A DNA stretch of 64,000 nt from Utricularia gibba (GCA_002189035.1 CM007989.1:7006001-7070000); one strand, 5' to 3'. Numbered from the stretch's first letter, positions 1-64,000 are shown. Program-made: numbers and translations. Notes: generated from the letters alone by a model not told the origin.

Positions 1-108
1 TTTTTTCATTTATTCCCTATGATATCTGTGTGAATGTATTGTGTTTGCAATGTTTTTCCTTGTAGTAACAATGACATTATAATGTTAACCCGCCCTGTTT
101 TGATTCAG

Positions 109-1209
109 GGAATGGACTTGGCTATTTCAAAGCTAAATCGTGGTGGGTGGGTTCACATATTTCCTGAAGGAAGCCGTTCTCGTGATGGTGGAAAAACAAT
201 GGGATCTGCAAAAAGAGGGGTCGGAAGGTATTGACCTCCTCATTCCTAACACCATCTGAACAATGTTTCCAGATTCTCATGTGACTGAAAAGATTTCATG
301 TACATTGACCCTGGGGGAAAAAATTGTTTCTAGTTGCAATTGAATCCTGTGGCTTATGAAGTATTACTGTGTCAAATGCATCTCACTGTGTTGTTGTTGT
401 TGGTATCTTCACTTGCCATTATTTAGAGTGGGTACAGAAGCAAAAGCTCAATCCCTTCCATTTGCAGGCTACTGTTGGATGCTGACACTCTACCCTTGTT
501 GTGCCCTTTGTGCACACAGGAATGCAAGATGTCATGCCTCTCGGGCCAAGTTCCCTCGTATAGGAAAAACCGTACGTTCATGCGTTCGATCAACTTCAGC
601 ATTTTTTTTCTTCTCGTTTCGTCTCCTGATGACTGAACCTCCGTTCTCTGATCTTGATCATGTCTGCAGATCACTATACTGGTTGGCGATCCAATCAAAT
701 TCGATGACATAATAAGTGAGGAAGCAACAAGAAAGAATCTTTACGAGGCCGTTGCTGCTAGAATAGGTGATCATCTTCAAAAGCTAAAGCTCCAGGTGGA
801 AGAATTAGCAAGAGAGCAAGCCAGAATACACTCCCCCAGCACCATCGACCGAGCTTCCGCCCTCTGGCAGACCGTAGACTGGGAATGTCTTGGGATTGAA
901 AACCTCATAACTAGCCATGACAACCCTCCAATGCCTGACCCTGCGGTCGATCGCCAAACAACCCAACTCCACGGGCTCGAGAACATCCACAAGGGTCTGG
1001 GCGAAATCCCATCTGTTTCCAGATCCGCACACCCTGGTCTCTGGACAGAAGAGGTAGTGTTTGGAGCTAGAGGTTTATTCGATAGCTATGTGAAGTACAG
1101 GAACAGGAAGAAGATGTACCATCACGAGGAAGCTGTCAGCCCTCTGAAGGCGTGGAATCAGCTCTGGAAATCCATGTATGAAACAGAAGAACTTGGTCTA
1201 ACTTCATAA
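109..1209 (+). CDS. TAZ: Tafazzin-like phospholipid/glycerol acyltransferase, last three exons (109-227, 468-571, 670-1209); 5' part lies outside the window
   Basis: Spliced translation GMDLAISKLNRGGWVHIFPEGSRSRDGGK...LLLDADTLP-VVPFVHTGMQDVMPLG-KFPRIGKT|ITILVGDPI matches the tafazzin acyltransferase blocks; GT-AG introns. Two 1-nt gaps in runs (CCC 493-495, GGG 543-545) must be filled to keep frame. Confidence 0.88.
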
Positions 1210-2034
1210 ATTCTAACTCCTTTTTCCACCACTGATACGCATTTCTTGTTTTTTTTCAGAGTGAACTAATTAAAATGAGGTATAATGGTCGTTTGGTTAA
1301 TGGTTGGTTTTAACCTAGGGTTCTTTTGTTATTATTTATATGTGGATTAAAAAAAGATGAATTCATAGATTTTTAGTATGAAACTACTAAATTATATTTC
1401 ATTTTTGAATTAAAAAATTACTAATTAATTCATTTACTTTGATAGCAAAATATTCGTGCAATGATTCTATTTAATTTTTGAAGATTCTAATCTTTTGTCA
1501 ATGTGTAGTAAAATAAAAAATTCAAATTCTGTGATTAACTTCAAAAATTATTGAATTTCTTAATACTATATTTCATAAATTAAATATTTACTTTTTACTT
1601 TTTATTTACTCTAAAAATATATTTATATCATAACATTAAATTATATACTAATTTAATATTAAAATTTATAATATATATTTTATTTTATTAAAGTTTATAA
1701 TATAATTTTATGTTATCCATTTTTACAAATTTTATTTATATAATTTTAAAACGGATTCAATTCTATTCTACATAATATAAAGCACAAAACATTATGTGTG
1801 AAAACAAGAATTTGGTAAATTAGAAAGTATAAAAGTTGATACATATGCATGTTACTAAACCTACTTCTAACCCCCGGAACCGAAGGAAGGGGTGGAGTGT
1901 ACACGATACATGCAAGCCTCGTTTCACTGCGTTGTCATCCTCCATAAATACACAAGAAAATCAAAAGCTGCTCAGCAACGGCGTCTCCTGCAACTCCATC
2001 TCCCCCTCGTCCAGACGCGCCGCCGGCTCCGGCG

Positions 2035-4054
2035 ATGAACCCCTGTGCCGCCTCCTCATAGGTTACCTTTCTCACCGCCATCTGTGTTCCTGCACCAGTA
2101 TTCGTCTTTGTTTCCACAATGGGTGTGCCTTTTGGTGAACAGTGATCGCATCCATGGAGCGCCTGGCTTTCAAAGGGATCACTTCCACTATGGTGCCGTG
2201 TCTGACGCAGGTGATGAAGATGCCGGACTCCGCCGCCGCCGGGTACGTCAACACCTGGATCGGATTCACCTCCATGCTGCCCCTCCTCCTCGCCGCCGTC
2301 GCCCATGTCTGCCGGAATCGGTACCGCCTCATTCTCGCCTCTGGGGTGCTCTACGCAGGGGTACGGTAACGTACTTCAGCTTTATTTCTTTACAATTTTA
2401 TGAATTTTTTTTTATAAAAAAAAAAGACGCACGAGCACAACGTGACTGAAGAGGTTCCGACAACGGTTGTTAGCCGATTCCTGCCTGTCTCTATTTACGG
2501 TTAACCGTACAAGGTTGCGTCATGTTTGTCTGTCAATATATTTTTTTAATTAATACCAATTTTTTTTTTCAAATCGAATTATACATATATTACGAAAATA
2601 AATTCATTATTTAATCCTAAAAAATGATGAATTCAACATTGAATTTTAAAATAATGATATTTACTATTATAGTGAATTTACTTTTATTATTTTAATAATA
2701 TGTTTTTGGACCAGGGTTTTCTGGCTTTGACCATAAGGTCAATTACATGGCCGGCGACGGGACGGCCGTCTATGTCATCCCTGTCCTGGTGTCTCTACGT
2801 GATCTCGTTCGCTCAGAGTGCTTACAACCCTTCGTTGCAAGCCTATGGAGTCGACCATATCGACAATGACGAGGCGTTGCCGGCGATCGCCGGGGACGAG
2901 GACAACTCCGATAGAAAGAGGCACTTCTTCCAGCGGTGGTATTACGGTGTCTGCCTCGGCATCTTTCTTGGTGTGCTGATCGTTTCGTACGTTCAGGAGA
3001 CCTTCGGATGGGCGCTCGGGTTCGCCGTTCCGGCGGTCACTATGGCCGCTTCTGTTGTCATGTTTTTTTGTGGGAACAGAGCGTTCGGTGAGAAGAAGAG
3101 GGGGATGATGGTGGTGATGTGAAATCGTGGAAAGAAATTGATGTGAAATCGTGGAAAGAAATTGCAGGAAGGGAAGGGTGATGGGGGTTTTCAGGAATGG
3201 GGACGAGGGCCGTACACCGGAGGAAGAAGTGGAGGAGGAAGGACGTTTGCATTGTTGGAAAATGGGGACGGCGGTGCTGCGGCTTTTTCCGACGTGGCTT
3301 TCGCTTCTGATGTTCGCGGTGGTCCTCCAGCAGCCGGCCACCTTCTTCACGAAGCAAGGTATGGCCATGGAGAGAACCGTCTTTCATGGCCGCGTCAAGA
3401 TTCCGGCGGCAGCCTTGCAATGCGCTATTCCGTGACTATAATCATCGTCATGCTGATCTACGACCGGCTCTTCATTCCCCTCGTCCGGCGTCTATTCCGC
3501 ACCCACAGCGGCCTGCCTGTTAACCAGAGAATGGCCATTGGAATGGCCTTCTCCATAGCCGCCATGGCCGTCGCCGCTTTAGTGGAAAAGTGTCGGCTCA
3601 AGCTCAACAAAGGTTTGCTATTGAATACTACAAGCAAAGCCATCATTTCCCATACATGCTTAAAGACATTTTTTTCTCCAAAGGTTCCACAGAACCACAC
3701 ATGAACATCACTTGGCTGCTTCCACAGTACGTATTGCTCGGAATCTCAGACTTCTTCACGGTGGTAGAGATGCAGCACTTCTTCTGCAGTGAAGTTCCGG
3801 CGAGGATGCGGACGATCGGAATCGCAATGTCGACCAGCGTTTTCGGGGTGGGGAGCTTCTTGGGAGCTCTGATTATCAAGCTCATCGAGAAGCTAACGAG
3901 CTCCGGCGAGCGGCCGGGAGGATGGCTTTCCGATGACATGGCGGTGGCTCGGCTGGATAACTACTACTGGTTCTTGGCCGTCGCTAGTGCAATCAGCTTA
4001 GCAGCTTTTCTTGGTTTTTCGATATGCCTCCAATCCAAAAAAGGACCACTTTAA
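2035..4054 (+). CDS. NRT1/PTR family (NPF5.8/5.9-like) transporter; start codon uncertain, several apparent 1-nt frameshifts
   Basis: Motifs [89 protein letters not shown] are POT/PTR hallmarks. Introns at about 2063-2141, 2361-2714 and 3613-3682. Confidence 0.85.
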
Positions 4055-4680
4055 TTATCTTATTAATTATTATAAATCTATTTTTTTACTTTAAAAATAT
4101 ATAATTCTAAATAGAAAATTTAAATAGTCTATTTGTAATTGGATTTTTTATGGGTGATTTAATTTTTTAGATCATGTGAAAATTAAGTTTAATAAATAAT
4201 ATTGATGTTATTAATGCGAGAAGAGTGATAAAGAAATATTAAATAATATTTCGTTGACGAAAAATTGGGAATGTATTTTATTGGTTTTTCCAATTGGATG
4301 GCGGCCGGCGGCGGAGTGACGTGGTGTTGTGTGAGAGATGTGAATTCCATCGTGGCCGTTCAAATAGGATTGCCCATCGATCTCTCTCAGCGGTTAACTA
4401 CATGCCCCGAAATTTGTATTCTGGAAAAAGCTCGGAGATAAATGAAAATGGCTAAGGGGCGGAGGCATCGGCTCCCATCTTTGAATTGATTCAGAAGAAA
4501 AGAACAAGGCAACAGAAAGGGTCAGGGGTAGACCCGTTTCGTGTTTAGTTTGCAAAAGTTTGAGGCTTTATCTGGTTTTGATCTGTTGGAGATTTGAGAG
4601 TTGGGTGAAGCGATTTTGGGATTAGATCGGGTAAAAGACGGATCTTGTTGTTGGGAAGAAGTGGCGATTTTTGAATTGTT

Positions 4681-7341
4681 ATGGGTTTGGGCGAGTCAGA
4701 TCTTCTTGACGATAAAGATGGAGGATGCAAGGGGGCATCGTCGTTGTTGTCTTGCTCGATTTGCTTTGAGGTTGTGATGGACGTGGGTGAGAGATCTTGG
4801 GCTAAGCTTCAGTGCGGTCACCGATTTCACCTGGGTGAGTGGAATTTGTTTCGGTTTGTGGAAACTTGAGATCTAATTGAAATTTTCTTGGATTTGTCTC
4901 CTACGAGGCTCGAAAATTGTAAATTGATCAACTAAGGAGAGGCATTTGCGGTTGATTTGTCTTGTCTCTTGTGGTTCTCTATACTATAGGATCTGGGGTA
5001 GGTCCTAGTGGAGAAAGTTATAGAAGAAATTTGATGGTTTATGGGGGTGTTTTCTGTGCTTACATTGGGTATTGCTCTAAGTTTATGACATCTTGATTCA
5101 AAAAACAAATAAAGAGTCGAACTTCTGTTCTGTGAGATTAAGGATGCAATTTTGTGTTTCGCCAATCGGTCAATCTTCGTCAGTTTCTCTCCTGATTGAT
5201 TAAAGACACAATCTTTCCTCTTGAATATATTTTCATTGTTTCAGCTCTTTCTTACACCTAATAAGATGCTGCATTTCTTCCTTGATGAATTGTAATGTCT
5301 TATTTTGCTTTTGCTTTGCAGACTGCATAGGCTCTGCGTTTAATGCAAAGGGTGCTATGCAATGCCCCAACTGCAGGAACATTGAGAAAGGGCAATGGCT
5401 ATACTCAAATGGGTTTCGACCCACACCAGACTTCAGCATGGAGGATGGGCCCCATGATGATGATGTCAATGAAATTAGCTATGCCGAGCTGGTGATTATC
5501 TGTTTTGTTCTTTCATTTTGTATTTCGGTGCTCTACAATTTAGTACTTTATTTTCTCAATGAGCTGTGTTTTCTTGTGGTAGTCTACACTTCTTGTTAAA
5601 TGGAAATATTTATCAGTTGCAAAGATTTGGGTGGTGGGGGTTATTCGGGTTATGTGAAATTTAAAAGCATAAGGAACTAGAAGAGAAGCAGTGACCATTT
5701 GAAAGTGCTAGTGTGGATTAATGTACTAACACAAAGGCTTGTCTGGTTCCAGTTTTGGCATGGTGCATTATTTTATTGCCTTATTTAACTAAAAATTTGT
5801 TGCAGCCTTTTAGGGTTCATTGGTGTCCATTCAGTGGATTGACGAGCCTCCCTTCATCTCTAGAGTAAGCATCATATTACTTTATGACAATGTGGAAACC
5901 AGCTCTTTTATTAAACTGCAAGTTTCTTGTTTAATGAATTAATTATTTTTTTTCTGTGATCTCAAATGTGGTACTTCACTTGTTACCAGCTTTTCTCGAC
6001 CATTACCTATGGGATTGTTCTTATATTTTTTTCCCTCTTGTTTTGTGTAGTTTTCTCAGTCTTCTGGTTGTCGTGAACAATTCTTTCACTAAGAATCTAA
6101 TTTTTTTTTTCCATCTGCAGAGAAGGGGAATTCTCCTCAATTGCATGTAAGATTGCATCTTGTGCTCAAATTCTGATTACGCATTTAATACTCATAGCAT
6201 ATGGTATTGTTTTCATGATTTCCCAGGTTATTATTCTAAACTTTTCAGAATATATTTCAGCGCATCCCTGCCCATATATTGCTTATTTTGGACCAATCCA
6301 CCCGCCTTCAGCTTCAAGTGGAAGTATTTCAGATGGGTCTAGTTTCAATAACCACTGGAGTGGTCCATCAGTTCCAAGCGAGGCACCTGGTTCATTTGCT
6401 TTCCATTCAATGGATGCTTATTGCCCATGGGATCAGTCTTCGCCTTTTCCCACAAATGCCCGTGTTGGCGGTGCAGACCAGGCCTCCATGCCATCCATGG
6501 CTCAGAGAACAGCCAGGAACAGCTCTGATATTTCAAGGCTGGGGGTTCACCCCTTTGTTATGGGCCACAGGTCAGTTTACTGAAATTTTAGCCTTGTCTT
6601 ATGCAGCTTTCATATCCATGTGTGCATCTGCTTTAGTTGTATAGCTGATATTTACATTCGAAAAGCATCCAGTTTTCAAAATTTAAACACACCCCAAGGA
6701 ACAAACAGAAAGCAAAATTTGTCGAATAGATGCAAGTTTGATCTAGATTCTGTTGTCACCAGAAATGAAAATAAGTAATTTACTACTCAGTCTGCAGAGT
6801 TTGGTTGTTTAATGGAAGTTGTGACATGTGTAATTTGTTTCATGGATTGTCTGGTATCAGAGCTCCAAGCCCAGTTTCTTCCTCGGTTGTTCCACATTTC
6901 TCCGGCAATGTTACGTGGCCTCGTGAGCGTGCTCCTGGACAACCACATTTTCAGCAGCCAAGTAACACCCCAGCAGCATCCACTCCTGTTATACCTACCG
7001 GAAGAAGATCGAGGGTGGGCTTGGCTCCTGTGGCAGCAGCAGCATCGTCATCTGGCCAGCAAGCCAGTGGCTTTTACTTCTTGACATCATCAAGTTCATC
7101 TGGAAGGGCCTTCCAAGAAGCCGAGAATCACCACCACAACCGTTTCCATGGTTGGGGACGAGAGTACCATCAGTCGTCCCCATTAAACCTGGTAGATGGG
7201 GACTCGATATGGGCGCCTTTCCACCCACCAGGACCAGGTGGTGCCTCTGCAGCAGGGCGGCAGCGGCAGGTATCAGACAGGGTGCCTCAAGCACTGCCTC
7301 AACATCTTCATCACCATTCTCATCACCATCATCATCAGTGA
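4681..7341 (+). CDS. RFI2: RING-H2 E3 ubiquitin ligase, RFI2-like (exons about 4681-4834, 5322-5490, 5806-5864, 6121-6146, 6261-6570, 6861-7341)
   Basis: CSICFEVV...AKLQCGHRFHL|DCIGSAFNAKGAMQCPNCRNIEKGQWLYSNG and the downstream HWCPF and SHPCPYIAYFGPIHP blocks are typical of this RING subfamily; splice phases are consistent. Confidence 0.85.
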
Positions 7342-8233
7342 TGGATGATGATGCCTGGGGTGGGTGGTTGGCTTTATGTGATGTGAAGCAAGCTTAAGGG
7401 TGAGAGTGGGGGAGCTGGTGGGAAATGCAGAACTCTTTCAGGGTATGTATTTGTGTATGATGCTTGAGTTGAGCGTGCTACAATGGCAATGCAAATGCAG
7501 ATTTGTAAGAACTTTACTGGTTTTGTGGGGTGCCAGAAAACTTCTTCATAATTCACCTGTGACTTTGAGGCTGCCACCTCCACCTCCAACTGCTGTGTTT
7601 CTGAAGCCAGGATTGGCCTTTCATCTTCTAAATACATTTATTATTGTGTTTTTATTATTGCCATACTGCCTTGTATCCAATCTTGTTATTGCATTTCCCC
7701 AGTAGCTTTTCAAGTGTTCAAGTGCGCTGAATTTTCTTACTTCCAAGTCAAGTACCAAATAGGACCCTGACAACTGGAGTCAAACACAGTGTCCTCTTCT
7801 TAGGCACTCCCTCCCTTGACCCCAGGCCCAGGGAGTTGAAGACATCCTGCTCCTATTTATTTTCACTGTCCAGACCTTGACACAGATGGGAAGAACACAA
7901 ACAATCCCTCTAGATTTCTTCTTAAAGTCCATGTTAATGATCCAGGAAGTTCAACAGAACACTGTTCAGTTCATTTCGGTTTTTTTCTTTCTTTCTGCAA
8001 ATGAAAAGCATTTTATGGAAGTAGTAGCATCATGTCGACAAACCGGCAGAGTGAACAAAACCCTGATTCACATGCCTCGTAGTATATATACCGGGACGAA
8101 TATGTAGATAGATCAGGCAAACAACTCACACATACAACAACACAGCGCCACTTTAGCAACCAGCCAGCCATCTGCTACATAGACTACTTACAACCCTCTT
8201 CTTCGTTCTTCTTCTAGCGCTGCCTTGAACCTT

Positions 8234-9317
8234 TCAGACGTTGTATGGGGGAGGAGAGCTCCTGGGTCCGGCTCCCCTTTCGTAAGCAAGCGATGCTGAC
8301 CTCCGGCGGAACCGATACGCTTCCCTTCCGGCCCCATCTGATCAACAGAACATGATGAACTTGAGTCTATGGCACTAGAAAAGTAATCTACTTGACTACG
8401 ACTGGCTAAAAGTTGATTCCTTGAAAAAAGGGATATGAATAGGATCCGGATATGCGGGAAGCATCTATCCATTCATCACTTTTGTGAGGATCAAACAAAC
8501 ATTCGACAGGGGAATCGTTTAAAGTTCAATCACCATCACTCTGCTAAGCATCATTCAGGAGTCAGCATGCAAACAGAGAGCATGTAGTGGTAATATCAGT
8601 TGGGCAACCCGTAAATCATTATCTAAAGAAGACGCGTTCTTTGAATTAGGTGAACATCAAGCTCAAGAGGTTAGTCAAGTATGGATGGGAAACACGTGGG
8701 AGACGGTGACAATCAACAGCAATAAGAGACCACTTTGCCCCCCTCTGTACACATGTGAAATGTTTGAAGTGCCCCTGAACGTTGTGACCGGCGAGACTTA
8801 CCGGAGAAAGGAGATACTGGAGATACTGGAGGAGAGGATTCGGATGGGGAAGCCGGCGGCGAGTCAATATTAACTTGAGGTCGTCGTTTCACGATCATTA
8901 TGCTTCTCGTCACTCTCATTGTATCATCCGCCGCCTCTGTTTTCCGATCGTTTTCTGTGACACAAAAGAGAAAGCGAATTAACCTTCGTCCGAAACCGAG
9001 ATCCGGAGGTTGCGACTGGAAAAAAACGACGATCCACAGTCCATCTCAGAAAATAAAATAAACGGAACCAAAATCGGTTATTCCGAGTTTCATTGGCGTC
9101 GATTCACACAAGATCAACGAAATGCTCAAACTCAATCAAGCAAAAACAGGTTACGAATCTCGATTCCCTCTGTTCACTTTTTAAATAGCAAGGGCTGCAT
9201 ACCCATGCGCAAATCAGATCTGAAGTTAAACGTAGTGTTTCTCCTCAGTTTCCCGAGACCGGTCTCCGGCGGCGGGCCGGCGACGGTGTCGTCCCAGAGA
9301 TGGTGAAGCAACCCCAT
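8234..9317 (-). CDS. DRMH3: Dormancy/auxin-associated protein (DRM1/ARP family, DRMH3-like), 123 aa; exons 9317-9203, 8954-8802, 8337-8234
   Basis: MGLLHHLWDDTVAGPPPETGLGKLRR...VTRSIMIVK...SPPASP...VSPFS|DGAGREAYRFRRRSAS...GPRSSPPPYNV*; all three exons join in phase at GT-AG sites. Exon 1 is too short to appear in the ORF track. Confidence 0.9.
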
Positions 9318-9447
9318 AGACTAGTAAGAGATCGCAAGCCAGAAAGAGTGGAAGTTCATGGGAAGCACGGCGATGTATTTATCGACGAAACGGCGTGCGA
9401 CTTTTCAGGACGAAGACAAAATCGCAGCCGTAGGATCACATCACCAG

Positions 9448-9472
9448 TGACGTGGATATGCGTATAGATAAG
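9448..9472. promoter_or_regulatory. Clustered TGACGTGG (bZIP ACGT-box), TATCCA on the minus strand (sugar-repression element) and GATAAG (I-box) upstream of DRMH3-like
   Basis: Sequence TGACGTGGATATGCGTATAGATAAG about 130-155 bp upstream of the ATG. These elements are known from sugar-starvation/dormancy genes; function here is inferred. Confidence 0.4.
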
Positions 9473-10210
9473 ATGATTGCTACTTGGCCCGCGTGATCAT
9501 AAGCCTCGTGGCGAACAATCTAAAGCGCATGACTTTGTGGGCCCCGCTGTTTGCTAAAAATGAGACAGTGACGTACATGTTTAATGGTATTGATTTATCT
9601 AGAAATTAGGGACGTAATTGTGATTAAGGAGGAAACCCTAGTTTCTCATCCACTTTCATACTGCATGATAAAATCAATAATATGAAGAAAATAAAAATAA
9701 ATTAAATTATTCTGGATTCAGGGTTAGATTTGGTGTCCTAGAAAAATGCCAGCTTTCCTGGAATAGGCATTGACTTGGTTGCCCTAGCTTATTTGAAGCA
9801 CTAATGGCCTATGATTTAGATATAATTAGCATTTATTAAGTGAAAAGAACATTTACGGTTAATACACAGACCCTGACGTCCAACGTAAATGTCTGGTTGC
9901 TATAATCATGCAAGTGTGTTGTTTTTGATAAGCATTAGTTTATTAGAAAGTAGTCTACTCTCAAGTGTCCATCAGGACACGGAGGTGGACGCGGATTGTG
10001 GCCGGAGGAGAACCCGTGATGGTTTTTGTTAGTGTGGGAGAATTTTTGAGTGCCATGTGCATGGTTTTGTAAATCCATCGAAGATTGAATTTTCAGCATG
10101 TTTTGCATGTAAATGTGGTGAAAATGTGTATGTACATTTAGTTCACACTAATTACAAGAAAGTTAGAAACATCAGTTGGTTTTGATTTAAGGAACCACAT
10201 CTCATCCTGC

Positions 10211-13200
10211 TTACCTCGAAGAAGGAGCTACGCTGGATTGTTGACTCGAAAGTGATTGATTTGATGCTTCAAGAGAGCCCTCGGATGGGGGCGATGGAGG
10301 AGGAGAAGGATTTGAGTTGCTACTTGAAGGGGTAGGTGGAGTAGATGTTGTATCTGACTGAGTTGAGCTGCCGGTTGAAGGGGTTGGGGGAGTAGACATT
10401 GTATCTGCCTGTGCTGATCTCCCACTTGAAGGGGTTGGCGGAGCAGATGTTGTATCTGACTGAGTTGAGCTACTGGTTGAAGGGGTTGGGGGAGTAGACA
10501 TTGTATCTGCCTGTGCTGAGCTCCCACTTGAAGGGGTTGGCGGAGCAGATGTTGTATCTGACTGAGTTGAGCTGCTACTTGAAGGGGTTGGGGGAGTAGA
10601 CGTTGTATCTGTCTGAGCTGAGCTCCCAATTGAAGGGGTTGGTGGAGCAGATGTTGTATCTGACTGAGTTGAGCTGCTACTTGAAGGGGTTGGGGGATTA
10701 GACGTTGTATCTGTCTGAGCTGAGCTCCCAATTGAAGGGTTTGGCGGAGCAGAGGTTGTATCTGCCTGAGCTGCACTCCCACTTGAAGGCAGTGGTGGAG
10801 GGGATGTATCAGATTGGGCTGGCACATCACCTGGAGGAGGTGCTAGAGAATTGACTGTTTCCAGTTGCACTGAACCACCTGGAGGACTCTGTAAACTGAT
10901 CGATGCATCGAACTGAGTGGAGCCATTCGTTGAAGTGCTCGGCGGAATAGCAGCTGTTTTTGATTGGGTTGGACTACCAGCAGAAGGTGTTGATGGGGGA
11001 GGAATTGCATTTGAATTAGCCAAATCATCCAAAGAAGAGGATGGTGGATTGGCTGGTATTTCTGCTTGAATTCTCTCATTAGATGAAGGTGGCGGAGAAG
11101 TGGATGCATCAGATTGAGTTGAGTGGGTCGATGAGACTGGCGGAGGAGCTGTTTCATCCAGCTTATTTGAGCCGCCAAACGAGGAACTCGGTGGAGTACT
11201 CTTGGTGCTTGGAGGTGATTTTGATGGTGGGGACGAAGTCAAGTCCCCAACAGAAGATGCTGGAGGAGGGGATAAATCTTTATGAGGTGTTGAAGTCGGA
11301 CTACTCATCGGAGGTTTAGCAACTCCATTGGGTGTCAATGATGTTGTATTCCCACCACTCTCACTTGTGGCTTCATCACTGTAAGATGGAGGCGAAGCTA
11401 GAGGAGCGCTAGCTTCACCTTGAAATATCTTTGAACTTGAGTTTCCAACTTGAGAGGATTGAGAAGGAGGTGCTGTTTCATTGTGCTCTACCGGTGGCGG
11501 TGAGTGTGAGCCATCATTTGGAGTTTTATAGGCTCGAGGTGGCGGCGAAGTTGAATCACGGGCAGGAGAAGGTAACGGAGGAGTGGTGGTTCTTTGAGCT
11601 CGGGACGCCGGCGGCGGAGTCTTACCACCAACCTGAGATAAACCTGAGACTTGTGGAGAAGCAGCAACTACACTTGGTTTTGGTGATGAAGTAGGTGAAA
11701 TAGTTGCTATTCCCTTAGATTCCTCTCCACCCGGAGAGAGGGTTTGATTCGGCTTGGAAAATCTCGAAGTAGGCGGAGAGGCTGTCGTCTCCATTGATTC
11801 AGAAGATTTTGAAGGAGGTGGAGAGGCAGACTCGTCTGACTTAGAAAACCTCGAATCAGGTGGAACAGATGTTCCATTTGGCTTGGAAAACCTGGATGGA
11901 GATGGAGGGACTGTCTCATTTGCCTTAGAAAACCTATCAGAAGAGACTGGTGGATGAGCATGCATATCAAACTCCACTTTTGGAATCGGGGCAGCTGCAT
12001 TTGACATTATGCCTCCTTCAACCCCTAGATCAGAGGACATGGCTGGGGCAGCTGCTTCTGGGCTTCCATGAGTTGTAATATTCGTGTCAACGATCACAAC
12101 GGTGGTGGCACTGGGAGGTATTGGCGGCGGAGGTGATGCCTTTGAGGAAGGCAAAGTCGTCTTGCCGGGGATCGGAGTAGGACTCAGGGTGTTTACACTA
12201 GGAACAGATGATGGAGTTGAGCCATGGTGCTGTTCCTGGCTGGCTTTCGGCGGGGAAAAATACACCTCCTTTTCAACTTTAGACCCCAAATCCTTGGTTT
12301 CTTCCGGAACTACTGCAGAATACTTCACATTTGGATCATCTTTAGGCACAGGGAATATGAAACCAGGTGTGTAAGGAACTTGGGTCAGTGGAATCCATCG
12401 GCTGCCATCCAGGAACTCTGCTGTTGTGAACCTTTGAATACGGCTTGATGGCAGTTCCTTCACACCAGCCCACTTCACCCGCTGCTTCTTGGGTGCAGCA
12501 GGGCCTCTGTTGTTGAACTCTGTGTAGAACAAGGTGTCCAAAGCGAATGTTGCATTCCATGGAAGCCATCCATCAGGACTGATAGCATCATCGAGAAAAG
12601 ACTCCATTATAATCGTCCTGGAGTATTGCTTCCATGGTCTGCCGAGATAAGACTTGACATGTCTTCTCACAGGGTACAGTTCAGAAGAAGCTTCAATGGT
12701 GCAGTTCTGGAGGACAATCCCTGTTGGCTGTCGAATTTCTTTCCTCCCTTGCGCTGTAACAATGCACTGTTGATTCTCCATAGGCTTCCGTATGGAGAGT
12801 GTGCAGTTCTGGAAGACGCACGCACTGTCACCAAAGAGGAAATCGATCGTCCCGGAGATCTTACAGTTCCTGTAAAACTGGCGATATGTGTGCGCATAGA
12901 GCGTGTCTTGGTACGCATCCATGTGGCAGTTGTAAAATATCGCCTTGTCGGCGGTGACCCGCAGAGCCACTGCTTGGTGCTTTTCTGGGCCGGCCGTGTT
13001 TTCAAATCCGATGTCCCGGGCGACGAAATCATCTGCTTGCACGGCTGCACGGCGCCACGAACCAGTCAAGAATCAGTAAAGATTGAATTTTTACACTTGA
13101 AAGAAGGCGAGTTCTTTCAGTCATTACCAACGGTAGCAGTGTGGTAAGTGCCTGTTCCGTCTTTGAAGTTCAGATTTCCTGTGATTCTTGTCTTGGTTGG

Positions 13201-14118
13201 GCCATCTCCGATGACGAACAGATGCTTCATGCTGCTGTTGAATTGCACCTTTTCTGCATACACTCCCTCTTTGATGTACAAAACAAATGTTTTGTTTCCA
13301 TTCTTCGGCACGTCTTTCAGAGCTGCGTTGATGGTCAGATGACTACCAGTCCCATCCTTGGCAACGATGAGGTCTGGTTTCACAACCTGCGGCGCTGTTG
13401 CAGACAGAAGCTTGCGCCTTTTGAGATCCACCCACTCCGGGAACTCGCCACCATCTCCCCCGGTCACCGAGAGAAGCCGGCGGCTCGAAGAGCTGCTCCC
13501 CTGCATCCCCAAAGCTTCTAAAAACGTAGAGATCTCAGCCACCATAGCCAAGGCATTGCTCGTCATTTCCATCCCTTTTCTCAGAGCTTCCCTCATTCTA
13601 TTCCCATCATCTCCAGGCACATCCTGGAAGCCATCCAAGCAAGTTTCTTGGTGGGTAATGGCGCCACTCAGCCATATCTTCAAATCCAGGAGAATGTCTT
13701 CAACATTAGTGATATCAAAGCTGGTGAACTTGGTATACGATCTCTGAAGATCGTCCACCGCTTTGTTCATCAGCTCCTGACACGTTTCAAGAGCCATCTT
13801 CGCCCGCGGTTCGTTCTCAGCTCTGCGAAACACCGAAGAGTTCTTGACAGCCTCCTTGAGATACCTAATGGACGCCTGAAAAGACACCCCGATAAGCTCC
13901 TTGGGGTCGCTGGAGTTATGGCCGGCGAGGCTGTCCAAGCAAGCCTGCTGGTAATCGGTGGTATCACATATCGTCATGATCACTCTTTGCGAGGCGGAGA
14001 CCTCCGGAACCTTCTCCTCCGTGCCGCCTGTGCAGGCCACCACGAGGATGACCACCATGGCTACCAGAACAACAGAACTGATGGCAATCACACCGATCTT
14101 CTTCTTGCTTTGGTCCAT
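10211..14118 (-). CDS. Pectinesterase/pectinesterase inhibitor (group 2 PME) with N-terminal membrane anchor and very long Ser/Pro/Thr-rich C-terminal extension; exons 14118-13128 and 13044-10211, about 1274 aa
   Basis: TM segment IGVIAISSVVLVAMVVILVVAC; PMEI Cys pattern and KIWLSGAITHQETCLDGF; RRLL/RRKLL processing motifs; catalytic motifs QAVALRV, YQDTLY, GTIDFLFG and YLGRPWK are intact. Confidence 0.95.
10310..10815 (-). repeat. Coding tandem repeat in the PME tail: about 10 units of 51 bp (17 aa, DTTSAPPTPSSGSSAQA-like) alternating as a 102-bp A/B dimer
   Basis: Protein units alternate ...SSAQ(T/A) and ...SSTQS; on the + strand GTTGTATCTGACTGAGTTGAGC and GAAGGGGTTGG recur at 51/102-bp spacing. 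Confidence 0.92.
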
Positions 14119-14657
14119 TTCCTCTGGGTGCTCTCCTATCCTATTCTATGCTACGTTTGTGCTGTTTGCAAGCTATGGCGTCGCTTGCCGGTGGGAGACA
14201 AAAATAGTTGGGAAACGTTGAATTGGAGGTGGGAATCGGAGTTCCTTCAACCTCTCAGACATACATTTTTCCAAGCTTGCTTACTATTTTTAGTGGGGGT
14301 TCCAGGGCAAGGTGACGAAAGAAACAAGCTTAACCTTTGACTTAACCAGTGATATTAAAAACTTGTTTACTTTAAATTCAATAAAATATTTTTAAAAAAT
14401 GAAATTTAATTGAATATCAATTAAAGAGAAAATGTAATAAAAACAAATCAAATTTCAATTAATATAAATAATTTAATCCTCAAATTTTAAAATTACAAAA
14501 ATTAACACATTCAATTATAAAAAAATATCTAACAAATATTCAAATAATTTTCAAAATTTTTTAAAAATGAACCACTTTACATCACTATAAATCAGCTTTG
14601 GTTTCTTACCCAACAAAATTTTGTATTATGGTTTTTCGTATTCATATATAAAATTCA

Positions 14658-14780
14658 ATAAATTGAAATCACTTGATAGTGTCACATTGCATTCGTATTT
14701 TCTGATTTTTGGAATTGTTTGATAAATTGAAATCACTTGATAGAATCATATTGCATTTGTATCTCATGATTTTTGGAGTT
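14658..14780. repeat. Imperfect 64-bp tandem duplication in the PME/TPR intergenic region
   Basis: ATAAATTGAAATCACTTGATAG...TTGCATT.GTAT...TGATTTTTGGA begins at 14658 and again at 14722. Confidence 0.8.
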
Positions 14781-15123
14781 CAATAAGAGTAAAACTATCA
14801 AAAGAGAGAATATAATATATGAATATTATTTATAATAATACACAATTATAATGGTGTTAGAATCAAAATCGATTAGTTTTAGTAACATAAGTAGTTAAAT
14901 ATAGAATTTCATAAGTTTGAAATTAAAATTTTTACATAAAAATTACATTAAAGTGTCAGTCCACAAACTTAATTCATCAATTAAATTAAAATTTAGTACA
15001 ATAAAAACCCCAGTATATCGGATTTTTTTTTAAAAAATTTGTTTCTGGTCCTCAGATTAGTAGATACTATTTGCATTGGGATAATATCTGGACAGCCTCA
15101 GATACCGGCGTCGAGGTACACAA

Positions 15124-16708
15124 ATGGCGAGTGCTCCAGTTGTCGGAGTGGGAAATGGGGTTTCGTCATGCGTACTGATGACTTGCTCGATACCGCGATG
15201 TTCCGTGAATCGCAAAAGCCAGTTACCCAACGCCGATTTATCTAACTTCGTGGGAGTTTCCCTTTCCGGAATTCGCAGTCATGGGCTGATTCCAACTCTT
15301 TCCAGAAGGGCTTTTCTGCCGTCTGTTTCTGGGCTCTGGGATGCGGTAACTGGCGGATATTCTGCACGTGAAGCAGTCGTTGCTATTCGACGAGGAATGC
15401 TTCTTTTCAGACAGGTAAGATTGGGGAAACCGCTAGCGAAGGAATGCGAATTTCCAAGTTTTTTATTTAATGTTGAATGAGGTTTTTGTATTGTGCTGAA
15501 GGGTGACGTTCCTGGTTCATTAGTTGAGTTCGACAAGGCTATTGAGGTTGATCCTCGCCAAAGAGCATGTTAGTTTTCAAATGATGACCCTTTTTTGGGA
15601 AGTTTTACTCATGAATTTTCTTCTTCATTTTATTATCTCGTGATGTAGAATTATATTTTTAGGTGATCAGTTCTGTGGCAAAGAGGGTTATCATTGTACT
15701 ATGTTGATAGGTAGGTTACTTGTTTCTCTTTATTCTGAACCTTCTATAGCAGTTCTTTTGTTTTTTTCGTTATTCGATATCTTCTCTGTGGATAATGTTG
15801 CTCTCTCCCTAGATTTGAAGAAGGTGCAGAGCAATTTAGACTAGATGTTGCACAGAATCCAAATGATACCGAGGAATCAATATGGTGCTTTCTTTGTGAG
15901 GCACAGCTTTATGGAATTGATGAAGCTCGAAGACGTTTTCTGGAGGTATATAATCCTCAATATTTTCTGATACGTTCGAAGCTTTACATATTCAGGCAAA
16001 TGAGGATCAGTTATCTTGCCCGGATTTGCTATCTGGTACTTACTATTGGTGATAGAAAACATTCCATTAGAAATCTTCTGCTTAAGCTTTAGGATGTTGG
16101 CTGATCAGAAAGTGTCCCGTGATTAAAAAGATGCACTAAGCTTACTTCCCGTACACAGGTTGGTGTAGATCCACGGGCTGTGATGCGCGAAGCGTACAAC
16201 ATGTTCAAAGGCGGTGGTGATCCTGAAGAGGTGATCTTCGTTTCTCAGTGACACTATTGACACTTGAGAGTTTCCTCGTTGAATTAGCATGCCCCTTCCT
16301 TCCTATATATGCAGCTTGTTGCAGTTTTTGCAAACAGGCGTGAAAACGAGAACTTCTATGCGCATTTGTATGCTGGCCTCTATTACGAATCACAGGTTGT
16401 ATTCTAAGCATACCTTTTTCACTCTATTGCCAAGTGGAAGTTGCTGTTCCTACTTGTTTTTCACTAGTACAAACACTGATTTACAGTTTATTTGAACCAC
16501 AGAACAAGGCCGCTGAAGCCAAATTCCACATAGTCGCGGCATGTAAATCCCCATATGGTTCGAGGTTAGTTTCACCCCATTTTCAAACTATACTTCCCTG
16601 ATTCATTTGCTGCAAACTCCCTGACAAAAACTTCACTGATTCAGCTCTGATGACTACATGGCTTCTCTAGCCAGAGTTCATTGTTCCTGCAGGGAATGGA
16701 ACTCTTGA
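15124..16708 (+). CDS. TPR-like protein with probable plastid transit peptide (8 exons)
   Basis: Spliced blocks AIRRGMLLFRQ|GDVPGSLVEFDKAIEVDPRQRA|FLWQRGLSLYYVDR|FEEGAEQFRLDVAQNPNDTEESIWCFLCEA...FYAHLYAGLYYESQ...SDDYMASLARVHC match a conserved plant TPR-like family. Confidence 0.88.
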
Positions 16709-17642
16709 CTAGAATGAGGATTCCCTCAACCAGATATGTATTCATCTCCTGGCCTTGTTTTCAGTCCCATCAATCGCTGAATCCAAACCAGGATTATGCT
16801 CCAAGTGTTTGTTGAATGAGATCACATGACTACTTGTTGAAATGATGAAGGTAGAATCTTTCCCAAGTGTTTGCATGATACAAGCAACCCATGAAGAACA
16901 ATTTTTTTTGGAAGGTGTACGAGCAACCGTTGGAAATTTCCGTTAGTTTATATATGACACGTGCGTAAATTCGCATTTTCTTAACATTCCTGGTTATTTT
17001 TTAAATAAATTTAATTGCTTTTTTTATTTCTACAGTTTACTTAGTAGAACATTAAAAATTATTTTATATTAAATAATATATATTAATCATATAGTATCAT
17101 AAATTCGATACTCAAATAATTTTGTTAATTTAACTTGTTGTTTAGGATTAAAAGAAAATTATTTATTCAGTAGATTTAATTAATATCATATGATAAAATA
17201 TAATTTTATCTCTTATTTTTTATTTTATTTTATTTATTACGGTAACGTGGGATATTCGCATTCATCTAAAACCGGGTTTCGCTTTTTATGGATATTCTGC
17301 GGGTGATGCTCGCGCGGGTTAGGCCCACAAGGGAGTCTTCCCAAACTACCCTTTGGAGTGTCCGCCGGTTCAGGGGTGTACATGTAACTTCACCTTGGTT
17401 CGTCATTTTCGGAAGAGTGGTAGGATGTTGCTTAAATTCACTCAGATGACGCCATGAAGGACCTCTGTTCTTCACCTTCTTCCAGAAGTCACATTGTGTC
17501 GTGTGTGTGTGTTGGTGTGCTGAGCCGCAAGACGTGCAAGGCAAGGGTGCCTCACTTTTGCTGTGTTGCAGTGGGCTGTGTCCTTGCGGAGATGCGGACG
17601 CCATGCAGATGCGGAGGGGAGTTTTGGTGATTTCTGTGAGAT

Positions 17643-20600
17643 ATGTCGACGGAGAGGCTAATTTACTCTGCTGATCACCTTAAGTTTTCGTCATCTCATT
17701 CTATTCGGTTCGCCGCCGGTGAGGCGCCGTATCCGATTAGGATATTTGAGGAGCTGCCCACGGCTACGATCGTCGAGGTTTCGATTCCGGATGCCAGTGA
17801 CATCTCCCCCTTGCTCTTGACGTACACCATTGAACTCCACTACAAAGAGGTAGACCTTCAATCTCTATTTACTGTATTAGTTTTTCGGACTTTGGAGAGG
17901 AGACGTTATTTTAAAACTCACTTGGGGTTGTATGATTGAAAATGGGAGGGTCGTTTTTACGTTTTACTGTTTTTTGACAGCATATATGGCGGGTAATCAA
18001 AAAGGCGTCCGAGGTCATCTATTTACATCTGGCACTGAAGAAACGTTCCTTAATTGAAGAGTTACATGGGAGACAAGAGCAGGTATGTTTCCACTCTAGC
18101 CAAGCCTTCCTTTTTTCAGTCACTGAGATGGTTCCTGTAGGCAGGGGTGGTTAGTGAGTGATTGATGGTTTAAATCCTACCTGTAACCCCTATGGGAGAA
18201 TTAGAGTAGGTTTCGTACGTGATGTGCATCATGTGTTCCTTTCCGGAAAATGTGGTTGCTAATAAAATTCTTCATTTACAATGTTTTTTTCTTGTGTTGG
18301 AACCTTATTAAAGATCGGGGAATGGCTGCATAGCATTGGATTGCGAGATCATGCAACAGTGATGCATGATGAAGAGGATCTTGATGATGGATCTGCTCCA
18401 CTACACAGTGAAGATAGTGCTAAAAACAGGTGATTAGCTGTTTTCTTGCAATATGCGGCTTCAGCTAATGATGTCCTTATAATGATATTTTTCAGGGGTG
18501 TTCCATCAAGAGCAGCTTTCTCAATCATTCGTCCAGCTATTGGTGACCAGCAGACAATTATGGAAAAGGCAAGAATATCAATGCAAGGCTACCTAAACCA
18601 TTTTCTGGGGAACCTGGATGTCGTTAATTCCTCCGAGGTGCAGAGCAAAGACCGAGTTTTTCTGTTTTCCGATGCATGTTCCAAGTTGCGCGTATATTAA
18701 TTCTCGGCTTTTTTCTGATCTAAGGTTTGCAAGTTCCTGGAGGTGTCTAATATGTCATTTAAACAAGAATATGGTTCAAAGCTAAAAGAAGGTTATGTGA
18801 TGGTTAAGCATTTGCGAGAATCTTCAGAGGACAATACATGTTCAGGTGGTTGCTTTGGGTGTTGTTTTGGTTGCTGCAGGAAACGTTGGCAAAAGGTAAA
18901 TACTTTTCTGATGGACAAAGGCATATTCATCACAACTTTTTGACTTGCTTTACTTACTTAAATGATACGCACGTGTTTTAAAATCTTTATTAGGGCACTC
19001 AACTATCTGCCGCTTGCTTGTTTTTGTTCAAAGGATGAAATCCTTAATGATAGTTGGTTTATTATAATTCCCAGTATCCAACAGACTTACTTCTGTTGAA
19101 TTTGCTGGATTGTTGATAATATGAACTCTTGAATTCAGGTTTGGCTTGTTCTGAAACCAGGTTTCTTGGCTTTCGTTAAACATCATTTTGACACGAGACT
19201 GCTGGATATAGTTGTGTTTGATATCCTGCCAGCTTCAAATTCAATAGACGATAATAATGCGTTTTTGGCCAAAGAGCTAAAATGGCATAACCCTCTGCGG
19301 AATATGTTTCAGGTACTTTGTCTACTTTGATTGGTAAAACATCAGATATGGAACATATAAAACTTCCATTTCAACATAATTTTCTGTTTTTCTTAATGTA
19401 AAAATATAATCGGCACTCATCTTTGCATAATGAAACTGATTGTGATTTAGAGTAGATACAATTTCTGGCTAATAATATTTGGGAAATACTTCCTTAAGCG
19501 AGAACGCTTCAACTGTTTTGCTTAAATGAAGAACACTTTAAATATTTGATGCATATGTTTTTTTTTTCTTGTGCTTATCTGTTGAATATCTTATCATGTT
19601 GTCGCATTTATGCTCTAAGCATAAACGTTGGGTGTGCACTATGTTTTCCTTTGGAAAGGGAATGTCTTTAAGTCAAGCTTTTAATACTGCATTTTAGGTT
19701 TATTGTGGGAATCGAAGCATAAATGTGAGAACTTCAAGCCAAGCTCAAGTTGAAAGCTGGGTTGCTGCTATCAATGCAGTCGGAATAAAAGGTTCAGAAG
19801 GCTGGTGCTTTACTCACCGTTTTAATTCATTTGCCCCTATTAGAGGGCTACCTGAAGATGGCAGTCGAGCTCAGTGGTTTGTAGATGGTAATGCAGCATT
19901 TGAAGCAATTGCTACAGCAATAGAAAGTGCAAAAACAGAGGTTAAACTTCATAGAGTTTAGTGTAGATCGCTCAAATTGTTTTTTATTAGGGTTTGGTTA
20001 TTAAAATGCAGCTTTACAACTGTTGACAGATATTCATGACTGGCTGGTGGATTTGCCCTGAACTGTATCTAAGAAGGCCATTTTCTAATGAAAGTTCTTC
20101 TCGACTTGATGCTTTACTTGAGGCCAAAGCTAAGCAAGGGGTTCAGGTAAGGCCATTTTGAAACTCAGTCTTTAAGGATTTCCTGTGTTGTAACAATGGT
20201 ATATCACTTTCATGTCATTTTTTGCTTTAAAGTGATTGGTGAGCTTAAAATTATCATTTTTCAGATATTCATCCTTCTATACAAGGAAGTTTCCATTGCT
20301 TTGAAGATCAATAGCTTACACAGCAAAAGGAAGCTGCTTAGCATTCACGAAAACGTTAAAGTTCTCCGCTATCCTGATCATTTGTCCACTGGAGTGTACC
20401 TATGGTACGCTTTTTATTGGTGATAGAATTATTTTCACATTTAAATTTCATATAAATAATGTACAACTGGTTCATGTAGGTCTCACCATGAAAAACTTGT
20501 TATTGTTGACCACAAGATTAGCTTTATTGGTGGACTAGATTTGTGCTTTGGGCGCTATGACACTGGTGAGCACAAAATCGGGGATTACCCTCCTTGTTTA

Positions 20601-23210
20601 TGGCCAGGAAAGGACTATTATAACCCAAGGTATGGCAAATACTAAACACTTTTGAAGCCTCTAAACCGCTCAGATTAACTGCGAATCTTTCATCTTTAAT
20701 ATATTGGAGTCATCTGCTAGCTCTCATAGTTTACTGGACAATATAAAATTATTGTAAAACGGATCTTGTATTTTTTAAAGGCAAACTGAACTATTAAACG
20801 TGTCTTTCAGAGAATCAGAGCCAAATTCATGGGATGATGCTGAGAAAGATGAGCTGAACAGGCAGAAGTATCCTCGGATGCCATGGCACGATGTTCATTG
20901 TGCCGTTTGGGGCCCCCTTGCAGGGATATTGCTAGACATTTTGTTCAACGTTGGAACCATGCGAAGGTTCGTTTTCATCATTCATCAAATGTTGGAAGTA
21001 CTTTTCTATCGGTGATATCTCTCCTTCAATCTTTATAGCGAAGCAAAGCACCAAATGAACAAAAGATACCACTACTCATGCCTCACCATCACATGGTTTT
21101 ACCTCATTATTTGGGACGGAGTCAGGCTATTGTTGTTGAAACGAATACCACTGGAGACAACTCAAATGACGAAAACGACACTTTTTGTCCTGAAACGCCT
21201 ATTGAAGACATTCCACTTCTCCTTCCATATGATGCCAACGGTTTAGAAAATTCTGCTTCTGAAAGCAAATCAGAAAGCTTTTCTTCGGCTGAATTTGATC
21301 CTACAGATTTGGGTGAGGATTTCACTTTTCGTCAGCAAAATTTTTTGTTTCCAAAACCTTCTAATATTTGAAAATTATTTGAAGAAATGTCTGAGTTCGA
21401 TTTTCAAGTGGAAGATTTCATTTGGCCAACGGAGCAAGCCTTCCCTGCTTTTCCATCACAGACTGGCCATAGTCACTTATGCCGCTGTCAGGTTGTCAGA
21501 AGTGTGAGCCAGTGGTCTTCTGGCACGAGCCAAACCGAAGACAGCATTCATAAAGCTTACTGCACTCTTATTGAAGAAGCTGAATTTTTCATATACATCG
21601 AGGTAAGATTTAATATCTGATCTATGTTAATCAGTTAAGATTTTCCTGAATAACCTTAAGTGAACATTATCTTAAACAACATCGTCTTCCAGAATCAATT
21701 TTTCATATCAGGCCTCTCTGAAGATACTGTTATACAAAATCGTGTGCTTGAATCTCTGTATAAGCGCATAATGCGAGCACATACAGAAAAGAAGTGTTTC
21801 AGAGTCATCATAGTCATCCCTCTACTACCTGGATTTCAGGTAGCAGCTTCTGCTTAATTACCAATTAGATCCTTATCTGTTTTTGTTGATTACATAGCCT
21901 CTATATTACAGGGTGGTGTTGATGACACCGGTGCAGCTACTGTTAGGGCCATAATGCATTGGCAATATCGTACCATATGCAGGGGAGAAAGTTCGATATT
22001 GCAAAAGCTTTTCTCCAAGCTGGGCCGTTTAGCAAATGATTTCATAGCTTTTTTTAGTTTGAGGACACATGGTAGACTTTTTGAGGATGGCCCTGTGGTC
22101 ACCAGTCAGGTTGGTCCTCTTCACTTTGGTTTAGACCACCTTGGCCTTGGTTTATATTGTTTTACGATTCTCTATGATGTTTTTTTAAATGAACCATTTA
22201 TTTCCATGCTGAAGGTTTATGTACATAGCAAAATCATGATAGTAGATGATCGTTGCGCTTTGATCGGATCATCCAACATAAATGATCGCAGTTTGCTAGG
22301 ATCTAGAGACTCAGAGGTTAGCACAGTATTAGACTGTCAAGAACCAGAATGTCGTTCGTTCCTTCCATTGAACCAAAATTTCGGCCTCTCATTCTCAGAC
22401 TCATGCTTTATATAACTTAAACAGATTGCTATCCTGATTGAAGACAAAGAATACACTGATTCATCCATGGCCGGGAATCCATGGAAAGCAGGAAAATTTG
22501 CGTACAGTCTAAGGCTTTCATTGTGGGCAGAGCACCTGGGTTTACATCCTGAAGAGGTGTTTACTAAATCGTGAACTTGTATAAAGATACAGAACTAAAT
22601 CATTAAAGCTCCTTCTTGTTCTCATGTGTTCAACCATAAATTGTCAGGTTTATCGGATAAAGGATCCAATAGCCGATACAACATACAGGGAGTTGCTCTT
22701 GAACACTGCTGAGGTACATGAAGTTTCATCTCAATATAGTGGGCATCAATGGGAAACTGTTCCTTAGCCTTTACAACTGTTTTTTTTTTTAATTTCTGAT
22801 TTTCTCACTATGCAGATGAATACAAAAGTTTACCAAGAAGTCTTCTCTTGTATCCCAACGACAACATCAACTCCAGGTTCTTAATTTCTACATGCAGCCT
22901 TGTCAGTCATGACATTTGCTGTTCCTCGTCGTCATTTCTAAATTTTCTATGTTCTCAGATTGGCTCTCAGACAAAGCATGAACCACTGGAAACAGAAGCT
23001 TCAGCACACAACCATCGACTTGGGAGTATCACCTGAAAAACTTGAGATCAAAGAAGACGGGCTCCTCCTATTCCTTGATCCATGAATAGACTAAAATCTG
23101 TAAGAGGGCATCTTGTTTCCTTTCCATTAAGGTTCATGAGTGAAGAGGATAATCTCACACCTGCTTTCATGGAGGGGGAGTTTTATACATCTCCTCAGGT
23201 ATTCCACTGA
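17643..23210 (+). CDS. PLDZETA: Phospholipase D zeta (PX-PH-PLD), about 20 exons; three apparent 1-nt homopolymer frameshifts
   Basis: [14 protein letters not shown]...[25 protein letters not shown], first HKD ([20 protein letters not shown]), [10 protein letters not shown], second HKD ([12 protein letters not shown]...[18 protein letters not shown]), C-terminal [10 protein letters not shown]. Confidence 0.95.
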
Positions 23211-23594
23211 TAGCTGCTTAGCGTGCATTTGTTATAGCATAGAATGCATTTGACAAATGTGTACATACTCAAAAAAATGCCCCATATTCATTCTATTGTT
23301 TCTCAAATCTTTGTAGAATATTACTCCATTTGAAATGTGAAGATGCATAGTTTGTTACAGAGCACTTTCTCTGAAAAAAAAACTGAGAATTTCCATATCT
23401 CCTCTGTAACATAAATTACTGCTTTGAAACCTATACTAAAATAGCAGCATGTAAACATCACACAGAAACTGGAGTCAAGTGTGAAAAGTGTTGCAGTTTT
23501 TTTCCTAACCATCAGAACTTAGCAAGGGCAAGAAGAACCTCCTCTCTTCAGAAGAATAGGCTCCCAAGTCCCATGGGAGCTGAACATTCTCTTA

Positions 23595-26430
23595 CTACGA
23601 AGCTTTGCTCTCTTGCTTTGCAGGTCTGGCACTGTCCACATGAGCTAACTGTACAATTAACCACTGGTCTGAGTTCTTTTAGAGAGATGCAGGAAAAGAT
23701 AAGGAGCAGAGAGAAGATGTAGCATACAATGTGTGACTTCCACTCGGGTTTGCTATGCATATCTGAGGACTCACCCTCCGGAGATTGGCTGCCGGCACGC
23801 CGGAAAATGTGCAACAGAACGGCGGCATCGAGGGCTGCATATTCAAGCTGCTTGCACATTTGAACTAATGAGGTAATGCATAGAACAGAACTCGCATTTT
23901 TTGAACCAGCACCAGAGAGGATATAAACAAACTGCAGAATCATTACACCAACCTGATGCTTGCTTAGAGGCCTTTGCTCCCAGTTGCTGTTTCTTCTGGT
24001 TTTGTTCAAGCTTGTTCCCAGAATTTTCTGGATCCAATTAAAAAAAACATCCAGCAAAAGAGTTGCCCAGAGTGAACAAGATATATAACTAAATCCAACA
24101 TGGAAGATTAAGAATTTAGAAGTGACTGTATATCTGCTAAAAGTTCTGATCTTATAAAAAGAATTTACCAGTGCGAGTCCAGAGAGGCCTCCTTTATGTT
24201 CCTTGAACACATTTTGAATGTCAAGAAGCATTTCAAAATGCTTAAAACAATTCATCCCTTGATACGAACTGGCAAGCATCTTCACATCACACTGAAAATT
24301 GTAGCCTGCAGGTTGCATCAGCCAGAACTCATAATCGGTACCATATTTCAGTAGGAAAGCTAAGCATCATTGATCTTGCTCAACTAGACATTATGAGATT
24401 CCAAGCTATACATTTCATACCAAGTTTTAGTATATTTGATGACTGCATTACTCCAGAAAGGCATTCATCTAGAACTGTGGGGGCGTCCGCATAGAGAGTG
24501 ATGAGATCAAGTATGTAAACCACCTTCTCAGATGCAATTTGCATAATTGAAACCTGCAGCAAATGTAGTAATATTTCCATACAAGGAGGCTCCAACCAAA
24601 TATATCTGCTTTATGACAAAGAACAGATAACATGGTTCATACACAATTCATATGGTAAAAAATGACCTTACTAGGGGGGCTACCCTTCTCATATGTTGGC
24701 TTCCATTCACAGTCAACACCAATAACCTTGCATTCCTTCAAGTAACATGTTGCAACACGAAGTGTATCAACTTCATCAACCCATACAACATCCTCAACAG
24801 ACAATTCATTAAGGTCTAGGAAACGGTGATCCAAGGGAACTGTTTCTGTCTCTGAAATATAATTAAATCTGAAGTTACCCGGACGCAGCATATAGAGATT
24901 CTATGTAATAGAATGCTAGTTTTACCCATTGAAGAATAAAGGAAATCAGTTGGCATTCACATATGCTCACTCATAAACAACTAGAAACATCATAAGCTAT
25001 TTTGGTAGGATATACCCTTAAAATTCAAGAAACCTTTGAGGGAGTATCGATGTGAAAGCTCTTCAACCTTCTCAGAGTAGCCAGCTTCCATTGCTAAATA
25101 AACCTTATGTGTACCATTAAAAGGAAAAAAAATGTTAGGCTATTCCCTCAAGCACAAGTAAGAATAAACATGATGAAAGCAACTAGCTTTATGTTGGAGA
25201 AAAATGTTGCATATCAAACTTCACCAGATTAGAAGATGAATGAAAACTGGGAAGGGCTTAGTCAACATGGATAACAATAATTTGTCAAAAGCGAACTATA
25301 TCCAGCACTTAAGGCATGATATTACTGCCATACGCCACATAACTTGTTGAAATACTAACAAGATAGTGAAGGAGCTGTTCATTGCCTTCCGCCTTAGCCT
25401 CTGCTATCTCCCAAACACCTTTTTCCGCTAGTTTCTTCAGTGACCTGTAATCATGCACATAAGGTTGTTTGACCTTATTCGAACACAGAGATGCCATGAA
25501 AAGATTCTAAAAGGATAAATTTGAGCAGAAAAAGGAATCCACATGCCTTTCTTTGTATTGAATATAGAGTTCTGGAAATTCTTCGCGTAACTTATTTCTC
25601 CTTATAACATCATATGCAAGAAGAACGAGTTTTTGATCAAGAATTTCTTGCACAAGAAAACACAAGGCAGGCTTGCCTAGATACGCTGCCCACTTCTCTG
25701 CAGCATTAAACTGCCTGTCTTCCATCATTTTTTGAAGCAAAGGCGTTGCTGACTGATGAATCGAGAAGTGTATTAGGAAATCTACAGCTCTCGTGTACGA
25801 TTGTAGTCCAATCAACCTCAAAACGTACTTCTCAACAACTTCTTTTGAAGTTTCAGCTTTCATGCTGCTCATGCTGCGTGAAACCGTCCTCACATTGTCA
25901 ATATCGCATAATTGGACATCAAAAACTTGTGCAACTTTTATTGTAATAGCGTCATTGTGAGCTACACTGCCATCAAAGATATCCAAAAGTAGAAGAGCTG
26001 CACAAACTTTCGCATTTGATTTGTCTTCATCATGCCATCTTGCTTTAGGAAGACGACAAAGAGCTGATAAAACCAAATGGTTGAATCCATCATAATACGT
26101 CTCAAGAATGTGCATCATGTAGAGGCAGCGAGCAATCAAAGTGGCTGGCCCAGCTTGTGGATTATGAAGCAATGCCAGGTAAATCTGCTGCTGTAGTGTC
26201 TTGAACTTTATAGATGCTTTACATGTCCCTGTGGAAAGGATAAAAACCTCCATCATTACTGAGACTGATCAATAGGCACAACAGGAAGAAAGCACTTTAC
26301 AAGGCTTACCATAACCATAGCATTCCTTGAGAAGAAAAACGAAAACCAATGGAGAAACATGTGAAAGATCACAAAATGCATGCTTTGACAATGTGTTCTG
26401 TTTACATCTCCGAGCTTCATTCCATTCCAT
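23595..26430 (-). CDS. mut-7/EXD3-like DEDDy 3'-5' exonuclease domain protein
   Basis: HAFCDLSHVSPLVFVFLLKECY|..KFKTLQQQ...PGPATLI N-terminal block; ExoI IGVDCEWKP, ExoII GYNFQCDVKML, ExoIII QLEYAALDAAVL; last exon LAHVDS...KAS*. Confidence 0.88.
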
Positions 26431-27593
26431 ATCTACATAAAAAAAAAAAAAAGCAAGAACCTGCAAGAAAAGCACAGTGCTCATTTTTTGAAAGCAATAC
26501 GGAAGACACAGCAGAGGCGTCAATTCTCAGGAAGAGGAGGAATTCCAAAGAGTTGATGACAGCATTGAGACCCCACTTCATTCACCGGCAACGACAAGTA
26601 TGCTATTCTTGACATATAGAGCCGCTTGAAGCTAAAACATAAACAACAAACTTAAACCTGGGTTTAATTCTATTGAGAACCATCACCAAAAAAAACAAAA
26701 AAAAAAACAAAAAACAAAAGAAACTTCGGTAGTGATGCTGAAATCCGACAAAGGCCTCCCTCCTTTCTTTATTAAAAAGTGCTTAGGTAACGATAAGACC
26801 ATGGTCTTATCATCTCCAGTGTCCAGATCACTGTGAGAACTTTACCAGCTCATTCAGCATTTTTGAATAAAAAATCCAAAACATCCCTACCCAGCACCAA
26901 CAAAAATCCAATTTTTATCCTCCCCCAAAAGCAACTACGCCAGACAAACGCTTAAAGAGCATGATCAATCACCGAGAATCAATACCCAGAACGAAACTTG
27001 AAACGATTTGACTGGGAAAAGAAGAAAGTCCCACCTTTTTTTCACCTCTCCTCCAGTAATCCAAATTCCAACTACCAATCGCAAGCGGTCACCGTTGACT
27101 CGAGAAGTGCAGAGCTCCTTCCCCCAGGAATCCAAAGTACTCTTTTGACCAGCATTGTCATTTTTGTACTTACGAATGACATCGCTGCACGTGTATCCTA
27201 TACATAAAAAGCAAAGGGCATCTATCAATCATTAAGTGCCAAAAGTCAAAACCTCATCATAAAAACATTTGTGGGGCGTAACGTAGGTCAAGCTAATCGA
27301 TGCTTAAAAATGGTCATCAGCCATGGAATGGAATGATGGGAGTTGAAGATGATCCATTTTTATAACAGCAGTAAGCACTAGTGGAAGATGATACTAATTT
27401 TCTGAAAAAACTGATAATAGTATGTATCAGTGTGAGAAGCTTTGTAGGACAGATATGAGAAGTGGATGTAGTGAGACTTTGATAATATGTATTCCTCTTT
27501 GAGGGAAGAATCAAAAGATTACTAAGTTATGCACAAATACACTTACTTCTAGGGATTAGCCGTTGCTCAGTTGGAGATACAACAGCATTGACA

Positions 27594-27818
27594 TCAGCAT
27601 ATTGAGCCATTTTCCTGAAGTGGATGAGTTGATGGATCCGTGTTGGTGGCCCATTTCCTAACCTTGCTGTCAAGTATAATCAGCCCGAGTTGCTGACAGA
27701 CCTTCTTCTTCTTCCTCCTGTTATCTCTCGACGCACTCTTATTTTCCTGGTCTGGGTCTTCCACATTTCTCATAGTTTGCTGCTGTTTTGTCTCATGTTC
27801 GTCCTCACTCGCCATCAA
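27594..27818 (-). CDS. Unassigned 74-aa ORF with basic cluster RRKKKK, divergent from the CBP60-like gene
   Basis: MM start in good context and charged composition; no family recognised. Could be a uORF, a lncRNA ORF or a broken gene. Confidence 0.25.
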   Translation of the reverse strand: MMASEDEHETKQQQTMRNVEDPDQENKSASRDNRRKKKKVCQQLGLIILDSKVRKWATNTDPSTHPLQENGSIC

Positions 27819-28111
27819 AAACAGCCATCTGGATGATGAAAAATAGTGCTGAAGCAGTCATCTCAGCCAGCATTCTGTCAGAATCGCTTCAGAGTTTCGA
27901 ACCATGATGATTCGACTAATTTTGCAATAACGTAATAGGAAGATCATACTTCGGGGCTTTTTCTGCAAAGCTTCCTCACTTTTTCAGCGAAACTTCTAAG
28001 ACGCGTCGGTGCTGTTTCGGGGAAGCTTCTTCTATCTCTTTATTTAAGCAGATTTTGTTGGCCGACCTAATCATTCAGTCATTGATAACCATCGTCGTGT
28101 TCCAACCGTCT

Positions 28112-29788
28112 ATGACCATGAAAAGACCTCCCGTCGACGATCTCTTCCGGTCCAAGTCGGACAAGCACGTGAGGAAGTCGGTTTCTGACTCATCGGACTG
28201 CATTAGTTCTTAGTGTAGTGTAGTGTGTTCATCTGTTGCTTTCTCATTTGTTCTTGTTTTTGCCAGTGCATGTCAATGGGTGAACTTTAATAGGGCTTTG
28301 GATTCGCAAGAATTCTGGGGCTGTTTTGAAGACCCTATCAGGATGATAGTATGATGCTTTTCCTCGTTTTCCCAACTTTTCCTCTTCAGGCAACAAAGCT
28401 TTCTTGTCCACTGCTATGCATCTAGTTCCTTGTTGGGTTCCTTTTTCGTAAATTTGGTGTGGTTTTACTTCGGCTTTTCGAAAACCACAAGCAGCAGATG
28501 ATTCAGTTTCTTCCCTTGTCTGGTACCAGGTTCGGGATGAACTTAACAAAATATTGCCATCAACTATGAGGTAAAATCCCATTGGATTTTCCAAATTTCC
28601 TTCATCCTAAACTTTATTGTCGGAATCTTTCACGTAGATCTTTCCTTGGGCAAATCGAGTCATCTGATTCAAAGAGTTATTACCTTAAGTTTGAGAACAG
28701 ATTGCCCAACTCCATCTTCACTGATACACAAGTTGTATCAGAAGACAATTCTCCATTGCAGATTTCGTTGTATGATTCCAGTTCAGATGAGATTGTGACC
28801 ACCGGTCCTCTATCCTCAATCCAAGTGAGCATCGCCCCATTCGAAGGCGATTTCGACCCCGCCGGGAAGGATTTCAACAAAAGTGTTTTGAACAGTCGAT
28901 CGGAGAAGAGGCCTCTTTTAGTTGGACATTCTACAGTCACTTTGCATCAAGGGATTGGTATATGCAACATCACTTTCACAGACAACTCGAGATGGTGTCG
29001 CAGCAAGCAGTTCCGTCTCGGAGCGAAACCGGCGTCTTCCTGCAGCGCGGTCGGAATCCGTGAAGCATTCAGCAATCCCATCAGAGTTAAAGAGAGAAGA
29101 GGAGAAGGTAATTTCTACATTGCCCTGCGCCTCCGTTTCACTTGAGAAAAGTCTTGTTTCTACAGGGGACCAGAAAAGCTTTCCTCCATTTATGCATTCC
29201 GAAGTGTGGCGCCTGAAGCACATAGCTAAGAACGGCCAGCCCCATAAAACCCTAGAAGGCCATAACATTCGTAACGTTGGTGATCTCTTGAAGATGAACG
29301 CCCAAGACTCCCATGGCCTGCGCAAGGTAACCGCGATGATGCCCACTTCATTTTCAAGTTTCAACTCATCGTTGAAGTTGAATCAGTCACAGATACTCCC
29401 TCGCTGCTCCAACTCGAAATGGGAAGCGATCATTGAGCACGCCCTGACTTGCCCCTCCGATGGCGTGAGATACCTGTACCAGATCCCACCAGGCCCGGCG
29501 CTGTTCTTCGACTCCGTGTTCCGATTCATCGGTGTGAACTTTGAGGGGCTTTGTGACCAGAAGGTTGCCGCCACGCCCTTCCCTTCAACTTCCATCCTAC
29601 CCTTTGCGTCGTTCCAAAGATGAATCAAAATTCGAAGCTTGATTTCACGTTTGCAGGAATCGGTGGAACGCTTGAAGCTGCAGGCTTATAAGAACATAGA
29701 ACAGTGGTTGGACCTTCAAGACATGGCTGGTTTCGGAGTTGGAGTTCCCGGCGATCTCCTTCCCGGCGTTGGACAGATGATGACTTAA
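28112..29788 (+). CDS. Calmodulin-binding protein 60 family (CBP60/SARD1-like), short and divergent
   Basis: LKFENRLPNSIFTD, GPLSSIQV, EGDF, KRPLLVG, FTDNSRWCRSKQFRLGAK, VKERRGE, SEVWRLKHIAKNG, SKWEAIIEHALTC follow the CBP60 DNA-binding domain consensus. Confidence 0.85.
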
Positions 29789-29900
29789 AAAAATCAATTA
29801 ATTCTTTTTATATTAATGTGTGGCAGAAGAAGATGGATATCTTCCCTATGGATGATGATTGAGAAAAGTCTCTTTGAATATTAATTTTTTATATTAGTTA

Positions 29901-30008
29901 ATGATATAAAACTATGAATAAATAAAACTACCAAAAATATATCATGAATAATCATGATATAAAACTATGAATAAATAAAACTACCAAAAATATATCATGA
30001 ATAATCAT
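29901..30008. repeat. Perfect 53-bp tandem duplication
   Basis: ATGATATAAAACTATGAATAAATAAAACTACCAAAAATATATCATGAATAATC starts at 29901 and again at 29954. Confidence 0.92.
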
Positions 30009-30629
30009 ATTATGAAGAGTTATAGAGTTACCATGTAATTTAGGAAGCTATCCTTTTGTTTGTAATTTTTCATTTCCAATGGATCATCCATTCTAATAGT
30101 AATCTCATTCAAGTATGTTTAATTTCGGAGTTTTGATGGAATCTGATGTATTAGTATTAATATGATCGTATCGAGTTTTATATAGTCTAAGATAAACTAT
30201 GATTTATGTATTTATTTTGAAATACATTTTATAGATATATTATATAGAATCGACGGGTTAAAAGTATAATATTGAAATATGAAAAATTATATGCAAACTC
30301 TTATGATATGTGAATTTGCATTTCAATTTGATCACATTTGGTAGGTGGATTTAAAGCGTTAAACCTATGGATTTAGGAATCGATTTATGATTTATACAAA
30401 TTCACATTCTGGATGGATTTTTTTAATGGATTAATAAAAAAAAAACTTTTTTAAATATTTCGATCAAATCATATTTTTCATAAACTCAAATAATTATAAG
30501 TCATCTGTTAAATATAACATAACAAAAAGATATTTTTTTATGATTTATTTAAATTTAAATAATTTAAAACATATTAATTTTTTATTGATCTCAGAAGCAT
30601 ATTGAAGTTTCGATGCAACATTTTTTATT

Positions 30630-30663
30630 TGGGCCGTAGCTACGAGAAGGGCCTTATTGGGCC
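30630..30663 (+). promoter_or_regulatory. Two site II (TGGGCC, TCP-type) elements upstream of the GH1 gene
   Basis: TGGGCC at 30630 and 30658, about 70-100 bp before the start codon. Confidence 0.4.
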
Positions 30664-30732
30664 GAATTAGATCCAAGTTGCCAACGGTGGACACCCCACC
30701 AATTAAGCCCTAATTTGGTTTGAAATAGGCGA

Positions 30733-31846
30733 ATGGGAAGGTGGTAGAAACAGTCAGTCGCGCGCCATTGGTGATGCTAAGGAAGCGAAATCGATCTCCA
30801 GGCTTCACCGTCATGCGGGGTTCCAACGATTGCATGGAAAAGTTTCGTGATCTTGTACTGAAACTCGCCGAGAGTAATCCAGATGCGCTGTCTTTGACTC
30901 CAGGGGTGGTGACCCGTGTCGAAGGCTTTGTGAACAAGTTTCTGTCTGAGTATGAGGCCCCTGATCATCCTCCCTACTCTGCGGTAATCGTTGCTCACCC
31001 CTTGTTGAATCTTTATTCTTTCATGCGTATTGTTATGTTGATTTTCTACTTTTTGAGGTTGAAATCGCTGGGTCAATGGGTAGTCAGGACACGTTCATTT
31101 ATCTGGAAAACTTTTCGAGTAAAGTGGGATTTTTTATTGTTTTTTTTTACATGAATTCGCCAAAAGGTATGGCCTTTTTTAGTTTAGGTTGTTGAGGTTG
31201 CTAGTTTTGTGTTGGTTTGCAGATGATAGAGAGGGCGATTCATGAAATGGACGAAAAGGAAGGCTCGTGTTTGGAGTCCATTTCTGAGTTTTTGAAAAAA
31301 GAGTATAGTAGGCTGCCATGGGCACATTCGCTATTCCTGCAACATCATCTTGGAAAACTTTGCGAGTCCGGTGATGTTATAAAACATGGCAAGAGGTACA
31401 TGCTTGGAGACGCAAACCTGAGATCATACATATGTAACTTCGAGACATCATCAGGGGCGTTGTCCAAGAAACACCAGGGTAAGGAGGAGGAGGGATGGCG
31501 AGAAAGGTGCCGAAAACAAGTTGAGACGCAGGCAGGAATGGCTGCTAGAGTTCCAGAGCCAAATGCTCATAAACATGGATTCCAGGGACAGGCTGACAGA
31601 TCTCTACATGAAGATTTAGGATCATCATCCTTTTGGAAATCAAGGGTAAATAGCAGGAAACGACCTGGTGATGGGAGCGAGGATCAGAAGAAGTCTGTTC
31701 AGGAGTATCAGAATAAACGCCGCCTAGTGAAACTTCCTAGTCCTTGCAGTGTTGGTAAGGAGGAGCACATGGAAATAACTGATGCAAAGAACCTGTCGAG
31801 GATCAACAGTATAAATGCCATTGTCAAGGGAGACCACGGAAACTGA
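30733..31846 (+). CDS. Linker histone H1/H5 globular (GH1, winged-helix) domain protein, HMGA-related type; N- and C-terminal limits uncertain
   Basis: PDHPPYSA|MIERAIHEMDEKEGSCLESISEFLKKEYSRLPWAHSLFLQHHLGKLCESGDV is a GH1 signature across intron 30984-31222. ATG 30733 is in frame only if one G is added to GGG 30735-30737. The ORF may continue past 31846. Confidence 0.75.
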
Positions 31847-32821
31847 CAGTATGTCACAAGGAACTCGCTTTTGTTATTAATGAGAAGCATTTTGAAAGTC
31901 TCCATGAAGAGAAGCCTGATGAGGAGCAACAGAACAAACGGTGTGGTTGAGGGACAACTTCCAAATCTAGTAGTGTGTTAACCAGAATGAAGCCCTTCAA
32001 AGGATGAAGTTTATCTTCTTCCCCGACTCCCAGTGCTATATAATTTGTTCTTGGAAGCACGTTATTTGGCATTTTTGCAGCACTACATCAACTGATGTTA
32101 AGGAACACTGGATTCTTTTTATTTGTAAGACACAACAGACAGAGATAGAAATGAAAGTGGCATCAGGAACCTTGCGTAGATGCAAATAACACTCCAGGTA
32201 CACGCCATCGCCCTTATCTGTTTGCAACTCTGTACCTGGATGCATTCGATGACTCAGATCCTTCACATCAAATCTCATTATATTTCTCTCTTGTTTTCAC
32301 CTTCCCCCCCCCCCCCCCCTTCTTTTTTTCTCAAAAAAAAACCTAGAATATGTAGTTTGGTTGACCAGAGTGTTGCTAAAAAGCTCCATTGGAATCGATT
32401 TAGTTCACCCTTATCAGGAGTATAGATGCCTACCCTCTTTAATAATTCAGCCTAAACAGGGAAAAATAGTGGCTCTTGTGTGTGCGTGCACGTTCATCAC
32501 ACGAGCACCATCCTGATGGATCCAATCCTATCTACATGTTCATCATCATCCTCACCCCCTCTGCACATTTCAACTCCATCCCATGCTTGAACTCTCGACC
32601 TGCTTACTACTACATAAAAGTACTCAAAAGATCATGTTCACTATCTAAAGAAATTTATTATTATAATATTAGTATTTCATGTTGTACTTATATTTTATTT
32701 AATATAATTTACTAAAAAAGTTTTAAAAAGTTAGTATTATTTTGAAACTAGTGTTTGACTCACCAACCCAAATTCCAAATCGAGATCAAGCATTTTGAAC
32801 TTCGATTAGAAAACATAAGCT

Positions 32822-33035
32822 GTATTTTGTCAAATTTTTTAAGTTTATTTTTACTTTTTAAAAATAAAAACAATTTTGTTCTAAAATGTTATCAATTGTA
32901 AAAATATTTTTATCAAAAATAATTTTGAAATTGTACTATAAAAATTAATTTTGAAAAAATAATGAATAAATTATTTTTACTTTTCTAAAATAATTTTGAA
33001 AAGTAAAAATAAATTCTCGAAATTTTTCAAAATAC
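32822..33035. mobile_element. AT-rich MITE-like element, copy 1
   Basis: Imperfect terminal inverted repeats (GTATTTTGTCAAATTTTT ... AAATTTTTCAAAATAC); internal sequence aligns with copy 2 at 33783-34008. Confidence 0.5.
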
Positions 33036-33782
33036 TACTATAGAGTAAAATCATGTTTGCGTATTACTACTTCATTTACTCGATACTATTACTATTGAAA
33101 TTAAGGATCCAAAATGGGTACTTGAAGTCCTAATTCACGAGAATATATTATTAGAATCATTAAAGAAATATAATTTATTAATTATCAATAGATATAAACA
33201 TGAATAATAAATATACTTGATAGTTAAAATTACATAAATAGTTCTCTTATCTTTCAAATAAAAAAAATAGAACCCTACATCCTTGTAAATTATAATACTT
33301 CCTTTTTCATGGCACCATAGTTTGAATGTTTGTATAAGAATACATTATATTAGGGATGGTAGGTTTTGAAAAGGGGATGGTGATATAAAGTAGAGTAAAG
33401 AGAATGGTGCATGAAATAATATAGTAATTGTAGAGTAGAGCATGGGACATGCAGAGGTTTACACGCAACCGCGACCTGTAATAACATCACAAGAAAGAAC
33501 GGGTCGTGTTCAAAGAGTTCAACTTGGGAGTTCCCACTTCATGTCCCACCCACCCCTCAATTCAATTCCAGGCTCCGCTGGGTGGTCCTTTTTCAACGAC
33601 TAGGAGATTTCGCTGACCCCCAATAATAAGATATAACGTATTTGAAAAAAAAAATTGATCAACTTTAATATAAAAATTTTATCTTAATATTTATTATAAG
33701 ATCTATAAAAAAAAACCTTATAGCTTTAGACTAGTGTATTATATTCAATATGAATTATTACGATTTACAAGATATTAAAGGA

Positions 33783-34008
33783 GTGTTCTTAAAAATTTTT
33801 AAATTTTTTTTTATTTTTTAAAAATAAAAATAGTTTTGTTTTAGAACGTTTTTAATTGTGAAAATAATTCTATCAAAAACATTTTTAAAATTATAACTAC
33901 AAAAATTATTTTTGAAAAAGTAATTAGTTGGTTATTTTTACTTTTTATTTCTATTTTTCAAGTAATTTTAAAAAATTAAAAATAGGTTTCAAAATTTTTT
34001 CAAAACAC
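33783..34008. mobile_element. AT-rich MITE-like element, copy 2 (same orientation)
   Basis: Ends GTGTTCTTAAAAATTTTT ... AAATTTTTTCAAAACAC; shares TTTTTAAAAATAAAAA.A.TTTTGTT, TATCAAAAA and TTATTTTTACTTTT blocks with copy 1. No clear TSD. Confidence 0.5.
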
Positions 34009-35986
34009 TACTTAAGTGCAAAGTTCTTAAAATGAGTTTTAAAATGGTATATTAAGTACAACAAGAATTATAACTCTTTATTTTATATTATCAATACATT
34101 GGTTTGATATATTCACTCTTTATAAAGGGAAGGTATTCTCCAAGGACATTTGACCCACCCCCGATTTCCTATGATGATCGCATGAATGCGATCAATTCAA
34201 AATGAGTTTCGAAATGATATGTTTTGATTAATATTGATCATCACGATTTGAAAGATATCGTATAATTGACATGGATATGTTGCAATTCCACGTTACTCAT
34301 CGGATGATGGGATCATCCATTCGTGATTGTATGCGATAACTTTTGGGTATGAAATTTATGTAAAAAACGAGGGATTGATTTGGGCAACGTATGGGAGAAA
34401 TGGTGATGGACGGCTGTGATCAAACGTGGCGCGTTTTTTAATTTTTAAATTCGAATATCTTGTTGTTTGTACGCAATAATTCATGATTTTTTTTTAATTA
34501 TTGTGATTGGGACTGGTGCATGAACAGCCACCACCCACACACCCGTGCGGGTGTGTCTGTGGGAGGGCTATAGTCTATAGATGAGGACGTCCTCGGCGTT
34601 TGATGAAATTGCGCTCCTCATTTTCGTATTTTTCTGGTGATCGCTGATGCAGTGATCTCGCTGTTGGTCGGACCAACCGGGAGGCTGAAGTTTTTAATTT
34701 GGAGTCGTTGTCTTCGATTCTGGACCGCACGTAGTTGATCTTTTGATTTGATTCGGGGATTTTCATCTTTGCTACTCGCCTTCCTGTTTACCTCTTTTTA
34801 TAGGCGTTTCTTCTTTTTTGTTTAGTGGGTTTTCCTCAAAAACTCCTAGGAATTTTGAGAAAGGGAGACTCCGACACTGGGTATTATGCTTTGCTTTTAC
34901 GGATCCGGTTTCCCATCCTCTTCGTATTTTGCTTGTGTGTTTGTTCTGGAGTAGATCCATTATATCTTGAGAATCACCACGAAGCGAATTTTATGGACGT
35001 AGAGTTTGTTGGTTCTATTTACTTCTCCTCTAGATCTCAAGCTAGTCGGGAATCCCATAAAGATCAGACCTTGAGATCATTCAAGTCTGATGTTTGGATG
35101 GAAAAAACTGAGAATGATCTAACCTCGTTGTTATAGCTAATCGCCTCTTTTCTTTCTTCTTCTTCTGGGAAGGCGGGAGTCAATCACCGGATCTGATTTT
35201 TATGCATACCCTGTTGCAGGATTTGCCTGAAAAAACTATTTGTTTTTGTGAAGTTTCCCCCTTTCTGAGTCTAGGAATTCTTTTAACTGAAACCCCTGTA
35301 GAATCGTTCCTGTATCCTGTTTGTTTTGTCCCGCCGTTTTCTCGAGATACAAGGGAGAGGTCATTTTAAAGAAAACTTGGGAATTGAGAGCTTGTTTTTC
35401 AAAATGATTCAAGTAAGCACCTTGTTTGTTCTGCTTGGTTTTGATTGATTGTGGGTGCATGACTCGCATATCTTGGACCTTAGAATTAACAACTTGCCAT
35501 GTCGAGTTCTAACATTTATTTTCAACCTCTCGTGCACTTGTTCCATGGAAGAAGCCTCTTTATGTTTCGTCTGCTTCTTTTTAATTTTGAGAACATCTTT
35601 AATGTTTCTATTTATTTTTAGGTATTTGTGTTTGAGCATGCATGCACTGGGCCTCGTGTGCAAGATTTCCTTTTACATCTCTTTATTATCTTGTATGCCA
35701 TATGCGGCAGATTTTTTTTGAATAGATATGTGCGAGAAAGAGAGTCAGGAGACAGCAGGGTCCATGTGCTGTTACTCATGTACTCTAGGGTCGTTGTTTT
35801 ATTTTAACAAGATTAGATAAAAATAAGCTTAGCGTTTGCATTTCGCTGGATGTGTTTTAAAGTCTGATAGTAAGCATCCCAAAACACTCTTGGAAGCGTG
35901 ATCTATGCATGTGTGTGTAAGGACGCCTGGATCACTTTATTTGTGTGCTGTTGCTAAGAGGACGCATCTCTTTTGCATTTCAGAAA

Positions 35987-38357
<2,371 letters not shown>

Positions 38358-38772
38358 ATGGTGACCCTCAGTTTGGAAGGAAAAGAGCAACATCAGCAAT
38401 AAGGCTGGCTCGCTCTGTATGAATGAATATGCTGCAAAATGGCCCAAGGCAGCTTAGCTATGTGACTTTTATACTTTGCGTTTGGACAATATCATGAACT
38501 CTGTCTGTGTGTGGTGTGGATACAATGTACCAACGATTGTCTGATGATGATGATGAAAAATCTCAACTTCTCTAACGCTGGCATTGTTCTTCAAAGAGTT
38601 ATGGGATGAAGCTGTAAAATATCATCTTCATACAAATAAGGGTTCCCCAGACAGTAAAAATATCAGTGTGGATTTAAGGTTATTTTAATGGAGATTATAC
38701 AACCAAATGATCATTAGTTGGAAATAAATCACCAGCTTTTTCCACTGGCCAGCTTTCTGTTCGAGCAGATCC

Positions 38773-39177
38773 TCAGATACCCATCACCCACACCCACGCA
38801 ACCATCAACCCAATAACAGAAACGCCGCGGCAGCGCTCCACGCCAGAGTAGTACGGGTATACCTGGTATATATTTCCCGGCGGCGCGTTTGTGTACGCGT
38901 AGGATGGTGTTGGTGGTGTTGGTGGTGCTGGGCGTGGCGACGGTGGCGGAGGTGGGCACAAAGTGGTCGGAGGTGGACGTGGCTTAATCGGGGGTGGCGG
39001 AGGCGAGGCACAGAGGTTGTCGCAGGGACAGTTGCCGCCGCACCTGTTGACGGAATCCGGCGAGGTTTGATCCTGAATCTGTCTTCTGGGATTCTCCAAA
39101 TATGACCCGTCTAGTAAATTCACGAAGAGGATGAGAATACAGATGGCGATCTGCAGAAGCTTCAGATCAGCAGCCAT
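38773..39177 (-). CDS. Small secreted proline-rich/extensin-like protein with Cys motif and hydrophobic C-terminus
   Basis: Signal-like MAADLKLLQIAICILILFVNLLDG; CGGNCPCDNLC; poly-Pro; YTNAPPGNIYQVYPYYSG resembles the YITGPPGNLYP motif of plant HRGP-like proteins; hydrophobic tail. Upstream in-frame ATGs exist to 39246. Confidence 0.8.
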   Translation of the reverse strand: MAADLKLLQIAICILILFVNLLDGSYLENPRRQIQDQTSPDSVNRCGGNCPCDNLCASPPPPPIKPRPPPTTLCPPPPPSPRPAPPTPPTPSYAYTNAPPGNIYQVYPYYSGVERCRGVSVIGLMVAWVWVMGI

Positions 39178-39792
39178 GAGACTGGAGACAGGGAGGATGA
39201 GCAAAGAAGGCTCCATTAATAATCCTTTGAGTTGAGCTGGAAACATTTAATATCAAAATTGGAAAAAAATCATTTTTATTTAAAAAATATGGAAAAAAAG
39301 GGATAAGGACAAGATAAGCGAGTGGTGGGAACATGAAAAAAGCAAATTCTTTTTCTCTCTGGCATCATCATCTTACATTAAATTAAACATTTTTTTTTGC
39401 ATTAAAATTATATTTTGTCTGATTTTTTTGAATATTAAATTCAACTGGGAAAAAAGGTGTAGGAAGTAGAGAGCAAGCGCTAGCCGAAGGAATCCGGGCA
39501 AAGTTTTGTCGAACCAGCAGTCCTCCGAGGTTCATCCCCAGGTTCGTTATCATGCCGACCTCGAGTTCCAGTAGAGTATTTATCTAAAGAATTACAGAAT
39601 TCAAGGCCTGATGATGTGTCCAATTCAAGGTCGAACAGACAATGAATCAGGGAGCAGAACTGGGAGGAGGACTGCTTGCCAGACAAGTATTGCAAGGAGA
39701 CCCACGGCGGCGGGGACGGAGGAAAGCGGTGGGCGGGGCCGGCTTCGACTAGAAGGGAACGTGGGACTTGGAAAATGAACGGCCATGTGCTG

Positions 39793-39801
39793 CTTTTATA
39801 G
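39793..39801 (-). promoter_or_regulatory. TATA box (CTATAAAAG) probably driving the proline-rich gene
   Basis: Canonical TATA on the minus strand followed by a pyrimidine-rich leader toward the ORF. Confidence 0.45.
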
Positions 39802-40259
39802 ATGCTCAGCCGAACTACGACCTGACCGGCTGTTGAAAGTTTTCCCTCAACAACCCTCTTACGGTTACGGGTAGCTACTAAATAAATGATGCCAACAAAC
39901 AAGCGTTTCTGCAATAATGGATTGCCTTGGTGGAGGAGCATTACTCTACCCCTCTGTGAAACAGCACATTCGATGTAAATGCAGTTGTGGGACTTTCAAA
40001 TTCAGCTTGCCGTAGCCAATGAACAGCTAGATTTACTGCTGTCATTTCAAAATGTTTCCTTTTTTGTTTTGTTTTTGAAGCGCGAAGTGGGATGCTGGAA
40101 TGAGGGAGTAGAAGTAGGTAGCATTCTTGAATCCCTCGGACACACTATTAGTGGCCACCTACCACCAGAACCTAACAAAATCCACTTGCAGACTGCCGTT
40201 TTATTACTTGTAAAAAGAAGTACATGGGGTGTCCTGAGCAAGCCTTGCTGTAGGAATGG

Positions 40260-40780
40260 GGGTCATTTTGAAAACTAATCACGGTTAAAATAACTCTTTA
40301 CAAAACTAACCATCGTTATCTTAATTTAGAAAACTATCCATCTTACTATTTATATGTATATATACGTATTATAAATGTAATAATTTGTATTTTATTAATA
40401 TAAAATATCCATTTTCAAAAAATAGAATCTACATATTTTTTTATTATAATATTTACATAAAATATTTTTATTTTATAAAACCTGACACAAAAATAATAAT
40501 ATATTATTTATTTAAAATATAAGTTTCAAAAACTTTTTATTAAATTGTCAGTACAATTTAAATTTTTTTTTAAAAATAAATTTGTATAAAGGTTTTGAAA
40601 AACAATTATTCTAGTTTTTCATAATCATAAATCTCTATTCCTTCAAATCAATTCTAAAAATTTAAAAATATTAATACATTTTTCAAAAAATTTATTATTA
40701 AACACTTTATTATTAAAGATTCAAAATTTCATATTTCCAAATATTTCTAAATTCAAAATGTCTATAATAAAATGAACAAT
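40260..40780 (+). repeat. Left terminal inverted repeat of the MULE
   Basis: e.g. TTTATATGTATATACGTATTATAAATGTAATAATTTGTATTTT and TTTATTATTAAACA...CATATTTCCAAATATTT reappear as reverse complements at 48190-48763. Confidence 0.88.
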
Positions 40781-42640
40781 ATAATTGTAAATTCTTATGA
40801 ATTAAATATACAAAAACAAATTAATGATGTTTTAATTATTTAAATTATATTAATTGATTTACATAAAAATTATAATTAAACACAATTTCATGTGTTACCC
40901 ACATCCATCGGCAATTCACACGGGCGTAGTCCTCAGCAACCCACACGAGCGTGGGTTATGTAACCCACGTCCGTGTGTCCTCACCAACTCACACGGACGT
41001 CCGTGTCCTCAGTATGACCCAGGTACGAGTCGGGTCAAGCACTTTACCCGCACAAGTTTGACCCACCGAGTCAGCCACTTAATTTTTGATCCGGTAGGTC
41101 GGACTCTTACTCGTACCAGTCCCACCCATACCAGCTCTAATTGTAATATAATCAATTGCGGTGATTATGTAAATAATATTTTCAAATGGTTAAGTTACTA
41201 TAATTAGCCGATTACACTGACTACGTAAATAATATTTAAAAATAGGAAAATCAATGTAATTACTTGATTGCGGTGACTATAAAAAAATATTTTAAAAAAC
41301 ATAAGTCACCGCAATTGTTAAATTTCGTAGATAATATTTTACATTTACTTTAAATATTGTTAAATTAAGAAAATAGTTGAATAAATATTTTTAAAGCATG
41401 ATAAATAAATTATTTAGTATTTTAATTTATAAATACTTAAAAAATTATAAATTTACTTTAAAACATTATATTTATTATTTAATTCTTTAAACCATTTTAT
41501 TGAAATAAAGAATATGTGATATATTTTCTTACATAAATCATTTGAACATTGCATGTTATTTGCATCAAATTCTTTTTTGAATACCTATGTTTTTATTTTA
41601 AATTTATATCATATATCATCCAATCTTTATTTATTATTTGAATCAAGTGTCTTTTATTTTCTTTGAAATTTGTATTATGTATTACTTAAATTTAAAATGT
41701 TATTTGGATTGACTTACTATTTTTTTATTTTATATTTGTTATACATCATACACTATAGTATTGTTTAGATTGTGTATATTTTTAATTTAAATGCCAAAGT
41801 ATTATTCCGAAGGTTTGACTTTTATTTATCATAAATTTGTATTATATATCATCTAATCATTAAATGTTATTTGGACATCTTGTTTATTTTATATTTTAAA
41901 TTCATGTTTTGTTATTTTTTCAAGTAATACTAAAGATTTTTTTCTCAAGTGTAATGAATGAAATAAAAAAATATTTGTTAATTTAAAATATATACAATAA
42001 GAAATAAATTTCAAATATATATAGATATTTTTTTGCTATTTTACTTAAAAATTCCTTGAAATTTGAATTTTACTACATGTTTATAATTATTTATTTTTAT
42101 AAATCATATAAATCTAATAGACTTATATATTTGTAAATGTTGTTCGTAATTTTTTTATACATGTTCGTACCATTTTTTAATGTTTTTATGAATAATGAAT
42201 AGAATTATTTAGGTAATATTAAGTACATAAGGTTTTTCAAATAAAAATTATACATTTTTAACACATTATGCATAGTTAAATATTATTTGTGTTCCTAAAA
42301 AATCATTTTTGGTTATCATTCGTAATAAAAAAAGATAGATTAAAACAATTTTACTAAAATATAAAATTTTTATCATTAATAATTATAGAAAAGAAAAGAA
42401 AAAATGAAAAAAAAAATAATACGTGAAGAGAATACATTGATTAAAAAATCCAAGTATTTTTTTAAAAATAAATATATAGATAACCATTGATGTCAATTAT
42501 TTCAACTAAAACTTAAATAAATAAGTTTTCTTAAAAAAATACCTATTTTTTTCTTCATCCAAAAACTTACGATTCTTTTGAAATTCTCAAAATACATTTT
42601 AAAATAAAAAAGGTCTTACATAAACAAATAGAAAAACATT

Positions 42641-44092
42641 TCAAAATAGTTGACGACAATACGGAAATAAAGGATGACACTGATCTATAGGCATTTGTCC
42701 AAAAAAATACCTACGGTAGTAATCTTCAACATCTTGTGCCAACCGTAATCCCTCAAGATAATTACGTATTTCACCACCTTCACCAAGTGCATTATCTTCA
42801 AGTTTGTCATAATTGTACGACTCCGGATGAATACAAGTATGCACCTATAAATATAAGTTAAACTCATAATGTTATAAAAGAAGGTAGATTGTAAAATTTA
42901 AAATGTAAAAAATGATATCTTACCGGATTTTTAATGCACTTGTAAGGTGAATCATCTATCAATAATGTATTATTGATATTGTAAACACCATTATATTCAT
43001 ACCAAACGTTTGCTAGCTTTTTTAAGACCACCTTCTTGAATGGCTTATCAATAATCTTTATGTCGGTTGGAGTAACATAAGATGCATCCCACTGAAATAT
43101 CCACTGACTTCGTCTACCAAATCCAAAAATCCATTGAAGTATTCATGACAATTGAGCCCTTAAAACATAATTAATAAAAATAGTGTTAGTTTTTAAAAGA
43201 ATGATAGTCTAAACATTATATGATACCCTCTACGTGATGACCAAATTGCAACATCAAATTGTTCAAGGCATCAATTCATGAATTCTCTAGCAAAAGGTCT
43301 CAAATACACTGCATATTCAAAAAAATATGTAAGGGAATTAATTTTGATAGCTAATTTGAAATAAAAAATCAAAGTTAATTAATGTAATAAAAAAATAATT
43401 GAATATCCATGAAATCAAATAATAAATAATTTTACCTTCTTGATGATATATTTTCATGTCCGGGATGCGAACATGACTATCTCTTGAAGTAGTTCTATAT
43501 GATGGTAGATCACAAAAGATCTCATTTACGTAAAAAATAATCAATTTACTTGCAATTGGAGGATCATTATAGATTACTTCAATTGATACCACTGATTCAT
43601 GAAATGATGATGTTTCTTCATGTTGTAAATTGACGGTTTCTAGCTCTAGTTCTTCATCTTCAGTAACATCATCATCATCCCTTAGCAAATTACGTCTCAC
43701 CGTACCACACCAAAATTTCTTTATTCCAGGAACTTCTAGAAATCGAGGCTCAATGTCTCAAAATGAAACTGTCTTACCCTCAAATAAATTCAAGTAGTGA
43801 TTTTTTTGCTCTACATCTAATAGAATAATACCAACATAGAATGAAAGAAATATGAGTACAAATGATAAATAAAAAGAATTTAATAAAATGTAAATTAATT
43901 AAAAAAACATAAAATACCTAGCAAAACAAGAAGGGTACAAAAAATAAAATTAATAATAAATTATCATACAATTCATAAAAAAAAATTCAAACTAAATTTA
44001 AATTCTAAAATCATTTATAACAAAATTAAAAGATTTTTTGATAGAAAATTGTTACCTTTTAGCTTGCCAACGCCATCTCCCCCAACTGCCAT
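42641..44092 (-). pseudogene. MULE-borne FCP1-homology/NIF (HAD-like, CTD-phosphatase-type) gene with introns and in-frame stops
   Basis: Exons 43700-43436, 43308-43227, 43158-42924 and 42844-42641 splice in phase: KLIIFYVNEIFCD...VYLRPFAREFMN*CLEQFDVAIWSSRR...IFQWDAS...KVVLKKLANVW...YNINNTLLIDDSPYKCIKNP|VHTCIHP..Y.....DNALGEGGEIRNYLEGL..AQDV..Y.....FGQ..I. This follows the plant NIF-domain consensus as recalled. Putative first exon 44092-44056. Confidence 0.8.
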
Positions 44093-44363
44093 TAGTTAAA
44101 ATCTAATCGATGATTATATAGTAGTGCAAACCATATGAAAGATGTTCTTCAATCATCATATCCGCTCTGTAAACCCCTAATCAACTTAATACCAGGTCTT
44201 CCTTGAAGTGTAAACCATTGGTTTTTTTGGTATAAGCACAGACGGTAATAGCAAAAAAAATGTCAAGATCAAGAGGTATATTTTTTTCATTGTAAATTTC
44301 CAAGAAGTCTAAAACATACCCTATTTATTTTAGGGTCAATTGCGCTAAGGGAACATCAATACA

Positions 44364-47317
44364 ATGAAGGATTGATAAAATAAATGACAAGATTGGTAAG
44401 CGTAATCCGCAACGAAAATGTTCGGTAGAAATAGCGATACCATTAGTAGAAACATATAGACTATTTTTTGGAGGCAATATACTCAACTACGGAAGTTACA
44501 TTTCTTATGACAAACCACCAATACGAATCATGCAATTTCACATTGATGCTACATTGGATGATCTACAATGTGAATTATAAGAGGTAATTCAAGTTTCAAC
44601 CTCTCTATATAATATGCGGCTCTCAGTGCAGTATTACGACTCTGAAAGCAGCGAAATGCGCTATATGCAACTATCATCTCAAATGGATTTACTCTTTTTG
44701 CACAACCCTAGTCATACCACTATTCCGGTAGATTTATTTATCATACTTGATAGTCATCGATTCAGTGCAAGATCTAGTGGAATTTATATTCCAGAACATT
44801 CATCTCAACCGCTTGGTTATTATCAAATACCGTATCTGAATGAGGTGGTTAGTGAGCACAACTCCTATGAATTCTTACAAGAGAATGAAGACAATTATGT
44901 AGAATATGACTTCGGTCCAGCTCCAAATATTGATGGTGATTCAATGATAAATTACAATAATGATTATGAAGTTCCTGGTGCAGATATTCCACATGAAGGA
45001 GATTCTGAAAACTTAGATTTGAGGTAGAAGATGAAGATCAAGAAGAAGATTTAGGGGATACAGAATGTGTACCAATGGCTGCTTTGGCAGAAGGGGGAGA
45101 CCCTTTAGATGAACCACTTTCACTGGTCTATGTTGATATTTTCTCGGAAGGACAACGGTTTTCTACAAAAGAAGATTTTCCTAGAGCAGTCCAAGACTTT
45201 TCAATACAAATTGGAAAAGAGTACACAGTCGTTGATAGTGAACCAAGAGTGCTTGCTATGATATGTAAACATCACAAAGAAACCAACTGTAAATGGAGAA
45301 TCCGTGCCGCTTATCATAAAAAGATTGGAGTGGAAAATTACTAAGCACACTGACCCTCACACGTGTAGACGGCTCGGAGTTGGTTTTTTCCGGCACAAAA
45401 ATGTGAATTCAGCATACATTGCGAAGATAGCGAAACCATTTGTGGAAGCAGATACAGGTACAAAGGTGGTGACAATAATTATTGATGTTGAAACTGCTAC
45501 TGGTTACAAAATCCCGTATCATCGTGCATGGTATGGGCTACATAAAGCTTTCGAACTCATTTATGGTACTTGGGAGGTATCTTTGCAAAAACTTACGAGT
45601 TTTTTGAATGAGGTGGCTATTCAAAATCCTGGAACAGTGATTGATTGGAAACACAAAGGTGATGGTATTACTATGCACTATGTGTTTTGGTCATATGGTC
45701 CATGTATCCGTGCATATCAGCATTCAAAACTGGTTATATCAGTTGATGCAACTCTATACAACACTTATAGACACAAGTTATAATCGCAGAAACTCTATCA
45801 CCTAGTGGCAAGCTTCTTCCACTAGCTTTTGCCGTTGTTATTGAAGAGACCAATGATTCTTGGTTATGGTTTTTGGATAAAGTAGGAACTCACATCGCCC
45901 TTGATAAACCCACATGGCTTATTTCAGATAGGCATGAGTCAATAAAAAATGTTGCAAAATAGGTGCCTGCTTTCATGGAGGAATACAATGGATGCCACCG
46001 TTATTGTTTTCGTCATCTTCGTTCTAATTTTTTAGATCATTATAAGTCTGAAGATTTGAGAAGTCTATTTATTAAAGCGGCTTTGACGGGATATAAAGAG
46101 AAATTCACTGCTTATATGAAGAGAATTGAAGAGAATAATAGAAGTGCATTTGCATATTTGTCCAAGATGAAACCCGAAACATGGACAATATCGTTTGATG
46201 GATGTCGAAGGTTTGTCACCATGACGACCAATCAAGTCGAAGGGATGAATGCAGTACTTTGTGGAGCTTGGCATCTTCCTATTACTGCACTTGCGAAATA
46301 TTTCATCTCAATCATTTATATTTATAATTTTTTATAAGCATCAACTTAATATGATTACAAATTTGCAGGCCACTTTTGCAAGATGTAAAAAATACATTTG
46401 CGAAGGACTCGAAGAAGCAATGAAAGCTCAATCAAACAATGAAACACTGGTCAAACAAGCGCGTAAGTTATTTGATCACTAGGATAAACCTATCCCACAT
46501 ATGCGAGTGGAGATTTACAATCACATAGAAATGATCGTCCATGTACAAACCCGTAGGCATCAAAGTAACCCAACGAACGACAATGTGTGTATCGTACGGT
46601 TGAAAAATGGCACTTGTAGTTGTGGGAAGTAGCAAAACTACGGAGTACCATGCTCACATGCTCAACAGGTATTTATCGAAGAAAATATCTCCCTTTATTA
46701 ATATCATACATAACATTCACAAATATATTTCTATGTTGCAGTCTTGTAAATTGTTGAATGTCGACCCGATAATGTGTGTTAACCCATCGCTTTTGGTTCA
46801 ACAACTCATCACTATATTTCGCTCACAATTTCGTCCACTTCGAGCCGAGATTCATTGGACGCCAGGGCCATTCACTCTGAAGCATGATCCAACACGTAGG
46901 AGAGCTGTTAGTAGAGGCCGGTATCGTAGTAAACGATTTCAAATGTCGATGGATAGGGGTCGTGGGTGCGGCACTCGAGGTAAATCAACGAGAAATACTA
47001 ATCAACCTAATATTGAATCACCCCCAACTATGCATAGAGGTTCAGTGGATGAGGACCGTGGACGAGACAAATTTACAAGGGATACCATGCCAACCGAATT
47101 TGAATCAACCTCATCTATGCCGCCACGAATGCATAGAGCATCCGTCGACATTCCAAGAGAGGAACTATATGATCATTTCCATTATCCGCCGTGTGCCTCT
47201 GTTCAAGAACGTCCATCCAGCCTTCATTTGGACTTTGAAAACATACCTTCCACTTCCGGCCAAGGTTGCAAAAAAAAAAAAAAAAATAGCACGAAGAGCA
47301 CGGGATCGAATTAGTAG
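44364..47317 (+). pseudogene. MuDR/MULE transposase with SWIM zinc finger, broken by stops and frameshifts
   Basis: MuDR block FSEGQRFSTKE...CKWRIRA, WKITKHTDPHTC, YHRAWYG, VFWSYGPC, VISVDAT, LLPLAFAVV, SWLWFL, LISDRHESI, HRYCFRHLRSNF, MTTNQVEGMN, SWIM CSCGK*QNYGVPCSHA. In-frame stops at 44578, 45960, 46480 and 46630. Confidence 0.93.
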
Positions 47318-48189
47318 TCCATTCAGGTAAAGAAAATATCTATTTATCCCTACTAAATGTATCTTATTTCAATTTGTATCTTTTTATCTAATTAATTAAA
47401 TGGATTCAACGTTATTTATAGATAGTAAAATCCAAGTTAATATAATACTATCGTAATTAACATAAAGCATTTTAATTTATTTGATCATCATTTATCTATG
47501 ATGTTAAATGAAATCAAAATCATAATATTTTATAAATTATATACTTTTGGATATTATATTATTTCTCTTTAAGTAAAATACACATAATTTGTCAATAGTT
47601 AATTTGATCATCTAAATTTATTTTCTAATTAATTATCGATCAAATTCAATTTAATAAAATATATTATCTATTCATTATATCAATAAAAAGGTTCAATCAA
47701 ATAAATTTAAATAATAACATATTTTTACGAATTATAATTAATTTTTTTATAGTTTATTAATGTACCTTATAGTTTTTATAAATTAAAGTATTAAATAATT
47801 TATTTACACTATTTAAAAAATATTTTTTTAAGTATTTGTTTTAAATTTAATGATATTTAAAATAAATCTAAAATATCATCTGTAGAATCAAATAATTATG
47901 ATGATTTACTTTTTTAAATAACTATTTACATAGTTATCGCAATCATGTGATTGCAGTGACTTACGTATTTTAAAACATTATTTATATAGTCACTGCAACG
48001 ATTGGTGACTATATAAATAATATTTAAAAATAGGTAGGTCACCGTAATTAATCGATTGCAGTGAGTACCCAATTAATCGAATTTTTTTTGTTTTATTTTG
48101 GTAACTTTCTTTTTACTTAATAATAGAGAGTAAATTGTCATGTATCTTATAACGGAGAACATTTTTTTGATGGAGGGTCATTTTTGTTT

Positions 48190-48763
48190 AATTAGAGATA
48201 TTTTTTTAATCTAAAAATATTTGGAAATATGAATTTTGGAAACTTTAATAATAAAATGTTTAATAATAAAATTTTTGAAAAATGAATTAATTCTTTTAAA
48301 TTTTTAGAATTGATTTAAAAGAAAAGAGATTTATGATTCTGAAAAACCAGAATAATTTTTTTTCAAAATTTTTTAAAATATTTATTTTAAAAAAATTAGA
48401 TTGTTCTAACAATTTAATAAAAAGTTTTTCAAACTTCTATTTTAAATAAGTAATATATTATTATTTTTATATAATAATAACCAATTCTTTTTTTAATGAA
48501 TATTTTTTTTATTAATAATTTTGATATTATAGATACAAGTTTAATAAAAAAAAATTATGTAAATATTATAATAAAAATATGTAGATTCCATTTATTGAAA
48601 ATGGATATTGCATATTAACAAAATACAAATTATTACATTTATAATACGTATATACATATAAACAGTAACATAGATAGTTTTTTAAATTCAGATGTACACA
48701 GTTAACACGATGTATAGTTTTCTAAATAGATATTTTTACAATGGTTAGTTTTAAAAATGAATC
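48190..48763 (-). repeat. Right terminal inverted repeat of the MULE
   Basis: Reverse complement aligns with 40260-40780, starting GATTCATTTTTAAAACTAACC versus GGGTCATTTTGAAAACTAATC. Confidence 0.88.
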
Positions 48764-48796
48764 GTAGTAATGGGCGAAACCTGCAAGCATTCCTGT

Positions 48797-48852
48797 GGGT
48801 TGGTGGAGCTTTGGCAGAAGGGTTGGTGGAATTTTGGCAGGAGGGTTGGTGA
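48797..48852. repeat. Three 23-bp tandem units each carrying GGGTTGGTG (AC-element-like ACCAACC on the minus strand) in the QPT upstream region
   Basis: GGGTTGGT at 48797, 48820 and 48843. Confidence 0.7.
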
Positions 48853-49142
48853 ACCTCACAAAGGAAAGAGGAGCCAAATTGGGCTTTACATTTTTCCTGC
48901 TTCAATTTGCGAGTTGAACTGACAGAGAAGATCATGACCACCAAAATATTAGGTGAACTCGTGCGATACTGAACATACTGGTTCCAGTACTCTGTGGGGT
49001 TCAAGGCGTGAATACAAAAATGAAATCTTTATGACAATTTTATAAAATTGTTAATCGTCGTCTTGTGTTTTAATGATGGTGTTAAGACCACAAGTCGCCA
49101 TTGATGTTGTAACCAAGAAAATCCCAGAAAGAAAATCAAACG

Positions 49143-51323
49143 ATGTATTCGGCTTTTTACCTGGCCCCAGCACCAACAGCGAAGCCCTTTTCGAGAAGGT
49201 TAGTGAACAAACCAGCGTTTCCAGTTTTATCATAGACTTCTCGTTTTCGAATTTTTCGTTTAGTTTTTTTTTTATGTTGCTAAAAACCGAAGATTGGTTG
49301 CCCAAATGTTGTCTGGAGTTAACACCACAATTCCACCTGGGTTGCTGGCGGTGAAGCCTCCGGCGCATCCGACGTATGATTTGAAGGCTGTCATAAAGCT
49401 TGCACTGGCCGAGGACTCCGGGGATCGAGGTTTTTTTTTTTTTTTTGCTCGTTAAACAGATAAAAATTGTTTCTTTGTGGTGTTTATCGTTGATAGTGGA
49501 TAATTGGAATCGTGTGATTTCAGCTAATTTTTGCGTATTAATGGGTATAGAGATGAGAATTTTTTGGCGAGTTTAGGAGATTGCGCCTACTAGCTTTTAC
49601 CGCGATACTTATTCACTAATTCAAATGAGTGTTTAGTGATTGGGAGCGTAGACAGATGAAATGGTCATGTTTCTGATAAACAGGGCCTTCTGTGGGATTG
49701 AAATGGATGAACTTCGCCATTGTTTTGAATGTTTCATTCTGTTGATGTGTTTGTTTCTGAAGCAAGAACCACTTGTTTCCTGATTCTTCTCTGGAATACA
49801 TAACTGCCATCCAGTAGATGTTTTGTATTGCAATGCTTGAAGTTAAGGTGGGGATTTTCCTAACAGGGGATGTGACTTGCAAAGCAACAATACCTTCTGA
49901 AATGGAGGTGGAGGCCCATTTTTTGGCAAAAGAGGATGGGATTGTTGCTGGTGTTGCGCTAGCAGAAATGATATTTAATGAAGTTGATCCCTCCCTCAAG
50001 GTAAAAATCGAGTTTTTTGTTCCATTCTCTCCAAATTCATGTTCTGGTTTGAACAAACGTGTCAATTACTACCGTTAGCTTCTATAATCCATCAGATACA
50101 GTGGCTGAGAAAAGATGGTGATTCTGTCTTCAAAGGCCTGGAATTCGGCAAAGTACATGGTGTGTAAAATCCTTGGAAATTTCATCATGGGATGTTGTAT
50201 ATTATCTCCATACAAGCATTTTCACTGATTTTTCCCCTGCTTCACAATGAGATGTTGCAGGAAGAGCACACAGCATTGTTGTTGCTGAAAGGGTTGTGCT
50301 CAACTTCATGCAGAGGATGAGTGGAATAGCTACTTTAACCAAAGTATGCATCCAAATGAGCCTGTGCTATGAATGAATGCGCTAGTCCTTGAGAACATCA
50401 TCCTGAGTGCTGTTGAAATTCTTAGGCTATGGCAGACGCTGCTCACCCTGCACGCATCTTAGAAACCAGGAAAACTGCTCCAGGCTTGCGTCTGGTGGAC
50501 AAGTGGGCGGTATCATTCTATCAGATTCTCCTCTAGACTTGCACCATCTCCAAAGTTTCTTGATCCATGAGTTTCTTTGCTGTAGGTGTTGATTGGTGGG
50601 GGTCAAAACCATCGCATGGGCCTGTTCGACATGGTTATGATAAAAGATAACCATATATCAGTAGCAGGGGGCATTTCTAATGCTCTGAAAGCTGTGGATA
50701 CTTACCTGGAGCAGAACAGGATCGAGATGGCTGTGGAGGTAGTTCTTGTCTGGCCATAGTTTCCATGTACTCTTCCGGATCTCAAGTCCTGGCACGGTTT
50801 CAGGTCGAAACGAGGACATTAGATGAAGTAAACGAAGTGCTGGACTACGCATCATCAAACAAAACATCCCTGTCCAGGATCATGCTGGACAACATGGTAG
50901 TCCCCTTGTCCAATGGGATGTTGATGTTTCCATGCTCGAACAAGCCGTGCGAGTGATCGATGGAAGGTTCGAGACTGAGGTATGATAGAAGCTGTGCCTC
51001 CATTAATCCTTGATCTGCACTGGAAATGTGAATGTTGCATTTGTCAATTATGCTGTTGTTGTTCTTTCTGTGGTTAGGCTTCTGGAAATGTTACTCTGGA
51101 GACAGTGAACAAGATAGGACAGTCTGGGGTGACATTCATCTCCAGGTTCCAGTTAAAACGCCAAATACGTTTCTGTGAATGATCTGATCTCTCATCTTTG
51201 CACCATTTCTGCTTCTTTCCCTGCAGTGGCGCCTTGACGCACTCCGTCAAAGCACTCGACATTTCACTGAAAATCGACATGGCACTCGCACTTGAAGTCG
51301 GAAGGCGAACAAACCGGGCGTGA
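49143..51323 (+). CDS. QPT: Quinolinate phosphoribosyltransferase (nicotinate-nucleotide pyrophosphorylase), with transit peptide; one apparent homopolymer frameshift at 50915-50917
   Basis: [141 protein letters not shown]. Confidence 0.95.
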
Positions 51324-54300
51324 TCGGAGCACGTGCCTCTCAACCAAAGAAAGATGATCGCCCGTCGGTCAAGTTGGGGAGGAGGGTAAAGAAAAGTTGT
51401 AACTTTCTTCTCCGTTGCGTTATCCATGCAAAAGGTTTCACTTTCACAGTGGATACCACATTTACTATGCATTCTAAGTTTACTCCCCCATCTACCACCA
51501 TTTGTTCAATACATACTCGCAAATTTCTGCATGCTTAGAACACACAAAAACTATAGCAGCAGCAGCAGCAGCCACATCCCAGAAAAACTAATGTACGTTG
51601 AGCAAGATCCACATGGTTCATAAGATGCACCCACCCCAGAACCAAGTCTGATCACACCAAGTCAATCTGTGCCCAAACAGAGAATGGTGGAAGGAGACTA
51701 AACCCAACACACCCAGATCAGCGGAGACACTTCAGATTACCATTTCCCGGGTGGGCAAGATTTTTGTTCAAGATGGCGGCAACCGAGAAAGCGAAGGGTG
51801 TGGCGTAAAGGGAGGTTCCTCAGAAATCAGCGTCACTGTATCATGATCCAATTTTCCTCAGGTCCCAGAGAAAGATTTGGTGGAGTGTCTGGGCAACTCG
51901 AGAATGGACCCAGGATATGGACGTGCGGGGAGGGGTGATCTTTGTCTTTGTAAGAAAAAGCTCTACAGCTTTCTTCTACTTCACACGCAACAGTCGCTGT
52001 TGCCAAATATCCTACGAAAGCGCCCCGCCGGAGGCCGCCTTGGTGAAATCAGAAATGGCGCTGTCAAACGGTAAACGTTTGTAATTCCAACACACCCTCA
52101 AAATTAAAAAAAACAGCATTTCAATTTTCCGTAAATATAAATAACTTAATTCTTAATTTTTAAAATTGTAAAAAAAAACATTTCAAATTATCAAAACTTT
52201 TTAGGAAAGATCCAAACGATTTGTTCAAAATTTTAGACTGTGAACCGATTTATGACATTATAAATTAGTTCTAGTTTTACATCTAAAAAAATTTCATAAT
52301 AAAACTTTTCGCAATAGTATATTAAGTTTGACGAACCAAAATCCCATATTAAGAACATTTGATTATTGTAATTACCGGAATTTGGCGAGAGTAAAAATAT
52401 CAAAAAATAAAAAATAAAAATTATAGATATTATGTATAACGATTATAATGATATTAGGAGTCAAAACTAATTAATAAGAGTTAAATATGTAATTTTATAA
52501 ATTTGATGACAAACTATTTAAAAAAACAAGTAAATTGACTTGTGATGTTATTTTGAAACTTGAAAATTATATTCTTCATACTGATTTTAAATTGAAACGG
52601 TATCGTCTAACTCCAATTTCAACACACCTGTGGATATATATTTCATTCGCAAATATTTTTTGGATAATTATTGTATTTGCTTGGAGGAACATTATTTATT
52701 ATAAAAGTTCGAATTAAACACTAAATTAAACCAGATTTACTCCAATATCATAATTTTTTGGATTTGCTTTAATAATTTATAAAAAATTAAAATAATATAT
52801 GTAAATATTTTTTTTATTTCTACCAATATATTTATAATAAATTAAATTTGATTCAATTCATAGTAAAAAAACATTCAACTCAAAATCATAAATTAAATTT
52901 AAACATTTATAAAACAGTGAATTACTATCAAGTGAATTTTTACTATTAGACACATGTCACATACCTATTTTCTTTTTACTTGAATTATTATTTACGAAAA
53001 TAGTCATTCTTAACCTATTTCTCACATATTTAATTAAAAATTTTATTCTATGAGTAACCACATTTTTCACACATTAATCACTAAGTGGTTACTTTTTTAA
53101 CAAAATGTCATAATTATCAAATCGATGATGTAATAGTCGATCGATAGTATAATAGTGGGTATTCCAATTGAATTAATGCTCTTAGATAGTTACACATATA
53201 TCACTTTTGATTTTTTTTATTTAAATCACCATATTTATCCTATTGGATGAGGTTGATAGTATTACCAAACTCACATGTTTTTAAATATTTAAATAAAATC
53301 TATAACTTATTATTAAGTGATTTTTTGAAACTCTATAGATTGAATTATAGGTATTTATCCATGAATACTAACTGATTAATCAAATTTTAAAAAACTATAT
53401 GATAACGTCTCATTTAATCAAATTATTGGTTGTTAGATAAAATTTGAATCTGTATTAAAAAATTTTGAAAAAAAAAACAAGTCTGCATACAAATATATAG
53501 CATATAAAGCAACACAAACTTGTATGAAAATTGTATTTATGCCCGGTGTTAATAAAGTTAAGTTATTTCAAAAATTGAGATCTTGTAAATATCCTTAATT
53601 AGAGTTTTTTTATTATATTAATTATAAATATTGAAATATTTACAATTCTGATAATTAACATCTTATTTATCATATATTATAATAATAAATGAATATGAAC
53701 AATTTTATCAGAGTATGAATTTACAAATCATCCTATAAATATCAGATATTACTTTTTTATTTGATCAAATAATATCTAGAGAAATTCTTAGGTGAAGGCG
53801 AGAATTTCTCTGAGTACATTAACGCCAGCTGGGGCCACATGGCTGTCTTTTTGTGGTATGTTAAAATTTGGAATAAAAATTGAAGATGACTAAAAATGAT
53901 GTGTGTATGTGTATTTTTGTATAGATTATAAGATTTTGACATGGTGATGATGATTGGAATAGAAACGTAATGTTTTCGAAATCATGTATTATAAAAAAAT
54001 GAAATTTGTTACAAATTCAAATATGATGTAGATATTTTTTATACCATAATCGAAAAGATTTAATTAAATTAAATAATTTTTTCTAGGTTTATTCACCCCT
54101 TCAATCACATATATATTGAAAATTACATTTATTTGATTGCGACTTATTTTTTTAATACATGTATTATTTGTAAATAATTGTATAACCTTTTTAAACATAC
54201 TATCAAAACCCTATGTTTATTTTTTTTAATTAAATATGAATATTTTTAATGTATCATTAATTAAACTACTTCAACAATCTTAATTGGTGAAATTGTACGT

Positions 54301-54943
54301 GTTTAAAAAATTAAAAACGTTGACGAAGCAAATTCGAATAAAAACTGGGAAAAAAAAGGCATGGAGTCAGCAGGCGGTGGGGGCCCCAGTGCAGTCTAAA
54401 TTGGAAATGCAATCGGCGATCACGACCGTCCATTTATGAAAATCCTCCCCAAGATAAAACTAAAATCGCCCTCCACAAAAGTCTATTTTATTTTTCTTCA
54501 TTAATAAAAAATATAATACGAAAATAGGTATCTAGGGTTGGGTGTACGTGGACGGTAATTTTTGGAATTAAATGACGTGTAATTGGAGTAAATGTGTTCA
54601 TGCTCTTGGTCCAAGTACATGATTCACGGGGGGAGGTGAAAATGAAAATGTATATTGGGAGTTCGTACGGCTGGAATTAAATATTGCATTAATTTAACCT
54701 AATTTATTATTATTTTGGGGATTATTCTGGTCCATGAAAAAAGGAAGGCAAAAAGAAATGATTTTACTGATTATAATGAAAAGGAAAATTGAGGTTTTCT
54801 TTTTTCTTTTTTGAGGGGGGGAAATAATCCAGTCCTGATTGCACAAAATCAGAAGCGATGTTCTGCTTACAAGATGCACATGTGTTTTGGGGAATTGTCT
54901 GGGTGAGAAGTTTTTGAGGTGTTGTGGGAGGTTTTTTGAAGTT

Positions 54944-54979
54944 GGGTGGGTGCTCGAGGGCTTGGGATTGCAGGGCGGG
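54944..54979 (+). other. Potential G-quadruplex motif upstream of the FAB1C-like gene
   Basis: Six GGG tracts with loops of 1, 7, 3, 6 and 1 nt: GGGTGGGTGCTCGAGGGCTTGGGATTGCAGGGCGGG. Confidence 0.45.
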
Positions 54980-56071
54980 TTGTTGGAGGAGTTGGGGAAG
55001 TTTGCTGGGAAACTGAGCGGGTGTGCTGGGGAGTTGTGAAGTTGAAGCTGGCAGCGGTTGGAAGGAAGGAAGGAAGGAAGATGGTTATGGAGATGGAGCC
55101 GACAACCGTACTGGTGCAACCGTGAGAAAATGAAGCTTCTTACTCTTCCTTTTTCCGTCTTTCCGTTCCCACCTTCTTCTTATGTCCTTTCTAGTTGTAA
55201 TCCGTAACCTCTCCTCTTCTTTGGGTTTGTAATCTTCTTTACCTTTCTTTTAAGACTCAAGATTCTTAGTTTGTGGTTTTGAAGCAGCGTCATCCATTTC
55301 TCTGAACTGGGTCTTGGGTTATCATTTTCATAAAACTCTGATTTTGTCCCGTTCGTGGGGTGGGATTTCGTTCCTCCGAGTTTGTTGGTTCTAATTAACG
55401 CGTTGATTCGGGGAATTCAGTACCTTGTTGCTTCTTTGACTTTTTTGACAAGTTCAGAGTATTCACCAGGAACCAGTCCGCGGGTCAAACGTTCATCTTC
55501 TCATCAACGCACTGGAAATTTCTAGTATACTGGTAGATTGAGTGGCTTGAAACACTTCACAACACCTATGTCTGCGGTATCATGTCCATATCCTTAATTT
55601 CAGAGACGTCAGTTTGTGTAGCTTCGGAAGCAGGGGCTGCAGGTTGTTCCTGCAGTATTTTGTGACTCAGTTACAGGGGAGTTCTACTTCTTTTCTTGTT
55701 GACCCTGTGATCATGTTTATACCTGCTATTGGAAGAGCTGGAATCTTGGATGAATGTTTGAGAGCGGGCTTGATGTTTTTACACATTTGTTGCAGTGTTT
55801 TGTGATTCTGGTTCTTGGGAAAATCCTTCTTCTTGTTGATAATACCCGTGTTGAACCTTTCAGTTGAGAAGTGAAATGAAACGAACACCATACGTTCTGT
55901 TGAGAAATCCACTTGTTTTTATTGTGGGTGTTAGGGTTTTAGTTTAGTGATAGAGTTGATCTTTTACAACTAGTGTAGTGAGGAAACAGTATCCTTAGCC
56001 TTTTGCTGATTCCTCTGATATCTGAGGGAAAAGGGATTTCTCTTGTGCCAAGTTTTACTGGACTGAAAATC

Positions 56072-59000
56072 ATGGATACAAATAGCAAGACATGTTCCCC
56101 TGGCAAGATCACAGGAAAAGCTTCTCCTAAAGGCCACAATGAAAGCTGCCACTGTGGGAACTGTAATGATGAATTTCGCTGCATGAGTAAAGGACTTCGT
56201 ATCCATTCAAACGAAGTGGCAGAGGCAGAATTAAGTACAAAGTCGAGCAAGCTTTGTCGTGAAGACAGTGAACCTAATAAAAGTGGAAGGGGGTGCTGTG
56301 ACAAAGTGTATCCATCTGAAAATCCAACAGGAAATCCAGAACCGCCGTTTCCAAGTTTTAGTGGTGACGGAGTTCAGGTTCATCCCTCAATTTCTCAGCT
56401 AAAAAGTGAAGATACATCGTCATCATTCAACTCCTCTCTCTACAGGTGTTGAGCTTTTTCTTGTGTCACTTGAATAAGCCGTATTTTCAATTAGTCTGAG
56501 ATTGTAGCTTGTCTTCTATGCCATATCCTAATTAAGTCATCTTTATATTTTTTTTGACATAGGAGCGATGGTGATGAGGGAGAAGATTCCACGAGTACCT
56601 TCTACAGTGCTTCAAATGATTACTTCCATGATTTCACGGATATAGATTCAAGTGATATATTTTACAGCTTCTTGACATCAGGATCAAGGTCTTCAAGCTC
56701 AGCATCTACACCCCATCCTCATTCTGGTGGAGATGTCCACTATGTGCAAAGCTATAGTCCTATGAGTAGTAGTAGTTCCTTCAGTCAGCATCGGGGTGCT
56801 ATACAGCAGCCTGCTGAAAAGATCTGGGATGCAGGAAGTACGAGTGGTCTGCAAGTGCACCATAAGAGTGAAAAGTTGCCAAAGCTCGTGGATTTTGAAA
56901 TGAACAATCTTATATGGCTTCCTCCTCCACCAGAAGATGTCAATGATGACACGGACAACTTATTTACATCCCATGATGACAATGACGAAGGGGGGAATTT
57001 AGGTGATGGGAACCTTCCTACTGCTGATGTTGATATCTTATTTCCTGTCAAGGATGTTGATTGCAAGGAGCCGTTAAAAAGTATTGTAATGGCTCATTTT
57101 AAAGCTCTCGTGTCACAGCTTGTGCATGCACAACATGTGGCACTGGGGGATTGGCTTGAAGTAATAACAGCTATTGCACTGCAAGCCGCAAAATATATAA
57201 AGCCTGATACTAGCAAAGGAGGCAGCATGGATCCTTGTGATTATTTGAAGATCAAGTGTGTTGCTTCTGGACATCGCAGCGAGAGGTAAATATTCAATTC
57301 CATAAAAGGATGTTGTAGATAGCCCTGTGACAAATTTTTAGACCCTGGTGGAAGGTGTAGTAATTGTTTGTTATGATTTTTATAAAAGTTGATATTGTGA
57401 GTCTCGTGGATGACTACTGCTGGCTGAAGCCACCAAGGTAGCTTTGTCTTCTGGTGAAGAATTTAACAAATTTTGAAATCTCAACCAAATGGTGAAGCTT
57501 CCAGTCTCATGTTTCGCTCCACAGCATTATATCTTTTAGAAGACTTTATGGTTATAACCATGCAGTTTTAGTTTGTATTGATGAAACACTGATTTCTGAT
57601 TCGTAGCTGTTATTGGTTCAAGTAAGTGCACGGCTGATCTTTTTAATTTTGCTTGTGTCTAAGCCAGTTTTGTTTTCATCTTTCAAATATGCAGCAAAGT
57701 GGTCAAGGGAATAGCTTGTACGAAGAATATAAAACACAAGCGTATGATGTCACACTACAACAATGCTAGGTTACTGATATTAGGAGGTTCTTTGGAATAT
57801 GAAAAGACACACGATGGGCTGGCATCTGTTCAGGCACTCTTACAACAGGTTCTATTCTGACGTATGACAAAGGATTATGGAATTTGTTTAATTGCTTGAT
57901 CTGATTTTAACTTTTGCATCAGGAAAATGATTATCTGAATACTGTTGTCTCAAAGATTGCGGCACATCATCCTAATGTTCTCCTTGTTGAAAGAACAGTA
58001 TCTTCATATGCTTTAAATATTCTGTATGAAAAGGATATATCTGTCGTTCTCAATGTTAAGAGACCCTTATTGGAGAGGATTGCTAGATGCACTACTGCCA
58101 ACATAATTCCATCAACTGAGCATATATCCTCAGCAAAGTTAGGCCATTGTGAACTCTTTTATTTGGAGAAGTTAACTGAAGACCATGAGACAGCCAATCA
58201 ACTCAACAAAAAGCCCTCAAAAACCTTGATGTTTTTTGAAGGGTGCTTGAGGCGTGTGTGCTGCACGGTATTGTGCCTTATTATGTATGAGCTTTCATGG
58301 TTTTAATTGTGTACAAGAATCACAGTTAATGCATAATTTGATTTCCAGATTGTGTTGAAGGGCGCACCTCGTGGAGAACTGAAGAAAGTGAAGCAGTTAT
58401 TACCATATGCTGTCTTTGCAGCATATCATCTGCTACTAGAGACATCTTTTCTTGCAAATGAGGGCGCTTGTCTTCCTGACATGGATTTGATATCGTCAAG
58501 ACTTAGATCAGAAACAATTTCCATGTGTATGCTACCCACTGATTCTGAAAGCATTACCTGTTACAAAGGAGAAGCCAATCTCTCTAGTATGGATTCCCAA
58601 ACAGAGGATCTTTTGTTGGATCATGGATTAGAAGACTCCCTGTCTGAGCTTAAAAACAGTAGCCATGATTATTTTTCAGTGCCAGATGGAGGCGAGCTTT
58701 GTGAATGTGAAAACACTGATGCTCCTCTTGCTCGTGATGATGCAACTTCAAGATTTTCATCTGATCCTGTTAAGGCACCAGTCAGTCGAGGAGATTGTGA
58801 TACTGATGAAGTTGAAGTTTGTAATACTGAAAAAGTTGATGATGCTGTGGCATTGGATGAACACATTTGTGCCAATGACAATAATCAGAGCATATTAGTT
58901 TCATTTTCTAGCCACTGTATGGTGAATGAAACTGCATGTGAAAAGACTCGGCTGCTTCGTGTGAAATTTTATGGCCCATCTGACAAGCCACTGGGGAGAT

Positions 59001-62000
59001 ATCTCAGGGATTATCTTTTTGATCAGGTAATCCTTCTTTGCACTTGCATTTACTTGCTTTCTCGATTCATTCTCCAACTTCTCTAATTGAGTACTTTTCT
59101 GCAGTCCAATGATTGCAAATGCTGTCATGAACCAATTGGTGCCCATGTCATGTGTTATACTCACAAAAATGCTAATCTGACAATAAAAGTCAGACATCTA
59201 CCGTCAGTTAAGCTTCCTGGAGAACGAGATGGAAAGATATGGATGTGGCATCGATGCCTCAGTTGTGAATTCGTAGATGGAGTTCCACCTGCAACCAACA
59301 GAGTTGTAATGTCCGATATTGCATGGGGGCTTTCATTTGGAAAGTTTCTTGAACTTAGTTTCTGTAGTCATGTTACAGGAAACCGTGCAGCTTCTTGTGG
59401 CCATTCGCTACAACGTGACTGCCTAAGGTTCTTTGGGTATGTGAGATTTACTTGCCAACATTCATGTTCTGATCAACAATATCATCTCATCAATATTATC
59501 TTTTTGGTTGTTTATTTCAGGTTTGGTAGTATGGTTGCTTCTTTCCAGTATTCCAAAATTGATATTCTCTCCGTTCATTTGCCACCGTCAATTCTTGAAT
59601 TCAGTCACCCCATTGAGCAGAACTGGATCAGGAGGGAAGCATATGAGGTTTGTGACTTTATATGAACATAGCAATGCAGTTGTTATGAATAAATGTTTAC
59701 AAATACCTTGACGTCCTTTATCTTGATTGAAGCTTTTTGAAAAATCGGAAGCATTTTACGCGGAGATATCGAGTATGCTCGAAGCTCTTAAGATGAATAG
59801 CCTAAACAGCATGGATGGATTTTCCGATGAGAGTGAATTGCATAGGAGGGTAACTGAGCTGAACGATAAGCTCGTGAAAGAAAAAAATCAATACAAGGTG
59901 AGCACCAAATTTCAGTAGTCTACTTAGCTTGACAATTCCGGAGTCCATCTGCACCAATATTTGGCTCTCTTTTTTTGTTTGGTAAAAAAAATGGACTTTC
60001 TACCTTGCAGGATTTGCATCGACTCGCCAACAAAGAAATCAGTCAAATGGATCAGGCGAAATCTGATTTTCTTGAATTAGAACGTTTGAGTGGTTCTCTT
60101 GCCATGAGTTATCAGTCATGGGATGATAATTTGTACTCGCTGGAAGAGCTTCTTGCAAGAAACACAATCCCAGAGGCTCAAAATGATTATCATATTGGGC
60201 CATCAGATGCAGACAAGCTTTCAAATGGCATTGCATATGATGTTGATTGTCAAGATTTCATTCCAGAATCTTATGAACGGAAAAAGACAAGTGAGGTGAT
60301 GAGTTATTCCCCTGCTGAGAATCTAAGAGAGGTGGAAAGAATGCCTGGAAATGGGGGAAATGCTATCAATAATCGTTCACTAGTTCGACTTCGATCAGAT
60401 GCATCTATCCTATCTGATCGCATAGATTCTGCATGGTCAGGTTTTTGTGAAGATATTGTCACTGATTTGGGCCCTGTTGCGGAGTTTGAACCTGCCGAGC
60501 CAATTGAGCGGTCGAGTTCTTCACCACTTGACCATCTAGGAACAATGTGCAAAAGTGAAGGTGTTGTGAAAAATATGCCATTAGCTCGACTTCAATCTGA
60601 TGCGTCCATCCTTTCTGATCGCATAGATTCTGCATGGTCAGGTGTTGATCAGTCACTGATTGAGGATGATCCAAGCATGTCTCAAACTACATCTTTCCGA
60701 CAAAGAAGCAGGCTGATGGAAACATCAAGAGAGAGTTCATTTGATTCTGCTCAGAGAGCTCAAGAAAGAATGAGGAAACGGCTTCATCCATCTTCCTTGT
60801 ACTTGTCTACACAACGAGGATTTCATTCTTCCGCTGATCTTCAAACAATGACCAGGGATCCTTGTGATTCTGGAAAAATGGATCTTGCTTCTCCTGTTGT
60901 GCCACTGGAGGATGTTGCTTTTGATAATGAGCCAACCAACATTGTATCGTATGCCCTTGGTTCCAAAGAGTATGAAGACTGGATTTTCAATAGGAAAGTG
61001 TCTGGGAACGAAGGAGTCTCACACAGTGGGCTTCTCGCGAGGTTGAATTCTCTAGTTCCTGACCTTTCACCTTGGCATTCCTTCAGTTCAGCCAATGGAG
61101 ATCACACCAACAATGGAGTTTTCACCATTGATGACCAGAATGGCTCTCCTCATCTTCACATTTCTTTCGCTTCTGGGAAGGTCAAGTATTCGGTGATATG
61201 CTACTTCGCAAAGAATTTCGATGCTCTTCGCAGAAAATGCTGCCCCAGTGAAACCGATTTCATACGCTCCCTCAGCCGCTGCAGAAAATGGGGTGCCCAA
61301 GGAGGGAAGAGCAACGTCTACTTTGCAAAGTCCCTGGATGAACGCTTTGTAATCAAACAGGTGACCAAGACTGAGCTGGAGTCTTTTGAAGAATTCGGTC
61401 CCAACTACTTCAAGTATCTGACTGAAGCCGTTGGCCTCCACAGCCCAACTTGCCTCGCCAAAGTTCTTGGCATTTACCAGGTTCTAAAAGCTTTTCGGCT
61501 CGGCTTCCTCACTGCATTCCTCTGGCTTTGTGGATCGGAGTAACATTTTCTGATCTGCAGGTGTCTGCAAGGCAAGTGAAAGGAGGCAAAGAGGTGAAGA
61601 AGATGGATTTGATGGTAATGGAGAACCTCTTCTTCAAAAGAAGCATCTCCAAAGTGTATGATCTGAAGGGGTCAGTTCGCTCCCGCTACATCTCAGACAC
61701 AAGAGGGTCGTGCAAAGTACTCCTGGACATGAATCTTCTGGAAACAGTATGCAAGAACCCCATCTTCGTGGGGAGCAAAGCGAAGCGAAATCTGGAGAGA
61801 GCTGTCTGGAACGACACACATTTTCTAGCAGTAAGACCACGCTTGCACAATCCACATAAACCTACCTTCATGGTCCTTCACTCTGTGATGCAATTTATCG
61901 TTGTGTGCAGTCAGTGGACGTGATGGACTACTCGTTGCTGGTGGGGGTGGACGAGGAACGAAAGGAGTTGGTGATGGGGATCATAGACTTCATGAGGCAG

Positions 62001-62165
62001 TACACTTGGGATAAGCATTTGGAGACATGGGTGAAAGCATCTGGGATTCTGGGAGGACCCAAAAACGTCTCTCCCACAATTATTTCTCCAAAGCAGTACA
62101 AGAAACGGTTCAGGAAAGCTATGACTTCATATTTTCTTACTGTTCCTGATCAATGGACATCATAG
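56072..62165 (+). CDS. FAB1C: 1-phosphatidylinositol-3-phosphate 5-kinase, FAB1C-like (no FYVE domain)
   Basis: LVDFEMNNLIWLPPPPED, HFKALVSQL, GGSMDPCDYLKIKC, KNIKHKRM CCT-like domain, KPSKTLMFFEGC, KLPGERDGKIWMWHRC, PIPK domain WGAQGGKSNVYFAKSLDERF...YDLKGS...MDYSLLVG, C-terminal FLTVPDQWTS*. Confidence 0.93.
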
Positions 62166-62855
62166 ACCATTGTCGCTTCCTCTATATTCTTCATTCTTTT
62201 CAAACCACAGTTCTCTGCGTTGTAATTACGATTCTCATAAAGCAAGTGCTGTTTACACAAATCATGAGCTAAGTAAACTTCATTGGCATTTGATCGTTCT
62301 GCTGAGACTTGATGGTGTCTTTACCATCATTAGAGGTAATCAAAGCTCAAATGGGTAGTGATAATGATAGATATTTTGCCTTACGTAGGTGTGATCGGTT
62401 TTGGTTTGGAAGCAAATGGTTTTCTTAAACCGCCAATTTATCAAACCGAATTCGGAATCAAACAGTTATTGTTTAAATGAATAATGCATTTCCCACGTTG
62501 TTGTGAATGTTATGAATGAATTTTAATTTTGCTGAATCATTTCTAGATATTCTTAGCATTCATTACAATTGTCTAGAATTGATCTAGATATCTTTAGGAA
62601 TTAGAATGAGAGCTTAAAAATTTCTACAAATTTAAATTAAACAAAATATACAATTCAATTCATTGTATAATGAATAATCAATTGAAAATATAAAATTAAA
62701 ATATACAAATATTCGCATGCACCTATAACGGGTCATATGGATGACTTAATAAACATTTCCAACATCTACATTACTCATAAAAACCGTCAATTTCATACTG
62801 GTGAAAACTGATGGAGTAACCAATTACAACACTAGCTTCTAGTAATGGGTATCAG

Positions 62856-63243
62856 TCATTTTGCATGGAAAACTTCTGCATATGCAGTGTTCAATTTGGG
62901 AATCAAAACTTCTGCAGAGGCCTGTGGCTTGGAATGCTGTCGGGTGTATCTATACAGACGATCACGTGTGGAACTTGGAGAAACAGGTCTTTTCTCCGTT
63001 TCTTTCGTTTTTTTTCCCTTACAACAGCTGCATTGCACCCGACTAGGAAACATCATGCTAATCATTTGCTCCATGTTTGTGTCAAAAAACAGTCACATGA
63101 GGCAAGAAAAAGGCTTCCTTCATCAGGCGGAGAAAGTGTCCGGATGCTGCATGAGCCAGAGAATCGGATTTATTATCATTTTTTCTTTTTGTTATTGCAC
63201 GAACACAGAAATTGACTTTCGTCGGCTGCTTGTTGACCGCCAT
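62856..63243 (-). CDS. Small unassigned protein (about 128 aa if one T is removed from the run near 63085), probably preceded by spliced 5' UTR exons
   Basis: ATG 63243 follows a pyrimidine-rich acceptor; MAVNKQ...FLPHVTVF joins DTNMEQMISMMFPSRVQCSCCK...AEVFHAK* with a 1-nt correction. Upstream GT-AG pairs at about 63940/63623 and 63586. Family not confidently named. Confidence 0.45.
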
Positions 63244-64000
63244 CTTTCCGACAAACAACAAATCAAACAACTTGAATTTATGTCATACTCTCAGCATTTT
63301 CGAATAGTGATTTTTGCACGTGGCGACAAGAAAATGGTCCCAGACCCAGAAATTTCGATTTGGGAGAAAGTAAAAGATGAGGTTGGATGTACATAAATCA
63401 TGACAAATCTTCTATAAAATTGCTCTAGAACAAAAGAACTGGAGGAGTTTGTGCTGTGTTCTGGTGCAGCAACAAGTTGGAGGAGTTACTACTGATCTGG
63501 TGCAACAGACCGTGAACCCAATTGTTGGCTTCTCCTGGTTTATGTAATAATGTATGCTGATCTTCTAGGAGGCTGCAACAAGCTGCCGTACCTCCCCTTC
63601 CGTCACCGCCCTGAATCCGACTCTCCTCTGCAATGCAAAACAACCAGATGTCAGGGATCACCATCCTTTCTAAAAGAGGGCACGCTTTATACTTTTATGG
63701 GAGTGCTGTGAACATGGAAAGTCAAACATGGCTGTGGGGGTTTGGTATTATCTGTAGGCCGAATCAGAGAACAGTGCTGAAAATCGATTTGAAGGTCAAA
63801 TCAGTGAGATGTTTGGTTGGGATTGAAAAATCGATTACGTTCTGAAGTTAATCCAACGTGAAAGTTCTTTGGATTATTTTTCAGGTGTTGTGGAGATGAA
63901 AATGTCTGAATTTTGCATGTGGAGGAAACGTGGATTACCTCACGGGGTTTGGTGGCGTGTTGCGGTGTTGGATTCTGAGGGCGGGAACTCCCCCTGGCTG

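What the first reader, a model, noticed from the sequence alone, without database searches (positions are those of the whole stretch)
42641..44092. Mutator-like element carries an intron-containing FCP1/NIF (CTD-phosphatase-like) gene as a second cistron
Seen: between the TIRs, on the strand opposite the transposase, four exons with GT-AG borders splice into a near-complete NIF/FCP1-homology HAD domain (YLRPF...WSS, QWD, LKKLANVW, NTLLIDDSPYK..NP, LGEGGEIRNYLEGL, FGQ). Its putative ATG (44092) is about 270 bp head-to-head with the transposase start (about 44364). The position of the HAD nucleophile Asp (family pattern LVLDxNG) reads IIFYVNE, a Tyr at 43530-43532. Known: MULE lineages carry accessory genes such as Ulp1-like proteases (KAONASHI), plant mobile domains, mudrB and the anti-silencing VANC proteins. 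I do not recall an FCP1/NIF domain as MULE cargo. Inference: this is either a one-off Pack-MULE capture or a lineage-wide accessory gene. The protein is strongly diverged from host-type NIF proteins yet keeps every motif block in order, which favours a period of selection inside the element. A phosphatase or pseudophosphatase of this fold could act on polymerase CTDs or silencing factors; that part is speculation.
Basis: partly seen in the sequence, partly recalled or inferred. Interest (0 to 1): 0.82.

Follow-up and report, generated by a model that had tools for sequence, protein, structure and literature searches.

The report
Dead MULE with phosphatase-like passenger gene
A decayed copy of a plant "Mutator-like" jumping gene carries, beside its broken transposase, a broken spliced gene whose phosphatase-like domain descends from an ordinary plant gene. 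That gene seems to have been kept readable until about when this copy landed; I found no published description of such cargo, but this copy is dead and its function is untested.

Summary
The exons are real. Four minus-strand exons (43757-42644) with GT-AG borders and compatible phases splice into an NIF/FCP1-homology domain (150-166 bits, 32-41% identity to plant PF03031 proteins). The supposed "intergenic" DNA upstream holds a probable Transposase_28-like (TRP28) remnant (44486-44328) on the gene's strand. The + strand ATG at 44364 opens no frame; transposase homology starts at 45075.

The element is a MULE (about 0.5 kb TIRs, 10/11 TSD-like repeat). Its transposase is broken by frame changes and stops, so the whole copy is dead.

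All three introns match a host NIF gene in position and phase, so the domain came from genomic DNA. Two stops, against about 8 expected under neutral drift to this divergence, and preferential retention of conserved columns (p = 0.0008) indicate long purifying selection before death. The two stops fit neutral decay since insertion.

I could not recover other copies myself. The scan has reported TRP28-NIF genes in transposons at nine other places in this genome; those notes are untested here. I found no published description. Function is unknown.

The parts
40250..40260 (.). Left copy of a probable 11-bp target-site duplication
   Evidence: 10 of 11 bases match 48764-48774. The best 13-mer match (11/13) was reached by 2 of 5000 shuffles of the flanks.
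40261..40775 (+). Left terminal inverted repeat of the MULE
   Evidence: Local alignment of 40263-40775 with the reverse complement of 48178-48760 gives 450/504 aligned bases identical. The two outer bases follow from the TSD.
42641..42844 (-). NIF-like gene, exon D (67 codons plus stop codon 42643-42641)
   Evidence: Acceptor AG at 42846-42845, phase 0. tblastn hits from many NIF proteins, up to 64.7 bits. It lacks the intron that the host genes L002 and L003 have in this stretch.
42924..43158 (-). NIF-like gene, exon C (holds the family's L-L-[LVI]-D-D-S-P-Y-K motif and the second in-frame TGA)
   Evidence: AG at 43160-43159 and GT at 42923-42922. 180 hits at E <= 1e-3 in 1.84 billion proteins. 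DD motif kept.
43143..43145 (-). In-frame TGA stop no. 2
   Evidence: Translation of the spliced frame. It aligns with a column whose commonest residue is Arg.
43227..43308 (-). NIF-like gene, exon B (Y-L-R-P-F ... W-S-S)
   Evidence: AG at 43310-43309 and GT at 43226-43225. Phases 1 and 2 are identical to the host gene in L003.
43271..43273 (-). In-frame TGA stop no. 1
   Evidence: Translation. It aligns with a Phe present in 227 of 231 relatives.
43436..43757 (-). NIF-like gene, exon A: open frame without ATG, an acidic stretch and a degenerate motif I (I-I-F-Y-V-N-E)
   Evidence: Donor GT at 43435-43434. The alignment places I-I-F-Y-V-N-E on L-D-V-N-G of relatives. A possible acceptor at 43737-43736 was read.
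43530..43532 (-). Tyr codon at the position of the HAD nucleophile Asp
   Evidence: D in 222 of 231 relatives.
44056..44092 (-). It is phase-compatible with the acceptor at 43736 but otherwise unsupported.
   Evidence: No homologue matches it. There is a stop two codons upstream. It may be the tail of the decayed upstream exon (inference).
44328..44486 (-). Probable Transposase_28-like (TRP28) remnant, ended by an in-frame stop at 44327-44325
   Evidence: PF04195 E = 0.0044, 17.6 bits (below the 26.2 cut-off), residues 20-51 on profile positions 3-34 of 69. Atlas feature search: first hit 0.95 with 202/256 shared features, and 58 of 100 hits fall in the PF04195 set. It has the same strand and codon phase as exon A.
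45075..45341 (+). Transposase, MuDR-type DNA-binding domain
   Evidence: PF03108 E = 2.2e-7, 30.9 bits. Reading continues in another frame after about 45340.
45771..45959 (+). Transposase, MULE catalytic domain fragment
   Evidence: PF10551 E = 2.2e-7, 31.7 bits, profile positions 26-80 of 99 only. The preceding part lies in another frame (that frame closes at 45781-45783), and an in-frame stop follows at 45960-45962.
46630..46632 (+). In-frame stop inside the SWIM-like C-x-C ... C-x-H motif of the transposase
   Evidence: Read by eye from the three-frame translation. No Pfam hit for the fragments. A further stop lies at 46480-46482.
48178..48763 (-). Right terminal inverted repeat of the MULE
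48764..48774 (.). Right copy of the probable target-site duplication

Best explanation
This is a dead, roughly 8.5 kb autonomous-type Mutator-like element (40261-48763). Besides its now broken MuDR-type transposase (+ strand, from 45075) it carries, on the opposite strand, the remains of an accessory gene.

The accessory gene consists of a probable TRP28-like (Transposase_28) N-terminal part (44486-44328), followed after an AT-rich intron by four exons encoding an NIF/FCP1-homology, UBLCP1-like HAD domain (43757-42644).

Shown:
- The NIF part descends from an intron-containing plant gene. All three of its introns sit at the same codon and phase as in a host gene.
- It has diverged very far from all sampled host-type proteins.
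- It is now a pseudogene: two TGA stops, and the nucleophile Asp is Tyr.

Inferred:
- Most of that divergence happened while the frame was under purifying selection, most likely as a transposon-borne TRP28-NIF accessory gene.
- This copy was probably intact when it inserted. It has since decayed neutrally together with the transposase and the TIRs.
- Nothing works at this locus today.

In active ancestors the protein was most likely a phosphoprotein-binding module or a weak phosphatase. The parent subfamily already has D-x-N-G in place of D-x-D-x-T/V. It would have been recruited by the transposon, with an unknown target.
For: - MULE identity: TIRs 89% identical over 504 aligned bases, a 10/11 TSD-like repeat, PF03108 and PF10551.
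- Transposase decay: frame changes near 45340 and 45785, and stops at 45960-62, 46480-82 and 46630-32.
- NIF homology: exon C best E = 5.3e-15 in 1.84 billion proteins; 18 of the 19 hits scanned whole are PF03031; the spliced peptide scores up to 156 bits per domain.
- Pseudogene state: two in-frame TGAs and Asp to Tyr.
- Genomic origin: intron 1 (phase 1, in the Val codon), intron 2 (phase 2) and intron 3 (phase 0, after Asn-Pro) coincide with those of the gene for P0045 in L003.
- Past selection, columns: 44/60 columns that are >= 90% conserved in relatives are kept, against 15/42 and 10/53 in less conserved classes; likelihood-ratio p = 0.0008 against uniform retention.
- Past selection, stops: neutral drift to 40% identity gives a mean of 8.3 stops in 223 codons, and 0 of 400 runs had 2 or fewer.
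- Timing: half the TIR divergence (0.058 per site) predicts 2.3 stops in 278 codons; 2 are seen.
- TRP28-like remnant.
- No nested-element borders around the gene.
Against: - I recovered no second copy, so selection inside the element, as opposed to in a divergent host paralogue before capture, is not shown.
- The TRP28-like hit is below Pfam's gathering score and covers half a domain. The adjoining pieces got no support.
- Physical linkage of the TRP28-like part and the NIF exons in one transcript is inferred from strand, order and frame only.
- None of 98 segments flanking the NIF domain in the protein hits of the exon C search carries PF04195 or a transposase domain. Two searches for element-type relatives were blank.
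- The timing argument assumes that the TIRs were identical at insertion.
Confidence: 0.68

Rival explanations
1. One-off Pack-MULE-style capture. This element picked up a fragment of a host NIF gene once, and the fragment has drifted neutrally ever since. It was never an accessory gene.
For: The introns are retained at host positions, as expected for DNA-level transduplication. No other copy could be retrieved here. NIF proteins in the databases show no transposon domains. The copy is a pseudogene.
Against: Neutral drift to 32-41% identity should leave about 8 stops plus indels; 2 stops and no frameshift are seen. Conserved columns are kept preferentially. A TRP28-like remnant, a transposon-type domain, lies directly upstream on the same strand. 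The element carries a transposase, so it is not a Pack-MULE by definition. A capture from an already very divergent host paralogue would escape the first two arguments.
Confidence: 0.15
2. Nested insertion. The TRP28-NIF gene belongs to another mobile element (for example a hAT, a PIF/Harbinger or a retrotransposon fragment) that inserted into the MULE, so it is not MULE cargo.
For: Transposase_28 is known from extra ORFs of Retand LTR retrotransposons (PMC6317226). Untested notes of this scan place TRP28-NIF genes next to hAT and PIF/Harbinger transposases too.
Against: No inverted or direct repeats with the look of element ends flank 42.4-44.6 kb; there are only AT-rich chance matches. Inverted similarity between the MULE arms continues inward to 41212-41534 and 47649-47998, so the gene lies well inside a coherent element. 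Short hAT-type ends in 25% GC DNA could be missed.
Confidence: 0.12
3. The gene is still functional. The stops would be assembly errors, read through, or avoided by alternative splicing, and the Tyr variant would act as a pseudophosphatase.
For: Only two lesions lie in 280 codons. The splice sites are intact. The downstream motifs W-S-S and D-D-S-P-Y-K are kept.
Against: There are two independent TGAs, one at a 98% conserved Phe. The upstream TRP28-like part and the transposase are also riddled with stops. No start codon is supported. No RNA run was listed as holding the stretch. 17 of 61 highly conserved columns are lost, including the stop at the conserved Phe.
Confidence: 0.03

Closest known systems
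Plant host-type NIF/FCP1-homology proteins (PF03031). They are annotated automatically as 'uncharacterized FCP1 homology domain-containing protein C1271.03c-like' or 'ubiquitin-like domain-containing CTD phosphatase 1'. The nearest solved structure is UBLCP1, PDB 3SHQ.
   Same: The same domain from motif I to the C-terminal F-G-Q block. Three introns are shared in position and phase. W-S-S and D-D-S-P-Y-K are kept. The host family relates to UBLCP1 at E = 3.2e-7.
   Different: Identity is only 32-41%, and the terminal branch is about ten times the median. The nucleophile Asp is Tyr, and there are two stops. It lies inside a MULE with a TRP28-like remnant upstream, whereas the host genes examined have no transposase within 10 kb and no transposon domains in their proteins. 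One or two host introns are missing.
Accessory genes of autonomous MULEs: mudrB of MuDR, VANB/VANC of VANDAL21, and the Ulp1-like protease of KAONASHI (from general knowledge, not tested here).
   Same: A second gene inside the TIRs of a transposase-bearing MULE. The evidence suggests it was kept as a reading frame rather than being random captured DNA.
   Different: A different protein fold (HAD/NIF). No Pfam hit to Peptidase_C48, PMD or other known MULE cargo in the pieces scanned. Its orientation is divergent from the transposase, whereas mudrA and mudrB are convergent. Its function is unknown, and no anti-silencing activity is shown.
Pack-MULEs / Pack-TYPE transposons (PMC5861414, PMC8903248; from titles and abstracts listed).
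   Same: Host gene sequence acquired at the DNA level with its introns, lying between MULE TIRs.
   Different: Pack-MULEs are non-autonomous and usually carry fragments. Here a transposase gene is present, and almost the whole domain was kept readable over a very long divergence.
Transposase_28 (PF04195) extra ORFs of Retand Ty3/gypsy retrotransposons (PMC6317226).
   Same: A transposon-associated domain of unknown function. The 53-residue remnant at 44486-44328 resembles its first half.
   Different: Here it sits in a DNA transposon and apparently upstream of an NIF domain. The match is below Pfam's threshold.

Membership tests
NIF / FCP1-homology HAD phosphatases (PF03031) | Significant sequence similarity over the whole domain | tested here: met
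   Spliced peptide (X at the stops) against proteins that themselves hit PF03031: up to 156 bits per domain, covering residues 59-279. A direct hmmscan of single exons gave no hit. The joined peptide could not be submitted by reference.
NIF / FCP1-homology HAD phosphatases (PF03031) | Motif I D-x-D-x-(T/V) with the nucleophile Asp | tested here: not met
   The window reads F-Y-V-N-E, with Tyr at the Asp position. The parent plant subfamily has D-x-N-G (D 222/231, N 220/231), so it also lacks the second Asp.
NIF / FCP1-homology HAD phosphatases (PF03031) | Motif II Ser/Thr and motif IV acidic pair | tested here: met
   W-S-S and L-L-I-D-D-S-P-Y-K are present.
NIF / FCP1-homology HAD phosphatases (PF03031) | Phosphatase activity | not testable with these tools
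Mutator-like element (MULE) | Long terminal inverted repeats | tested here: met
   40263-40775 against 48760-48178, 450/504 identical.
Mutator-like element (MULE) | Target-site duplication of 9-11 bp | tested here: met
   11 bp, 10/11 identical, directly outside the ends. 2 of 5000 shuffles reach the 13-mer score. The ends differ by one indel.
Mutator-like element (MULE) | MuDR-type transposase (DBD, MULE DDE domain, SWIM finger) | tested here: met
   PF03108 at 30.9 bits and PF10551 at 31.7 bits, both above their cut-offs. The SWIM-like motif was seen by eye only. The gene is broken by frame changes and stops.
Pack-MULE | Non-autonomous: no transposase gene between the TIRs | tested here: not met
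   A transposase gene is present, though decayed.
Transposase_28 (PF04195) domain proteins | Score above Pfam's gathering threshold over the domain | tested here: inconclusive
   17.6 bits against a cut-off of 26.2, E = 0.0044, first half of the profile only. The atlas feature search supports it (0.95, 202 shared features). The next pieces got no support.
Lineage-wide transposon accessory gene (TRP28-NIF) | Several element copies share the gene, with dN/dS below 1 | not testable with these tools
Only untested notes of this scan report other copies.

The most novel reading that the evidence does not exclude
TRP28-NIF is a real, so far undescribed family of transposon helper proteins. It joins a transposon-type TRP28 domain to a UBLCP1-like phosphatase or pseudophosphatase domain taken from a host gene. 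It would have been kept by selection in cut-and-paste transposons (MULEs, perhaps also hAT and PIF/Harbinger elements) of this plant lineage, acting on a host phosphoprotein such as the polymerase CTD or a silencing factor to favour the element.
Probability: 0.3. Interest if true: 0.8.

Novelty: new variant of a known kind. Interest (0 to 1): 0.5.

Why it matters
Autonomous plant DNA transposons with a second, selected gene are few: mudrB, the VAN genes and the KAONASHI protease. They have been informative about how transposons deal with host silencing.

A phosphatase-fold accessory gene would be a new entry in that short list, and a testable one: find intact copies, express them, assay activity and binding partners.

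This particular locus adds three things:
- The architecture of a TRP28-like part followed by NIF exons, inside MULE ends.
- Proof of a genomic, intron-bearing origin of the NIF domain.
- A quantitative argument that the frame was maintained until about the time of insertion.

On its own it is a pseudogene with no present function.

Tried and rejected
- Frameshift in exon C. I first read a frameshift there. Working out the splice phase showed that the frame is continuous and holds a second TGA instead.
- Direct Pfam scans of single exons gave no NIF hit.
- Searches for element-type relatives were blank: the 120-aa exon A ORF and the 53-aa TRP28-like ORF. A profile of P0009 plus the window's pieces returned only host-type proteins of 32-41% identity.
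- 98 segments flanking the NIF domain in database proteins carry no PF04195 and no transposase domain.
- Contexts of P0008, P0045 and P0062 are ordinary genes without a MuDR transposase. P0148 and P0066 are not on record.
I therefore have no read-level check of the stops, no copy-number profile and no RNA evidence. One local self-comparison of the element against the window inside the sandbox did include them.
- No RNA run was listed as holding the gene.
- A frame-shifted continuation of the TRP28-like region (44262-44152), which I recalled as family-like, got no support. Neither did 44324-44184.
- A findings search by sequence was blank.
- Paper searches for MULE or Pack-MULE together with CTD phosphatase, NIF, FCP1 homology or PF03031 found nothing relevant.
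- No second copy, and no other NIF fragment, lies in the window.

Full report
**The element.** The window is plant DNA, and the finding lies in a 25% GC stretch.
- Long inverted repeats bound an 8.5 kb unit. 40263-40775 pairs with 48760-48178, with 450 of 504 aligned bases identical. Weaker inverted similarity continues inward to 41212-41534 and 47649-47998.
- Directly outside the ends lie G-T-A-G-G-A-A-T-G-G-G (40250-40260) and the same 11-mer with one change (48764-48774). Only 2 of 5000 shuffles of the flanks reach the observed 13-mer score. I read this as an 11-bp target-site duplication, typical of MULEs, and place the ends at 40261 and 48763.

**The transposase.** On the + strand there is a MuDR-type transposase.
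- PF03108 (DNA-binding domain) hits 45075-45341: E = 2.2e-7, 30.9 bits.
- PF10551 (MULE domain) hits 45771-45959: E = 2.2e-7, 31.7 bits, profile positions 26-80 of 99 only.
- The gene is broken:
  - The reading passes from one frame to another near 45340, inside the DNA-binding region.
  - It changes frame again near 45785, inside the MULE domain, where there is no room for an intron.
  - In-frame stops lie at 45960-45962, 46480-46482 and 46630-46632. The last sits within a C-x-C ... C-x-H SWIM-like motif that I recognise by eye only.
- So this is a decayed copy of an autonomous-type MULE.

**The NIF-like gene: what is confirmed.**
- On the minus strand, four exons have canonical borders and compatible phases:

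| Exon | Coordinates | Note |
|---|---|---|
| A | 43757-43436 | open frame without ATG |
| B | 43308-43227 | |
| C | 43158-42924 | |
| D | 42844-42644 | stop codon at 42643-42641 |

- Exon C alone (64 residues) finds 180 proteins at E <= 1e-3 among 1.84 billion representatives, best 5.3e-15.
- 18 of the 19 hits that I scanned whole are PF03031 NIF proteins, with E values down to 1e-42; the 198-aa P0008 gave no Pfam hit.
- The spliced peptide, read with X at the stops, aligns from motif I to the C-terminal F-G-Q block. It scores up to 156 bits per domain and 32-41% identity.

- The frame holds two TGAs. One is at 43273-43271, at a Phe kept in 227 of 231 relatives. The other is at 43145-43143, at a column where Arg is commonest.
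- 17 of the 61 columns that are at least 90% conserved in relatives are lost, counting the stop at the conserved Phe. Among them are the Asp and the Gly of motif I.
- The ATG at 44092 has a stop two codons upstream and no homology support. Its donor (GT at 44055-44054) is phase-compatible with an acceptor at 43737-43736 (read).
- The stretch 44486-44328 on the minus strand, in the same codon phase as exon A, matches Transposase_28 (PF04195). The match has E = 0.0044 and 17.6 bits, below the 26.2 cut-off, with residues 20-51 on profile positions 3-34 of 69.
- The atlas feature search gives PF04195 clusters as its first hits: 0.95, 202 of 256 shared features, and 58 of 100 hits in that family set.
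- This remnant is ended by a stop at 44327-44325. The adjoining pieces got no support.
The sequence evidence is my own, but it is sub-threshold.

**Origin of the NIF part.** I compared the gene with the gene for P0045 (locus L003), which has no transposase within 10 kb.
- All three of the window's introns coincide with host introns in position and phase:

| Intron | Phase and position | Window | L003 |
|---|---|---|---|
| 1 | phase 1, splits a Val codon after its first base | G\|TG | G\|TT |
| 2 | phase 2 | GG\|G | AG\|G |
| 3 | phase 0, after Asn-Pro; Val-His follows | CCG\| | CCG\| |

- The host gene has two further introns, one after the Trp of C-W-D and one inside what is exon D here. L002 lacks the first of them.
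- The domain therefore derives from genomic DNA of a host-type gene, not from a retrocopy.

**Evidence for past selection.**
- The window's sequence has the longest terminal branch of 232 domains: 1.53 against a median of 0.16. Its placement in the tree is unsafe.
- Divergence is not uniform. It keeps 44 of 60 columns that are at least 90% conserved, 15 of 42 at 70-90% and 10 of 53 at 50-70%. A likelihood-ratio test against a single retention rate gives p = 0.0008.
- In simulations, neutral substitution down to 40% amino-acid identity leaves a mean of 8.3 stops in 223 codons. None of 400 runs had two or fewer. Two stops and no frameshift are observed.
- Most of the divergence therefore accumulated while the frame was maintained.
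- If the TIR arms were identical at insertion, each has since taken about 0.058 changes per site. That rate predicts 2.3 stops in the 278 sense codons, and 2 are seen. The gene may thus have been intact at insertion and have decayed with the rest of the element. This step rests on that assumption.

**What I could not show.**
- I recovered no other copy.
  - Two protein searches with element-specific pieces were blank.
  - A profile search returned only host-type proteins.
  - 98 segments flanking the NIF domain in database proteins carry neither PF04195 nor transposase domains.
  - The window holds no second copy.
There is therefore no read-level check of the stops, no copy-number estimate and no RNA evidence.
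  - I sent those letters to no search tool afterwards.
  - A local self-comparison in the sandbox did include them.
- No RNA run was listed as holding the gene.
- The scan's notebook lists ten other reports of NIF-like genes in transposons of this same genome, nine of them described as TRP28-NIF. The transposons are described as MULE, hAT or PIF/Harbinger. These are unchecked notes. They agree with the architecture seen here but are not independent evidence.

**Nested insertion.** No repeat pair with the look of element ends flanks 42.4-44.6 kb. Short ends in such AT-rich DNA could escape detection.

**Comparison with known things.**
- The parent family is the plant UBLCP1-like NIF group. Its names are automatic, such as 'FCP1 homology domain-containing protein C1271.03c-like'. 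The nearest solved structure is UBLCP1, PDB 3SHQ, at E = 3.2e-7.
- That group has D-x-N-G rather than D-x-D-x-T/V: N in 220 of 231 domains. Even the host proteins may therefore not be ordinary phosphatases.
- Transposase_28 is known from extra ORFs of 23% of Retand retrotransposons (PMC6317226).
- Paper searches combining MULE or Pack-MULE with CTD phosphatase, NIF, FCP1 homology or PF03031 found no description of such cargo. The library is partial.

**Verdict.**
- The locus is a dead copy.
- The interesting part is the gene family it points to: a transposon-borne TRP28-like plus NIF-like gene that was kept readable for a long time.
- Whether the family is lineage-wide, and what it does, remains to be tested on intact copies.

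Noticed in passing
window 49294-51000 (+ strand): A quinolinate phosphoribosyltransferase gene lies just right of the element: PF02749 at 49818-50075 (E = 3.4e-8) and PF01729 at 50586-50756 (E = 3.9e-16). ORFs that look like its first exons start near 49294, about 0.5 kb from the MULE's right end. That fits the known MULE preference for 5' regions of genes.
   Followed up: partly
alignment of 231 plant NIF domains: The host-type plant subfamily has L-D-x-N-G-L-L in motif I: Asp in 222/231 and Asn at +2 in 220/231, with Asp at +2 only once. The general acid/base Asp of canonical FCP/SCP phosphatases is therefore missing family-wide.
   Followed up: partly
proteins P0001-P0007: The best hits to exon C are long proteins with two tandem NIF domains. 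Four of the scanned flanking segments carry DUF724 (best E = 7.5e-117) and one carries an Agenet domain. This NIF-NIF-DUF724 architecture was not examined further.
   Followed up: no
window 47939-48059: A 55-nt inverted repeat with an 11-nt spacer (82% complementary) lies just inside the right TIR. Related sequence sits at 41160-41279 near the left arm. These may be subterminal repeats, perhaps transposase-binding sites.
   Followed up: no
window 41592-41900: Three copies of a 76-nt AT-rich direct repeat (66-71% identity) lie between the left TIR and the 3' end of the NIF-like gene.
   Followed up: no
window 44614-45027 (+ strand): A 137-codon ORF lies upstream of the transposase's DNA-binding domain, in another frame, with no Pfam hit. 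It may be a decayed acidic N-terminal extension of the transposase. If so, only about 130 bp separate it from the TRP28-like remnant.
   Followed up: partly
window 38773-39246 (- strand): A 157-codon proline-rich ORF lies left of the element, with no Pfam hit. It may be an exon of a proline-rich or extensin-like gene.
   Followed up: no
I worked beside them afterwards.
   Followed up: no
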